Assembly: GCA_965541585.1 (NCBI GenBank)
Contig: CBEUCH010000014.1
Span: forward strand, 22,391-86,390
Length of the DNA: 64,000 nucleotides
Source: an uncultured bacterium
GTDB taxonomy: Bacteria > Zixibacteria > MSB-5A5 > UBA10806
Direction of reading: 5' to 3'
Program-made: the position numbers and the translations under genes
Shown here: piece after piece, positions 1 through 64,000 of the stretch
Layout: each line of letters opens with the position of its first letter
How positions within the stretch are numbered: position 1 is the stretch's first letter
The notes under the pieces: model-generated
Told to the model about the DNA's origin: nothing
Seen by the model: only the letters and a program-made list of their open reading frames with translations
Databases searched by the model: none

Positions 1-1248
1 CTCTCCTCCTCGCAATCGCAATCGTGCTGGCAGCCAACAACAACAAAGCCAAGATGAGCATCCCCCATTCAGACAATGTTGGTATCTCCAAAATCTCATC
101 CCGGCGGCTATAGTAAATACCGCGCCCATCCAGGCCGCTATCCTGCCGCCAGACAACGTGCACGGTCTCATCCACAACAGCCAGATCCGGCGCCAGAGAC
201 ATTCCGGGATCATCCTCTATCCTCTGCTGTTCTCCCCATGTAGTTCCATTGTCTTCACTCAGCATATAAAAGATATCCCCCTGGTTATATCTCCAATCCT
301 CCCAAACCGAATGAATCAAATCCCCCTGCCAGATGACATTCGGATATAGAGCATCATGGGTGAACGTTATTTGCTCTTCCTCCGACCAGATTTCTCCAGA
401 ATCATAGCTGTATCTTACGAACAGATCCCCGCGCCAGAGATTGGGCGAATATTTGTAGTCCATCCAGCAGACAATCAACTCGCCCCGGTCATTTATGGCG
501 ACGGAGGGCCAGTCGGAGCCCTCGCTATCAAGAGTCGAAAGCATGATGTTCTCAGACCAGCTATCACCGGAATCGGTGCTTCTTTTATAGTAGATTTCCC
601 ATTCGTCATCATAATTGAACCTGCCTACCCAGACGAAGTGAATGATATCTTCTCTGGCCACGATTTCAAAGCGCCCCGTCTCCTGTGTCTGGAAAACCTC
701 TGTTGGTTCCGCCCAGGTCTCGCCCCAGTCGTTACTCTTAGTGAATTCAACCACGATCTGCTGCTCAGCTGTGCGACTATAAATCAAGAATAGTGAAGAG
801 CCAAAGAAGGAGAATGCATGTTTATGAAGTTCATAGCTGTTTGAGGGTAGAATATAGGTGACGTTTCCCCATGATCCGCCTCCGTTTGACGAACGCCGAA
901 ATCCAAGATTGTATTGCCCCCCCCTGGAAGATTCTGCCACCATATGGTAGCCACACTATCTCCTTTCACTTGGACCCAAGGCGAATCTTCGCCCTCTGAT
1001 ATCAAAGAATTACCTAGACGGAAGGGCTCCGCCCAATTTCCCCCCGCGTTTATACTTCTCAGATAATGTGACTCTGCATGCCCTGTCCATATCCAATAAA
1101 CGACATGCAAGGTATCCCCATTAGCGGCTATCCCCGGGCCAAAGGACGTAGCCTCATCGCTTATCCGCACCGGTGGCGTCCAGCCGGCATAAGAAACTGA
1201 GGCCAGCAACACCAACCACGGAATTATCAGGTTTCGACAAACACGCAT
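1..1248 (-). pseudogene. Secreted Asp-box (BNR/sialidase-like) repeat protein with IPTL-CTERM anchor, frameshifted at a G8 tract; 3' end runs off the window
   Basis: ATG at 1248 with signal peptide MRVCRNLIIPWLVLLASVSYA. After the C8 run at 917-924 (G8 on minus) another frame reads QYNLGFRRSSNGGGSW..SNDWGETW..STDSGDSW. That frame matches the one encoding EIPTLSEWGMLILALLLLAASTIAIARRR at 88-2. Confidence 0.8.
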
Positions 1249-1367
1249 GATGATACCTGCCACTGCTTCGCAATAGATATGGCTTTTAATAAATATAACC
1301 AATTTCCAAGAAAATGTGATATTTTTCTTAGAAGATATATACTGGATTGGCGCGTTGGCGGGAATGA

Positions 1368-2495
1368 CTATAGCGGTTTTTCATAAACCCGGTATCGCTT
1401 ATACGGCCGGGCGCCCATGTCGACTGCGCCTTTATTCATAAGCGTGTTGCGCTCCAAGATCCAGGACAACTCGGCCCACTTGTAACCCTTGCGCCTACCC
1501 TCGTTGTAGGTATCGACGAAGAAAATCATATCCAGGCCGAGCTTCTGATATTTATGCACGACACCCATCGTAACTAACCTGAGCCCGGTGATTATCTTTT
1601 TGACTTTCGTGTAATAAAGGAACTTGAACAGTCCCAGCGGGAATAGCCGTCCGTTCATCTTCTTAAGCACCGGATTGTAATCGGGCAGGGCCAGGCAAAA
1701 TCCGGCGGGCTCGTTATCGATGAATGCCAGCAAAACAATATCGGGATCGACAATCTTTCTAAAATCGTCGGCAGTATATTTGAATTCCTCCGGTGTCATG
1801 GGAACGAAACCCCAGTTTTTGCTCCAGGCGGAATTGTAGATAGTCCTGACGATATCGAGCTCGTTTTCAAAATCTTTCATATCGATTGTGCGTATCGTGA
1901 TCCTGTTTCTGGAGCGAATTTTCCGGACAATTCTCTGTATTCTCTCCGACGGGGCGCTACTATCATCGATATAATAGGCAAGCAAATCCTCCACCTTTTT
2001 CAGGCCGAGTTTATCATATAGAGCAAGATAATACTGTGGGTTGTAAACCATCATAAACGACGGCAGCGAATCAAAACCTTCCACTAATAGCCCCATTTCA
2101 TCGTTGGAGGAGAAATTCGCGGGACCCCTAATGGTCTCCATTCCCTCGGCCTTAACGAAATCCTCGGCGGCGCGCAGAAGCCCGGAGGCCACATCGATAT
2201 CGTCGATGCAATCGAAAAAGCCGAAGAAGCCGGTCTTTTCGTCATGGAATTCATTATGAAGGTCGTTTATTATACCGGCGATCCGGCCCACGGGCTCATC
2301 GTTTTTGTATGCCAGGAAATATGACACGCGGGCATGCTGAAAGAACGGGTTGGCCTGTTTGTCGAGAAACTTCTTTCGGTCCGATATCAGATGCGGGACA
2401 TAATAAGGATCGTTTTTATACAGTCTGAAGGTCAGTTTTATGAATTTTCGTAAATCGTTTTTGGTCTTGACTTCTCTTATAGCTATCGATGACAA
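1368..2495 (-). CDS. GNAT-fold protein, YghO/bacterial ceramide synthase (bCerS)-like
   Basis: 375 aa with VGRIAGI, GFFGFF, RGPANFS, YNPQYY, WSKNWGFVP and ELSWILE motifs. TTG start directly abuts the SPT stop. Confidence 0.75.
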   Translation of the reverse strand: MSSIAIREVKTKNDLRKFIKLTFRLYKNDPYYVPHLISDRKKFLDKQANPFFQHARVSYFLAYKNDEPVGRIAGIINDLHNEFHDEKTGFFGFFDCIDDIDVASGLLRAAEDFVKAEGMETIRGPANFSSNDEMGLLVEGFDSLPSFMMVYNPQYYLALYDKLGLKKVEDLLAYYIDDSSAPSERIQRIVRKIRSRNRITIRTIDMKDFENELDIVRTIYNSAWSKNWGFVPMTPEEFKYTADDFRKIVDPDIVLLAFIDNEPAGFCLALPDYNPVLKKMNGRLFPLGLFKFLYYTKVKKIITGLRLVTMGVVHKYQKLGLDMIFFVDTYNEGRRKGYKWAELSWILERNTLMNKGAVDMGARPYKRYRVYEKPL

Positions 2496-3677
2496 TTATA
2501 TGATTCCGAATTGTTTGCCGATTTGATGGAATGTCTCCAGGACCCGGTCAATTTGTTCGTCGGTATGGGTGGCAGTATAGCTAGTCCTTATTAGCGCCTT
2601 ACCGGGTGGCACGGCGGGCGGGATGATGGGGTTGGTGAAGAGGCCGGCTTCGGTGAGCGCTTTCCAGAACGTGAAAGTCTTCATATCTTCGCCGATGTAG
2701 ATTGGAACTATAGGCGTTTGCGTGGGGCCGATATCAAAACCCATATTGGTGAATTCTTTATGCATCCGCTTTGTAATCTCCCACAGGCGAGCCCGTCTCT
2801 CCGGCTCGGATCTCAATATCTTGAGAGTGGCCCGCACCGCAGCCACTGCCGCCGGTGGAGGTGAAGCGGAGAATATCAGCGTCCTTGAGTGATGTTTTAT
2901 ATAATGAATGGTTTCCTCATCGCCTGCAATAAACCCTCCAAGGGAAGCGAATGACTTGGAGAAGGTTCCCATTACGATATCGACCTTATCCTCGAGATGA
3001 AAATGCTCTGCAGTTCCCCGCCCGTTATCCCCTAACACCCCGATGCTATGGGCATCGTCGACCATAAGCCGGGCATCATATTTTGATGCCAGCTCCGTGA
3101 TCTTCGGCAGATCTGCGATATCACCCTCCATGGAGAAGACACCATCGGTGGCTATCAGTTTTCCTCCGGGGGAGTTGTTTTTCTCCAGAAGCCGTTCCAG
3201 GTCGGCCGTATCATTATGCTTATATTTCTTGAACTCTCCGAACACCAGCCGGCAACCATCGACGATAGAGGCGTGATTGGCTCTATCACCGAATATTATA
3301 TCATCTTTGCCGACAAGGGTAGGAATGGTGCCCAGGTTGGTCTGGAAGCCGGTCGAAAAAACCAGGGCGGCTTCTTTTTGCATAAAATCCGCCAGCTCTT
3401 CTTCCAGTTTGACATGTATATCGAGTGTACCATTGAGAAAACGGGAACCGGTACAGCCTGAACCGTATTTGTCCACCGCTTTGTGTATAGCCTCGATGAC
3501 ATCGGGGTGGTTTGTCAGGCCCAGATAATTATTGGAGCCGATCATTATAACTTTTTTACCCTCGGCGATAACCTCTGTGCCGGGAGAGGACGATATCTGT
3601 CTGAAATATGGATACAGCCCCGCCGCTTCCACTTCGCGGGCAACCTTGAAGTTCTTATACTTTTCAAATAAGTCCAT
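2496..3677 (-). CDS. spt: Serine palmitoyltransferase-like alpha-oxoamine synthase (PLP, AONS family)
   Basis: [28 protein letters not shown] and GTFSKS PLP-lysine motif. ATG 3677 follows GGAG. Neighbours fit SPT better than BioF. Confidence 0.75.
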
Positions 3678-3792
3678 TAAATCTCCGGGATCGCAACAAA
3701 CGCCTTGCAGGGATACCATCAATCACCTAATTTTGCCATGCGAATTGTCAAGTTACCGTGCGCTTTTTTGAAAGTCAAGAGGATAAGGCAAG

Positions 3793-4776
3793 ATGCGAAA
3801 GATACTCGTAACCGGCGCTAATGGATTCATTGGATCGCATATCTGCGAAACGTTGCAGAGCGCTGGCTTCGACGTCCGGGCGCTGGTCAGGCGGACATCG
3901 GATTTGACCAATATAATGCATCTCGATCTTGAGCTTGCTCACGGCGATTTGAACGACGCTGATTCGCTTCCGGCGGCGATCGAAGGTGCAGAGGCAATAG
4001 TCAACAACGCAGGTATTACAAAAGCTCTGGATAGTGATATGTTTGATCGCGTGAACTCAGCCGGAACAGAAAATATTCTGAAGGCGATTGAGAGATCAAA
4101 TCCGGATATTAAGGATTTTATACAGATTTCTTCAACCGCGGCCTCAGGCCCGGCGCCATCGGATACGCCCATCGATGAGGATTATCCACCGCGGCCGCTG
4201 ACGGCTTACGGAAAATCGAAGCTTGCAGGCGAGACGGCGGTTTTAGCCTATCGTGATAAATTCCCGGTGACTGTACTGAGACCTTCTGCCGTTTATGGCC
4301 CCCGCGACAAAGAAATGCTGTCGTTTTTCAAGGCCGTGAGTTTTCGGCTCAAGCCGACATTCGGAACAGGGGAATGCTATGTCAATTTCACCTACGTTAA
4401 GGACCTGGCGCAGGCCGTGGCGAGAACGCTTACAGAAGCTTCGTCATCTGGCAGCGTATATTTTGTTGCTGAGAAAAGACGGTATTCGTACAGCGAGGCC
4501 GGTGATATAATGAGCGAGGTTCTGGGAATTAAGGGGTTGGATATACATGTGCCTGCCACCTTGCTGAGGTTTGCGGGAAAGATATCGGAGATAACTGCTA
4601 AATTAAGAAATAAGGCGTCCATATTTTCAGCGGATAAGGCCTTGGAGATATCGCAAAAATACTGGCTTGTCGATACTTCCAGAATTGAGCGCGAGTTGAG
4701 CTTTGTGTCTCCCACGTCGTTCAGAAATGGCGTTATAGAAACGGTTGACTGGTACAGGAGGCATGGGTGGCTGTAG
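3793..4776 (+). CDS. NAD-dependent epimerase/dehydratase (extended SDR), candidate ceramide/3-ketosphinganine reductase
   Basis: TGANGFIG Rossmann motif and YGKSK catalytic motif; divergent from spt. Confidence 0.75.
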   Translation: MRKILVTGANGFIGSHICETLQSAGFDVRALVRRTSDLTNIMHLDLELAHGDLNDADSLPAAIEGAEAIVNNAGITKALDSDMFDRVNSAGTENILKAIERSNPDIKDFIQISSTAASGPAPSDTPIDEDYPPRPLTAYGKSKLAGETAVLAYRDKFPVTVLRPSAVYGPRDKEMLSFFKAVSFRLKPTFGTGECYVNFTYVKDLAQAVARTLTEASSSGSVYFVAEKRRYSYSEAGDIMSEVLGIKGLDIHVPATLLRFAGKISEITAKLRNKASIFSADKALEISQKYWLVDTSRIERELSFVSPTSFRNGVIETVDWYRRHGWL

Positions 4777-5921
4777 ACATGTTCGACTTTCAGAAAGCTC
4801 GCTCGAATTTTATGCTGGCCGATGGCTTAATCTATCTGAATCACGCATCGCAAGGTCCTCTACCGATACCATCGCGGGAGGCCTATGACCTGTATCTTGA
4901 TAGATGGCAAAAGATGGATCATCGGCACGAGGCCGAGCTCTTTACGAGCCTCGAGAACGTCCGAAAAGACCTGGCCGGGCTGATCGGTGCCACTCCCGAC
5001 CGGATAGGGATCTCGTCCACGACCTCTTTCGGCCTGAATATCGTCTCGGCAGGATATCCCTGGGCCGCGGGTGACAATGTGGTTGTTTCCGACGGGGATT
5101 TTCCAGCCAGTATTTATCCCTGGATGCGTTTGGAATCCAGCGGCGTAGAGATTAGATTCGCCAGAAACAGAGGCGGCTTTATCGATGAGGACGCCTTAAT
5201 GTCGCTGTCCGACGGCAGGACGCGTGTGATCTGTATAAGCTGGGTGCAATTCAACAACGGTTATCGGGTCGATCTTGGGAAATTGGGGGGATTCTGTCGT
5301 GAAAATGGGATTATCTTCTGCGTGGACGGCATCCAGGGAACCGGCGTAATTCCCATTGACGTGCCGTCGGAGTATATCGACCTGTTCAGTTGTGGCTGCC
5401 AGAAGTGGATGCTTGGCCCGTATGGTACAGGCTTCTTTTATCTATCTGAAAGGGCCGAGGAGATGATCCATCCGCCACTTCTGGGCTGGCTTTCTGTCGA
5501 CTGGGGGGGCGAATTTACAGATCTATTAAAATACAGGTTGGCTCCGCGGACGGGGCCGTCGAGATACGAAATAGGAACCTACCCATTCCAGGATATATCT
5601 GCCCTTGAAGCCTCTGTCGACCTGCTACAGTCATTCGACAGGCAGGCTGCATGGGACCATATAAGATCGCTGACAGGCATGATAGGCGAATTTGTGGAAT
5701 CCGATCGCAGATACGAATTGAAATCATCGATGGATGATTCAAGAAGATCAGGAATTATGGCCATTCAAGCCACTGATTCTCGAAAGCTCTTTTCCTACCT
5801 GACGGATAAGAGCTTCGCGGTCAGCCTCCGTGAGGGGGCCGTGCGGATCTCTCCCCATTTCTACAACAGCCCGGGTGAGATCGAATCGCTAATTGAGTCA
5901 TTACAGAGTTTTAAAGCATAG
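4767..5921 (+). CDS. Aminotransferase class V (cysteine desulfurase/lyase-like PLP enzyme)
   Basis: YLNHASQGP, VDGIQ, CQKWMLGP and RISPHFYN motifs; overlaps the upstream stop. Confidence 0.85.
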   Translation: MAVDMFDFQKARSNFMLADGLIYLNHASQGPLPIPSREAYDLYLDRWQKMDHRHEAELFTSLENVRKDLAGLIGATPDRIGISSTTSFGLNIVSAGYPWAAGDNVVVSDGDFPASIYPWMRLESSGVEIRFARNRGGFIDEDALMSLSDGRTRVICISWVQFNNGYRVDLGKLGGFCRENGIIFCVDGIQGTGVIPIDVPSEYIDLFSCGCQKWMLGPYGTGFFYLSERAEEMIHPPLLGWLSVDWGGEFTDLLKYRLAPRTGPSRYEIGTYPFQDISALEASVDLLQSFDRQAAWDHIRSLTGMIGEFVESDRRYELKSSMDDSRRSGIMAIQATDSRKLFSYLTDKSFAVSLREGAVRISPHFYNSPGEIESLIESLQSFKA

Positions 5922-6058
5922 AATCCGGCTCTCACTAAAAGGGGCTGTAAAGCCTGGATATAAAAGAATTATCGGATTAACAGATAATTATTCTTAAGAC
6001 CGTAACTGGTGCTCTCCTGACTCAAATATTCCGAACTGCCCATCAAACAAGGTTTCTA

Positions 6059-6087
6059 TTGACAGCCCCGTATTTAATTATTAAAAT
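6059..6087 (+). promoter_or_regulatory. sigma70-type promoter for kdsB-pyrG-kdsA, probably giving a leaderless mRNA
   Basis: TTGACA (6059-6064), 17-nt spacer, TAAAAT (6082-6087); GTG start at 6093 with no SD. Confidence 0.65.
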
Positions 6088-6092
6088 AACCT

Positions 6093-6833
6093 GTGCCGCA
6101 TGTAATTGGAATAATTCCAGCCCGATATCAGTCAAAACGTTTCCCCGGCAAGCCCCTGGCTCTGCTTGGAGGAATCCCCTTAATTGTCCGGGTCCTTGAA
6201 ACCGCACGGAATGCAAAGCTCATTTCTGAGGCGTATGTGGCAACCGACGATGATAGAATCGCATCGACCGTTAGGCAACACGGCGGACAGGTACTGATGA
6301 CATCGAGTGATCCGCCCACCGGAACGGACAGGGTAGCCGAGGCGGTTTCGGATCTCAGAGGTGGTGATTTCATCGTTAATATCCAGGGAGACGAACCGTT
6401 TCTCTCCGGCGACGTTATAGATAAGGTCATAACCGCTCTTGATGATAGTGACGTCGCGATGTCGACCGCCTGTTCGCCGATCGAAGAACGGAGTCAGGCG
6501 GACGATCCTAATGTCGTTAAGGTTGTACTGGACGGGGCCGGGAACGCCCTTTTCTTTTCGAGAAGCAGAATACCGTACGACCGCTCGGGTCAGGCCGGCG
6601 TAGCACAGCTATATCGCCATATCGGGATCTACGGCTTCAAGAGAGATTTCTTGATGAAATTCAGATCGCTGGAGAGAACCCCGCTTGAAAAGTCCGAAGG
6701 CTTAGAGCAGCTCCGCGCTCTTGAGCATGGATATAATATTAAAACGGTTGTTGTCGAAGGGGAATTCCCGGGGATAGACTCCGAAGAAGATTTGTTCAAG
6801 GCGGAGGAGCTTCTGGGTAAGAGGAGACGCTGA
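6093..6833 (+). CDS. kdsB: 3-deoxy-manno-octulosonate cytidylyltransferase
   Basis: [27 protein letters not shown] and LEQLRAL motifs. Confidence 0.95.
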
Positions 6834-6834
6834 G

Positions 6835-8490
6835 ATGGCTGATAATAACAGGGGAACGAAATACATATTCGTAACGGGCGGAGTTGTGTCGTCCCTGGGT
6901 AAAGGAATTGCCGCGGCATCTATCGGGCTGCTTTTGAAATGCAGGGGCTTGAGCGTCAGAATGATGAAATGCGATCCCTATATCAATGTCGACCCGGGAA
7001 CCATGAATCCCTTTCAGCATGGGGAGGTATTCGTTCTCGACGACGGTTCCGAGACGGATCTCGACCTGGGCTATTATGAGCGGTTTCTCGACATAAACTT
7101 AAATAGCCTTTCAAATATAACCTCGGGGCAGGTTTACGATGCAGTGATCCAGAGTGAGAGAAGGGGCGTGTATTTAGGCGCCACGGTTCAGGTAATTCCC
7201 CATATAACCAATGAGATTAAATCGAGGATCAGGCAACTGGCCGAGACGCCGGAGCCGGCGGACGTGGTCATCATAGAGATCGGCGGGACCGTCGGTGATA
7301 TCGAGTCTCTGCCATTCCTTGAGGCTATCAGACAGATGGCGCTCGAGGAGGATGACTCAGACACGCTATTTATACATTTGACTCTGGTCCCCTATATAGA
7401 GGGCGCGGGTGAGTTGAAGACGAAACCGACCCAGCATTCGGTAAAGGCTTTGCGAGAGATCGGGATAGATGCGGATATATTGATATGCCGCAGCTCCCGG
7501 CCTTTAACACGCGATGCCAAGAAGAAAATCGGCCTGTTCTGCAATGTGCCGCCGGAGGCGGTGATTCAGGATCTCGATGTAGAGTCGATCTATGAGCTTC
7601 CTATCGAATTCCACAAGGAGCTTGTAGATAATATCCTGGTTCATTATCTGAAGCTGCTATGCAAGGATCTCGATATATCGCAATGGGCGTCAATGGTTCA
7701 GCGTTTGAAGAACCCGGAGCATAAGGTGAAGATAGGCATCTGCGGGAAGTATATCGATTTAAAGGATGCCTATAAATCTATAATTGAGTCATTTGTGCAT
7801 GCCGGCACGGTCCATAAATCGTCGGTAAGCCTCAAGTGGATATCATCGGAAGGGATCTCCGAAGATGGAGCCGAAGCTCACCTATCCGATATCGACGGGC
7901 TCCTGGTTCCGGGGGGGTTCGGGGAACGGGGGATCGAGGGGAAAATCGAAGCGGTCAGGTATGTTCGAGAGAATAATATACCGTTTTTGGGCATATGCCT
8001 GGGTTTGCAGTGCGCGGTAGTGGATTTCGCCAGGAACGTGGCCGGGCTGAAGCATGCCAATTCCTCGGAATTCGACAATAAGACGGCGCATCCTGTCATA
8101 GATCTCATGGACGAACAAAAAGGCGTAACCGACAAGGGGGGGACCATGAGGCTTGGCAGTTATCCATGCAGAATTGTCCCGGCGACCCTGGCGCACAAAC
8201 TTTATGGAGCTGTAAATATTAAGGAACGTCACCGCCACCGTTACGAGGTCAACAACGAGTACAGGGAGAATCTGGGCTCGGCGGGCATGGTTCTATCGGG
8301 CCTTTCGCCGGACGGAAACCTGGTGGAGATAATTGAGCTGCCGTCCCACCCCTTTTTCATAGCCTGCCAGTTTCATCCGGAATTGAAATCCCATCCCATG
8401 AATCCTCATCCGCTGTTCGCAGGGCTCGTGGGTGCTGCGCTCGAATATAAGCAGGTCAGTAGCAAGGCCGCTGAGAAAGTAGAAAAGTAG
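6835..8490 (+). CDS. pyrG: CTP synthase
   Basis: [32 protein letters not shown] and QFHPE motifs. Confidence 0.98.
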
Positions 8491-8504
8491 CCGGGGGGCT
8501 GATT

Positions 8505-8930
8505 TTGAAATCTATTCGAGAATTAATCTCCGGGATTCTAATGCTTACGTTCGCCGGCGTGCTGGCCTGGTTTGGCTGTAAAGGGCCGGATAATACCGCA
8601 GATGATAAAATTCCGTTACCCTTCCCGGATGAGAGGATGTCTAAATTTTACCAGAGCCGCGTCGATTCCTCCGAATTCGAGTGGTTTACCGATGTCAAGG
8701 CCGCGGCATCATCCTTCATAAACGAAATGGATTTTGTTGAGGGTGGAATTTCGACAACGGATGTCGTGATTCTGGGGGAAGGATTGTTCCATGCTAAAGT
8801 CGAGGTGGAGCTTCCTGACAAGATCATGGTGCTGACAATGGAGAGACCGTACAAGCACAAGGGCAAGAATTCTATCTGGCAGGTAATGGGGGTAGAAGAG
8901 AAGGAATGGCCGAAAAGAAAGTCGGAATAG
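8505..8930 (+). CDS. Hypothetical lipoprotein
   Basis: Hydrophobic N-terminus ending WFGC; packed between pyrG and kdsA. Confidence 0.6.
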   Translation: MKSIRELISGILMLTFAGVLAWFGCKGPDNTADDKIPLPFPDERMSKFYQSRVDSSEFEWFTDVKAAASSFINEMDFVEGGISTTDVVILGEGLFHAKVEVELPDKIMVLTMERPYKHKGKNSIWQVMGVEEKEWPKRKSE

Positions 8931-9718
8931 GCAATGTGACGGTTGGAGGCGACCAGTTGGCGCTTATAGCTGGGCCGTGCGCCGTAGAGTCTGAGGATAT
9001 AACATTTAAAGCAGCAGAGACGGTTGCTGCGGTCCGCGATAAGTACAAGATTCCGGTAATATTCAAATCGTCGTATATGAAAGCCAATCGCTTGTCGGGG
9101 CAGTCGTTTTCCACCATGGGGATTGGCAAGGCGCTCTCCATTTTGCAGGATGTAAAAGGGAAATTCAATCTCCCTATCCTGACCGATATTCACAGCGTGG
9201 AGGAGATCGAACTGGTCTCCGATATCGCCGATTGCCTGCAGATACCGGCTTTTCTTTGCCGCCAGACCGAGCTTGTTATGGCGGCTGCGAAGACGATGCT
9301 GCCATTGAATATCAAAAAGGGTCAGTTCCTGGCGCCGGAGGATATGAAACCTATTGCCGAGAAGGTCACCGCTACCGGCAACTCTAAGGTTCTGCTAACC
9401 GAACGGGGCACCAGTTTCGGATACCACGATCTGGTGGTTGATTTCCGAGGTCTTCTGATCATGGCCGAACTGGGTTTCCCGGTGGTGTTCGATTGTACCC
9501 ATTCGGTTCAAAAACCGGGAGCGGCGGGAGGCTCCTCCGGCGGCGATCCCAGGTTTATCATTCCGCTGGCGCGTGCAGCAGTGGCAGTTGGTGTCGATGC
9601 CATTTTTGTGGAGACGCATCCCGAACCGTCGAAAGCGCTATCTGACAAAGAATGCCAGCTGCCTACGGATAAACTTGCTGAGTTGGTGGAGAGCATTCTG
9701 GAGATAAGAGCAGTTTAG
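8906..9718 (+). CDS. kdsA: KDO 8-phosphate synthase (metal-dependent type)
   Basis: IAGPC, KANR, QIPAFLCRQT, KKGQF, ERG and DCTHSVQ motifs. Confidence 0.95.
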   Translation: MAEKKVGIGNVTVGGDQLALIAGPCAVESEDITFKAAETVAAVRDKYKIPVIFKSSYMKANRLSGQSFSTMGIGKALSILQDVKGKFNLPILTDIHSVEEIELVSDIADCLQIPAFLCRQTELVMAAAKTMLPLNIKKGQFLAPEDMKPIAEKVTATGNSKVLLTERGTSFGYHDLVVDFRGLLIMAELGFPVVFDCTHSVQKPGAAGGSSGGDPRFIIPLARAAVAVGVDAIFVETHPEPSKALSDKECQLPTDKLAELVESILEIRAV

Positions 9719-9733
9719 AGTATAGAGGGGATC

Positions 9734-10204
9734 ATGCCATCCAAAAAATCCTGGCGTGAGAAGCTGGCCGATAGCAAGGATCTGCCTAAAATCCAGAAGG
9801 TCGAGGGGAAAATGTCCAGGCGCTGGGGCGAGGGGACATTCGTTATCCCTGCACCGGTGGAGGTTAATGAAATGATGCGCCGGGTTCCCAAGGGGAAGCT
9901 GGTCACCATTAATGAGATCCGGGCCAAGCTGGCAAAGAAGCATCGGGTAAACTTCGGGTGCCCAATCACCACAGGAATCTTTGCCTGGATCGCGGCCAAC
10001 GCCGCCGAAGAGATGGCCGCCGAGGGGAAAAAGAGGATCACGCCCTATTGGCGGACTCTCAAAGCCGGCGGCGAGCTCAATCCCAAATACCCGGGCGGGA
10101 TCAGGAATATCAGATCGCGTTTGAAGGCTGAGGGCCATAAGGTCGTCAGCAAAGGCAAGAAGTTTGTCGTCGAAGATTACGAGAAAGCGCTGGTAATGAT
10201 TTAG
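9734..10204 (+). CDS. MGMT-family DNA-binding/alkyltransferase-like protein lacking the canonical PCHR cysteine
   Basis: VPKGKLVT helix-turn-helix region, PYWR at the PCHR position, LKAEGH. Confidence 0.75.
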   Translation: MPSKKSWREKLADSKDLPKIQKVEGKMSRRWGEGTFVIPAPVEVNEMMRRVPKGKLVTINEIRAKLAKKHRVNFGCPITTGIFAWIAANAAEEMAAEGKKRITPYWRTLKAGGELNPKYPGGIRNIRSRLKAEGHKVVSKGKKFVVEDYEKALVMI

Positions 10205-10344
10205 CCGTATTTCATTTGCTTTTTTTATCCCGTGATTTTCCCCGGCGAACGCATTAGCATCTTATCGTGAATCATGGTAGATCCAGCTTCCACCATTATA
10301 TGAGCGCTTGACACTTTTTTGCCTTAGAGGTTATTTTGACAATA

Positions 10345-11886
10345 ATGAAAAAACTCAATTCCAGCCTTTTAATATTCATTATTTTTCTGCTCTTTTTTCT
10401 GGCAGTACAAAATGCCGACCAGCAGGTAGATTCATACTCTTTCGTTCTGGACGCCCGAAATGGAGAGGGTTTATTTCATCCACACCACCTGCTTTATAAC
10501 GTTTTCCGATATGCCCTGTACCAGGCATCGATATCAGTGGACATGGATGCGATGAAAGTCCTGTCTATTGCCAATTCCCTGTTCGGCGCGCTTTCGTTGG
10601 CGTTTATATTTATGATCGTAAGAACTAGAACATCTTCCACTTTAGCCCTGACGGCGTCAGTGGCGGTGGGATTTCTATATTCCTTCTGGTATTTTTCAAC
10701 ATCGGTCGAAGTTAACATTACATCGCTGATGTTTTTGTGCCTTGCGCTCTATTATCTGTCTGCCAAACCACCCAATGAAAAAAACACCATGGCCGTTTTC
10801 GCGTTTATAACGGCCGGAATACTCTTCCACCAGCATATGGTATTGGCCGTAATACCTATTCTGCTTTACGAGGCCCACCGGCATCGATCTTTTGCGCTGG
10901 CCGTGAGGTATTCCATGCCGAGCTTTGTGACGGGAGCGCTGATATATCTCATCATAGGAATAATCGAGGCGCCGGATAAAAGCATCGGAGGCCTGTATAG
11001 ATGGTTGACGCTATACACCCACTTAGGCCATTGGGGAAAGCTCCGGTGGACAAACTTCCTGACCAGCCTGTGGGGAGTTGCCAAATCGGTCTTTGGCGGG
11101 GACAACCTGAGGCAGGTATTTTACAGTGACAACTTAGCGGTGTCAAACGTGATATACATCGTAGCGGCGGCTCTGTCATCTATGGGATTTCTTCTGCTTC
11201 TGGTCTCAGCTTTTCGTCATTTTTCGAAAAAGAGGAATTCATTTGAGTGGCTGTTATTGTCACTGGCGGTAATTTTCGTAGTTTTCGCATTCTGGTGGGC
11301 ACCCACTGATTCTGGTTTCTGGCTATATCCAGTTGTGCTGTTTCTTCTGTTCATCATCATGGCGGTCAGCGAGAATTATCGGATGAAAAGAGTATTATAT
11401 CTCGCCGTAGTGCTGCTGGTCACGATTAATACCTTCTATGAAATAGTATCGTCATCGGTGGCGAAAAAGTCAATTGCCCGGCAGGGGGCCGAAGCTTTGA
11501 GCAGACTCGAGCTTACCCCGGATGATCTGCTGTTGACCAATCTCGGGCGGATACCTCTAGCGCTCGATTATCACTATGGGATAAAAGTGCCATCTACCGG
11601 CCTGGCCTTTCTGGAAGAGGGTGAAAATGACGAGACCGTCAAAGAATACCACAGGCTGATTGGACAGAATCGAGGAAGAGTCATCATATTCGAGAATGAG
11701 ATCAGCCCCGAAGCGCATCGACGCTTCCTGTTCGAGAGGTTTTCGGTGGAAGATTATTCCAACGTATATAGCCGATACATTCCTCTTTTAATACCCCTCG
11801 ATTCCATCGCGGTTTATGGCAAGAAAGTAAAAATATATCAAATCCGCAACAATGTGACTAAGGGTGATGGAATTCTCTCTCAATAG
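10345..11886 (+). CDS. Polytopic membrane protein, GT-C (PMT/ArnT-like) glycosyltransferase candidate
   Basis: Many TM segments, early VDS..HPHHLLY loop, STSVEV; located in the LPS cluster. Confidence 0.55.
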   Translation: MKKLNSSLLIFIIFLLFFLAVQNADQQVDSYSFVLDARNGEGLFHPHHLLYNVFRYALYQASISVDMDAMKVLSIANSLFGALSLAFIFMIVRTRTSSTLALTASVAVGFLYSFWYFSTSVEVNITSLMFLCLALYYLSAKPPNEKNTMAVFAFITAGILFHQHMVLAVIPILLYEAHRHRSFALAVRYSMPSFVTGALIYLIIGIIEAPDKSIGGLYRWLTLYTHLGHWGKLRWTNFLTSLWGVAKSVFGGDNLRQVFYSDNLAVSNVIYIVAAALSSMGFLLLLVSAFRHFSKKRNSFEWLLLSLAVIFVVFAFWWAPTDSGFWLYPVVLFLLFIIMAVSENYRMKRVLYLAVVLLVTINTFYEIVSSSVAKKSIARQGAEALSRLELTPDDLLLTNLGRIPLALDYHYGIKVPSTGLAFLEEGENDETVKEYHRLIGQNRGRVIIFENEISPEAHRRFLFERFSVEDYSNVYSRYIPLLIPLDSIAVYGKKVKIYQIRNNVTKGDGILSQ

Positions 11887-12023
11887 ATTTGCGGCCTGGA
11901 GTACCGAGAACGATCGGAATTTCCTTCGGGTAGCAGTAAAATGGCCACCCGAGGGGCAAATCTATCCCGCCACCCCCGCCTTTTCTATTGACTAAGTGCA
12001 TCAGTATAAATTAATTCTCTACT

Positions 12024-12557
12024 ATGCGGAAAGCGGTGCATAAGAATCTGAAGTCGAAGCTTAAGAAGATCGAGCTTTTCGTTTTCGATGTCGATGGCGT
12101 TCTCACCGACAACACCGTCTGGATGGGAGGCGACGGTGATGAATACAAGCGGTTCAATATCGCTGACGGTATGGCGGTTTATATCGCCCGGCGGGCGGGG
12201 ATACCCACGGCGTTTGTCTCGGGCCGAAAATCTAAAGCCACCACCGCACGGGCACGGGAGTTGAAGATAAAAGACCTTTTCCAGGAGGCCGGGCCGAAAC
12301 GGGTGCCGTTTGAAAAGCTTCTGAAGAAATATAAACTGGTTGCCGAACAGGTGGCGTTCATGGGCGATGACGTTATCGATGTGGCGGTGATGAGAATGGC
12401 CGGCATCGCGGTCACCGTGCCGCATGCACCCTCATATGTCAGAAGATACGCTGATATCGTGACCAAACGGCGGGCCGGTATGGGTGCGGCGAGAGAATTG
12501 GTGGACATGGTGTTGAAGGCGAAAGGACTGGATCCGGTTGAACTCACTTATAGATAA
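12024..12557 (+). CDS. kdsC: KDO 8-phosphate phosphatase (HAD)
   Basis: DVDGVLTD and MGDDVID motifs; context. Confidence 0.92.
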   Translation: MRKAVHKNLKSKLKKIELFVFDVDGVLTDNTVWMGGDGDEYKRFNIADGMAVYIARRAGIPTAFVSGRKSKATTARARELKIKDLFQEAGPKRVPFEKLLKKYKLVAEQVAFMGDDVIDVAVMRMAGIAVTVPHAPSYVRRYADIVTKRRAGMGAARELVDMVLKAKGLDPVELTYR

Positions 12558-13500
12558 GGCCAGAGAGGTTATTCTCAAAGAGGCCGAGGCCCTGCAGGAA
12601 ATGGCCGGACGGCTTGACGGGAGTTTCGTCAAGGCTGTTGATCTTCTATTCAAAGCGAAAGGCAGGGTTATAATCGCCGGCATCGGTAAGTCGGGGCAGG
12701 TGGCCAGGAAGATTGCGGCGACGCTCTCGTCCACAGGGACACCGGCGTTTTTCATTCATCCCACCGAAGGTGTTCACGGCGATATCGGCATGGTGCTGGG
12801 TGGTGATGTGGCAATTCTGATCAGCAAATCAGGCGATACCGAGGAGCTTTTAAGGCTTCTGCCTATTTTCAAACGCCTGGAGGTACCCGCCATAGCGCTT
12901 ACCGGCAGCAACGGTTCCCCGCTGGCTCAGCAATCCGATGTCGTCCTCGATACGTCTGTAAAGAGTGAAGCCTGCCGCTTGAATCTGGTTCCGACATCAT
13001 CGGCCACCGCCGCCCTGGTCATGGGGGATGCTCTGGCTGTAGTGCTGGTGGAATTACGAGGCTTCACGGTCGATGATTTTTCATTCATTCATCCCGGCGG
13101 CGCTTTAGGACGGAAACTCATCAAGGTCGGCGATCTGATGCATACCGGAGATGAACTGCCGATTGTCAGGGATGATGCCAGTTTCAAGGATATGCTGGTG
13201 GCCATGACATCGAGGCGGTTTGGCCTGACGTTGATAGTGAGTGACACCGGAAAACTCATCGGTATTTTCACCGACGGCGATCTCCGTCGCACGGTGGAGG
13301 CGCATGACAATCCGCTGGATCTGAAGGCCGGTGATATAGCTATTTCAAATCCAAAGAAGATCGGCGCCGATGAACTGGCGGCTACCGCGGTGGCCATTAT
13401 GGAGGATCATAACATAACCAGCCTGGTCATTACCGACGGAGATGGTCGGCCGGTGGGATTGATACACCTCCACGATCTTTTGAAAGCCAAGGTTATCTGA
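12538..13500 (+). CDS. kdsD: Arabinose-5-phosphate isomerase (SIS + CBS)
   Basis: GIGKSG, HGDIG, HPGGALG and GIFTDGDLRR motifs. Confidence 0.95.
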   Translation: MNSLIDKAREVILKEAEALQEMAGRLDGSFVKAVDLLFKAKGRVIIAGIGKSGQVARKIAATLSSTGTPAFFIHPTEGVHGDIGMVLGGDVAILISKSGDTEELLRLLPIFKRLEVPAIALTGSNGSPLAQQSDVVLDTSVKSEACRLNLVPTSSATAALVMGDALAVVLVELRGFTVDDFSFIHPGGALGRKLIKVGDLMHTGDELPIVRDDASFKDMLVAMTSRRFGLTLIVSDTGKLIGIFTDGDLRRTVEAHDNPLDLKAGDIAISNPKKIGADELAATAVAIMEDHNITSLVITDGDGRPVGLIHLHDLLKAKVI

Positions 13501-14453
13501 TGTCGAATCTGCGGCAGATCAAGAATGATATTATATATATATTGATAAGAGCGCTTATATTCTTACTTGAGAATATGCCTCGCAATGCGGCCCTGAGATT
13601 CGCCGGCATGATAGGTGAGATTGCTGCTATGATCGATGTCAGGGAGCGAAAAATAGCCGAGGAAAACCTCCGGCGTATATACGGCGGGAAATGGAGCGAT
13701 ACTAAGATTAAGCTTGTAGCCAGAGAATGTTTTGTTAAGATAGCCTTGAACGCCGCGGATGTGATTCAATCGAGGAATTGGACGCCTGATGATCTTGAGA
13801 AGCTGGTTGACGTGGAGGGCATTGAGCATTTTGACAGGGCATTCGAAAGAGGCAAGGGAGTGGTAGCAATAACGGGCCATATCGGTAATTTTGAGCTGCT
13901 GGCCGCCTGGTTCGCCGCCGTAAAAAAAATCCCCCTCTCGGTTATCGGTAGGAGGCTTTACGATGACAGGCTGGATCAACTGGTAGTGCAAAACCGGCAG
14001 CGGTTCGGAATAGAGAATATACCGTCGGATGCATCCGCGAAGACGGTTTTCTCGGCTTTGAGGGTGGGCCGGATGCTGGGCGTGCTTATCGACCTGGACT
14101 CCTCGAAAATCGCCGGAGAATTTGTTCCCTTTTTCGGTATTCCCGCCAGGACGGCATCCGGACCGATAGTCATCGGCCGCAGGACAGCAAGCCCCGTGGT
14201 CCCCATGGCCATGTTCCGAACCGAAGACGATCGTTTCAAAATAAAGATCCTGGCATCATTTGATATAGCGCATACCGGGGATAAAGAGGCCGATGTTCTC
14301 GAAGCGCTCAGCAAATGCAATAGAGCGCTGGAGGAACTGATAAATCTCGATCCTACCCAATGGCCCTGGATTCATGACCGCTGGAAATCAAAACCTTCCG
14401 GGGTTAACGGCGTAAAAGAGAAACCGGAGGAGGTAGGATTATCAGCAGGCTGA
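13500..14453 (+). CDS. lpxL: Lipid A late acyltransferase (HtrB/LpxL family)
   Basis: GHIGNFE acyltransferase motif, VPFFG, QWPWIHDRWK. Confidence 0.85.
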   Translation: MSNLRQIKNDIIYILIRALIFLLENMPRNAALRFAGMIGEIAAMIDVRERKIAEENLRRIYGGKWSDTKIKLVARECFVKIALNAADVIQSRNWTPDDLEKLVDVEGIEHFDRAFERGKGVVAITGHIGNFELLAAWFAAVKKIPLSVIGRRLYDDRLDQLVVQNRQRFGIENIPSDASAKTVFSALRVGRMLGVLIDLDSSKIAGEFVPFFGIPARTASGPIVIGRRTASPVVPMAMFRTEDDRFKIKILASFDIAHTGDKEADVLEALSKCNRALEELINLDPTQWPWIHDRWKSKPSGVNGVKEKPEEVGLSAG

Positions 14454-14455
14454 TT

Positions 14456-15025
14456 TTGAATATCTTTCTGGTTCTCACAACGGCGGCCGCCTGCAGCAAA
14501 ACTGAAAGGCAGCCGGAAGAGCCTCTGGATGAAAAAATACCGGATTCGGTTATCCAGAACGCTACAATAGCTTTGACCTCCGAGGGATTAAAAGAGGCTG
14601 TGATTTTCGCTGATACGTTGACTGTTTTCGACCGGGAGGATTCCACGATTGCCGTAGGGGTCAAGGTCGATTTTTACGATGAGAACGGCGAATATCAATC
14701 TACACTGACCTCGAAAGAGGGTCTGGTAAGGCAGACGAGGCGTGAGTTTTGGGTACGGGGCGACGTTGTTGTCGTCAGCGATTCATCGCGGCTCGAGACT
14801 GAATCGCTGAAGTGGGATCCGGTGCAAAAACTGATTACCACCGATGATTTCGTAAGACTTCACAGGGGAAAAGACATTATTACCGGCTACGGAATGGAGG
14901 CCGATAGCAGGCTTGAGAATGTGAGAATCCTCCGGGATATTAAAGGCAGCATAACGGATATTCCTCAAAGCGAGGAAGAGTTGGATGAACTCGAAGGAGA
15001 CGAGGGCGGGGGGAATCTTCCATGA
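14456..15025 (+). CDS. lptC: LPS export protein LptC (lipoprotein-type signal; start uncertain)
   Basis: AAAC lipobox-like segment, [26 protein letters not shown]; immediately before lptB. Confidence 0.8.
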
Positions 15026-15780
15026 TGGCCGTAACTGAAGGCGGAAACATTAATTCGTCCCGGCTGAGATCCGAGGAGCTTCTTAAGATTTACCGAAAGC
15101 GCCGCGTTGTCGACGGCGTTTCAATATCGGTTTCTTCGGGGGAGATTGTCGGTCTTTTAGGCCCCAATGGCGCCGGGAAAACCACAACGTTCTATATGAT
15201 TACAGGGTTAATCCGTCCCAATGATGGCAAGATTTATATGGACGATGAGGACCTGACCCGGCTCCCGATGTATAAGAGATCTCGCAAGGGAATCGGGTAT
15301 CTGCCGCAGGAACCTTCGATATTCAGAAAGCTGAGCGTCGAGCAAAATATAATGGCCATTCTGGAGACGCTGCCGATCTCCCGGAGCGAGCGCAAAGGCC
15401 GCCTGGAGAAACTGTTAGACGATCTGGACATAAAACCTCTCGCCAGGTCTATGGCCTATAATCTATCAGGTGGCGAGAGACGCCGTGTGGAGATCGCCAG
15501 GGCGCTGGTGACAGAGCCAAAATTTATGCTGCTGGATGAGCCATTTTCCGGCATCGATCCCATCACCGTCGAGGAGATACAGAGGATAATAGCGGGCCTG
15601 AAGGAAAAAGGGCTCGGTATTTTGATCACCGATCATAACGTCAGGGAGACTCTATCTATCACCGATCGGGCCTACGTTATTTGTGACGGCGAGATTCTCA
15701 AAAGCGGCACCTCGGAGTTCCTGGCTAATGATCCCGAGGCCAGGAAAATCTATCTTGGTGAAAAATTCAGGTTGAATTAG
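15022..15780 (+). CDS. lptB: LPS export ABC transporter ATPase
   Basis: [35 protein letters not shown] and YLGEKF motifs. Confidence 0.95.
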
Positions 15781-15898
15781 GGGGGAGTCGTGCCCGGCTG
15801 TTACAGTCTTAACCATATAAAGGAAAATTGTGTTGATCCGCTATTTAACGTATTCGCAATTGGTGGCTTAATTTTTCCTAGATAATTTCGGGAGGGAC

Positions 15899-18800
15899 AT
15901 GTTACTAACAGAAAATCAACTTGATGAGTGGGTACGAGCCAATTCGCGCGATGCTCAGGGGGTAATCGTTGAGCTTATATGGCGGTTGGTGGTCGGATCT
16001 TGTCCCCGTCCTCCCGAGCGGCGATTTCCGCTGGGCGACAGCATCAATCAGCCGGGTCCCGACGGTTTCCTAAATACGGATATGGCATATGAGCCTTTTG
16101 TACCGTTGGGAAAATCTTTTTGGGAAATCGGTACAGGTTTAAACGCAGCCAGTAAGGCGACTTCGGACTATAACGACCGTACAGCTGACACACCTGGAGA
16201 AATCCGAAAAGAATCTGCGTTTATTTTTGTTACGCCCTTGTCGGCAACACGGGATTGGAAATACACATGGAAGGAAGGATCTCAAGCTTCTTGGATTGAG
16301 AAACGGGCCAAGAAGAAAGAATGGAAAGAGATTCGTGTGATAGATGGCACCAAACTAATAGATTGGTTGCGACAATTCCCCGCTGCTGAATTGTGGATGT
16401 CGGCCAATATGGGTATTCCTGCAGACGGAATGGAAACGATAGAGCAAAGTTGGGGATTGCTGCGAAACATTGGTGCGCCTCCTCCATTATTACCTGATGT
16501 TTTTCTTGGGAATCGAGATGACGCGTGTGTCAAACTTAAGGAATTTTTTTCACGCACTCAACTGCAACTCAAACTTGAGTCGCATTTCCCCTATCAGATT
16601 GTCCAATTTGTCGCTGCTTACGTGGCGAATATGGAAGACAATTTTCGAGTCGAAATTATCGGCCGCTGCGCGGTAGTCTCGAATATTAAAGCGTGGAATG
16701 CTATTATGGAACTCAAGGACAAGCATTTTTTGGTGGCCGATCCTAGTCTTGATTTAACAAGTGAAGTTGGTATGAAATTGATAGAGAAAGCTCGCATGGC
16801 AGGTCACTTTGTTGTCTACGGTGCAGCACCAGGGGGCATTCCACATCCAAATACCGCCAAAATCCCTAATCCAAGAGATTATCAGATTCGAGAAGCCTTG
16901 ATAAAATCTGGTTATAAAGAGGAGCGAGCACGAACAATTGCCCAGAAAAGCGGCGGGAATCTTGGCTCTTTGCTTCGATGCTTACAGAATTTGTCTTTGA
17001 TGCCAGAATGGGCAGAACGAACCACGGCGGCGGAACTGGCCATTGCCGAAATTCTGGGAAGCTGGGATGAGAGCTCTAAAGCGGATATAACAGCGGCCGA
17101 GAGATTATCGGGAAAAGCATACGGGGAGTGGATCGAGACGATACGTGAAATCATACTTCGTCCGGGCACTCCCCTAATTCAGAGGGATTCTATTTGGAAG
17201 TTTATTGCCCGGTATGAAGGATGGTATGCTTTAGGGCCGCGTCTGTTTGACAAGCATTTAGATTTAATTCTAAAAGAATCGGTTAGAATTTTGAAAGAAG
17301 CTGATCCTAAATTCGATTTGCCACGTGAAGAACAATTTACTGCCAGTATTCATGGAAAAGTCCTCTCGCATTCGACTGCGCTGCGAAACGGTCTCGCAGA
17401 TTGTCTTGCGCTGCTGGGAAGTCACCCTAAAGCTCTCTTATCATGTACTTTAGGCAAACCCGAATCCACTGCCGCGCTTGCGGTTCGCGGAATTCTATCG
17501 GGAACTGATTGGAAATTATGGGCCAGTTTGAATGATCAATTGCCCTTACTTGCTGAGGCATCTCCTGATGAGTTTCTTGACGCTGTCGAAAAAGCGTTAA
17601 GCAGTGATCCATGTCCATTTGATAAAGTGTTCGAGCAAGAAGGTTCGGGTGTTATGGACTGGAATTATATGACCGGTTTACTTTGGGCGTTGGAGACACT
17701 GGCTTGGAGCGAGGTATATTTGGCTCGAGCAACTGTAATTTTGGGTGAGCTTGCCGTACGTGATCCCGGAGGAAATTGGGCAAACCGTCCGTCCAATTCT
17801 CTAACGACGATTATGCTCCCGTGGATGCCGCAGACATGTGCTCCCATCGAAAAGAGGATTGGCGCGGTTTCCATATTAATTAAAGAAAAACCGGATATAG
17901 CATGGAACTTATTATTAAGCCTGCTGCCTAGTTCACATCAAATGTCATCAGGTACAAGAAGACCTGCTTGGCGAGAATTCATACCTGAAAATTGGCCATC
18001 TGCCATAACGCGACAGGAATACGCCGATCAAGTTATTCGTTATACGGATATAGTTATAGAAGCCGCCAAGAATGATCTCTCAAAACTCGCCCAACTTATC
18101 GACAGGATCGAAGATCTGCCATTAGAAGCGCGCAATCGCTTGATTGAACACTTGGACTCCGATTCAATAGCTGATTTGCCGGAGGAAACCAGACTCAAAC
18201 TATGGGAAGAACTAATCGATCTTATTAACAAACATAAGAGGCATGCAGATGCTAAATGGGCGATGGAACAAGATCAAATTGATGTACTTTCCAATATCGC
18301 TGGTCGGCTTGAACCCAGAACCCCGGCCCACCTATACCGACGGTTATTTAGCGAAAGGGATCTTGATTTATATGAAGGGAAGGGAGATTGGCACAAACAG
18401 GCTGAAGACTTGGAAGAACGTCGCCGGAAAGCGGTCGCGCATATATATGAGGAAAACGGCATTGGAACGGTTATTGATTTTGCTAAAAAGGTTGAATCTC
18501 CCTGGCGCGTAGGAATAGCATTGGGAGCTATTTCTCAAGAAGATGCTGATAAGATCATTTTACCTGATTTTATAAATATTGATGACAAGACTCTTATTCA
18601 ATTTACTGCTGGTTTTGTTAGAGGAAAATTCAATTGCTGCGGGTGGTCTTGGGTTGATAAGATTAATACTGCAAATTGGTCTAATATTCAAATAGGCCAG
18701 TTTCTTGCTTATCTACCTTTTGGTCTCGATACATGGAAACGAGCAAAGGATTTTCTCAAAGATGACGAATCTATTTATTGGAACCAGACCAATGCCAATC

Positions 18801-19696
18801 CATATGAAACAGATAATAATCTCGATATTGCGGTAAATCGCCTTATTGAATTTGGAAGGCCAGGTGCGGCAATTCGATGTTTGCATAAGAATATTCGGGA
18901 TAAAAACCTCATGATGGATTCTACTCTTGCAATTCGTGCTTTACTAGCATTTCCGAAATCATCGGAGAGGCCTTTGAGTTCTATGCTATCTCATGAAATT
19001 GCGGAAGTGATAAGAGCTTTGCAGGAAGATCCAAATGTGTCAGTAGATGACTTGTTTAGGATCGAATGGATATTCCTACGTCTTTTGGATAGAAACACCG
19101 GCGGGCCCCCGAGGTTACTTGAAAAAATGCTTTCTGAAAAACCAGAATTTTATTGCGAGGTGATTCGCACGGTTTACCGGTCAAAAAATGAGGAAGAGAC
19201 CGTTGAACCGACAGAGCTTCAAAAAAACATGGCAAGCAACGCATATCATTTACTTCACTATTGGAGGAAACCACCGGGCATCGTAGAAGATGGTTCTTTT
19301 GATGGGGACCGATTAAATAGATGGGTAAAATTCGTTAAAGAGGAATCCGCTAAAACAGGTCATTTTGAGGTTGCCATGCATCGGCTCGGCTATGTTCTAA
19401 TCTATGCACCCCCCGACCCAGACGGATTATGGATTCACAATGCGGCCGCTTCCATCCTAAACGAAAAAGACACAGATATGATCCGCGATGGTTTTAGAAA
19501 TGGGCAATTTAATTCCCGTGGTGTGTATACCGGTACAGGTGGCAAAGAGGAACTAAAGATAGCAGAAAATTACAAATCTCGAGCAGATGAACTGGAAGCC
19601 AAAGGATTTCATCGTCTTGCTGCTACAATAAGGGAATTGGCAAAAGCCTATGAGCATGAATCTGAGCGTGAATCTAGAAAAGAAGATGATTTTTAA
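15899..19696 (+). CDS. 1265-aa hypothetical protein: N-terminal restriction-endonuclease-like region plus long helical region; putative defence protein
   Basis: Long open frame after GGAGG. N-terminal PGPDG..WEIG..KATSDY resembles PD-(D/E)xK-type domains. Visibly AT-richer than flanks and interrupts lptB-rpoN. Confidence 0.55.
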   Translation: MLLTENQLDEWVRANSRDAQGVIVELIWRLVVGSCPRPPERRFPLGDSINQPGPDGFLNTDMAYEPFVPLGKSFWEIGTGLNAASKATSDYNDRTADTPGEIRKESAFIFVTPLSATRDWKYTWKEGSQASWIEKRAKKKEWKEIRVIDGTKLIDWLRQFPAAELWMSANMGIPADGMETIEQSWGLLRNIGAPPPLLPDVFLGNRDDACVKLKEFFSRTQLQLKLESHFPYQIVQFVAAYVANMEDNFRVEIIGRCAVVSNIKAWNAIMELKDKHFLVADPSLDLTSEVGMKLIEKARMAGHFVVYGAAPGGIPHPNTAKIPNPRDYQIREALIKSGYKEERARTIAQKSGGNLGSLLRCLQNLSLMPEWAERTTAAELAIAEILGSWDESSKADITAAERLSGKAYGEWIETIREIILRPGTPLIQRDSIWKFIARYEGWYALGPRLFDKHLDLILKESVRILKEADPKFDLPREEQFTASIHGKVLSHSTALRNGLADCLALLGSHPKALLSCTLGKPESTAALAVRGILSGTDWKLWASLNDQLPLLAEASPDEFLDAVEKALSSDPCPFDKVFEQEGSGVMDWNYMTGLLWALETLAWSEVYLARATVILGELAVRDPGGNWANRPSNSLTTIMLPWMPQTCAPIEKRIGAVSILIKEKPDIAWNLLLSLLPSSHQMSSGTRRPAWREFIPENWPSAITRQEYADQVIRYTDIVIEAAKNDLSKLAQLIDRIEDLPLEARNRLIEHLDSDSIADLPEETRLKLWEELIDLINKHKRHADAKWAMEQDQIDVLSNIAGRLEPRTPAHLYRRLFSERDLDLYEGKGDWHKQAEDLEERRRKAVAHIYEENGIGTVIDFAKKVESPWRVGIALGAISQEDADKIILPDFINIDDKTLIQFTAGFVRGKFNCCGWSWVDKINTANWSNIQIGQFLAYLPFGLDTWKRAKDFLKDDESIYWNQTNANPYETDNNLDIAVNRLIEFGRPGAAIRCLHKNIRDKNLMMDSTLAIRALLAFPKSSERPLSSMLSHEIAEVIRALQEDPNVSVDDLFRIEWIFLRLLDRNTGGPPRLLEKMLSEKPEFYCEVIRTVYRSKNEEETVEPTELQKNMASNAYHLLHYWRKPPGIVEDGSFDGDRLNRWVKFVKEESAKTGHFEVAMHRLGYVLIYAPPDPDGLWIHNAAASILNEKDTDMIRDGFRNGQFNSRGVYTGTGGKEELKIAENYKSRADELEAKGFHRLAATIRELAKAYEHESERESRKEDDF

Positions 19697-19771
19697 ACAT
19701 AGTTGTTAAATTTAACCCCCCCCTATCCGATCCCAAAAAAAATCGTATTATTTTCGCTTTCATTACTAATT

Positions 19772-19814
19772 TGGACTAAATTTTGCTTGCAATTACCGCC
19801 TAAACTGATATATT
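19772..19814 (+). promoter_or_regulatory. sigma54-type -24/-12 element abutting a sigma70-like promoter upstream of rpoN
   Basis: TGGACTAAATTTTGCT (GG-N10-GC) at 19772-19787; TTGCAA-16nt-TATATT at 19787-19814. Confidence 0.4.
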
Positions 19815-19909
19815 GACTCATAGAAAGAAGAGGCTTTCGTTTAAGTCTAATTCCGGTTATGCCGATAAATAGAGCGGTGGTGAGGAAGTCTCTGAATTAG
19901 GATAAGTCT

Positions 19910-21349
19910 ATGGTTAATATTAGGATGTCACAAATAGTGGGGCTTCGGGCCGAACTTACGGTAAGGCCCGATCTGATCCAGTCGCTGAAACTCCTGATGG
20001 AGCCTATCCTGAATCTCGAGCAGGTTTTAAGGCAGAATCTGGCCGAAAATCCCCTTCTGGAGGAGATCGAGGAGCAGGAGGAGGAGATAATACAACCCGA
20101 GGTTCCGGAGCCGGCCCGCAAGAATGACGAGAAACTCAAGGAGATCGACTGGCAGGAGTTCTTAGGCGAGGAGAATGAATGGGTTTCGGGGCATTACAGG
20201 GATTTTTCCGAAAGCGACGAGGAGAGAACCGAGCGGACCCAGGTTGTGGAGAAAACTCTTTATGATCATCTTTTCGAGCAGCTTGGCTATACCCGTCTGA
20301 GCGATGAGGAGATTGAAATAGGAGCATACATTATAGGCAATATTGATGAATCCGGTTTTTTGCAATCGGAAGTCAACAGGATGGCCGAGGAGCTTCAGAA
20401 GGATCCGGAGATGGTTGAGAAGGTATTGAAGGTTATCAAGAAGTTTGACCCTCCGGGGGTCGCTTCACGTGATCTGCGCGAATGTCTCCTGGCTCAGCTC
20501 GAGGAACAAGGGCTTAACGGTTCTCTGGTATGGGAGCTTGTGGATGAACATCTTTACACGCTTGATAAGAAAAGCGTTTCTCAGCTCTCCAAACTGACGG
20601 GAGCATCGCCTGAGAAGGTACAGTCTGCGCTGGATATCATAAAGAGTCTATCGCCAAAGCCGGCTCAGGGTCAATTTGTGAAACCCGCGGCAGCAGTGGT
20701 GCCGGATCTGATTGTCGAGAAAATGGACGGGGACTATGTGATCTTTCATAACGATAAGAATCTTCCCAGAATGCGTATCAATCAATCCTACCGGTCTTTG
20801 ATCAGGCGGGGTAATAAAACCCCGGAAACCACAAAGAATTATATTCGTGAAAAGCTGGAGCAGGCCCGATGGCTCATTAACGCCATAAACCAGAGGCGGA
20901 GCACCATGATTAACGTTATGGAAGCCATAGTGGAGGAACAAGTAGGCTTTCTCGAACATGGCGAGGACCATATCAGGCCGCTGACAATGGAGCAAATAGC
21001 CGATAAAGTCGGGATGAATGTTGCTACCATATCGCGGGTGGCCAGCGGAAAATATGTCCAGACGCCTCTCGGGGTGTTCGAAATCAAATACTTTTTCAAC
21101 ACCGGGGTTTCGACGGCGAATGGGGAGGATCTATCAAAGCGGGTGGTGAAGAACAGGATCCAGGCTGTCATTTCGGGTGAAAACCCGGCCCTGCCACTGT
21201 CCGACCAGGAGATTGCGAATATTCTTAAAGAGGATGGTGTGAAGCTTGCCCGGCGAACAGTCACCAAATACCGTGAAGAATTGGGCATAAAATCGGCGAG
21301 ATTCAGAAAACAGTTATCGGGGAGTTCCTCCGGTTCCTCATCGATTTAG
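19910..21349 (+). CDS. rpoN: RNA polymerase sigma-54 factor
   Basis: ENPLLE, FDPPGVASRDLRECL, ATISR and RpoN box ARRTVTKYRE. Confidence 0.97.
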   Translation: MVNIRMSQIVGLRAELTVRPDLIQSLKLLMEPILNLEQVLRQNLAENPLLEEIEEQEEEIIQPEVPEPARKNDEKLKEIDWQEFLGEENEWVSGHYRDFSESDEERTERTQVVEKTLYDHLFEQLGYTRLSDEEIEIGAYIIGNIDESGFLQSEVNRMAEELQKDPEMVEKVLKVIKKFDPPGVASRDLRECLLAQLEEQGLNGSLVWELVDEHLYTLDKKSVSQLSKLTGASPEKVQSALDIIKSLSPKPAQGQFVKPAAAVVPDLIVEKMDGDYVIFHNDKNLPRMRINQSYRSLIRRGNKTPETTKNYIREKLEQARWLINAINQRRSTMINVMEAIVEEQVGFLEHGEDHIRPLTMEQIADKVGMNVATISRVASGKYVQTPLGVFEIKYFFNTGVSTANGEDLSKRVVKNRIQAVISGENPALPLSDQEIANILKEDGVKLARRTVTKYREELGIKSARFRKQLSGSSSGSSSI

Positions 21350-21743
21350 ATATCCCGGATCTGGCGATCGTCCGTATCGAATCTAACGTATAAAAATGCT
21401 TGCCTGCCGCCTGAAATCCTCATAAATTGGTTTCCAAATTATGGAACACGGTATCGTGAGAATGCGCTTCCCCGGTCTGAACTTGGCCGGTTTTTGTATT
21501 AAAATGAAATCTAAACGGAGACAATTCTTAGGCTAAATGATTTAATGCCATTGAATTCTAGGCGGATACAGGACAGAGGCCCGATGCCGAAAATAAGCAT
21601 GGGAATAGGGGAGTATTTCGATATCGAGCCCCGAAATCAGATAATGGTCACCCGGTTTGAAATCTTTGAAACAAAGCTTGATCCCACCAGGTAGAATCGG
21701 CATAGCGCCGGATTGCCGTCGAAACCGATTGAGAGGTGTTTAA

Positions 21744-22100
21744 ATGGATATTAGAACAACAGCGAGACACTTCCAGCTGACCGATAACCTGAGGAAATAT
21801 TCTGAGAATGAGATAAAGAGACTGGAGAAATACTACGATCATATAATAGACACCCATCTGACAATGTCGGTGGAGAAGTCCAGGCAAATAGCGGAATTGA
21901 TCGTAAAGGTTTATGGCACGGTACTTACATCCAAGGCCAAGGCCTTCGATATGTATGTCGCTGTCGAGCAGGTCATCAGTAAAATGGAGACTCAGATAAA
22001 GAAGTATAAAGCCAAGCTCAGGGATAGGAAGAGTGCCAGGAAATCACCGCTGAAAACGCGGAATTTCAATGTCGAGACAGAGGAAACGGAGGACGAGTAA
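21744..22100 (+). CDS. hpf: Ribosome hibernation promoting factor (short HPF/RaiA)
   Basis: MDIRTTARHFQLT..DMYVAVE; downstream of rpoN. Confidence 0.9.
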   Translation: MDIRTTARHFQLTDNLRKYSENEIKRLEKYYDHIIDTHLTMSVEKSRQIAELIVKVYGTVLTSKAKAFDMYVAVEQVISKMETQIKKYKAKLRDRKSARKSPLKTRNFNVETEETEDE

Positions 22101-22105
22101 CAGAT

Positions 22106-23074
22106 ATGCCAACCCTCACAGTCGGCAAGTTGATCTCGGAAAAGCGTGATTTTCTGGAACTGTTTCCGCTTCTGGAGGGGATAGGATATGAGAAGTCTCT
22201 GAAGGACAGCCAGATTCATCGTCCCGGGCTGGCCCTGACGGGATTTAACGAACGGTTTCCCAATGATAGAACCCAGGTTCTCGGGCAGACGGAGATTTCC
22301 TATCTGAATAGCCTTACAGACAGCCAGCTCGACGAGCGTTTAGCTAATCTATTCGCCTTTGATATTCCTCTTTTTATTGTAACCAAAGGCATGGTTCCTC
22401 CGAATAAATTTCTCCGTTACGCCGAAAATTCCGGCACTGCGGTTTTGCAGACAAATCTTTCGACGACAGAATTGATAGGCCGGCTCTCTGCTTATCTTAT
22501 CAACATTTTCGCTCCCCAGACCACTATTCACGGTTCATTGGTGGATGTTTATGGTGTTGGCCTTCTTTATACGGGAAAATCGGGGATAGGAAAGTCCGAA
22601 TGCGCTCTCGATCTCGTCGAACGGGGGCATAGGTTGGTGGCCGATGACTCCATAAAGATCACGAAAAAGACGCCCGACGTTATCGTGGGCCATGCGGTCG
22701 AAAAACTGGGCCATCATATGGAAGTACGCGGCATCGGGATCATCGATATTGAAAAACTGTTCGGGATAAGGGCTATTAGATTGCAGAAAAGGATCGAGGT
22801 GGAGGTTCGTCTGGAACGCTGGGATGAATCCAAGGAATATGATCGCCTGGGGATCGATGATCATCGGACGTCGATACTGGGAGTTGAAATTCCTTATGTG
22901 GTTATCCCGGTTTCCCCGGGAAAGAATATAACGGTGATTTCCGAGGTCATCAGCATGAATCATATGCTGAAAGTCTACGGCGAAAACACCGCCCAGAGAT
23001 TTATTCAGAAGCTAACGGAGGAAATCGCTCGTAGGAAGACCACGCTGGCTTATCTCGAGGCTGATATGGAATAG
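22106..23074 (+). CDS. hprK: HPr(Ser) kinase/phosphorylase
   Basis: HRPGLAL, GKSGIGKSE, LVADD and MEVRGIGII motifs. Confidence 0.95.
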   Translation: MPTLTVGKLISEKRDFLELFPLLEGIGYEKSLKDSQIHRPGLALTGFNERFPNDRTQVLGQTEISYLNSLTDSQLDERLANLFAFDIPLFIVTKGMVPPNKFLRYAENSGTAVLQTNLSTTELIGRLSAYLINIFAPQTTIHGSLVDVYGVGLLYTGKSGIGKSECALDLVERGHRLVADDSIKITKKTPDVIVGHAVEKLGHHMEVRGIGIIDIEKLFGIRAIRLQKRIEVEVRLERWDESKEYDRLGIDDHRTSILGVEIPYVVIPVSPGKNITVISEVISMNHMLKVYGENTAQRFIQKLTEEIARRKTTLAYLEADME

Positions 23075-23082
23075 CGATTCAA

Positions 23083-23116
23083 GAAAGCAGACCGCTTTAT
23101 CCGGCGGACTGCTTTC
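23083..23116 (+). terminator. Stem-loop after hprK (possible terminator or processing site)
   Basis: GAAAGCAG-A-CCGC ... GCGG-A-CTGCTTTC inverted repeat; weak U-tail. Confidence 0.4.
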
Positions 23117-23212
23117 CGGAGACGCCGTTACAAATAAATGTTTTATGATCCGCTGAAACCAAATCCTATTCCTGCCGAATATAAATGTTAGAGAGAGGTT
23201 AGAGGGAACAAG

Positions 23213-24109
23213 ATGCGAGATCTTTCGGTCGAGTTAAAAGTGGGAACGGTCGTCATCGTGGCGGCCCTTATATTATTTTTCGGAATAGTCTGGGTGAAGG
23301 ATTATAAATTCAACGTAAAAAGGTATGATTATTCAGTATTGTTTCCCAATATTGGCACTCTCGAGGTGGGAGACCCGGTCAGCGTCCTGGGCGTCAAAAA
23401 AGGGGGGGTTAAGAAGATCGTCCTTTCAGGCAACGATGTTCTGGTGACGTTCAATCTTACGGATGATGTCGATCTGAGAAACGACGCTATATTTACGGTC
23501 ATGAATATCGGCCTCATGGGGGAGCGATTCATCAATATTATCCCCGGCGTGTCAGCGGTGCCGCTGGATCTTTCCTATCCCGTGCATGGTTTCTATGACA
23601 CAGGTATTCCTGAGGTGATGGGTATGATGGGCGCCGCCATCGATGAGGTCCGGCATCTGGTAGCCATACTCGAAGGTACGGTGGGCACTCCTGAGGCGAC
23701 GACGTCCATCAAGAACATAATAGCCAATATGGAACGAATATCGAGCGATTTGCGTATGCTGACAGAGGAGAATACGGAGAAGATGTCGCAGACTGTGGAG
23801 GATCTCTCGGTCTCGTCAGCCAGGATGAGGGATTTCGTGGATCGCAATGAACAGAAGCTTCAGGGTACGCTTGATAACTTCAACGAGGCATCAGGAAACA
23901 TCGCCGTCTTTTCAGGGAGGATGGATAGTCTATCGATGTCGGTTCAAAATTTAATCGCCGATATGGAAGCGGGGCAGGGGACTCTGGGAAGAATGCTGAA
24001 AGAGGATTCTCTATATCAGAGCCTTTATAAAACTGCTGTTGATTTGGATTCTCTTATTACGGATTTCAAGGCCAATCCCAAGAAATATATCCACTTCTCA
24101 ATATTCTGA
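23213..24109 (+). CDS. mlaD: MCE/MlaD family protein
   Basis: N-terminal TM, LEVGDPVSVLGV, GLMGERFI, helical tail ending NPKKYIHFSIF. Confidence 0.85.
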   Translation: MRDLSVELKVGTVVIVAALILFFGIVWVKDYKFNVKRYDYSVLFPNIGTLEVGDPVSVLGVKKGGVKKIVLSGNDVLVTFNLTDDVDLRNDAIFTVMNIGLMGERFINIIPGVSAVPLDLSYPVHGFYDTGIPEVMGMMGAAIDEVRHLVAILEGTVGTPEATTSIKNIIANMERISSDLRMLTEENTEKMSQTVEDLSVSSARMRDFVDRNEQKLQGTLDNFNEASGNIAVFSGRMDSLSMSVQNLIADMEAGQGTLGRMLKEDSLYQSLYKTAVDLDSLITDFKANPKKYIHFSIF

Positions 24110-26241
24110 TGGTACGCCTCGTTTTCGGGATACATATCCACCAGCCGGTTGGGAATTTCGATTCCGTTTTTGAATCTGCCTATGATAAATGCTACCTGCC
24201 CTTCTTGAAAACGATCGCTAACCACCCATCCATCAAATTCTGCCTTCATGCCACGGGGCCGCTTTATCACTGGATCGAACAAAATAAACCGGAGTGGTTT
24301 GAACTCTTGAGAGGGATGCTGGCTTCCGGTCAGGTGGATATGATGGGCGGCGGATTTTACGAACCGATTTTAAGCGCCATACCGATGGAGGATAGCATCG
24401 GCCAGATCGAGAAAATGTCAGACTATATAGAACAGAAGTTTGGTGTTGTCCCGAAGGGCATGTGGACCGCGGAACGCGTCTGGGAACCGGGCCTGCCGGC
24501 GATAATGGCGCGGGCGGGGATGACCTATACCGTCCTGGATGATACTCATTTTCGATGGGCGGGTTTGAAAGAAGACCAGCTTTTCGGGTACTATATTACA
24601 GAGGATGGTGGTCTACCGGTTTATGTTTTTCCAATCAGCAAATTCCTAAGATACAGCATACCGTTTCAGCAGCCGCGGGCGACAATAGAATATCTGAAAA
24701 AACTATATGACGAACGGGGCGATATTATTGTGGTGTATGCCGACGACGGCGAGAAATTCGGCGTCTGGCCCGGCACTCATAACACCTGTTACAACGAAAG
24801 GTGGCTGGAACGTTTTTTCCACCAGCTGGCGGAAAACGTCGGCTGGATAAAGCCGGTATTTTTTTCTGAGGCGATTGAGGAATTACCGGCTATCGGCAGA
24901 GTCTATCTTCCAACATCATCATACGCCGAGATGGGACAATGGTCATTGCCGCCGGATGGATTCGGAGAATATGAACAGATAGAGAATAAGTTCAAGGACG
25001 AAAAGCTCTGGGACGAATACGGTTATCTCATTCGGGGAGGTTTCTGGCGCAATTTTATGACGAAATATCCAGAGGCCAACAATATGCATAAGAAAATGAT
25101 GTATCTTACATATCAAATCCGGGAGGCCTCGGAGAAGAAGACCCTCGATGACGATACTCTCGCCAGGGTCATCGATCTCAAATGGCAGGGGCAATGTAAT
25201 TGTCCTTACTGGCACGGGATATTCGGCGGATTGTATCTAAATCATTTAAGGCATGCCACCTATTCGCGTTTTCTACAGGCCGAGTCGATGCTCGAGAGCG
25301 TCAAAGAAGAATCGTTTATCGAACATGAGGTGTTCGATTTTGACATAGACGGCCACGAGGAGGTAATATTAAAAAACCGCTACATAAACCTTTATATATC
25401 GCCGTCTCTCGGAGGCTCGATTTTCGAACTCGATTATAAGCCGGCATCGATAAATCTTCTGGACACCATGACCAGACGGAAGGAGGGTTACCATAGCAGG
25501 CTTGTGCAGGCGACGCCGGCAGACGATTCGGCGGAAGGTTCGATCCACGACAGGGTCGAGGTTAAAGAGGGAGGGCTGGAGAAATATCTGATTTATGACT
25601 GGTACCGGCGAACAGGTTTCCTCGATCATTTCCTGGAGCGGGATGTCGATATCGAGAAATTCGCCGGAAACGAATACACCGAATGCGGGGATTTTGTCGA
25701 TCAGCCTTACTCTGCAGAGCTGGTCAAAAAGGAAGATCGGGTCGGGCTGGTGATGGCTAGAGACGGGCATGTCTGGATTAACAAAATCTGGGCGCCGGTA
25801 ATCGTGGGGAAAATGGTAGTCCTCTGGTCCGGTAGTCCGAAGTTTGATGTTTTTTACCGTGTGGAAAACAAATCCGATTCGCATCTGAAATCTCTGTTCG
25901 GGATCGAAACCGCCTGGGCCATGCTGGCGGGGAATTCGCCTGACAGGTTTTATCATATCGATGGTTCTAAACCTGCGGCCTGCGAAATGCTCTCGAGCGG
26001 CGTGATTTCAGACTCGGAAATTTTCGGAATCAGGGATAATGCTTTAAAGTATGACATCACCCTGAAGGCTGATCAAAAACTCGATTGGTGGCGATTCCCG
26101 ATTGAGACTGTCAGCCTGTCGGAGAATGGATTTGAACGAAATTACCAGCAGTCAACGGTCATGCCGGTCGTGAAACTGGACCTGGGGCCGGGTGATTCCG
26201 CAAAAATAAGAATCACCGTAGAAATCAACAAAACTGAATAA
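24109..26241 (+). CDS. GH57 alpha-amylase/4-alpha-glucanotransferase
   Basis: HIHQPVGN, GGGFYEP, AERVWEP, DDGEKFG and YWHGIFGG motifs. Confidence 0.92.
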   Translation: MVRLVFGIHIHQPVGNFDSVFESAYDKCYLPFLKTIANHPSIKFCLHATGPLYHWIEQNKPEWFELLRGMLASGQVDMMGGGFYEPILSAIPMEDSIGQIEKMSDYIEQKFGVVPKGMWTAERVWEPGLPAIMARAGMTYTVLDDTHFRWAGLKEDQLFGYYITEDGGLPVYVFPISKFLRYSIPFQQPRATIEYLKKLYDERGDIIVVYADDGEKFGVWPGTHNTCYNERWLERFFHQLAENVGWIKPVFFSEAIEELPAIGRVYLPTSSYAEMGQWSLPPDGFGEYEQIENKFKDEKLWDEYGYLIRGGFWRNFMTKYPEANNMHKKMMYLTYQIREASEKKTLDDDTLARVIDLKWQGQCNCPYWHGIFGGLYLNHLRHATYSRFLQAESMLESVKEESFIEHEVFDFDIDGHEEVILKNRYINLYISPSLGGSIFELDYKPASINLLDTMTRRKEGYHSRLVQATPADDSAEGSIHDRVEVKEGGLEKYLIYDWYRRTGFLDHFLERDVDIEKFAGNEYTECGDFVDQPYSAELVKKEDRVGLVMARDGHVWINKIWAPVIVGKMVVLWSGSPKFDVFYRVENKSDSHLKSLFGIETAWAMLAGNSPDRFYHIDGSKPAACEMLSSGVISDSEIFGIRDNALKYDITLKADQKLDWWRFPIETVSLSENGFERNYQQSTVMPVVKLDLGPGDSAKIRITVEINKTE

Positions 26242-26733
26242 TCATTGAATATCAGGCCATTCCCCCCTGAGGTTTTCATAGGGGATGGCGGACTTAAGCT
26301 TCCTCAACAACGCCTTATAATGACTGCCCTTCCAGTAAAATCTCTTACAAGAGGGGCATCGTTTGATGATATCCTGGGTCTTCAGGATAAAAGGGAAAAC
26401 CTCCGTGGAGATTGTGCGTTTATCTACGATGTGGCAAAGGTCGTTGCATCTGGAGCACCGGTTGAACAACAGCTCGGGGTCGATTTTTAAATTTAATTCC
26501 TGAATTACTTTAGAGAGCTGATTCAAGGGGTTATCGTTTTCCAGAATAAAGATACCATAGGGGATGCTCATCGATGATAATTTATGGTCGCGTGTTAACA
26601 AATATCGTTCCTCGGAGGCTGCGGTTCTGAGCAGTTTGCTATCGTCGATGCTCTCGTCGAAATGGGTATCGAACCCCAGTACGCGCAGGTAGCCGGCGAG
26701 CTTGCCCAGGTTATCGTCGCAAATGAACTTCAC
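26242..26733 (-). CDS. Mut7-C RNase (PIN-like + zinc ribbon)
   Basis: KFICDDNLGKLA, LLTRD, RCSRCN, CPSCKRFYWKGSH. Confidence 0.9.
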   Translation of the reverse strand: MKFICDDNLGKLAGYLRVLGFDTHFDESIDDSKLLRTAASEERYLLTRDHKLSSMSIPYGIFILENDNPLNQLSKVIQELNLKIDPELLFNRCSRCNDLCHIVDKRTISTEVFPFILKTQDIIKRCPSCKRFYWKGSHYKALLRKLKSAIPYENLRGEWPDIQ

Positions 26734-26851
26734 AGCTGAAATCTAACAGCGGTCGGTGCATCGGTCAAGCGTCCCGCCTCCTATTTCGGGTAGTTTTTGC
26801 TTGACTACAGGGAAGCATCGGCTATTATTATTTTTCGCCGCGGTAAGGCGT

Positions 26852-26923
26852 GGGGGTGTAGCTCAGTGGTAGAGCATCTGCCTTTTAAGCAGGTGGTCGA
26901 AGGTTCAATCCCTTCCACCCTCA
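26852..26923 (+). tRNA. tRNA-Lys (TTT), CCA not encoded
   Basis: Acceptor GGGGGTG/CACCCTC, anticodon loop CTTTTAA, T-loop TTCAATC. Confidence 0.95.
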
Positions 26924-26950
26924 TTTGAGATGAGAAAAAGATGTTTCAAT

Positions 26951-27024
26951 GCGCCTTTAGCTCAGCTAGGTAGAGCAGCTGACTCTTAATCAGGAGGTCG
27001 TAGGTTCGATCCCTACAAGGCGCA
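26951..27024 (+). tRNA. tRNA-Lys (CTT), CCA not encoded
   Basis: Acceptor GCGCCTT/AAGGCGC, anticodon loop CTCTTAA, T-loop TTCGATC. Confidence 0.95.
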
Positions 27025-27270
27025 TTTTATGATACCACATAATGAAAAATCCGCGCCAGGAATCGGACCGGAACCTCCCGGATCGTAAGTGTTTATTATT
27101 CAGCCAGTTTTATTGTAGTTAACAGTGTAGCCCGTGACGAACCATCCAAATAAGCCAATTCGGGGGATTATTTTGTATATGTATCCTTATCTTCAAACTT
27201 CCTATTGACATATGGCGAAATTGGAGATAAAAGATAGAATGAGATCAAACTCACGCACTGAGGATTATTG

Positions 27271-27396
27271 ATGCCAGCTAAGAAAAAACGCTTAAAAAAA
27301 ACTCGCTGTACCGGCAGGACGAAAAACGGGAAAAGGTGCAATCGCCAGGTGTTTCCGCCCGTCAAATACTGCCATCTTCATAGGAAAAAGGAATAA
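27271..27396 (+). CDS. 41-aa basic CCCH zinc-finger microprotein (DUF5763-like)
   Basis: MPAKKKRLKKTRCTGRTKNGKRCNRQVFPPVKYCHLHRKKE; GAGG SD; upstream TTGACA-17nt-TAAAAG. Shorter than any ORF in the track. Confidence 0.65.
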   Translation: MPAKKKRLKKTRCTGRTKNGKRCNRQVFPPVKYCHLHRKKE

Positions 27397-27666
27397 TGGC
27401 CTGCCTCCGGGATTTTTCTTGCTTGTTATTTGACCGACCTTAATATTTGAATCTATAAACGGGAAATAAGCATCCCCGGCGATATTGTGGCAAGGCTAAT
27501 TTAGCAGGCGGCTGCCAACAGTCCGATGGATATATACTTGAGAGCAACTATAAAAGGCTTGACATAAGAGCCATAATATATTAACTATGAATTGGTTAGT
27601 ATTATTGCTTCTCTCAGATAAGCGTCGTTGTTGATAAGTAAACCTTAAGATTATGCGGAGATCATC

Positions 27667-28785
27667 ATGAGGCTAATCGCTATGACGTTGTTATTGATAT
27701 TTCTGTTAGCGCCACCAATTTGTATTATGGCGCAGTCGAATCTTAGCGCAGATTTAGTAATGTCCAGTCAAAAGGATAATGGTCCACGGTCGGCCCTGAC
27801 TTACTATGACTATCCTCTCTATCGGCTCGGGGATTGTAATGGGGATGGTTGGTGTAACTATGGTGATCTTGTGACTCTTATCCGCGACTACCAGGGTTGG
27901 CCCCCGGAACCGTGCATGCCGGCAGGGGACATTAATGACGATGGAGAAATGAATATCTTGGATATTATCGATCTCATCTTCTGGCTGAGGCAGTACCAGG
28001 GGAATAACCCACCGGCCAATGAATGCCCATGGGAGGTTCCGGATGCTGAAACCGGCGGCGGCTTATGTATAGATAATTGCATTGGCGATCCGGGGGAGAC
28101 CGTTTATATAGGCGTCTATGTTCAAACCTCCTTAATGAATTGCTTTCATTTTTCATTGGCTTACGACAATGAAAATGTTGAGAATATATTCTTTGGCGAT
28201 GTAAATCCCATTTTCTATGATGTTTCCTGGTCAGACTGGGCAATCATAAGGGAGAATATGCCGCCTGGAAATGATGATACTCTAAACACAGTAACTCTTG
28301 CCCTGTTCGGTGGTGACGAAGCCGGTAATATTTTTTCTCCGATTGAACTTCCCGAGTTGACGTGGGCATTTGACATCGGCGTGACAATTTCTCCCGGCTC
28401 TCAGGGAGGTTATCATCCCCTTCTTCTGGAGGCCGACCCTTATTTCGGACCGCCGATGTTTCACGCGGAATTCGGTTGGGATTGGTATGAATTTCCCGCA
28501 GTCACCGATAATTGCATATATATACCCGGCGATTGTGATCATAACGGAACAGCATTGGAACTGGTAGATGTGGTAGCCATGGTCGGGATGTACAGGGGCA
28601 CCATCGAAGCTGACTATACATGCGCCTGTGGAGTTCGGGGATGCAGTTTTTCTCCGCAGGCCGATCCAAATGGCAATTGTATATCTTTTGAACTTACTGA
28701 CGTTGTTATCGAGATAGGTGCCTACAGGAATGATCCGCCTGGTACAGTTGCCCAGGGTTGTCCTGACTGTCCGGGGTCCCGCTGA
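27667..28785 (+). CDS. Secreted protein with dockerin-like modules flanking a cohesin-like beta domain
   Basis: Signal peptide; GDCNGDG..GDINDDG pair; central GDPGETVYIGVYV beta-rich region; C-terminal GDCDHNG..ADPNGN pair. Confidence 0.65.
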   Translation: MRLIAMTLLLIFLLAPPICIMAQSNLSADLVMSSQKDNGPRSALTYYDYPLYRLGDCNGDGWCNYGDLVTLIRDYQGWPPEPCMPAGDINDDGEMNILDIIDLIFWLRQYQGNNPPANECPWEVPDAETGGGLCIDNCIGDPGETVYIGVYVQTSLMNCFHFSLAYDNENVENIFFGDVNPIFYDVSWSDWAIIRENMPPGNDDTLNTVTLALFGGDEAGNIFSPIELPELTWAFDIGVTISPGSQGGYHPLLLEADPYFGPPMFHAEFGWDWYEFPAVTDNCIYIPGDCDHNGTALELVDVVAMVGMYRGTIEADYTCACGVRGCSFSPQADPNGNCISFELTDVVIEIGAYRNDPPGTVAQGCPDCPGSR

Positions 28786-29168
28786 TTGATCCCGGATGAA
28801 GGTGATTATCCATTGGCAGTGCCATCTTCCAAATCAAATGCCAGGATTGGCATCAAAAAACTTCCGGACTAAAGCGATTGACTGATAGTAAGCAAAGATA
28901 AAAGAGGCTGCCATCACGATCGCCCCTTTTCTCACTCTACTTTCAAAGGCGCATTTTCCATCTATTCTCAGAAATCAGAAGTCTCGAGATCCGAACCGCC
29001 GTATCCCGCATTTTAGGGCTTGACTGTACAGAATAATTGTTGGATCATGTGAGACCACCGTGTGCGTGATGAGATGGTTGTTCCCAGCATTCAATGGTAG
29101 ATTTTATTTTTAATTTTTAAAACATGGCAAATATCGGTTACCGAACCCAATAATAATGGAGGATGGAT

Positions 29169-29549
29169 ATGAAAAACGTGGGTAAAATAGTGCTGTACGG
29201 TTTCTTGTTATGGCTAATACCGTTCTTGGTTTCGTTTCCGATTTTTACATTACGTGAATCCAACCGGGCGCTTTTCGAATCTATTATGCCGGTAGTGGTG
29301 ACGATCGCGGTTGTGGTTCTGGCCATCCTGTATATCCGGAAGAGGGAAACGTTCTCCGCTGGCGACGGATTACAGATAGGAATAATCTGGCTTATAATAT
29401 GTATCCTGATAGATCTGCCATTGTTCATTTTTGGGGGGCCGATGAAGATGTCGTTGGGGCAGTATATGGCGGATATAGGGCTGACCTATGTCATCATCCC
29501 GACGGTGACGGTCGGGTATGGATATCTCATGGGGATCAGAAGACAATAG
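29169..29549 (+). CDS. Small 4-TM membrane protein
   Basis: GGAGG SD; four hydrophobic segments. Confidence 0.7.
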   Translation: MKNVGKIVLYGFLLWLIPFLVSFPIFTLRESNRALFESIMPVVVTIAVVVLAILYIRKRETFSAGDGLQIGIIWLIICILIDLPLFIFGGPMKMSLGQYMADIGLTYVIIPTVTVGYGYLMGIRRQ

Positions 29550-29697
29550 AAAAGGCGAGGAAACATCAGAATTTACCAATGGATTGGCAACGGTATAAGA
29601 AATTTTCCCGAATCCGCAACCCTGTTCGATTTCAAGGGTATAATAAAATATTGATGAGGGGTTGTTATCATTTCCTAAAAATAGATCGGCGGGCGAA

Positions 29698-30609
29698 ATG
29701 TATCGATTAAATTCCAAGAGGGTGATATTATCATCTTTGACCGCTCTTTCGATGAGCTTTTTATTTTCGTTGACAGCTTTCGCACAGGAAGAAGCGGATA
29801 GATTTTCGCATCTGATTATTCCGGACGAGAATTCGGTACAGATTCTTACTCTTGAGGATGGATCGACCATCCTGGGGAGGATTACCGAGATCAGGGCAAG
29901 AGAAATAGTGTTTAAAAGCGATATAGGCGATTTAAGCATAGACAGGGCGAAAATCTCGGATATAGTGCTAGTTTCAGCAAGCTCCATCAGGCATGGCAGT
30001 CACTGGTTCGAAAATCCCAATTCCACCCGGCTGTTTTTCGGACCGACAGCGCGGATGTTGAAGAAAGGCAGGGGGTATTTTTCGGATTATTATATTTTCT
30101 TTCCAGGCATCGCTGTTGGAATAACCGATAATCTCAATATTGGTGGGGGGATGTCACTGTTTCCGAGAATGGATCTCCTGGACCAGGTTTACTACATAGC
30201 GCCTAAGGTTGGCGTCAAAGCGTCCCGTTACTCCAATCTTGCCGCCGGGGCATTGATAATAGCGTTGCCCCGGGAAGATAACGAGAGCCGCACCGTGGGG
30301 GTATTATACGGTGTCGGCACATTCGGCGGTGTCGATGCCAGCCTGACCACAGGCCTGGGGTATGGAGTCGTGGATAACCATATCGCGGATAAGCCAATGT
30401 TCATGATAGGCGGGGAGAAGAGGCTATCGAGCCGGGTTTCATTTGTCACTGAAAACTGGATTTTACCCGGAGTCGACTGGCCGATTATATCGTATGGACT
30501 GCGTTTCATGGGCCCCAGCTCGAGTTTTGATTTAGCCTTGATCAGTGTGCTGGGAAAAGGCGAGCCCCTGCCGGTTCTACCGTATGTCGATTTCGTGATT
30601 AATTTTTAG
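29698..30609 (+). CDS. Secreted protein, probable outer-membrane beta-barrel
   Basis: Signal peptide ending AFA; amphipathic strands; C-terminal Phe. Confidence 0.6.
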   Translation: MYRLNSKRVILSSLTALSMSFLFSLTAFAQEEADRFSHLIIPDENSVQILTLEDGSTILGRITEIRAREIVFKSDIGDLSIDRAKISDIVLVSASSIRHGSHWFENPNSTRLFFGPTARMLKKGRGYFSDYYIFFPGIAVGITDNLNIGGGMSLFPRMDLLDQVYYIAPKVGVKASRYSNLAAGALIIALPREDNESRTVGVLYGVGTFGGVDASLTTGLGYGVVDNHIADKPMFMIGGEKRLSSRVSFVTENWILPGVDWPIISYGLRFMGPSSSFDLALISVLGKGEPLPVLPYVDFVINF

Positions 30610-30725
30610 ATCCGGCAAATCAGATCGCATGATTTTCAGATCCCATGACACCCAAAATCTCATTTATCGCGCCGATTCGCTGAAACCGGGCGCTTCTATT
30701 TTGAGTATATTCCATTGGGATTGGA

Positions 30726-30754
30726 TTGACGGATATACAGCCGATCATTATATT
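30726..30754 (+). promoter_or_regulatory. sigma70-type promoter of tmRNA
   Basis: TTGACG-17nt-TATATT, 26 nt upstream of the mature 5' end. Confidence 0.6.
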
Positions 30755-30780
30755 GAATCGGAGTTGTTCTTTGATAACAT

Positions 30781-31135
30781 GGGGGCGACAGGTTTCGACG
30801 GGATGACTGATGTCTGACCTGCGCGTCGAGGTCCCGGTAACCTCGTAAAACAATCGGGAAACCTTACAAGTGCCGACGATTATTCGTACGCACTGGCTGC
30901 CTAAGACACTGGCGGCTCGTTCTACCTGGATTTGCTTATCGGTCCGGGATAGAGCGTCGATTAGATAAGATAGCGGCATAAACCGTCCCCGATTATGTCG
31001 CGAAACAAAAGGGGGCTGGACGGGAGGAAAGCCCGGCGATCGGCGTTTCTCCTGTTGAGATTAAATATTCGCCTACGCGCGTAGACGGTTATTCGGAGGC
31101 ATTTTCGGACGGGGGTTCGATTCCCCCCGCCTCCA
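30781..31135 (+). ncRNA. ssrA: tmRNA; tag (A)ADDYSYALAA
   Basis: 5' GGGGGCG pairs with 3' CGCCTCC(A) including the G3:U pair; T-arm GGGGG-TTCGATT-CCCCC; tag frame 30872-30904 ends ALAA-TAA. Confidence 0.97.
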
Positions 31136-31153
31136 TTAATTTGTCTTGACAAT

Positions 31154-31414
31154 ATGATTTATCTTTATGTATTACAGGGCGAAAAGGGTAAGCGCTATGT
31201 TGGTATTACCAACAACTTAGAACGCCGTTTATCTGAACATCGTAGCGGAAAAACTAAGGGCGGACAAATCATAGGTAAGTTTAAACTACTGCACATTGAG
31301 AAATTTGAAGATTATAAAGAAGCTCGGAAACGCGAGGTATTCCTTAAATCAGGAGTTGGCCGTGAGTGGTTAAATCAAGAATTTCCTCGGACGGGGTCCG
31401 CCGAAGGCGGATAA
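31154..31414 (+). CDS. Stand-alone GIY-YIG nuclease (86 aa)
   Basis: YLYVL..RYVGIT..ERRLSEH..ARKREVFLKSG; stop codon lies inside the palindromic insert of the repeat. Confidence 0.9.
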   Translation: MIYLYVLQGEKGKRYVGITNNLERRLSEHRSGKTKGGQIIGKFKLLHIEKFEDYKEARKREVFLKSGVGREWLNQEFPRTGSAEGG

Positions 31415-31458
31415 AGCTTGGTCGCCTCCGGCGACTTCGATTCCCCCCGCCTCCACCA
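31387..31458 (+). repeat. tmRNA 3'-end copy 2 with 39-nt double-hairpin insert; ends in CCA
   Basis: Matches tmRNA 31105-31135 except one T-stem G is replaced by TCCGCCGAAGGCGGATAAAGCTTGGTCGCCTCCGGCGAC (31397-31435). Confidence 0.95.
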
Positions 31459-31797
31459 ATTGCAAGTGCCTATGTTACAACAGGATATAGAAACAACTGG
31501 CAGAGCATTATTGCCGTGATCCCCCACCTATCATCCAATAACTTTTATGACTAAGAATAACCTAAGACCGTTTTGGGCACGATTTGGCCGCACTCTATTT
31601 TGCCGATTATGAAACCTAATTAATACTATATTGGAAATAAAGATGCATTTTACGATTTCTTGTTGTATATATAAAAAGTAATTAGATATTAGAAATATGA
31701 AAAGTAAAAGACTTTACCACAGAATTGATGAGGTCTGGCAGGTGCGAGCGATGACGAGGAAGCAACTCGAGGAGAAGAAATAGGGATACTTTAACTC

Positions 31798-32808
31798 ATG
31801 ACTCCCAATGATAAGGCATCGCTCAGCGAAGAGGCTATAGAAAGGCAATATCCTGATATCTATAATTCTCTTATGCCGCTCCTTCGTAGGTCCCAGCCGG
31901 GTTCACTAGACGCGTACTTGGAAACGGTTGCCTGCGACGTGAATATTGAGCAAACTCAAACTAATGCTCATTGTAGATTCATTGCTTTGGATGGAAACAA
32001 GAGAGCACGGGTTAAGGATTTTGTACGATTCATTGGAAAAAAAATTACAGATTTTGCGATTCCGCGTGGTGAGATAAACCGTGCTTTGAACGAAGGAGCA
32101 AAAACAAGTTCAACAGCCCCAGTAGATAAACTTAGTAAAAAAGCAAGGAACCTTTTTACTCGTTTGCCTAAAAGTGGTGAAGGAGGAGAGGTTCTGCTTT
32201 CAATCTTAGCCGAAACCATCCTTCGCCTGCCTCAGCTGTTTACAAAAATGGTTTTAAAAACCAATGCCAATATGCATGTTCACGGAAGTGATGCCATTCA
32301 CTTCGGGATTAACCAATCGAATGGTAGTCTTGCACTGTATTGGGGAGAGTCAAAACTTTATGCAGATGCGGGCGCGGCTATTAGAGAATGTTTTACTAGT
32401 CTTGCACCATTCCTGTTGGGCGCAGGTGGCAGCGGGGCGGCGCAGGAACGCGACCTGCAACTCATGCGTGATGGGATCGATCTAGATGACATCAAACTTG
32501 AAAATGCGCTGAAACAATACCTCGATCCGGACAGCACCATGTTTAAACAGTTTGAATACCGGGGTCTATGCCTTGTTGGATTTAACTCGGAGGCTTATCC
32601 AACATCACCAAACTCACCGGAGGCAAATCAATTAAAACAAAAGATCGAAACGACCTTTGACAATTGCAAAAACCAAATCCAGAATCGTGTATTAGCAGAG
32701 AGAATAGAAACTTTCACGATTGAATTATTCTGTGTTCCCTTCCCAAAGGTTGACGATTTCCGAAGTGCCTTCCGTGAAGAATTGGGGTTGCCGGATGGGC
32801 AAAGCTGA
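31798..32808 (+). CDS. hamA: Hachiman HamA (DUF1837 nuclease)
   Basis: SGEGGEVLL, HVHGSDAIH and LYWGESKLY motifs; overlaps a helicase gene. Confidence 0.85.
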   Translation: MTPNDKASLSEEAIERQYPDIYNSLMPLLRRSQPGSLDAYLETVACDVNIEQTQTNAHCRFIALDGNKRARVKDFVRFIGKKITDFAIPRGEINRALNEGAKTSSTAPVDKLSKKARNLFTRLPKSGEGGEVLLSILAETILRLPQLFTKMVLKTNANMHVHGSDAIHFGINQSNGSLALYWGESKLYADAGAAIRECFTSLAPFLLGAGGSGAAQERDLQLMRDGIDLDDIKLENALKQYLDPDSTMFKQFEYRGLCLVGFNSEAYPTSPNSPEANQLKQKIETTFDNCKNQIQNRVLAERIETFTIELFCVPFPKVDDFRSAFREELGLPDGQS

Positions 32809-35398
32809 TTTCCAAGACTGGCTTCTTCAAAATTCGGGTTTTCAAAATCAATATCATCTTTTGATCATCGACTCTGTTGCTAGCCAATTTCCCAACCTGA
32901 AACGAAATGATCATTATGACCAGACAAAGCATGACTGGAATTATTTGTTGTTATGTGCCAGTTTACTTGCGCAGTCGGAAACTGAGAAGTGTCAAAGTGC
33001 TGCCCTTCGAATCTCTCAGTATTGCTTGGAATGTGCAAGTACGTCAGAGGTAGAAAAAGATGCAGCAGCAGTTGTCTTAGATACTCTGGCGAACCGCCCA
33101 GCGATTAAATTAGCAGAAGAGCGAGAGCTTATCCAGCCGGGCTATTCGGATAGAATACCGTTCCCTCTTTTCCAGGAATGGACCCGCCATTCTATTGAGA
33201 ATTCAATCACGTTATCTAATGCCGAAACCATACGGGCGAACAAGTTTCAATGCAGGTTTTGGGAAAGCGTCAAACGCTATGATCGGATCAGCATTTCAGC
33301 TCCTACATCTGCCGGCAAATCATTCATAATTGGACGTTGGTTGGCTGAATACCTGCGAAAGAATCAAAGGGCATCAATTATTTATATTGTGCCAACACGC
33401 GCACTTATACAGCAAGTCCAGCGAGATATAAGGGACGTACTCAAATGTGAAGTTATCGAAAACGTAGAGGTTACCACTCTACCACTGAGAGCATCTTTTA
33501 AGGCTGACAGGGCAAACATATTTGTTTTCACCCAAGAACGGTTTCATATCCTCCTTGCAGCGTTCAACAATAATGTGCCAGTAGATCTGTTGATAATTGA
33601 TGAAGCTCAGAAGATAGGAGATAATTATCGGGGCGTATTATTGCAACAGGCCATTGAAGCCATCTCTCAAAGAAGACCAGCAGCTAATTTCCTCTTTTCC
33701 AGCCCAATGACGGATAATCCAAAAGTGTTGCTTGAAGATGCCCCTGATGGAGTTTCTCAAGACGCCATCGTAAGTGAAGATACTACAGTCAACCAGAATC
33801 TTATTTGGGCGTCGCAGGTCCCAAGGAAACCTTGTACTTGGAGTGTTGATTTGATTCTACAAGAAGACGCTGTCGAAATAGGTAAAATAGAACTTTCGAC
33901 AAGTCCGACACATACAAGTAAACGTTTGCCGTTCGTTGCGTTCTCTTTAGGCAACTCAAAAGGGGGAAACATTATTTACGTCAACGGCGCTGCCGATGCG
34001 GAGAAGACCGCCAAGCAACTCTATGATTTGATCGGAAATGATTCGAACACACCGGGAGATACGGAATTATGCGATCTCATCGAACTAATTCGCAAGACTA
34101 TTCATCGACACTATTCACTTGGAAACGTCATCAGTCGAGGGGTTGCTTTTCACTATGGTAATATGCCGCTCCTTGTCCGGACAGAAATTGAAAGATTGTT
34201 CCGTGCCAACAAGATTAAATACCTGGTATGTACATCAACACTGATTGAAGGCATGAATATGCCGTGCCAAAGCATATTCGTCCGAGGGCCAACGAAAGGG
34301 AAAGGAAATCCTATGACATCAAGTGATTTCTGGAATCTTGCCGGACGCGCCGGACGATGGGGCAAAGAATTTCAGGGTAATATTGTTTGTGTCGATCCTC
34401 GGAAAGACAATGTATGGAAGAATGGTGCCCCAAAGGGGCGAACGAGGTTCAGGATAAATAGAACAGCGGATGACGTCCTTTTAAATCAGGAGGAGAAGCT
34501 ACTCAAATTTATTGATACTGGCACACCACGAAATGAAGCACGTAAGGACCCAAATTTGGAGTATGTATTTTCCTTCCTTGTCTCATCATACATACGCAAC
34601 AACGGTATTGTAACTGCACCCTGGGCAAAACGTTATCCTGAAGAGTTTGTTAATAAGCTGGAAGCAAAAATCAAAAGTATAATTGAGAGTATTGCTATAC
34701 CAGAAGAAGTCATCCTGCGGAATCCGGGCATTAGCCCAATCGCAATGAATGATCTTCTTGGATATTTCCATGAGCGGACAGCTAATCGTAATGAACCTGT
34801 TGAAACGCTGATTCCCGTTCGGGCAGAGAGTGATGATGCATTCGATGAATATGCAAAGATTCTTAACCGAATCAACAAGTGTCTAGGATACGAGTTTGGC
34901 AGTGGAAAACGAGTGCGGCAACTTGCTTTATTGATCGTTGACTGGATGAAAGGCTATCCATTGGCACGGATTATATCTAGCCGTGAAAGCTATTATGGCT
35001 CCAGCGATTTGCCAGCATTGATAAGGAATACCATGAATGATGTGGAAGAATATGCACGTTTTCATGCGCCAAAGTATCTTGCATGCTATGTGGATATTCT
35101 AAAGGTGCATTTAGCCAAAAATGAGCGCCATGATCTTATTGAAAGCTTGCTGGAGCTTAATGTTCTCCTTGAGTTTGGCGTTTCACATAAGACTCAGCTT
35201 TCACTTATGGGATTAGGGCTGAGTCGGACGAGCGTTATTACAATATCAGAGTTCATCGCTGAAGACTCACTAAATGAATCTGAATGTTTGCAGTGGTTAA
35301 AAGAAAATGATTGGATGACACAAGATATGCCTGAAATCATCAAACGAGAAGTAGGAAATCTACTAACGAGCCGCCAAGAGGTAGGCACAGAGGAATAG
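32795..35398 (+). CDS. hamB: Hachiman HamB (Ski2-like SF2 helicase)
   Basis: APTSAGKS, TQER, IDEAQ, FHYGNMP, CTSTLIEGMN and NLAGRAGR motifs; ATG 32795 overlaps hamA. Confidence 0.85.
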   Translation: MGKADFQDWLLQNSGFQNQYHLLIIDSVASQFPNLKRNDHYDQTKHDWNYLLLCASLLAQSETEKCQSAALRISQYCLECASTSEVEKDAAAVVLDTLANRPAIKLAEERELIQPGYSDRIPFPLFQEWTRHSIENSITLSNAETIRANKFQCRFWESVKRYDRISISAPTSAGKSFIIGRWLAEYLRKNQRASIIYIVPTRALIQQVQRDIRDVLKCEVIENVEVTTLPLRASFKADRANIFVFTQERFHILLAAFNNNVPVDLLIIDEAQKIGDNYRGVLLQQAIEAISQRRPAANFLFSSPMTDNPKVLLEDAPDGVSQDAIVSEDTTVNQNLIWASQVPRKPCTWSVDLILQEDAVEIGKIELSTSPTHTSKRLPFVAFSLGNSKGGNIIYVNGAADAEKTAKQLYDLIGNDSNTPGDTELCDLIELIRKTIHRHYSLGNVISRGVAFHYGNMPLLVRTEIERLFRANKIKYLVCTSTLIEGMNMPCQSIFVRGPTKGKGNPMTSSDFWNLAGRAGRWGKEFQGNIVCVDPRKDNVWKNGAPKGRTRFRINRTADDVLLNQEEKLLKFIDTGTPRNEARKDPNLEYVFSFLVSSYIRNNGIVTAPWAKRYPEEFVNKLEAKIKSIIESIAIPEEVILRNPGISPIAMNDLLGYFHERTANRNEPVETLIPVRAESDDAFDEYAKILNRINKCLGYEFGSGKRVRQLALLIVDWMKGYPLARIISSRESYYGSSDLPALIRNTMNDVEEYARFHAPKYLACYVDILKVHLAKNERHDLIESLLELNVLLEFGVSHKTQLSLMGLGLSRTSVITISEFIAEDSLNESECLQWLKENDWMTQDMPEIIKREVGNLLTSRQEVGTEE

Positions 35399-35440
35399 TT
35401 GAAAGGCAAAGTGTAAGAGCTCGGTGTGCTTTGGTTATTT

Positions 35441-35537
35441 GCGCGTAGACTGTTATTCGGAGGCATTTTCGGACGGGGTCCGCCGAAGGCGGATAAAGCT
35501 TGGTCGCCTCCGGCGACTTCGATTCCCCCCGCCTCCA
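35441..35537 (+). repeat. tmRNA 3'-end copy 3 with the same 39-nt insert
   Basis: Matches tmRNA 31077-31135 with one mismatch, plus the identical insert at 35479-35517. Confidence 0.95.
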
Positions 35538-35789
35538 GTAAAGTATCTTATTGCATAGTAACGGGCTATACCCGGACGGGGGATCCGTACCCCGAATTTT
35601 GAGGTTTTTTCCCCCTTTAATCCTCAATAACTTAAAATAACTTGAAACCTAAATAGTCACAATTTCGTAAAAAAATAAGGTCGGGCCGAAGAAAGAGATT
35701 TGCTATTCCTACAGAAATTGGCCCTGTCAAATAGTACTTAGCAAATCAGAGGTGACAACCTGAAGAATGAAAGAAAGGCGGAAAAAGCA

Positions 35790-36161
35790 ATGAAATTAAT
35801 GACAAAGTCGATTTTGACTTTAACAGCAATGGCTCTCATCTTTACAATCTTCTCATGCGCTTCTGCCAAGTTCATCTCTACCGGATCATCATATTCTCCC
35901 CGAGCTGATGACTGTCCAATCGAGGTTTTTAGCTCGAAGCTGCCCGACCAAGAGTATGAGGAACTAGGCGTCATCGAGGGCGAGGGATCCTTAGGTTTCG
36001 ATACCTTGGAGAAGGTTCTGCCCAAAATGAAGCGAGAGGCATGTAAGGCGGGAGGGGACGCCATCATCCTCATGTCCAGTCAGAAGTCCGTAGACATCTA
36101 CAAGGACGGCAGCGATGATCAACTCAACGTCATGGCTACTGTAGTTCGGTGGAAGGAATAG
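35790..36161 (+). CDS. Hypothetical lipoprotein
   Basis: Signal ending IFSC; EACKAGGDAII segment. Confidence 0.7.
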   Translation: MKLMTKSILTLTAMALIFTIFSCASAKFISTGSSYSPRADDCPIEVFSSKLPDQEYEELGVIEGEGSLGFDTLEKVLPKMKREACKAGGDAIILMSSQKSVDIYKDGSDDQLNVMATVVRWKE

Positions 36162-36352
36162 ATGCGGTCAGGTTCTGGCGGGGTTGGCTGCATCTTTCTA
36201 ATTTTCCTATATCCCCTCATAACTTAGAATAACAGAAAACCTATATTGTCCCAATTTGAAGAAACCGGATTTAGCTTGTAATTATCAAAACCGTCTCTTA
36301 AGATTTTAACGGTTCTGTTAAAAAGGTTCTGACGACGTACAAGGAAATTCAA

Positions 36353-37342
36353 ATGAAAGCGATTGTATACACAAAATACGGACCACCTGATGTTCTTCAG
36401 CTCAAGGAGGTAGAAAAACCTACTCCTAAGGACGATGAAGTCTTGATAAAGGTTCATGCGGCGTCCGCAAATGCATATGACTGGCATATGCTGAGAGCTG
36501 ACCCGTTCTTGGTCCGCCTAATGGGCGGGGGGCTACTAAAACCAAAACACAAGATACTCGGAGTTGACGTAGCAGGGCGGGTTGAAGCGGTTGGCAGAAA
36601 CGTAAAGCATTTTCAGCCAGGTGATGAGGTATTCGGAGACGTATCCGGGTGTGGTTGCGGCGGTTTTGCCGAGTATGTATGTGCTCGCGAAAATGCATTG
36701 GCGTTGAAACCGGCCAGTATGTCATTCGACGGAGCAGCGGTGGTGCCTTTGGCGGCAATCACCGCCCTGCAGGGTCTTCGCGATAAAGGACAGATTCAGC
36801 CAGGGCAGAAAGTTTTGATTAATGGTGCGTCTGGTGGCGTGGGTACGTTTGCGGTGCAGATTGCCAAATCGTTCGGGGCTGAAGTCACTGCCGTATGCAG
36901 CATGAGGAATTTGGACATGGCACGCTCGATTGGTGCAGACCAGGTCATTGATTACACTCAAGAAGATTTCACCAAAAGCAGGCAGCGTTATGACCTGATT
37001 CTTGCTGCTAACGGATATCATCCGATTTTAGATTACAAGCGTGCATTAAGTCCCAGGGGGATTTATGTCATGGCCGGAGGTTCCATGGCTCAATTCTACC
37101 AGGCTATGCTCCTGGGACCATGGATTTCAATGACAGGGAGTAAGAAAATGGGTTTCTTTGTGATGAAACCAAACAAAAAGGATTTGGTTTTTATGACAGA
37201 GCTTCTTGAAGCTGGCAAAGTAAAACCTGTTATAGATAGACGTTACAAGTTAAGTGAGGTTCCTGAAGCTATCCGGTATCTTGAAGAAGGACACGCCCGA
37301 GGAAAAGTAGTCATAAATTTGGAACATAATAATAAAACCTGA
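36353..37342 (+). CDS. MDR-family NAD(P)-dependent oxidoreductase (quinone reductase-like)
   Basis: YGPPDVL, GVDVAG, NGASGGVG and GHARGKVVI motifs; no Zn-ligand cluster. Confidence 0.9.
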   Translation: MKAIVYTKYGPPDVLQLKEVEKPTPKDDEVLIKVHAASANAYDWHMLRADPFLVRLMGGGLLKPKHKILGVDVAGRVEAVGRNVKHFQPGDEVFGDVSGCGCGGFAEYVCARENALALKPASMSFDGAAVVPLAAITALQGLRDKGQIQPGQKVLINGASGGVGTFAVQIAKSFGAEVTAVCSMRNLDMARSIGADQVIDYTQEDFTKSRQRYDLILAANGYHPILDYKRALSPRGIYVMAGGSMAQFYQAMLLGPWISMTGSKKMGFFVMKPNKKDLVFMTELLEAGKVKPVIDRRYKLSEVPEAIRYLEEGHARGKVVINLEHNNKT

Positions 37343-37452
37343 CAAAGCGTTGCAGTGGACGGCGGAGAGCTGTGGTTTTTAATAATGTTTTTTAAAACCG
37401 TCACAATTTGGTCACACCACCTGTTAGCTTGTTGCTAGACAATAGGGATAAT

Positions 37453-37476
37453 GGGGTTCGATTCCCCACGTTCCCA
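37453..37476 (+). repeat. Degenerate tmRNA/tRNA 3'-end remnant (copy 4, no insert)
   Basis: GGGGTTCGATTCCCCACGTTCCCA versus tmRNA GGGGTTCGATTCCCCCCGCCTCCA. Confidence 0.6.
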
Positions 37477-37712
37477 TATGATGCAATTGTTTATTTATAG
37501 GCGGATTCCAGTTAAGCATGGCCTCAACAATAATCGGTAGTTACGAACCAGGAATTGCAGCAAATCCCTACGCATCATAGGCCACAAACAACATTCTTGA
37601 CAAAATTATCAATATTTATTATTTTTACCAAAACAGGCGTCACAGTATTGTGCCTGCCTTGTCTTCGAAGTCGATTAATGCAACTGCTCAAAACCCCAAA
37701 CAAGGAGAGATC

Positions 37713-40700
37713 ATGTTTTCTAGTGGAAAGTCTGTGTCCGGCTTAATTGGGGCACTGCTGTTTTCAGCAACCATGTCGACGATAGGCGCTCAAGCCGAAA
37801 ACGATGTCGCAGGCGACGTAAAATCATCTGGTTTGATTACTTCGGTACCACGGACTATGTCTTATCAGGGGTATCTAAAAGACGCGGGGGGGCTACCCGT
37901 ATCAGACACTCTCGAAATCACTTTCCGTATCTATGATGTCGAATCAGGGGGAAGCGCCCTATGGACGGAAACGGTTGCCGCCGTATCAATCATTGACGGT
38001 AACTTCACCGCCATCGTCGGAGAAACCACTCCGATAAACTTGAGCTTCGATGTCGACTACTGGATGTCGTTGCAGGTGGAGGGCGATCCCCTGGAGATGG
38101 ACCCGAGACTGAAACTTCATATGTCGGCTTACGCGGCACGAAGCGACACGACCGATTATGCCCTCAACTCCGATTTGCTGGATGGTCTCGACTCGGGCGA
38201 TTTTGCCGGTTCCGCTCATGACCATGACGCGGATTATGTCAACGAGGGGCAGGCAAATTCCGTTACAGGCGCTATGGTAGTTGATGGCACGGTACAGTTT
38301 GGCGACATTGGCCAGAACGGCGCCTCCGCAGGCCAGATTATGAAATGGAATGGTTCGGCCTGGATTGCGGATAATGATGAGACTGGACCAGGGGGTGGCA
38401 GTGGCTGGGTCGATGATGGTAATTATATCAGGTTAGAGACGGGCACTGATTCTGTCGGAATAGGCACGGCCACGCCATCGGAAAAGCTGGAGGTTGCAGG
38501 GAGTATTCTGGTAACCGATAAAGCCACCATCGGTCCAAGCAACTCAAATACCGGTGCGAACGCGTTTGTGGCAGGTTTAGCCAATACGGTAAGCGGAGAT
38601 TGGACTACAATCGGCGGTGGTCGGATAAACACGGCAAGCGGCCATGATGCGGTGATCGGAGGCGGTCGAGGCAACACTGCCAGCAGCTCATATTATGCCA
38701 CGGTCGGCGGCGGCAACGAAAACACCGCCGGCGCTGGTGGCGCTACTATAAGTGGCGGAAGATTTAATCTGTGCAACGCGGATTACGCAACTGTCGGCGG
38801 AGGTTATGCCGATACTGCCAGCGGGGCCTCTTCCACAATCGGCGGAGGTTGGAGTAATATCGCTAGTGGAGTAGAAGCTACAGTCAGCGGAGGTCAGATG
38901 AATATCGCCGCCGGCCAACAGGCATCGATCGGCGGTGGAAGTCAAAACTCCGCAAGCGGTTTCAGAGCTACGGTCGGTGGAGGTGTGGGAAATTTTGCTA
39001 CCGGAGACAATGCAACGATCGCTGGCGGCTTCGGTAACCACGCAACCGCGAATGGTGCGACAGTAGGGGGCGGCAGTACGAACACCGCCAGCGGTACCGC
39101 CGCCACTGTTCCGGGCGGGAATATGAATGAAGCTGCCGGTATTTACTCTTTTGCCGCCGGCCGTCGAGCTAAAGCTAATCACATTGGAGCATTTGTGTGG
39201 GCAGATCAGACCAACTCGGATTTTGCCTCCACCGGTGTCGATCAATTCCTCATTCGTGCGTCAGGGGGTGTTGGAATCGGTACGACGAGTCCAGCATCGG
39301 AATTGGATGTTGCCGGCACCATCCAGGCTACCGGATTTATGATGACCACCGGTGCCTCCGACGGATATATTCTCACCTCCGATGCCTCGGGATCAGGATC
39401 TTGGCAATCTCCGGCCCCCAGCGGCGGCTGGATAGATGATGGAAATGCTGTCAGGCTGGAGACAGTTAACGATTCGGTTGGTATTGGAACTGCTACGCCG
39501 TCGGAAAAATTGGATGTTTCAGGTAATATCCTGGTGAGCGGAACGGCGACTATCGGAACGGGACATACCAACACAGGCACGAGCGCTTTCTTAGCGGGGG
39601 AGAACAATACGGCCAGTGGAAATTACACCGCTGTTGGTGGAGGTCTGAATAACACCTCAAGTGCGAATTACGCGACAGTCAGCGGCGGCTGGAATAACAA
39701 CGCCGGAGAGATAAACGCAACAGTCGGTGGCGGTTGGGACAATGCTGCCAATGGGCAATACTCAGTTGTCGCCGGAGGAAGGGAGAACACCGCCGGTATA
39801 GATTTCGCCTCGGTTGGTGGCGGAGCTTATAACTTCGCGGGCATCAGCAGCTACGCTACTGTCGCCGGGGGGTATGCCGACACCGCCAGCGGAGGCTACG
39901 CCACAGTTAGCGGCGGTCAAAGTAACATCGCCAGCGAGCAAAATGCGGCCGTGGGTGGCGGTAGTAACAATTCTGCCAGCGGTACGTATGCGACCGTTGC
40001 CGGCGGTCGAGACAATATCAGTTCAGGGCAAAATGCGACGATTGGCGGCGGTACTACTAACACGGCCAACGGCGGTAGTGCTACAGTTGCCGGTGGTGGA
40101 AATAATATTTCCAGCGGTTCGTCCAGCACAATCGGTGGAGGAGACAGTAATACCTCCGGTGCCAGTTCCAGTACTGTAGGCGGCGGAAAGAGAAACAATG
40201 CCAGCGGATATGTCAGCACAATCGGTGGTGGTCAGGATAACATAGCCAGTAACCAATATGCTACTGTGCCGGGTGGATATTTAAATGAGGCGACAGGTAT
40301 TTATTCCTTCGCGGCCGGGCGTCGGGCTAAAGCCAATCATGATGGGGCTTTCGTATGGGGCGACCGGACCAACGCGGATATAACTTCCTCCGCTGCAGAT
40401 GAATTCAAAATACGCGCCTCCGGCGGAACCTATCTATACTCTAACTCCAGTCTCACCGCAGGTGTAACGCTGGCGGCCGGAGCTTCATCCTGGAGTTCCG
40501 TTTCCGACAGCACGCTAAAGCGTAATATCAGACAGGTAAACGGTGAAGAAATTCTCGAAAAACTGGCACAGTTACCCATCAGCCAGTGGAGCTATAAAGC
40601 TCAGGATGAAAGCATTGAACATATCGGCCCGATGGCACAGGATTTCTATGAGATCTTCGGGCTCGGCGCCGACAACAAAACGATCTCTACGATAGATCCG

Positions 40701-40787
40701 TCGGGGATAGCTCTAGCCGGTATACAAGCGTTATTGGATGAAATCGAACTATTGAAAGCCCGTATCGCCGAGCTTGAAGGTAAGTAA
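37713..40787 (+). CDS. Secreted Gly-rich repeat fibre/adhesin with C-terminal peptidase S74 intramolecular chaperone
   Basis: AAGGAG SD and signal peptide; many ~14-aa ATVGGGxxNxASG repeats; SDSTLKRNI..HIGPMAQDF S74 motifs; coiled-coil end. Confidence 0.85.
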   Translation: MFSSGKSVSGLIGALLFSATMSTIGAQAENDVAGDVKSSGLITSVPRTMSYQGYLKDAGGLPVSDTLEITFRIYDVESGGSALWTETVAAVSIIDGNFTAIVGETTPINLSFDVDYWMSLQVEGDPLEMDPRLKLHMSAYAARSDTTDYALNSDLLDGLDSGDFAGSAHDHDADYVNEGQANSVTGAMVVDGTVQFGDIGQNGASAGQIMKWNGSAWIADNDETGPGGGSGWVDDGNYIRLETGTDSVGIGTATPSEKLEVAGSILVTDKATIGPSNSNTGANAFVAGLANTVSGDWTTIGGGRINTASGHDAVIGGGRGNTASSSYYATVGGGNENTAGAGGATISGGRFNLCNADYATVGGGYADTASGASSTIGGGWSNIASGVEATVSGGQMNIAAGQQASIGGGSQNSASGFRATVGGGVGNFATGDNATIAGGFGNHATANGATVGGGSTNTASGTAATVPGGNMNEAAGIYSFAAGRRAKANHIGAFVWADQTNSDFASTGVDQFLIRASGGVGIGTTSPASELDVAGTIQATGFMMTTGASDGYILTSDASGSGSWQSPAPSGGWIDDGNAVRLETVNDSVGIGTATPSEKLDVSGNILVSGTATIGTGHTNTGTSAFLAGENNTASGNYTAVGGGLNNTSSANYATVSGGWNNNAGEINATVGGGWDNAANGQYSVVAGGRENTAGIDFASVGGGAYNFAGISSYATVAGGYADTASGGYATVSGGQSNIASEQNAAVGGGSNNSASGTYATVAGGRDNISSGQNATIGGGTTNTANGGSATVAGGGNNISSGSSSTIGGGDSNTSGASSSTVGGGKRNNASGYVSTIGGGQDNIASNQYATVPGGYLNEATGIYSFAAGRRAKANHDGAFVWGDRTNADITSSAADEFKIRASGGTYLYSNSSLTAGVTLAAGASSWSSVSDSTLKRNIRQVNGEEILEKLAQLPISQWSYKAQDESIEHIGPMAQDFYEIFGLGADNKTISTIDPSGIALAGIQALLDEIELLKARIAELEGK

Positions 40788-41045
40788 TACGAGATAGACT
40801 ATTAAAGATATGAATAGGGAATAAAGAACTCCCAACTCTTGCATTATTGTGAGGGTGTCCACCGGAACAAGTTCAGCGACCCGAATCGGTCGGAAAGCTT
40901 TTAAACCTAACAGTTGAAAAAGCGGGCAATATCCGTTAAATTTATTGATATTGTAATTGGATTAGAGGAACGTTTTGAGTGTAAATTCGATCGTGTAGAA
41001 TTAGCGGCTATTAATGGAAAAGCCGAAAGCCCGAAAGGACCCGGA

Positions 41046-41948
41046 ATGAAAAGAGTTAAGATTTTGATTGTCGCCATAATTGCGTCAAACGTTCTGTTTC
41101 ACGCATGTGGCGGAGGAAAGAAGTCATCCCCGGATCTGAGCTGTTCGGATTTTTTACCGGAGGAAATTGCTCAAGCCGGAATCGAACGATCGTCGGAGAT
41201 AAGAACTTTTGAGGGCGAATCACTTTTTGAATATATCAATGGCGGAGCCGAAATCTACCATTCGTATAACTTCGTTGAGGTCGCCGCGGCAAATTATACA
41301 TCCAACGGTATGGAGATGGCGGCGGATATCTATCGCTTTGAGAATTCGGATAATGCGTATGGATTATTCGCCTCGTTTCGGCCGGATAATCCGGCGTTCG
41401 TCGTGCTCGGCGCTGAAGGATTCAGTTCTCCAACGAGTATCGATTTCGTCAAAGGGCCGTTTGTTGTCAGGGTAATTGGATTTGAAGAGTCAGCCGAGAT
41501 CGAACAGGCAATAAATGTGCTGGCATCGGAAATTAACGGCATCTTACCGGCAGACGATCGTCTTCCTCAAAAGTTCTCTCTTTTTCCGGGGGGGGATATT
41601 ATCGACGCCACCGATAGAATCTACGCCGAATCGTTTCTCGGTCATGGTTTCCTGGCTGACGTATACACCCGAAAATATAGACTGGACGGCGATACGCTTA
41701 CCTTATTTATGACTGAAGATGGATCGGGAGAGAAATTCAGTATGTGGTTTGAGTCCGGCGCTGTCGACGGTTCGGCGGAGCCTGCCGCCGAATATCTTTT
41801 ATTCGATGACGGAAGAGCCTTTGTAATTGAAAATAACTACTATGGAATGATCGTAGCCGGCCTGAAAGGCGGGGACTTGCTGGGGGGAATAAATTACAGC
41901 GATGATAAGAAAGATTTCCTGACGGCCTGGCTTGATTCGTTCTATTGA
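41046..41948 (+). CDS. Lipoprotein, DUF6599-like
   Basis: MKRVK..FHAC signal; LFEYINGGAEIY and NAYGLF motifs. Confidence 0.7.
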   Translation: MKRVKILIVAIIASNVLFHACGGGKKSSPDLSCSDFLPEEIAQAGIERSSEIRTFEGESLFEYINGGAEIYHSYNFVEVAAANYTSNGMEMAADIYRFENSDNAYGLFASFRPDNPAFVVLGAEGFSSPTSIDFVKGPFVVRVIGFEESAEIEQAINVLASEINGILPADDRLPQKFSLFPGGDIIDATDRIYAESFLGHGFLADVYTRKYRLDGDTLTLFMTEDGSGEKFSMWFESGAVDGSAEPAAEYLLFDDGRAFVIENNYYGMIVAGLKGGDLLGGINYSDDKKDFLTAWLDSFY

Positions 41949-41991
41949 TCTTCCGGATGTGCTCGAGGATCAATCTCGTCTCTTAAAGGCT

Positions 41992-43209
41992 CTATGCATA
42001 CATCGTCTTAAGTTCGCCGATTCTTCGATGAATATCAACCGCATTGGCGCATTGAGCTAAGCACTGCGCACATGATGTGCATGCCTGGATGCCTCTGGAT
42101 CTGGGAATGTCATCTAATACCGCCCGGGCATGATGGAAATTCGCATATTGGGCAGCATACATATGTGTTCTCATGAGCGTCGGCACGTCGGCGCCCTTCG
42201 GACAGGATGGCACACATTGACGGCATTGCCGGCAAAATCCCATGCTCAACGTGATGCTGTTGTCTGAGAGAAACTCCTTTTCCTCGGGTGTATATTCCAA
42301 GTTTCCAGCGACGGAGAAGTCCTCATGCATATGCTCGAAGTTGTTGTATCCCGGAATTGCAGTGGTAATATTTTCGTTGCGCATCACCCATTTGAGGCAG
42401 GCCGTGGCGATTGTTGTGCTCTTGAATCTTCTAAGTGTTTCGGGATTCGGTAACCTTGGCCCGCCGGCCTGGGTCTTCATGGCTATTATGCCGACGCCCT
42501 TAGATGCTGCATTTTCGATGGCGCTTAAAAGGTCGACATCGTCGGCCATGGCAACATTGATAGCCGTAAGTACAACGTCATAAAATCCTTTCTCGGCGAC
42601 CGCATTTATAACCTCTGACATTGCTTCATGCGTGGATACGCCGACAAATCTTATTTTCCCCTGCTTTTTTAATAGCGCCAGCGCTTCCATGACATCCGGG
42701 TCGTTGACTTCCTCGGCGCTGGTTACCGTGTGGATATACAATATATCGATATAATCAGTTTTAAGGCGATTGAGACTGCCCTCGCAAAGATCGATCAGCT
42801 TCTCTTTGACCAGCTTCGGCGTCATATCGCCTCGCTGAACCGGTCTGAGCTCCTTGGTGGCGATTACCACCTTATCTCTTACTCCTAATTGTTTGATGAC
42901 GCTGCCAACCATCTGCTCATTTCGTCCATACTGATACCGAGCCGCAGTGTCGAAATGGCGAACACCGATCTCGTAAGATGCCTGTACTATCTCCGGGTTG
43001 TTGGCATTCATAACACCCATACTGACTATGGGAATTTTCAAACCTGTTCTACCAAGCGTGCGGTACAGAATTTCTCCCTTGGAATTGGCCGTCTCTTTGG
43101 TTTCCTGGGCCAGAACCATCCCGGGTGAGAGGCCCAGGATACTCGTTGTAGCTAAGCCGGTTATCGATGTTGACAGAAATCCTCTTCTTGTAAACTTACT
43201 ATCTCCCAT
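41992..43209 (-). CDS. Tat-exported aldo/keto reductase with C-terminal Fe-S domain
   Basis: TRRGFL Tat motif; YRTLGRTG; FDTAARY; two CxxCxxCxxxC clusters; GGAGG before ATG 43209. Confidence 0.9.
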   Translation of the reverse strand: MGDSKFTRRGFLSTSITGLATTSILGLSPGMVLAQETKETANSKGEILYRTLGRTGLKIPIVSMGVMNANNPEIVQASYEIGVRHFDTAARYQYGRNEQMVGSVIKQLGVRDKVVIATKELRPVQRGDMTPKLVKEKLIDLCEGSLNRLKTDYIDILYIHTVTSAEEVNDPDVMEALALLKKQGKIRFVGVSTHEAMSEVINAVAEKGFYDVVLTAINVAMADDVDLLSAIENAASKGVGIIAMKTQAGGPRLPNPETLRRFKSTTIATACLKWVMRNENITTAIPGYNNFEHMHEDFSVAGNLEYTPEEKEFLSDNSITLSMGFCRQCRQCVPSCPKGADVPTLMRTHMYAAQYANFHHARAVLDDIPRSRGIQACTSCAQCLAQCANAVDIHRRIGELKTMYA

Positions 43210-43333
43210 TGCGTCCTCCATCGGTGCCATCTACCAAAGAGCCTTATCTTAGCCTGGCAAATATTCCCTGAATGAATTTGTTTAGCAAGACCTAATGCTT
43301 TTATTCTCCCAACTTTTTATAATCGTTCCTGGT

Positions 43334-44902
43334 CTATCCTTCCAGCCTTTTCAAGCTCTCTTCAGCGTGATTCTTGATGGCCTCTTTCAACTGTTCCGAA
43401 GTTGTTGTGTCTCCGGGCAGAGCTTCCAGAGCTTTCCTGAGGTATTTGATTGCCTGCTCATTCTGGCCGCTCGCTTCACATGCCTCGGCGAGACTGTCCC
43501 AGGTATTGGCGGAAAGCGGATACGCATCGCTATTCATTTTGAATATCCTGATAGCATCGTCGAAATTTCCCATCTGAAGAAATTGGTAACCGATGGCATT
43601 GAATACGGCCTCAGTGAAAAACACCCGTCCGGAATCCTTGAATTTTTCATATATCTCAAAAGCTTTCTCTACGCTGTCTTCTCTTATGATACCCATAAAT
43701 TGCGCTGGTGTTGGTGGAACCTCTCCGGCCGGCTGAAACCTGTATTCGATTCCCTTTTTTTCATCGAAGTCTTCCAAAAACCGTCGGCTCTCGTTATCAT
43801 CGTTCAGATGAGCATTGAGAAAATTGAACACATAGAAGCACAATTCATCGTAATGGGCTCCGTCTGTCTCCTGCGGTTGAGTCTCTCCACGCAGAATCAT
43901 AGATGATGACTTTCCATAACTGGTAAGATCCAAGTGGTTCAGCCGGCTGAATTTCACTGAGTATCTTTGAGAATATTCGAATGAGTCGACCAGAGAGAAG
44001 TCAACGGATTCTATCTCTCCGGAGTAGATCTGTGCCAGGGGGGAAGTCATCCTCTGAACATCGTAGTATGGATTTCGCCGCGCCTGTTCGAGATTGTCCT
44101 CTGAAATATATGACCCATCAAAGCTCGCCATAGCATCTATGTCGCTGTTGCGCATTTGCAGAAGCAAGGCCGCCAGACCTCCCGAGCCGCAGCCCACGAC
44201 TCCAAATTTGTTGACGTTTACGTTCGGGAGATCACGCGCAGTAGCGATAATATATTCCATATCCCTGACAACTGTTTCGATATCTCGTTGATCGAGCGCG
44301 GGATTTAAACCCGTCATTCCTACCGAATGGGTGGTCGCCACCATGAATCCCCGGCTGGCCAGGTATTCACATAAGACCAGATTCTCAGATATTCCTCTAC
44401 TTAGCTCAGGGCTGTAAATTATCAGGGGAAATGATCCCGCCTGCGGAGGGGCGTCCCTGATTGCGCCAACTTTCACGCTGAGCAGATCCAGGACGCCGCC
44501 GCGGTTGTTCTCCAGCAGACGATGCAGCCATTGAATTTCACGACCCTGGATTTCCGACAAAAAATCGAAAAATCTGCTGTCCTCAGGATAGGGAAAAACA
44601 TATTCCCCGTATACCATCGGTGATAACTCCGTTGTCGTTTGGGCGGGATACCAGATGCAGATCTGAATCGGACGAGCCCTCTCACCGTCAGTCGGCCTGC
44701 CGAAATAGTCGTGCTTGGCCCTGGATACTCTCGAATTGTCATACTTTTCAATCGTTTTAAATCCGACCGCATACGGGCCGGGCTCGAGGTTTCCCCATAT
44801 CGCCGGTGTTTTGCCAATTGCGCTGGTTCGACTGATGAAGATGAATAATATTAGAGAAACCGTAATCACCAGATAGAATCTTATACCTTTGAGCATTTTC
44901 AC
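43334..44902 (-). CDS. Secreted alpha/beta-hydrolase-fold protein with C-terminal TPR
   Basis: PGPYAVG, RPIQICIWYPA, EYLASRGF; TPR-like NAIGY..ANTWDSLAEA. Confidence 0.8.
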   Translation of the reverse strand: MKMLKGIRFYLVITVSLILFIFISRTSAIGKTPAIWGNLEPGPYAVGFKTIEKYDNSRVSRAKHDYFGRPTDGERARPIQICIWYPAQTTTELSPMVYGEYVFPYPEDSRFFDFLSEIQGREIQWLHRLLENNRGGVLDLLSVKVGAIRDAPPQAGSFPLIIYSPELSRGISENLVLCEYLASRGFMVATTHSVGMTGLNPALDQRDIETVVRDMEYIIATARDLPNVNVNKFGVVGCGSGGLAALLLQMRNSDIDAMASFDGSYISEDNLEQARRNPYYDVQRMTSPLAQIYSGEIESVDFSLVDSFEYSQRYSVKFSRLNHLDLTSYGKSSSMILRGETQPQETDGAHYDELCFYVFNFLNAHLNDDNESRRFLEDFDEKKGIEYRFQPAGEVPPTPAQFMGIIREDSVEKAFEIYEKFKDSGRVFFTEAVFNAIGYQFLQMGNFDDAIRIFKMNSDAYPLSANTWDSLAEACEASGQNEQAIKYLRKALEALPGDTTTSEQLKEAIKNHAEESLKRLEG

Positions 44903-45097
44903 CCTGCCTTTTCAAGCATTCTGATCGGAATTATCTTCTTTATCATGGTGGCTCGATAAGACCATCACCTTATACCGGATACGGGAAATAGAGCCTGTTG
45001 TTGCCTGTTTTCGGAATCAAGTTCCGGTAACAAACCGCTCATGACTATTTTTCCTCGTAATGACCTCTGGATGATGGCGAATGATTGATTCGGTCTC

Positions 45098-46426
45098 TTA
45101 CTTTCGCTCACCGGCTAACCACTCTTCCACTGCCGTGCGCTCCCTGGGAATTTGTGCGGAGAGAATCTTATGTCCTTTTCGGGTTACCAGGATATCATCC
45201 TCAATGCGGACTCCGATTTCGAGATCGGGCAAATAGATTCCCGGTTCGACAGTTATGACCATCCCCGGCGCCAGCGGCACCCAGGGATCGGAGAGATCGT
45301 GTACTGCCAATCCTAAATGATGCGATGTTGAATGGATGAAATCATCGGCATAACCCGCCTGACGGATGATATCCCTCGCGATCTCATCAATTTCGCGCAA
45401 GGTAATCCCGGGTTTGATGGCGTCTATGGCTGCATTTTGTGCACTGAGCACAATGTCGTAGATTTTTGCCTGTTCGGCGGAGAACGTGCCATCTACCGGC
45501 AGGGTACGACTGATATCGGAGGCGTAATGATCCCACTCAGCGCCGACATCCAGCAAAAGCAATTGGCCGGCAGTTAATGCCTGGTTGCGTTTCTCGTAGT
45601 GGAGTATGGTTGTTTCCTCTCCCGCGCCGACGATTGGCGAAAAAGCCATGTGCTGCGCACCGCGCCTCTTGAACGATTCCTCGAGTATACCGTCAAGCTG
45701 GAATTCTTTAACGCCGGGCTTTATCGATGCCAGAAGTTCCGTTAATCCTTCATAAGTTACTTGAATCGCCGTTTCTATCGCTGCAATCTCCTCGCCTGTT
45801 TTTATCATTCTCATCGATTCAAGAAAGCGCGAGGAATTCTCGATTTTGACTCCGGGAATACGTTCCTTGACCTTTTCGTAATATTCCAGATCCGGCGGAA
45901 CGTCCACCGAGGGTTTTACTATCTTTGAAATAAGGTGCAGCGTTGGATTTTGCTTCATCTGCGACACGATCAGGCCGTCAAGGGAGCGTATTCTATAGAT
46001 GCGATCGAATCCCCATGCGACCTTCAGTGATTCGGATAGCGCGGGACGTATCCCGGTCCAGCGTTCAGCCTCGATATCCCGGGGAGGCAGAAGCAAAACC
46101 TGTCTATCGACTGCTTCCGGGCACAAAACCAGGATAGCATCCGGCTCGTCAAGGCCGGTCAGATACCAGAAATTACCGTCGGAACGATAACCGGTATCGC
46201 CACTGTAACCCTGCGAATAGAGTACCGCGGTCCCAGCGCCGATGGAATCAAGCAAAGCTAACCTACGTTTCTTAAACTCCTCCATGCCGATTTGCCGCCG
46301 ATCAGAATTGTCCGGATTCTGCGCACTTATACCCACAACTCCCAGGATATAAGACGATATGAAGATCAATACCGATATTATACAAAAGAGGCGCCTGCTA
46401 TCACGTTTATGGAGCTTGTTTTTCAT
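45098..46426 (-). CDS. Xaa-Pro aminopeptidase (M24B), with signal peptide
   Basis: DVGAE, SDISRT, HHLGLAVHD, TVEPGIY and RIEDD metal-ligand motifs. Confidence 0.92.
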   Translation of the reverse strand: MKNKLHKRDSRRLFCIISVLIFISSYILGVVGISAQNPDNSDRRQIGMEEFKKRRLALLDSIGAGTAVLYSQGYSGDTGYRSDGNFWYLTGLDEPDAILVLCPEAVDRQVLLLPPRDIEAERWTGIRPALSESLKVAWGFDRIYRIRSLDGLIVSQMKQNPTLHLISKIVKPSVDVPPDLEYYEKVKERIPGVKIENSSRFLESMRMIKTGEEIAAIETAIQVTYEGLTELLASIKPGVKEFQLDGILEESFKRRGAQHMAFSPIVGAGEETTILHYEKRNQALTAGQLLLLDVGAEWDHYASDISRTLPVDGTFSAEQAKIYDIVLSAQNAAIDAIKPGITLREIDEIARDIIRQAGYADDFIHSTSHHLGLAVHDLSDPWVPLAPGMVITVEPGIYLPDLEIGVRIEDDILVTRKGHKILSAQIPRERTAVEEWLAGERK

Positions 46427-46695
46427 ACTTTACCGACCTTTAAGAAGAACCTTTCTGACATACGAACTCTATCGACTCATCTTAATGTATCCTATGAGAA
46501 GAATTCGATTTTTTCAAGCTCGTTCTTTTACCTATTGCAGCCAACCCGCACCCGTCGTTTAACAGCGTATAGCTTTTCTCTGAGCGATTTAATGTATTAC
46601 TGACAGGGGCCGGAATTTGTCTTAAAATGCCTGCAGGGCTGACAATCGTAGTGACGGTTGGGAGAATTCGGTTCAAATTTGTTGAGGAGGTCCTC

Positions 46696-47919
46696 ATGTC
46701 TTCATTCGTTGCCCATATGGAAAGCGCTATCGACGGAACGCTTCTGCCCGCAGATAGGCCTCAAACCACTCATGCCGACAAGCCTCTATGGGTTCGCTAT
46801 GATCTGGATGCCATCCGAAAAGCATTGACCAGGGAAAAGCTGAAGGATCGAGAGCCGACAATCTGGCGTTATAGAGAATTGCTTCCCCCCGGCATAGACG
46901 ATGAGGTTATCTCGCTGGGGGAGGGAATGACTCCGCTGCTCCGCTGCTCGAACCTGGGAGCAAAGATCGGATCGGATGATCTGTGGATCAAAGACGAGTC
47001 ACAATTGCCGACCGGCAGCTTCAAGAGCCGTGGACTCGCCATGGCGATTAACATGGCACACAAGTTCGGGATTAAGCGGGTCGCCGTTCCCACCGCCGGA
47101 AATGCCGGTGCCGCAACGGCCGCTTACGCTGCGCGGGCCGGTATAGAAGCTTATGTTTTTATGCCCGAGGATACGCCGTCGATCAATCAATACGAGACAC
47201 ATCTTTATGGAGCCCGGACCTTTCTTGTCAACGGTCTCATAGCCGATTGCGGCAGGATCGTCCGAGAGGGCAAGGAGGCTATGGACTGGTTCGATCTTTC
47301 CACTCTCAAGGAACCATATCGTATAGAGGGGAAAAAGACAATGGGTCTGGAGTTGGCGGAGCAGTTTAACTGGGAGCTGCCTGACGTGATTCTCTATCCC
47401 ACCGGAGGCGGCACCGGTTTGATCGGCATCTGGAAGGCATTCGAGGAACTGGGTGAATTAGGGTGGCTCAAAAATGAGAAACGACCGCGTATGGTGGCTG
47501 TTCAATCCGATGGATGTTGTCCAATCGTTAGCGCTTTCGAGTCGGGGAAACGTTTCGCCGAACCCTTCGCGGGCCCAAAAACTATCGCCAGCGGCATAAG
47601 GGTGCCGTCGGCTGTGGGTGATTTCATGATCCTGGATACGATCCGGGCCAGCGGAGGCCGGGCTGTTGCAGTGGAGGAGAAGCGTTTAAGAGAATGGATG
47701 AACCTGGCAATCTCTACCGAAGGTATATCGATTTGCCCGGAGACCGCGGCCTGCGTTGGAGCGCTCGAGCTTTTGACTTCCGAGGGCTGGATTACACGTG
47801 GAGAGCGAACGGTTATTCTAAATACAGCAGCGGCACAGAAATACGTAGAGATCATAGCGCTCGACCTGCCGCGAATAGACAAAGACATCCCTATCGATTG
47901 GGAGAGAATTATCGGCTGA
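46696..47919 (+). CDS. thrC: Threonine synthase-like fold-type II PLP enzyme
   Basis: SLGEGMTPL, PTGSFKSRG, TAGNAG and PTGGGTG motifs; GAGGAGG SD before ATG 46696. Confidence 0.85.
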   Translation: MSSFVAHMESAIDGTLLPADRPQTTHADKPLWVRYDLDAIRKALTREKLKDREPTIWRYRELLPPGIDDEVISLGEGMTPLLRCSNLGAKIGSDDLWIKDESQLPTGSFKSRGLAMAINMAHKFGIKRVAVPTAGNAGAATAAYAARAGIEAYVFMPEDTPSINQYETHLYGARTFLVNGLIADCGRIVREGKEAMDWFDLSTLKEPYRIEGKKTMGLELAEQFNWELPDVILYPTGGGTGLIGIWKAFEELGELGWLKNEKRPRMVAVQSDGCCPIVSAFESGKRFAEPFAGPKTIASGIRVPSAVGDFMILDTIRASGGRAVAVEEKRLREWMNLAISTEGISICPETAACVGALELLTSEGWITRGERTVILNTAAAQKYVEIIALDLPRIDKDIPIDWERIIG

Positions 47920-47927
47920 CGTTATTT

Positions 47928-49823
47928 CTATATTTCGCCGGACAATTGCTTTGCTAAGAAACTTTCCATCGCACGGTAGAAATCGAATTTATTTTCCTCG
48001 TTAACAAACCCATGCCCTTCGTTTTCTTTGACAATGTATTCGACTTCTATTCCGCGTTCCCTCAGGGCATTCACAATCTGGTCGGATTCTTCTTTATTCA
48101 CTCTTGGATCATTGGCACCTTGAGCTACAAGAAGCGGTACTTTTATCTTGTCGATATGGAAAACCGGGGATACGGCTGCCAGAAGCGCACTGTCTTTCTC
48201 GGGATGGCCAACCATTTCATATATCATCTCTCTATAGGGCTCCCAGTATGGTGGAATGGCGTTCATCCAGGTAAAAATGTTGGAGACACCGACATAATCC
48301 ACACCGCAGGTATAAAGATCCGGAGTAAAAGCAAGTCCGGCAAGAGTCGCATATCCGCCATAACTACCGCCATAAATAGCTATTCTCTCAGGATCGGCAA
48401 TCTCCTGATCAATAAGCCAATTAACGCCGTCGGTTATATCGTCCTGCATCTTCTTGCCCCACTCCTTAAAAGAAGATTGCCAGAATTTCTTCCCGTAGCC
48501 AATCGATCCCCTGAAATTCATTTGAAAAACAGCATAGCCGCGATTGGCCAGAAACTGTATTTCCGGGCTGAAACGCCAGCTATCCCGGGCCCAGGGGCCA
48601 CCGTGCGGGTTCACGACAACCGGAAGATTATTCGCTTTCTGCCCTTTCGGCATTGTCAAATAACCATGGATTGTCAATCCATCCCTTGATTTGTAAACAA
48701 TCGGCTTCATTTCTGCCAGCTGGTCTTCGTCGAGCCAGGGATTTCTCTCCGCCAATTTTGTTATTTTGCCGGTCTCTTTTTCATAAAGATGATATGAGCC
48801 CAACGTGCGATCACTCAGAATTCGAACGATGAATACATCCTCGTCCCGATTGTTAAACGTGAGATGCACTTCGTAACCGGGGAATTTCTTATCTAATGTC
48901 TTATATAATTTTTTTGTTTCTTTGTCCAGCAATTCTCTTTCATACTTCCAGGTGACATATCCGATTTCTGTGAGCACTTTTCGTTTCCTGGAATAACTCA
49001 TTCCACTCACATCCACATCAGGATGCTCATAGACCAATTCCAGTTCATTGTTGTTGGCCAGGTCATATTTTACTATGGCCTGTTTATCCCGTTCAAGATC
49101 GGATAGTGCGTAGATATATTTATTATCAAATGTAAAGAATAATGGCTGAAAGGTATCCTTAAAAGAGGTAGTCATTACCTTCTTAAAGGCCTCTTGTTCA
49201 TTATTCCGATAGAGAATAGTATTATTTACGCCATCGGTCTCAGCGGCAATCCTGATACGGTAATCATGATCTGTTATCCACTGAGTTACTTTACCGGGAT
49301 TCTCAGCCGCCAATGTAAGTTCCCCGGTCACAGTATTAAGCCGATAGGCATCAAATACCTCTCGGTTCCTCCTGTTCATCTGGATCAATATATCCGTATC
49401 GCTGTCTTTCATCTCGTCTATGATACTTACCTTGACACCCTCGAAAGGCGTCAGGTCCGCTTCATTTTCTCCGTTTCTGTCCACGCCAAAGACATGATAA
49501 TTCTCGTCGCCTCCAAAATCGCGGATATAGAGAAGGCGATCATTACCTTTCCAGTAATACCACCAGATATCTCGATCGGTAACGGAAGTGATACGTTTCG
49601 CTTCCTGAGAGCCGACTTCCCGGACAAAAATGTTCATGCGTCTTTCGTAAGGCTGGGTGAACGAAATGTATTTGCCATCCGGCGAAATCTGAAAGTAGGC
49701 CTGCTGAGGATTTTTGAAGAAATCCTCCATAGGAATAAGAGCTGGCTGTTCAGTTGTGCACATAAGGGAGATCGAAAGCATCATTACTAAAACAACAAGT
49801 CCCAGGAAAATCCTATTTCTCAT
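47928..49823 (-). CDS. S9 family peptidase
   Basis: HGGPW, GGSYGG nucleophile, NDPRV, EGHGF. Confidence 0.95.
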   Translation of the reverse strand: MRNRIFLGLVVLVMMLSISLMCTTEQPALIPMEDFFKNPQQAYFQISPDGKYISFTQPYERRMNIFVREVGSQEAKRITSVTDRDIWWYYWKGNDRLLYIRDFGGDENYHVFGVDRNGENEADLTPFEGVKVSIIDEMKDSDTDILIQMNRRNREVFDAYRLNTVTGELTLAAENPGKVTQWITDHDYRIRIAAETDGVNNTILYRNNEQEAFKKVMTTSFKDTFQPLFFTFDNKYIYALSDLERDKQAIVKYDLANNNELELVYEHPDVDVSGMSYSRKRKVLTEIGYVTWKYERELLDKETKKLYKTLDKKFPGYEVHLTFNNRDEDVFIVRILSDRTLGSYHLYEKETGKITKLAERNPWLDEDQLAEMKPIVYKSRDGLTIHGYLTMPKGQKANNLPVVVNPHGGPWARDSWRFSPEIQFLANRGYAVFQMNFRGSIGYGKKFWQSSFKEWGKKMQDDITDGVNWLIDQEIADPERIAIYGGSYGGYATLAGLAFTPDLYTCGVDYVGVSNIFTWMNAIPPYWEPYREMIYEMVGHPEKDSALLAAVSPVFHIDKIKVPLLVAQGANDPRVNKEESDQIVNALRERGIEVEYIVKENEGHGFVNEENKFDFYRAMESFLAKQLSGEI

Positions 49824-49970
49824 GATTCTATTCCTCCGGTTGATAAGTTGAGATTTCTTTTCTAAAAAGGGCGACCTTATTATTCAATGCTTGCAGGAAA
49901 GCTACTAACCGCAGTTTGCGGAAATGAACAGGGAAACGATTGTCAGCCATTTTTCGAAATTTACCAGTCC

Positions 49971-52967
49971 TTATTTCAGCAATAGCATTTTATTCGCTTC
50001 TGAGAAATCACCGGCCTGAATCCTATAGAAATACAGACCGGAGCTACTTCGTCTAGAGTCCCAGGTAATCTGGTGATAGCCGGCTTGTTTTTCACCATCG
50101 ACCAGAGTTTCCACCCGGCGACCAAGAAGATCGTATATCTCTATCGTAACATGCGATTGTTCCGGAAGCGCATATTCTATATTGACGCGGTTATTGAATG
50201 GATTGGGATAACTTCCGAGAAGGGCAAATTCGTCCGGGATACTAGCATCGCTTTCCTGATCAGGGATGGAGGTAGCATCACAGTTCAATTCGAGAACCTC
50301 AAAAGCGTCGATACCGGCCTCGACAACGGATCCCTCTTCAAGATCAGAAACCTCGAAGCGAACCTTGATCATTCCGGTGGAGGTCATGGAATCCGCTATG
50401 TCAATTGAATATTCCTCCCAGCCATTAGTGCTTGCGGGCCCGACAGTTTCGGCGAGGATCCAACTTGATCCATCGTCGCTGGAGATGTATGTCTTGAAGA
50501 AATCGCGGTTTGGATTTTCACCGAAATTATTGGTATACCACAAAGCGTAATTGATCTTCGGAGTTTCGGCGCCGTACAGATAGATTAAAGGCGACGTCAG
50601 GTAAGTATAGCCGCCGTCAACATCGGAGTCGCCCTGCACGTTGCCTGTAACGTAACATTGGCCCGAACCATCGTAATCTCTCGCCGGATCCCCGCGTTCA
50701 CCGCCGCCGACAGGAAACCCTCGCTCCCAATGACCCGCGATGGCATCTCCACTGACTGTCCAACCTTGGTCGGTTTCAAAATCGTCCTCCATAACCTCGA
50801 TAAGATTTCCAACCGATGAAACATGATAGGAGTCCGGTGCATCAGGCGGGTCCGAAACCGACGAACCTTCATCTCCGGACGCGCTAATATAGAATTCCGG
50901 CAGGGCCTCGCAATCAGCGGGCGGTAAAGTTGCTTCAAACAGGTCATTTCCAATCGATATCAACTCCAGTGTCGAAAAATCGCCGCCCTCGTAGCGATAA
51001 CTGAGAGTCCCGGATCCCGGCAGGTAATTCTCGCTGCCATTCTCAATTCTCACGATAAACGTATTCGGAACGCCGGGTTGGATATATTCCGGTAATCCAT
51101 CGGGGAACAGGATGACCAACGCCTGAGGCACAGGAGGAGCCATCCCCAGATCGGGATTACCCCAGTACGCTCCCCATTCAAACGTCTCGTACTTTACGTA
51201 ATACCACAATCCGTAAGTGTACATTATACGCAAAGCCCTCTGATGAGCTTCACCCTGAGAATATTCGCCGGATGTGACTGAAGTTGTGAAGAAATAGTCC
51301 AGCGATTGGCTGGAACCATCCAAGGGATCATCCCAACCCGGACGTCCGAGAGCGACCTGTGTTGCCCCTAAAAAGCCCACGGCCCCTCGATACATCATGG
51401 CCTGACCGATATTCAAATGATCGGTATCAGAGTTGCTGCAAGCATCCGCAAAAATAATGGCGGGATAATCGTCATTCAACTGAGGGCAGTCGCTGGACGA
51501 GATAAAAGCTTCTTGCGTAGAATGCCATATATGGCTTGAGGTCGGCGATCCATGGCCCGCCCAGTTTACAAAGGCATATGTGCCTGACGACCAGACTGAA
51601 ATTACATTACTATGCCTTAAGTCATAGTCCATGGGATATGAGGAATACCCCCGCTCATACATTCTGGTCATAGTCCAATCGGACATCCACGGCTGATCCA
51701 CTTTCGCTTCCATGAGAACGGCGCAATCAGTACGCGGGTTGGGGTCATCATCCCAGAAAAAACCGCCAAGAAGGAGTATATTTTTCTTAAAGGCCGGATC
51801 ATCATTTATTTCATAGGCAACCGACTTTTCGCAGATATCAAAAACGATATTGGGATCACTCCAGGGGATTCTGCCAACGGTAACTTCCGTATAAAAATCG
51901 TTGTAATCCGTTTCCTCACCATAAAGATGGTCTCCATCTACGTCCCAGGACTGATCGTCGGGCAAACTGAGTTCGGCATAATAATAATCGGTTTCGGGTT
52001 GGCCGTAGCCAAGATCCAGCCCCGTGCGGCGCATGGGGACATCGTCATAATGGCCTACCAGTAACACGTCTTCAACGCCCCATTCGCTCGATGGGTATTT
52101 TTCTCTAAGGAAATTTCTTATCTTCTCTGGCAGATCGTAACCAGCATAATTGGTATTGATCCAGGACGTGGTCACGACCTCGACACTTCTTCCCTTTTGA
52201 GTTTCCCAATCCACAAGGGGCGTTATTGACGATGTAAGCGAACTGAGCGTGATCATCACGAAATCATGAAAATCCTCATCCGTGCGCATATCCCGGGGAT
52301 ACCAGTTCACTGCCTGATCATAATTGATTATAATCTCTTCAGCAATTCGCTCAGGTCTCTCCAGGTGGTCAACGACAACGCCGCTTGAGCGCTCGGAGGT
52401 TTCATATTCCACGTTGACTGAAATATCCGGAAAATAAACTAACTCGCCTGAGATGGGACGGTATGCGAACGGGGTTACCCTGACATCCACCAGATTGTAT
52501 TTTCTGTAACCTGCCGTACGAACAAATTCCACAACATTCTGAGGATAGACGTCGTTGTTTGCATAAACTGAATTATAATTATCTTCGTAGAGTCGTCTTT
52601 CCTTTTCGTAAATTATCGGATCCTCCTGACCGATAACTCTCGGCAGAGGGGCAGGCGGAATTCTGTAGCTTCCGGGGAGCCTTACTCCAGCACCCGTGTC
52701 GAAACTGATCCCGGCAAACTCTGTTCCCGGAGGAATCGCAACAGCAAAGATCCTCGAAGGAAGAACCGGTTTGCCCGGCACCAGAAGATGACCGAAATCT
52801 CCAACGGAAATCTCCTGACCCTGATGAGTATCATTGATTTCGTAGCCCTCTATCGGTATGCTAACCGCAATACTTTCCTGATCATCCGATGCTAAGATAT
52901 GGCTTGCTGCCAACAGACTAAGGCAAAGTACGATTGACATCGCGGGGAGTATCAGCGGACGTTTCAT
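49971..52967 (-). CDS. C25 (gingipain-like) cysteine peptidase with propeptide and T9SS/FlgD-like C-terminal tail
   Basis: VGRIP; AGHGS and DACSN His/Cys dyad; YPNPFN..IYDLLGRRV..SSGLYFYR tail. Confidence 0.88.
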   Translation of the reverse strand: MKRPLILPAMSIVLCLSLLAASHILASDDQESIAVSIPIEGYEINDTHQGQEISVGDFGHLLVPGKPVLPSRIFAVAIPPGTEFAGISFDTGAGVRLPGSYRIPPAPLPRVIGQEDPIIYEKERRLYEDNYNSVYANNDVYPQNVVEFVRTAGYRKYNLVDVRVTPFAYRPISGELVYFPDISVNVEYETSERSSGVVVDHLERPERIAEEIIINYDQAVNWYPRDMRTDEDFHDFVMITLSSLTSSITPLVDWETQKGRSVEVVTTSWINTNYAGYDLPEKIRNFLREKYPSSEWGVEDVLLVGHYDDVPMRRTGLDLGYGQPETDYYYAELSLPDDQSWDVDGDHLYGEETDYNDFYTEVTVGRIPWSDPNIVFDICEKSVAYEINDDPAFKKNILLLGGFFWDDDPNPRTDCAVLMEAKVDQPWMSDWTMTRMYERGYSSYPMDYDLRHSNVISVWSSGTYAFVNWAGHGSPTSSHIWHSTQEAFISSSDCPQLNDDYPAIIFADACSNSDTDHLNIGQAMMYRGAVGFLGATQVALGRPGWDDPLDGSSQSLDYFFTTSVTSGEYSQGEAHQRALRIMYTYGLWYYVKYETFEWGAYWGNPDLGMAPPVPQALVILFPDGLPEYIQPGVPNTFIVRIENGSENYLPGSGTLSYRYEGGDFSTLELISIGNDLFEATLPPADCEALPEFYISASGDEGSSVSDPPDAPDSYHVSSVGNLIEVMEDDFETDQGWTVSGDAIAGHWERGFPVGGGERGDPARDYDGSGQCYVTGNVQGDSDVDGGYTYLTSPLIYLYGAETPKINYALWYTNNFGENPNRDFFKTYISSDDGSSWILAETVGPASTNGWEEYSIDIADSMTSTGMIKVRFEVSDLEEGSVVEAGIDAFEVLELNCDATSIPDQESDASIPDEFALLGSYPNPFNNRVNIEYALPEQSHVTIEIYDLLGRRVETLVDGEKQAGYHQITWDSRRSSSGLYFYRIQAGDFSEANKMLLLK

Positions 52968-53588
52968 TTTTCGCCTCCTTCTCTACAGACCAATGCGACT
53001 ATTCAAATTTGGGGAAATATCCTAAAATGGATTGAAATAAACATCATATTGTATATTAGTAGCTTGACCGGATTAAGTAAAGCAGAATAAACGCTGAAGG
53101 TAGAGAATATCAATTTTCTGCTGAAGACGAGAGGGGTGAAATTCAGTCCATTGCTGAGAACGGCCACCCGGCTTCTGAGCCTCACCGGATTATTATGGCG
53201 ATGTCCTCACCACGGATCCGCATATTAGGGGGACGCTTATTGACCCGGGCAACGATATTCCTCCAATAGTAATACCAAATCTTAAGTGGTCCTGTCATAG
53301 CAAAAGTCAAGTTTGTTTGAGGTTTTTTAGCTCTGAGAGCAGGGAAATTCGATTCTGATTGAGGTTCGGCGTCATATGCAATAGTATCCGGCACGAAACT
53401 CCGTATTCAGTATGACAGGGATGTGGATTAATTCCCAGGCTCGGAGCAGGCTATTGGCTCTTCAGTTCTTCCATCTCAAGAGAAATCTCGAATGAACGGT
53501 TAAATACAGCTTTACAATAGACATCCCGCTTCGAGATTCATATATTGCCGCCCACCTGAAAAAGGCATCAACCGAAAGGAGAATCTCA

Positions 53589-53975
53589 ATGTCCAATGAA
53601 AAACCTGCCCATGGAACGTTCTGCTGGAACGAGCTGGTAACACGCGATACGGCGGGCGCCGAAAAATTCTATACCGAATTGCTGGGGTGGAAAGCCGTTG
53701 ACAGCGACATGCCCGGAATGAAGTATACGCTGTTTAAAGCCGGCGACAAGGATGCCGGCGGGATGATGGTTATGCCACCTGATGTGCCCAAAGAGGTTCC
53801 CTCGCACTGGGTGGCCTATATTACTGTCGATGATGTCGATAGCCTGGTCAAGAAAGTTGGGGAACTGGGTGGCACCATCCTGCATGGCCCTCAGGATGTT
53901 CCCAAGGTGGGCCGCTTCTGCATCGTCCAGGACCCGACCGGCGCAGTGGTGTCTTTGATTAAGCTAGCCAGCTAG
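53589..53975 (+). CDS. VOC/glyoxalase family protein
   Basis: GTFCWNEL, FYTELLGW, YITVDDVD and DPTGA motifs. Confidence 0.92.
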   Translation: MSNEKPAHGTFCWNELVTRDTAGAEKFYTELLGWKAVDSDMPGMKYTLFKAGDKDAGGMMVMPPDVPKEVPSHWVAYITVDDVDSLVKKVGELGGTILHGPQDVPKVGRFCIVQDPTGAVVSLIKLAS

Positions 53976-54181
53976 CAAGAAAGGGAGGCACCAATCCACG
54001 GTTTGATAGCCATACAATAGAGAATTGTCGTTACCCGAGCTTTGGCTAATGAGCCTCACGATTAAGATTTGCCAAGCAGAAATCGGAGACCATTATCGTG
54101 TTCCCTGAATATTTTCGCTAAAGACGTTACCCGAAAAAGATGTGCAGTTTGGGAAACGTTGTTATGGGGCAGAGGACATAG

Positions 54182-54697
54182 ATGATAGATGTGAGATTTG
54201 AAACTCCCCGGGATATACCACGAGTACACGACATTAATGAAGAAGCGTTCGGACAGCCTATGGAGGCGGACTTAGTTGACAGGCTGCGAATTTCCTGCCC
54301 CGATGCTCTGTCTTTAGTCGCGGATGATGATGGAATCATCGTGGGGCATATTATGTTTAGCCCGGTCGTTATTAATGACGGGGAGCGGAAAATTCAGGGA
54401 ATGGGGCTGGCACCGATGGCTGTTCAGCCGAGCCGACAGCGGCAGGGAATCGGCTCCAGATTGGTAGAAAAAGGACTGGAGATTCTACGGGAACGCGGTT
54501 GTTCATATGTAATTGTTCTGGGCCACCCGGAGTATTATCCGAAATTCGGCTTTGAACCTGCTTCCAGATACGGTATTGAAAGCCAGTGGGAGGAGATTCC
54601 GGATGAGGCATTCTTAATCCTGGTAATCGATCAAAGTGCTTTGCGAAATGTAAAAGGAATTGCCAGGTATAGAGATGAGTTTGACGAAGCAATGTAG
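54182..54697 (+). CDS. GNAT N-acetyltransferase (YhbS-like)
   Basis: IVGHIMFS, QRQGIGS and LGHPEYYPKFGF motifs. Confidence 0.92.
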   Translation: MIDVRFETPRDIPRVHDINEEAFGQPMEADLVDRLRISCPDALSLVADDDGIIVGHIMFSPVVINDGERKIQGMGLAPMAVQPSRQRQGIGSRLVEKGLEILRERGCSYVIVLGHPEYYPKFGFEPASRYGIESQWEEIPDEAFLILVIDQSALRNVKGIARYRDEFDEAM

Positions 54698-54804
54698 TTT
54701 AATAACAGCGGTTAAACATGTGCATCTGCAACGTATAGAAAAAAAGTGATCTTAGATGCTCGTGATGATCATTCTATTAAAAATCGAGTATTGCCAGGTC
54801 CCGG

Positions 54805-57084
54805 TTATTGCCTCGGCGCTTTGAGCATTTTCCGCAGATCATCCATGATCACCTGGCCCTTAGCTCGAAGCTCTTCTTTCACCTTAATTAGATTCTTCTG
54901 AGTGGGTTTCGCATGGAGTTGGATATGAAATCGCATGGAATTTCCGGTGCCCGAGGGTCTGATCGTTAGATGATTAAGCTTTTCATCATCGAAAAAGAAT
55001 CTGATACCCTCGTCGGGAAATTGGAAATCGTGACTGAGGGGATAGATTGCATCATACTTTCCGGTGCGGTAGATGCTTGCGGATTTGACAGGATAGCCGC
55101 CTATCTCCAGATCTCCCGATAGCGCCAGCTGGTAATAGCCAAGGGCTCTGCGGATTAACATCTTTTTTATCTGATCGCCCTCGATACCGGGATATTCCCC
55201 ATCGAGAGGGTCGGGCTCATAAAAGGTGGCAAATAAACCGATATCCGGATCGAGGTAAATATATTTATCGAGGATGTCAATTAACGATAGCCCCTGCTCC
55301 TTGGCCCAGGCGGCTATTTCCGCAACCAGGAGGGCGGCGAATGTTCCATCCTTGTCGCGCACGTGACCGCCGGCACCAAGAGAGCTCTTGTCGGGAGGAG
55401 GACCACCCAGGATTGAAAAACCGTTACTCTGCTCCATGGCCGCAATATTGATTGAGCGCTTGCCTCCATCCATGCCGAGACACTCACAGACAAAGGGATG
55501 ACAAACATCCCTGTATTTCTGGTCGCGACCATCAGCAAGCGTGAGAAATTCTTTCTCCTTCCCGTCCCAGGTATCCCGGGTCACTGCTGCCAATGCTGCA
55601 AATCCCACCCATGATTTGATCACCCCGATTCCATGCTTGCTTGCCAGGTGGGTTATGCTATCGGAGGTTGTATGCGAAAGGGCTATGAATTTCTTGTCGG
55701 CGTCCCGGACCTCCCCGTATTTCTCGAAATCCCTGTTCAATCTATACCAGAGGACCAGAGTCCAGACATCGTCGGAGGGAAGGAGATAGTAGTCCTGGTT
55801 GTTATAGATATGCTTCTGGTCCTGTGGTACTTTAACCACAATACCGAAGCGGTCGGCATCGGGATCTGTGCCTATCAAGATATCGATACTGTTTAATCCA
55901 TCGGGGTAATCTTCTTTAAGGGCCTGGACAGCGGTCCGAGCCGCCCGCGGATCGCCCGGGTCCGGCTGCTGTTCCCGCCCCGGCTCACTACTGAAAGCGG
56001 GAAACAAACCGTCGAGCTCGTTCAATCTCAAACCGCTTTTCTTTCCATCGATGGATTTTATATCTATGAAACCGACGTCTCTCAGGAGCCTGGGGACAGG
56101 TATGATGCCAACGCCATGAAATGCGCAAAAGGCTATTCTCAGGGGTTCAGAGGATGTCTGCTGCCTTTCGGCTAAATTCTCTGTAAGCAGGAAGGTTTTG
56201 ACATGCTCTCGATGTTTCTCATGCATGTTTATGATAAATTCTTCCTGGCCCGCATAATCGAAACCCTCAACAGGCTCGTCTCCTCCCAGGAAGCGTAATT
56301 TCCCCGGCTGGGCGTCTGCAAATGAATGTAACTTTATGTCCTCAGGTTCGACAACTTTGATATACTCATTATACATCCTATCGCGCTCCTCGGGATCGAA
56401 TTGCGATCCATTGGAGCATGACAATTTATATCCATTGTACCTATAATCGTTGTGGCTGGCCGAGATCAGTATGCCGATATCAGCTTTTACGGATTGATGA
56501 GGAATGGCAAAGGTTAGCTCCGGATAAGGGCAGGGAGCGTCGAAAAAGTATACTGTATAATCAAACGCTAAGAACAATTGCGCCACAAGCGCTGCCAGAT
56601 CATGACCTCTTACACGGCTATCATAGCCAATTACCACCTTTTTAAATTTCCTGGGTTTCTGATCCATGCCGAATTTGGCTACACCGGCGGAGGTTAGCAA
56701 GACAACCAGATCATTTATCGTGTTTGGCCCCCGGAGGATATCTGTATCTATCCCGCGTTCTTTTATCTTCATGATTGAGGCTTTGTCAAACGCCATCATG
56801 CCGCGAATCCCGCCGGTTCCAAATCGCACAGACTGACGGAAGGCATTGACTATATCCCCCCACTTTTCCTCCTCGATCGCGTCACAGATTCCCTTCTTCA
56901 GTTGTGGCGAGATATTATCGATATGAGGATCAGTGAGCCACGTATTCAGATTGGAGAAGGTATAATTTGTCGCGTCCGCATATGATTGCTGATCGATCCG
57001 CCCCGTTTCCATCGCGGTCTTAAGATATTTCGTAATTCCCTGCTCTGCAGATTTTAGGAACGTTTTGATATCCCGATTATCCAT
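54805..57084 (-). CDS. Alpha-D-phosphohexomutase (phosphoglucomutase/phosphomannomutase), unusually long
   Basis: FGTGGIRG, ISASHN, DPDADR and RPSGT motifs. Confidence 0.9.
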   Translation of the reverse strand: MDNRDIKTFLKSAEQGITKYLKTAMETGRIDQQSYADATNYTFSNLNTWLTDPHIDNISPQLKKGICDAIEEEKWGDIVNAFRQSVRFGTGGIRGMMAFDKASIMKIKERGIDTDILRGPNTINDLVVLLTSAGVAKFGMDQKPRKFKKVVIGYDSRVRGHDLAALVAQLFLAFDYTVYFFDAPCPYPELTFAIPHQSVKADIGILISASHNDYRYNGYKLSCSNGSQFDPEERDRMYNEYIKVVEPEDIKLHSFADAQPGKLRFLGGDEPVEGFDYAGQEEFIINMHEKHREHVKTFLLTENLAERQQTSSEPLRIAFCAFHGVGIIPVPRLLRDVGFIDIKSIDGKKSGLRLNELDGLFPAFSSEPGREQQPDPGDPRAARTAVQALKEDYPDGLNSIDILIGTDPDADRFGIVVKVPQDQKHIYNNQDYYLLPSDDVWTLVLWYRLNRDFEKYGEVRDADKKFIALSHTTSDSITHLASKHGIGVIKSWVGFAALAAVTRDTWDGKEKEFLTLADGRDQKYRDVCHPFVCECLGMDGGKRSINIAAMEQSNGFSILGGPPPDKSSLGAGGHVRDKDGTFAALLVAEIAAWAKEQGLSLIDILDKYIYLDPDIGLFATFYEPDPLDGEYPGIEGDQIKKMLIRRALGYYQLALSGDLEIGGYPVKSASIYRTGKYDAIYPLSHDFQFPDEGIRFFFDDEKLNHLTIRPSGTGNSMRFHIQLHAKPTQKNLIKVKEELRAKGQVIMDDLRKMLKAPRQ

Positions 57085-57320
57085 TAGAAATTATCCCTTT
57101 CCCTGATTTTGACATTCGAACGGGAATTTATGCCCCCCGTTTAGCTTTTACAAGCTCTTTTTCTTTATATGTGTTGAGCCGGCCAGTGTCCTTCTTTTGA
57201 CCGCGGGGGGGGAATTATTTCAAATATTCAGCCGCAGATCCTGTATGCCTCTCGCGGATATCGATAGCCATCGTATATGCTCCTGTGCGCCTGATAGGGG
57301 ATTTTCAAGACAGCGGGATG

Positions 57321-59048
57321 CTATTTTAGCAGCGTTATCTTCAATTCGGATGAGGTTCTCTCAGTTTGAACATGAACGAAATAAACGCCACTTGGTATGG
57401 AGTATCCCTGATCGTTCTTGCCATCCCAGATATACGTAGTAAGCCCGACTGAGGCATTGGGGATCTCCGCTGATCTCACCTGCCTGCCGAGCATATCATA
57501 TATCTCGAGAGAGTATTTTTCAGAATCTCCGCCTTCGATGGAGATGACCGAAGAGCTATTGAATGGGTTGGGATAGGCGCTCAGAACAATGTGTTTACGA
57601 GGCAGAGGCAGGTCCGGCTCATCTGCCGACGTTCTGTATGGCTCTTCTATAATTATCATTTCACCCGGAACCACGCCGACTGTATCTTTGACCGCCAGAG
57701 ACTGGAAATATACGACGACCTCCAACTTGGTATGATCGCCCGTTCCGAAATGCGCGACCAAATCGTTCACACAATAAAAGGATGGATGGCTGGAGATCTC
57801 TCTTTTGCCTATTAATTCTCGCCCGTTGGTTGGGCCAACGTCACCATAGAGTTCAATTATCGCTCCCAGAGCAAGCGTATTGGGGCGGCGGCCGTTTACC
57901 TTGACCTTGAGGAAAGTCGGGTTGGCGTTCTGGTTAATATACACCTGTTTTCTGACAAAATCGGAGTTGGCGGCAATGATATCCATCTGGCCATCACCGT
58001 CGAGATCGCCCACAGCGCAACCGAACCCCCCGGCCGTTTCAACAATCCCGGCTTCCTCGCTGTAGTCCACAAAAATGCCTTCGTCGATATTAAGATAGAG
58101 CATCTTACGAGCCGACGCCCGATTGACGAACAGATCGAGATCGCCATCATTATCGAAATCGGCGAAATTTGCGCCTCGGCTGTAACCTCCACAGCCCGTG
58201 TTGGATAGCTCGGTAATATTCGTAAAGTATCCGCTACCATCGTTCTGCCACATACTGTTCGTCCCGAAACCGGAGCAGAGGTAGATGTCAAAATCACCGT
58301 CGTTGTCGATATCGCCGAAAGTAACTTCCTGACCGTATCCGAAGCCACCCTCGTTTGTATTTGTTGAGATATCCGTAAAAGTGCCATCTCCGTTGTTTCG
58401 ATATAGAGTACCCGCATTGAGCTCCCAGTTGCCAGCTATGAATAAATCGTCGTCGATATCCCCATCCAGGTCAAAAAATACAGGAGTCAAGACGTTCGAA
58501 AGCCCCTCAAGCCCTGATCCCTGTGTAATATCCTCAAATGTGCCGAACCGCATCATCATAAGTCTCCTTCCCGCCAGGATACAGAGCCCGGAAGAAGGGG
58601 TCATCTGAAAAAACGCTGCACTCATGTCGGCACTAAGGATTAGATTATAGGCTTCCGCCATATTGATAAAGGGCGCGGGAGTATTATTGACAAAAAGTTT
58701 TGCTATATTTCCAGTTTCTGAACCTGTGAGATAGAAATCAGGCAGATGATCAAAATTTACATCGGCAACCGTGACATTATGAAACATATTCGTATATGTT
58801 ACTCCGTAATACTGGGCCATCTCGGCGTATGTGGAGTCCTGCCGGACATATAGGCGGTTGCTGTTATGCCTGTTGATAATGAACACTTCATTTACATAAT
58901 CGTTGTCGATATCGACTATGGCTACACCAGCACTGAAATCCTCCTCACCCATATTCAATTGGGATGCAGATTCGATAAAGGTAACCTGCCCATATGCAAA
59001 GGAAGCCAGGGTTAAGGCCAATACAACGAGTATTGCCGCTGTTCGCAT
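57321..59048 (-). CDS. FG-GAP/VCBS-repeat (CRTAC1/ASPIC-UnbV-like) secreted protein with T9SS/FlgD-like tail
   Basis: Repeated D(I/F/L)DNDGD motifs, AHFG, YPNPFN tail; GGAGG before ATG 59048. Confidence 0.85.
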   Translation of the reverse strand: MRTAAILVVLALTLASFAYGQVTFIESASQLNMGEEDFSAGVAIVDIDNDYVNEVFIINRHNSNRLYVRQDSTYAEMAQYYGVTYTNMFHNVTVADVNFDHLPDFYLTGSETGNIAKLFVNNTPAPFINMAEAYNLILSADMSAAFFQMTPSSGLCILAGRRLMMMRFGTFEDITQGSGLEGLSNVLTPVFFDLDGDIDDDLFIAGNWELNAGTLYRNNGDGTFTDISTNTNEGGFGYGQEVTFGDIDNDGDFDIYLCSGFGTNSMWQNDGSGYFTNITELSNTGCGGYSRGANFADFDNDGDLDLFVNRASARKMLYLNIDEGIFVDYSEEAGIVETAGGFGCAVGDLDGDGQMDIIAANSDFVRKQVYINQNANPTFLKVKVNGRRPNTLALGAIIELYGDVGPTNGRELIGKREISSHPSFYCVNDLVAHFGTGDHTKLEVVVYFQSLAVKDTVGVVPGEMIIIEEPYRTSADEPDLPLPRKHIVLSAYPNPFNSSSVISIEGGDSEKYSLEIYDMLGRQVRSAEIPNASVGLTTYIWDGKNDQGYSIPSGVYFVHVQTERTSSELKITLLK

Positions 59049-59463
59049 AATATCCTCCATTGGCGATAATATCTCTTCAGCTGTAACGAACTTCGCATTA
59101 AAATTAATAAAATCGTCTCTTATAGTCAAGGGAAATATTGGAAATTTTCGTTATTTTTTTTTGAGAAAGATGGCAAAATCTTCAATACCATGTTCGAGCC
59201 AAACGTGATGAGTATCTGCATGATGTACGTGAGCAGATCATAGATTTCAATTGACAGGCTTTTTGGTGAATCAGATATTTTGAGAATGAGCAATGGTGGG
59301 AAATGGATTTGTCCATGGAACGGCTTAGGGCTAGTCTCATTGTTGGATAATATGCAAGATAGATGTATTTCCTGCTACCCGACTTAAATGAAAGAGGAAC
59401 CGTGGGAATGGTCAGAGCAAAGGTATTGAAATTGTAAATCACCTTATTCCGAAGCAACCAGAA

Positions 59464-60390
59464 ATGAAACACCTCAAATTTATCATAAAAATACTCCTGG
59501 TGGGCATAATCCTCTTTTTTATTTTAGAAAATCTTTATTCTAATTGGGATAGGCTGGAAGACTTTGGCTTTCGATTAAATTACCCATATCTGTTGATGTC
59601 GCTAATTGTCCTGCTACTTGCGTGGTTTGCCACGGTCTGGAGTTTGCAGAGGTTGTTTGCGGCTCTCGACCATGATATTCCTTTCTCGGACGTTTATACC
59701 ATATATTTTCGATCTATATTAGGAAAGTATCTCCCGGGGAAGCTCTGGCAGATCGCAGGATCAACATATCTGGCAACCAAAAAGGGAGTTCCAGAGGGTA
59801 TATCTGTCACTTCCTTCGTATTGGGACAAGTATATTCTGTTCTTTCTGGTCTTACGTTGGCCGTATGTGTCGTGGCCTTAGGAGTTCTTGACGAGGCAAA
59901 GGAACTGACCACAACCCTTAAATGGACGTCAATACCAGCGGTCGCTCTAATGTTAATTTTCGCTTTAAGACCGAACTTGATAGAACGGCCGATGAATCTG
60001 GTATTAAGATCATTCAATAGAAAGAGCGTGAGAATCAAGCTAAAGTTGAGTAAGGCAGTGGAGATTTTCCTGCTCTTTGGAGGATGCTGGTTTGTTTTCG
60101 GGTTCGGGTTTTGGCTCTTTACGAATTCTTTGGCAGCCGCCGATTTTAGCCTTTATATAGATCTTACTGCAGTCCATTCCGCAGCGATGGTCGTCGGCTT
60201 CCTGTCAATATTTGCTCCCGGGGGTCTCGGTGTCCGAGAGGGTATCTTAGTATTGTTTCTGTCATCATTCAATGAATTTCCGACGCCGTTGCCGTCAGCT
60301 ATCGCGTTGAGCTTCAGGTTGATGGTCACTCTTTCTGAACTAATTTCCATTAGCTTCACCTGGATTATAGAGCGGATCTTGAAGAGATAA
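59464..60390 (+). CDS. Lysylphosphatidylglycerol-synthase-TM (UPF0104) flippase-like membrane protein
   Basis: GKYLPG and PGGLGVRE motifs; multiple TM segments. Confidence 0.85.
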   Translation: MKHLKFIIKILLVGIILFFILENLYSNWDRLEDFGFRLNYPYLLMSLIVLLLAWFATVWSLQRLFAALDHDIPFSDVYTIYFRSILGKYLPGKLWQIAGSTYLATKKGVPEGISVTSFVLGQVYSVLSGLTLAVCVVALGVLDEAKELTTTLKWTSIPAVALMLIFALRPNLIERPMNLVLRSFNRKSVRIKLKLSKAVEIFLLFGGCWFVFGFGFWLFTNSLAAADFSLYIDLTAVHSAAMVVGFLSIFAPGGLGVREGILVLFLSSFNEFPTPLPSAIALSFRLMVTLSELISISFTWIIERILKR

Positions 60391-60828
60391 TGTCAGGCTA
60401 GAAGCGATTTGAGATAGCAGAATTAAAATTCCTCGCTAGGCAGGTTATGGATGTACATCCCCTGTCATATCCGCTTTTAATTAGATAGTAGCTTACTTTA
60501 GCGTTATAGGCTGTGCAGGATCGAGGCGGGATAGAGTCATGAATACTATTAAGTTCTGCTTCTCATAATGATAAGCATGCGATTATTCCTCTCAAATACC
60601 AAAAAGAGATGTATGGAGATAGGAGAACAACAATTCCTCATAGCTCCCCTGTTTTTGTAGTTGATTTTTTGCTGCTACCTTTTGTATTTTTATATTATAA
60701 ATGGGTACTCGGATAATGTTTAAGAATGGCTGAGGAATTTCCGCTTATGATTCTGGGCCTTGAAAGGCTGGATCAAATTTCAATATGTTGAATCGCATGT
60801 TCAGACCATTACTGGATAATTTCATAAT

Positions 60829-61827
60829 ATGAATAGTCATTTGGAGCTAATACCTTATGAGCAACAGTATCTTGAAGAGACACTGCGGTTGCTTCGAGAC
60901 TCGGATCCGGATCATCCCGAGCTCGGGAACCAGGAGCATTTTGAATGGCAGATATGCGAAAAATTCCTTACCTTGCTTCAAGGCAAAGTCGTTGGATATA
61001 TGGCTCGGATACCTCAGGTATTCTGGCATAAAGGGGCCGAGATTGAAATTGGATTCGGAGCTGCCCTTATTCTAGATATGTCTAATTTTGCTGTAAAAAC
61101 ATTTGCGGGATCAGCATTACTCAATAGGCTCCTGGCCAATTCGTCCTTGAAATATGCGGCCGTAGGCATTGTACCGGAGATTGAGCAATCCTATACTCGT
61201 AGAGGTTATACTATCGACCGTGATTCGTTGCGAATGTTCGCACGGTTTTTTGCTCCGTCGAATGCTTTGAAATACTTAGGAAAATCTCCTTATCTGGCTT
61301 TGCCTATCAGCGTTCTTAATCGCATACTACCCGGAATCGGAAGGGTAGCGAATGGTAGAATCGAATCTAATAGCCGATTTGATCCTGAATGGGACGACAC
61401 TTGGAGAAGAATTTTATCGGAGCAATACGAATTTTGTGGTGACCGTTCAGCATCGTTCTTAAACTATAAGCTAAGCCAGCCCGGAAAATCATATTTATCT
61501 TATATACATAGGGATCAAAGCGGGGATATTGACGGATATATTGTCTTTAGAGACTCCTTTCATCAATTGAAGAATATTAAGCTTGTGAGAATTTGCGACC
61601 TTGTGGGCACAGAATGCGCAAAGGCTGACCTGCTATTGCAGGCGGTGAAATTCGCCCGGGCGAATGGAGTGGATGGAATCGTCGCGATATCTTCTAGTAT
61701 CGATAGGAAAATATATAGGAGATCTGGCCTGTGGCTCTCTCAGAGATATCCAATCGTGTTGGATCCCGAGATAAAGGCGCGTGCACATATTACTTTTTTC
61801 GATTCGGATCTGGACAATCTATGGTAA
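60829..61827 (+). CDS. GNAT-fold acyltransferase candidate
   Basis: KVVGYM, DRSASFLNYK, IDGYIVF and ICDL segments typical of tandem-GNAT proteins in glycan loci. Confidence 0.55.
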   Translation: MNSHLELIPYEQQYLEETLRLLRDSDPDHPELGNQEHFEWQICEKFLTLLQGKVVGYMARIPQVFWHKGAEIEIGFGAALILDMSNFAVKTFAGSALLNRLLANSSLKYAAVGIVPEIEQSYTRRGYTIDRDSLRMFARFFAPSNALKYLGKSPYLALPISVLNRILPGIGRVANGRIESNSRFDPEWDDTWRRILSEQYEFCGDRSASFLNYKLSQPGKSYLSYIHRDQSGDIDGYIVFRDSFHQLKNIKLVRICDLVGTECAKADLLLQAVKFARANGVDGIVAISSSIDRKIYRRSGLWLSQRYPIVLDPEIKARAHITFFDSDLDNLW

Positions 61828-62015
61828 TTTCCTTTTGATAAGGTATATTTATTGGAAGGTAAAGTTAAGGGTTTGAGCAACTTAGCCGATCTACTGGATG
61901 ATGGGAACTCTTAACATCGAATTAGAATATTATGATATTGAAGAAGGAATAGCAGGGATGCAGACTAGAGCAGGTAAAGGACAACCCGGGGTGGCCTGTG
62001 CCGCGTTCTGTTTAA

Positions 62016-62336
62016 GTGGAGAATCAGATGATTGAAAAAGGGAAGATACTGCAGTCGATTTTCGATGTGGTTGACGATCTGAATATGGAATTGCCTGAAG
62101 AGCAGCTTATGGAGAAATCGGAGGGTTTTGTCCTTTTCGGCCAGTCAAGTAAATTGGATTCTCTCGGCCTGGTGACATTTGTCGTGGCAGTTGAACAAAA
62201 AATCCAGGAGGAACTGGGAGTCACTATCACGTTGGCTGATGAGCGCGCTATGTCTCAGAAGAGAAGCCCTTTTGCCACTATTGGGACCCTTGCCGACTAT
62301 GCATTAAACCTTTTGAAGGAAAATGCAAATGAGTAA
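62016..62336 (+). CDS. Acyl carrier protein
   Basis: Small acidic protein with LDSLGLV phosphopantetheine motif. Confidence 0.85.
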   Translation: MENQMIEKGKILQSIFDVVDDLNMELPEEQLMEKSEGFVLFGQSSKLDSLGLVTFVVAVEQKIQEELGVTITLADERAMSQKRSPFATIGTLADYALNLLKENANE

Positions 62337-63030
62337 TGACCGCATAATGCTCATTACAGGGGCGAGCAGGGGTATCGGCAAATACCTGGTTGAGTATTAT
62401 GTCAGCGGGGGATTCAAGGTTATCGGCTGCAGCCGCAAACCGGTCGATTTTGCATACGATACCTACCTCCATTATTGCCTCGATGTGTCAGACGAGTCGG
62501 CGGTGATAAAGATGTTTGGGGAGATTAAAGAGAAATTCAAACGATTAGACATCTTAATCAATAATGCAGGCATAGCATCGATGAATCATATCTTCCTGAC
62601 GCCTTTAAAGACGGTACGCGATATATACAGCACCAATGTATTTGGCGCATTCCTCTTTTGCCGGGAAGCCGCCAAGCTGATGCAGATCAATCGCTTCGGA
62701 AGAATAGTCAATTTCGCCACGGTGGCCACACCGCTGAAACTGGAAGGCGAGGCGATATATTCTTCATCCAAGGCGGCGGTAGTCAGCCTCACGGAGATCC
62801 TGGCGCGCGAACTCGCTGATTACGGCATAACCATAAACGCCGTAGGCCCAACACCCATTAAAACCGATTTAATTCGCTCTGTCCCCGAGGAAAAACTTGA
62901 GGCGCTGGTAAATCGCCAGGCTATTCGACGCTATGGCGAATTTGAGGACGTCTCTAATGTCATAGATTTCTTCATAAAACCGGAAAGCGAATTCGTGACC
63001 GGACAGGTTATATATTTGGGTGGAATCTGA
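62329..63030 (+). CDS. FabG-like short-chain dehydrogenase/reductase
   Basis: TGASRGIG, NNAG and YSSSK motifs. Confidence 0.9.
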   Translation: MSNDRIMLITGASRGIGKYLVEYYVSGGFKVIGCSRKPVDFAYDTYLHYCLDVSDESAVIKMFGEIKEKFKRLDILINNAGIASMNHIFLTPLKTVRDIYSTNVFGAFLFCREAAKLMQINRFGRIVNFATVATPLKLEGEAIYSSSKAAVVSLTEILARELADYGITINAVGPTPIKTDLIRSVPEEKLEALVNRQAIRRYGEFEDVSNVIDFFIKPESEFVTGQVIYLGGI

Positions 63031-64000
63031 TGTTCATAGATTTTCTCTTGGATGTATTCAAAGAGAATAAATCAAATGATGCGATAGTATGGAGGGATAC
63101 TGCTTATAATTATGAATGGCTTTTAGAGCGCATTCGCTTTTGGGATAACTCTCTGGAATCCGACTATTTCGATGCTGGGAAAGTAATAATATTGGAAGCC
63201 GACTTCTCTCCAAATTCCGTTGCTCTCTTACTTTCACTAATTGAAAAGAGATGTATAATCGTGCCTTTGACCAGCGCCGTAGGAAACAGTAAAACTGAGT
63301 TTGTTAAAATTTCAGAGGGGGAAAGATCTCTTAAAGTAGACGATGGCGATTACGTCGAGATCACCGAGTTATCCAATCAAGCAGACAACGGGATCTATAG
63401 TCTGCTAAGATCATTGGATCATCCCGGTCTTGTTCTTTTTTCCTCGGGCTCAAGTGGCGCGAATAAGGCTGCAGTCCATGATTTTTCAAACCTGTTAGAA
63501 AAGTTTAAAACAAGGCGTCATAATCTTAGGACTCTGACTTTTCTATTATTTGACCATATTGGGGGAATCGATACGTTGTTTTATTCTCTTTCGAATGGTA
63601 GCTGTATTGTAACGGCTGAAGACAGGTCTCCGGATCCTGTCTGCGCCCTAGTTGAGAAACATCAGGTTGAGGTCCTACCAGTATCGCCAACGTTCATAAA
63701 TCTTCTGATACTAAGTGAGGCTTATCTAACGCACGATTTATCCTCTCTAAAGTATGTTACCTATGGGACTGAAGTAATGCCACAGACAACTCTCGCGAAA
63801 TGTGCCGATATAATTCCTCAGGCAATTATCCTTCAGAAATACGGAACGACAGAGATTGGAACGCTCCGCTCAAAATCCAGAAGCTCAAATTCTCTCTGGG
63901 TCAAGATTGGGGGTGAGGGATTTGAAACGCGCGTAGTGGATGGCATTTTACATGTAAAGGCGAGATCCGCGATGCTCGGTTATCTGAATGCCCCCAGTCC
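63030..64000 (+). CDS. AMP-binding (ANL) acyl-CoA/ACP ligase, truncated by window end
   Basis: ATG overlaps the SDR stop (TGATG); manual translation gives FSSGSSGANK, FDHIGG, YGTE, YGTTE and MLGYLN. Not in the ORF track. Confidence 0.9.
   Translation, partial: MFIDFLLDVFKENKSNDAIVWRDTAYNYEWLLERIRFWDNSLESDYFDAGKVIILEADFSPNSVALLLSLIEKRCIIVPLTSAVGNSKTEFVKISEGERSLKVDDGDYVEITELSNQADNGIYSLLRSLDHPGLVLFSSGSSGANKAAVHDFSNLLEKFKTRRHNLRTLTFLLFDHIGGIDTLFYSLSNGSCIVTAEDRSPDPVCALVEKHQVEVLPVSPTFINLLILSEAYLTHDLSSLKYVTYGTEVMPQTTLAKCADIIPQAIILQKYGTTEIGTLRSKSRSSNSLWVKIGGEGFETRVVDGILHVKARSAMLGYLNAPS

Follow-up and report, generated by a model that had tools for sequence, protein, structure and literature searches.

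In the 64,000-nucleotide stretch of DNA analysed here (hereafter, the window), the tmRNA gene is followed by a 320-bp cassette which consists of a tiny nuclease gene and a spare tmRNA end carrying two 19-nt hairpin units. The same layout recurs at many tRNA genes across many phyla, and the cassette is likely to represent selfish DNA of very small size. We lean towards the reading that its nuclease spreads both the cassette and the 19-nt units via nicks in single-stranded DNA, with joining carried out by host repair. This kind of cassette was not found described in print in a literature search covering few subscription journals.

The cassette and its two 19-nt units

The locus comprises the following features:

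30781..31135, + strand: intact tmRNA gene, the target (ARAGORN; Rfam RF00023, 192.6 bits)
31116..31135, + strand: 20-bp direct repeat, left copy, from T54 to the discriminator base
31154..31414, + strand: gene for an 86-aa single-domain GIY-YIG nuclease (PF01541, E 3e-14)
31387..31396, + strand: 10-nt relic of the variable loop and 5′ T-stem, encoding the nuclease C-terminus
31397..31415, − strand: unit A of copy 1, 19 nt, TTTA tag and 6-bp hairpin read on the minus strand
31416, + strand: retained T-stem G53
31417..31435, + strand: unit B of copy 1, 19 nt, CTTG tag and 6-bp hairpin
31436..31455, + strand: 20-bp direct repeat, right copy, terminating the 320-bp cassette
31542..31592, + strand: conserved island-end motif, putatively att-arm-like (z 5-8 versus shuffles, in 5 of 22 relatives' flanks)
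31798..32808, + strand: HamA, Hachiman nuclease (Pfam PF08878; PADLOC E 2e-115)
32720..35398, + strand: HamB, Hachiman helicase, from profile matches; start codon not fixed
35441..35537, + strand: copy 2, comprising 59 nt of tmRNA end and both units (A, 35479-35497; G, 35498; B, 35499-35517); putative far junction of the Hachiman island
35615..35668, + strand: second island-end motif, 3′ of copy 2 (z 6-15, in 4 of 22 relatives' flanks)

ARAGORN, Rfam and PF01541 agree with the first-pass annotation that an 18-nt gap separates the intact tmRNA from the 86-aa ORF. The ORF does stop inside the insert, its stop codon being the TAA of the unit A tag, and the insert is indeed identical in the two copies (31397-31435 and 35479-35517). 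The identity extends over 69 nt (31387-31455 and 35469-35537), and copy 2 contains a further 38 nt of 5′ tmRNA likeness, 37 of them identical. The window contains three occurrences of the hairpin core where 0.05 would be expected, and the 39-mer and each hairpin are confined to these two sites in the 3.52-Mb genome. Assembly artefact was ruled out for the insert and for its link to the gene, contigs from two studies (runs X2 and X10) matching the insert with 0 differences and the X10 contig carrying the whole insert directly 3′ of the nuclease gene end; no single contig covers the 5.1 kb from end to end. Scans with counts at shuffle level gave one sigma-70-like site 5′ of the tmRNA and no terminator between the tmRNA and the nuclease gene.

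The interrupted copy measures 69 nt versus 31 nt for the corresponding tmRNA end, a difference of 38 nt. It had been read as a single 39-nt insert which replaced a T-stem G and whose removal would not restore the T-stem, and none of these three points stands. There are two 19-nt units, each consisting of a 4-nt tag (TTTA or CTTG) and a 15-nt hairpin, placed around the retained G53, with unit A between tRNA positions 52 and 53 and unit B between positions 53 and 54. Excision of 31397-31415 and 31417-31435, with G31416 kept, returns the exact tmRNA end (31/31), and the same operation on copy 2 gives 58/59. The two-unit parse is thus shown by exact restoration. Unit removal also restores the gene end exactly, in T-arms and D-arms, in 11 of 12 loci which were hand-picked and lack a middle piece; many homologues carry an extra middle piece of 11-20 nt which unit removal leaves unexplained. 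The period of 19 is fixed by five tandem B units in locus L153.

That the interrupted copy serves as a functional RNA, be it an intron-bearing tmRNA end or a tRNA mimic, is scarcely credible. Although it folds into three stems, it lacks most of the tmRNA and has no Rfam match, and the number and position of units vary among loci. The introns known from tmRNA T-loops belong to group I and lie in genes at least 545 bp long (PMC11915505); a group I intron was rejected here, as the inserted DNA amounts to 38 nt, occurs in partial copies only and gives no Rfam intron match.

Recurrence at tRNA genes and dispersal of the units

Members of the nuclease clade lie 3′ of tmRNA or of one of ten types of tRNA, which makes 11 target RNAs, with 17 target changes on the nuclease tree. 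Both the homologous loci and the clade tree bear out the expectation that units co-occur with GIY-YIG homologues at many tRNAs. In a well-supported clade of 40 rows (100/97), 35 have units within 200 nt, versus 6 of the 41 rows outside it. The type of unit follows the nuclease clade, other clades being accompanied by other palindromes. Comparison of empty and filled ssrA loci placed the cassette at 4 of 29 relatives' tmRNA loci, the other 25 lacking it. This patchiness, together with the absence of PF00589 from the cassette's contig (the genome has six matches elsewhere), upholds the earlier proposal of an integrase-free mobile unit. In 20 of 23 loci the left junction falls 0-10 nt beyond the discriminator, and the right junction has a constant place in the T-loop. 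Of 44 parsed loci, 28 have unit A at 52|53. Compared with the local tRNA, the 10 nt preceding unit A on its 5′ side show differences at 42 of 230 places and positions 61-72 at 2 of 276, both counts being subject to selection bias.

The positions of the left junction and of unit A are also consistent with SegB-like homing, whereby the nuclease would recognise the T-arm as double-stranded DNA and cut close to the tRNA 3′ end, repair from an allele with the cassette would copy the gene in, and the units would render the spare copies uncuttable. Phage T4 SegB is described as a free-standing GIY-YIG homing endonuclease which, in phage crosses, cuts dsDNA at a 27-bp site, recognising GGTTCRANTCC and cutting after CCAR with flexible positions (PMC2330249). 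Its gene, like that of the cassette, adjoins tRNA genes, the site in both cases is marked by a T-arm motif and the tRNA 3′ end, and copying of the insert into copy 2 would itself count as homing. However, the T-arm of the intact tmRNA matches that of relatives without the cassette, the difference being confined to the downstream flank; the host locus would thus remain a target, which speaks against a simple rule of cutting unless interrupted. Furthermore, the cassette encodes an 86-aa chromosomal protein without a separate DNA-binding domain and, compared with SegB as described, is distinguished by duplication of the tRNA end and by its cognate hairpin units; units far from tRNAs are left unexplained by homing. 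Viral contigs yielded no close homologue, the best full-E matches reaching 41-43% over about 50 residues, and such weak partial matches also led us to reject a phage as the vehicle. SegB-like homing is therefore possible but unlikely.

The suggestion that the insert is a REP-like palindrome proved apt: the unit is a tagged hairpin under pairing selection which is dispersed in relatives, albeit not in this genome. The outer three stem pairs, which played no role in selecting units, show Watson-Crick pairing in 187 of 195 cases versus 106 in shuffles (maximum 124 of 2000), kin among the copies not being independent. Among 65 distinct unit copies there are 23 different loops, and neither window unit recurs exactly among 80 homologous loci. 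Genomes G018 and G041 contain 87 and 52 units, respectively, where a reversed-pattern control gives 0. The four tagged hairpins of the present genome all lie inside the two copies; the units have not spread in it, a point against the reading favoured here. Among 24 dispersed matches on 20 stretches, some units were nested inside another unit's loop (L139, L151) or located at the apex of a long hairpin (L144, L147); at 20 of the 24 there was no obvious host hairpin, likewise a point against that reading. Collectively, the units are a separate dispersed repeat, lodged in hairpin loops without duplication. They were present in none of 75 intact tRNA or tmRNA genes, in line with the earlier view that the insert is tolerated only in non-functional copies.

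REPs of the REP/RAYT systems, as described, are palindromes tagged with GTAG or CGTC (PMC3733652); they share with the units the four-base tag, the short GC hairpin, dispersal and opposite-orientation pairs, and differ from them in that the units have a TTTA or CTTG tag, a fixed length of 19 nt and a 3-nt loop. This shared form is one ground for supposing that the units owe their spread to a different enzyme, either a Y1/RAYT transposase or some other, and that the GIY-YIG gene is only carried along, ordinary recombination at tRNA ends accounting for its duplication. Clean insertion, too, would fit a cut-and-rejoin enzyme. Moreover, no tagged unit was found near the GIY-YIG loci examined in four unit-rich relatives (G018, G024, G029, G034), and over five genomes the tally was 1 of 15 loci (15 of 18 matches examined), which counts against tight coupling between nuclease and unit. 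Against this supposition, none of 23 Y1_Tnp (PF01797) loci in five unit-rich genomes has a unit within 300-400 nt, and RAYT was accordingly rejected as the driver. The correspondence between unit type and nuclease clade also argues against a passenger gene, as does the position of the ORF stop, which lies in the unit A tag in 17 of 34 loci. A separate mobilising enzyme thus appears quite unlikely.

The nuclease and a possible mode of spread

Y5, G17, R25, H29 and E61 of the nuclease are invariant among 78 homologues and Y15 nearly so. The predicted structure (model pLDDT 81) has as its nearest folds UPF0213 and Slx1-like structure-specific nucleases, and neither NCBIfam nor PADLOC holds a name for the protein. 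A precedent for its proposed action is the Ssn family (CDD cd10448; PMC11893778, Chenal et al. 2025), in which SsnA is described as cutting ssDNA immediately 5′ of a tagged hairpin. Both systems pair a single-domain GIY-YIG gene of less than 100 aa, with catalytic Tyr, Tyr and Glu (here PF01541, with Y5 and E61 invariant), with an oriented hairpin that has a short non-palindromic 5′ foot and is dispersed in some genomes. The hairpins of Ssn (NTS/SRM, with an IS-like origin suggested by the authors) flank the gene, whereas the tags of the cassette face each other at one gene end; the cassette, unlike Ssn as described, is inserted at tRNA ends with duplication, and tRNA goes unmentioned in the main text on Ssn (PMC11893778). 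Membership of Ssn was rejected in a tree test in which stand-ins took the place of SsnA (this genome's NTS-flanked paralogues C3 and C7, plus L073 and L075): grouping with these proxies had an AU p of 0.017. The nuclease is 31-33% identical to the stand-ins (E 3e-4 to 1e-3). The SRM consensus has no match within 500 nt of the cassette gene or at copy 2, and has one at C3 and none at C7.

By analogy with SsnA at NTS, the cassette nuclease may bind the tag plus hairpin and cut a few bases away. Host repair would then probably link the 3′ end of unit B to DNA broken within the T-loop, and the tRNA end would be duplicated, so that the gene survives. Units landing in a working tRNA would be purged and would persist only in spare copies. 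GIY-YIG enzymes hydrolyse DNA and none is known to religate it; clean 19-nt insertions thus call for a separate joining step, which counts against the model. More tentatively still, we entertain the possibility that a GIY-YIG hydrolase, rather than an integrase or a transposase of the HUH or DDE type, mobilises a two-tier selfish system, with the cassette moving from one tRNA or tmRNA gene to another in different phyla and the units entering ssDNA loops without target duplication. If so, the units would rank with the shortest mobile elements.

How short palindromic repeats come to be inserted has yet to be explained, even in the REP/RAYT and NTS/Ssn systems. With 19-nt unit boundaries, T-arm insertion positions, empty alleles and a candidate 86-aa enzyme now defined, this question is reduced to a simple oligonucleotide assay. 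If active, the nuclease clade would join Ssn as a second source of ssDNA nucleases guided by hairpins.

The Hachiman island and copy 2

The DNA between the two copies, whose content the first-pass annotation overlooked, encodes the HamA/HamB pair of the Hachiman system. This segment of 4.08 kb has an intact gene and a displaced fragment at its ends, which is well described by the layout of tDNA islands (PMC4383910, PMC3146451). The cassette differs from such islands in being 320 bp long and lacking an integrase; Islander, as described, asks for a tyrosine integrase and at least 2 kb, and such cassettes would thus be filtered out. Cassettes occupy attachment sites which are used by phages and defence islands.

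We infer that an older Hachiman island without an integrase has its far junction in copy 2. This copy most likely obtained its insert by copying: four matching hairpins in two copies, given the loop diversity and the lack of exact recurrence, point to copying, an alternative which had been raised in the form of gene conversion, and not to two independent nuclease-made insertions. Both units may have been taken from copy 1 by conversion or exchange over the flanking identities of 10 nt and 20 nt, possibly aided by the nuclease. Runs X2 and X10, which contain the nuclease and the identical insert with other downstream flanks, favour this reading, as does the Hachiman island of run X1 described below. 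If the GIY-YIG enzyme is indeed the mobiliser, unit copying into island junctions would alter the excision of defence islands, such as Hachiman.

The presence of the same units at both ends of the Hachiman segment could alternatively reflect a composite element, in which the nuclease cassette mobilises the whole 4.4-kb stretch with Hachiman as cargo between unit-marked ends. In X2 two different flanks follow the insert, as such an element might predict. However, run X1 has a related Hachiman island behind an uninterrupted tmRNA end, without nuclease gene or units, the X1 joints being called with 24-nt sides at 85% likeness, a kind of joint that can stem from other organisms or repeats. In addition, the island-end motifs after both copies also occur behind plain tmRNAs in relatives, that at 31542..31592 standing at an equal distance 3′ of the intact tmRNA in several of them, and integrase-less tandem ssrA islands are already on record (PMC3146451). 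A composite element is accordingly very improbable. A joint of 35478 to 35518 with a G between (X2, X8, X10) was rejected as an empty copy 2, since it reflects intact tmRNA mapping onto copy 2. Finally, a degenerate tmRNA-plus-unit-A pattern run against metagenome contigs retrieved two loci, both of the copy-1 type.

Structure of the interrupted tmRNA ends

In the window, a GIY-YIG nuclease gene follows a complete tmRNA gene and runs into the first of two interrupted copies of the tmRNA end:

30781-31135, intact tmRNA (ARAGORN and Rfam)
31154-31414, 86-aa GIY-YIG ORF (PF01541), starting 18 nt after the tmRNA
31387-31455 and 35469-35537, two identical 69-nt stretches, insert-bearing copies of the tmRNA end (copies 1 and 2)

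The 5′ extension of copy 2 reaches 35441, and HamA and HamB of a Hachiman defence system are situated between the copies, which hold the only two occurrences of the 39-mer insert in the whole genome. Each copy exceeds the tmRNA end by 38 nt and consists, in order, of four T-stem bases, a hairpin followed by TAAA (unit A, 19 nt), a G, CTTG followed by a hairpin (unit B, 19 nt), and the T-loop. Read from the minus strand, unit A has the same tag-plus-hairpin form as unit B, with TTTA as its tag. In-silico removal of both units yields the exact tmRNA end (31/31 positions in copy 1, 58/59 in copy 2), and G53 is thus retained, correcting the first-pass annotation, which had a T-stem G replaced and the T-stem not restorable. 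The unit length of 19 nt follows from a relative's locus, L153, where unit A is accompanied by five B units in tandem. Among 12 loci hand-picked for having no middle piece, unit removal left a clean tRNA-like end in 11, T-arms and D-arms alike; an extra piece remained in L033. This definition of a 19-nt unit with exact excision is one addition made by the window locus.

Five residues of the nuclease (Y5, G17, R25, H29, E61) are invariant in 78 homologues. Its predicted structure (pLDDT 81) best matches UPF0213 proteins, HIGLE and Slx1 (E <0.001 for the first match only). In 17 of 34 loci, the ORF terminates at the TAA of unit A.

Cassettes at tRNA and tmRNA genes

A scan of species genomes yielded 255 relatives, the best 80 of which were used. 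Intact same-strand tRNA or tmRNA genes lie within 200 nt in 62 of the 80 loci, upstream in 39 and solely downstream in 23; of the other 18 loci, several are situated at contig ends. In a tree of 81 proteins, with 3 loci left out as too short and only 99 columns, the window protein belongs to a clade of 40 members (support 100/97); tagged units occur within 200 nt in 35/40 loci inside this clade versus 6/41 outside. Clade sites comprise tmRNA and ten tRNA types, and the target-RNA labels, assigned by us, change 17 times on the tree; weak resolution at some forks may make this number too high. An upstream T-arm could be parsed in 44 loci, and in 28 of these unit A directly follows the fourth T-stem base. 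Unit B mostly lies between positions 53 and 54, but also between 58 and 59, 59 and 60, or 60 and 61. Many loci carry an additional 11-20-nt piece between the G and unit B, which looks like a decayed unit.

All anchors were present in 23 of 40 loci; of the remainder, five were lost to a 3′ anchor allowing at most one mismatch, and 12 had either no parent or no unit A. In these 23, the 10 nt preceding unit A mismatch the local tRNA at 42/230 places and positions 61-72 at 2/276. Identity extends 0-10 nt beyond the discriminator in 20 of them. Given this pattern, we read the loci as probable products of joining a donor-derived hairpin end at the T-loop, with duplication of 20-30 bp of the target end. 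Among relatives' tmRNA loci, the cassette is present in 4/29 and absent from the DNA covered in 25/29, three of the latter being incomplete or masked. We found no description of the cassette in a search of openly accessible literature.

Tandem arrays of the cassette or of interrupted copies at eight loci (L004, L011, L025, L031, L036, L094, L114, L116) show local amplification. A close homologue at tRNA-Pro (L017) is on a contig labelled archaeon, which may be misbinned. Other tRNA-associated GIY-YIG subclades (L046, L048, L050, L054, L059-L064, L069, L070) have other palindromes, including a 20-nt palindrome and an untagged 30-nt double hairpin; their gene often precedes the tRNA and is accompanied by a 5′ copy whose D-arm is interrupted. 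The window's own genome (G000) encodes a second small GIY-YIG gene directly behind tRNA-Gly (C5:213700-214244, minus strand), between partial tRNA-Gly copies bearing a different palindrome family, likewise ahead of the T-loop.

The unit as a repeat and its possible link to the nuclease

The 19-nt unit is itself an independent repeat. Selection on tag and inner GCC/GGC only gave 82 matches in the neighbourhood of the 80 homologous loci (65 distinct; tags CTTG 43, TTTA 39; 23 loop sequences); their three outer stem pairs are Watson-Crick in 187/195 cases versus a shuffled mean of 106 (maximum 124 of 2000), the relatives not being independent. None of the 75 intact tRNA/tmRNA genes at these loci contains a unit. 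Two related genomes, G018 and G041, yielded 87 and 52 units in a pattern search (reversed controls, 0 in both), and 13 of 41 related genomes yielded none. Of 24 matches in 20 fetched stretches of G041, four lie in a hairpin without duplication, two of them within another unit's loop and two at a long hairpin's tip; no clear host hairpin is seen for the remaining 20. G000 has 41 perfect core-type hairpins, of which only 4 are tagged, all within copies 1 and 2.

The 87 units of G018 are near-identical, many at contig ends, and a unit-flanked nuclease gene was not found in that assembly. In G000, tRNA-Met and tRNA-Asn occur as tandem 5′ copies (C2:278100-278420, C6:210440-210718) that carry untagged GCC/GGC-core hairpins in place of D or anticodon arms, and GTAG-type REP-like palindromes, distinct from the units, occur at 15 sites.

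SsnA, a 94-aa GIY-YIG protein, binds an ssDNA hairpin and cleaves upstream of it, at a distance of a few bases; cleavage depends on which bases stand at the 5′ foot of the hairpin (PMC11893778). The tag-plus-hairpin unit has this same form, and we therefore favour, at somewhat better than even confidence, a model in which the nuclease would nick ssDNA guided by the unit hairpin and the host would do the joining. GIY-YIG enzymes are not known to religate DNA, so clean insertion of units would need a further joining step. The main rival, which we consider improbable, is that the enzyme reads a T-arm motif in dsDNA and cuts near the tRNA end; the GIY-YIG enzyme SegB is a precedent, recognising such a motif in dsDNA and cutting near CCA (PMC2330249). 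An argument against a close link between enzyme and unit is that only 1/15 GIY-YIG loci examined in five unit-rich genomes (15 of 18 matches) has a unit nearby, though these assemblies break at units and none of 23 Y1 transposase loci there has one either.

The cassette likely works like Ssn/NTS, although membership of the window protein in the Ssn clade was rejected with proxies standing in for SsnA (p-AU 0.017), and the SRM test was negative for the window locus. The units resemble REP in form, but the window cassette has no RAYT and no integrase. Two Ssn-like GIY-YIG genes of G000 (C3:160450-161050, C7:98300-98920) have NTS-like hairpins on their flanks, some themselves split by another palindrome.

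The probable Hachiman island junction

A motif lies 80-135 nt past each copy, as well as behind plain tmRNA in several relatives; such island-end motifs behind copies 1 and 2 are as in the stacked integrase-less ssrA islands of PMC3146451, and no tyrosine integrase was found on the window's contig. In sequencing run X1, a 4,037-nt contig with a related Hachiman island and no nuclease gene begins with an uninterrupted 24-nt tmRNA end where copy 1 would stand and terminates in the same 5′ likeness as copy 2; another contig of similar depth starts at an uninterrupted end and continues into DNA resembling the copy 2 flank. These joints, with 24-nt sides and 85% likeness, are weak alone. Run X2 joins the nuclease, and also a longer tmRNA-like arm, to unit A, and unit B to two different flanks, while X10 has the nuclease end, the whole insert and a third flank. 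From these contigs, the cassette and the island appear to occur apart.

All four hairpins match between the two copies and neither window unit was found exactly in 80 other loci, which argues for copying between copies 1 and 2, an alternative that the first-pass annotation had raised. The simplest order would place the island first and the cassette second, with the far junction converted last. Apparent copying of units into the junction of a defence island is the other addition made by this locus.

Beyond copy 2, more island-end motifs, together with a degenerate 3′ end of tmRNA (36210-36265, 37400-37416, 37453-37477), suggest at least two older integrase-less islands. A 1045-aa protein with many glycine-rich 15-aa repeats is encoded at 37650-40787.
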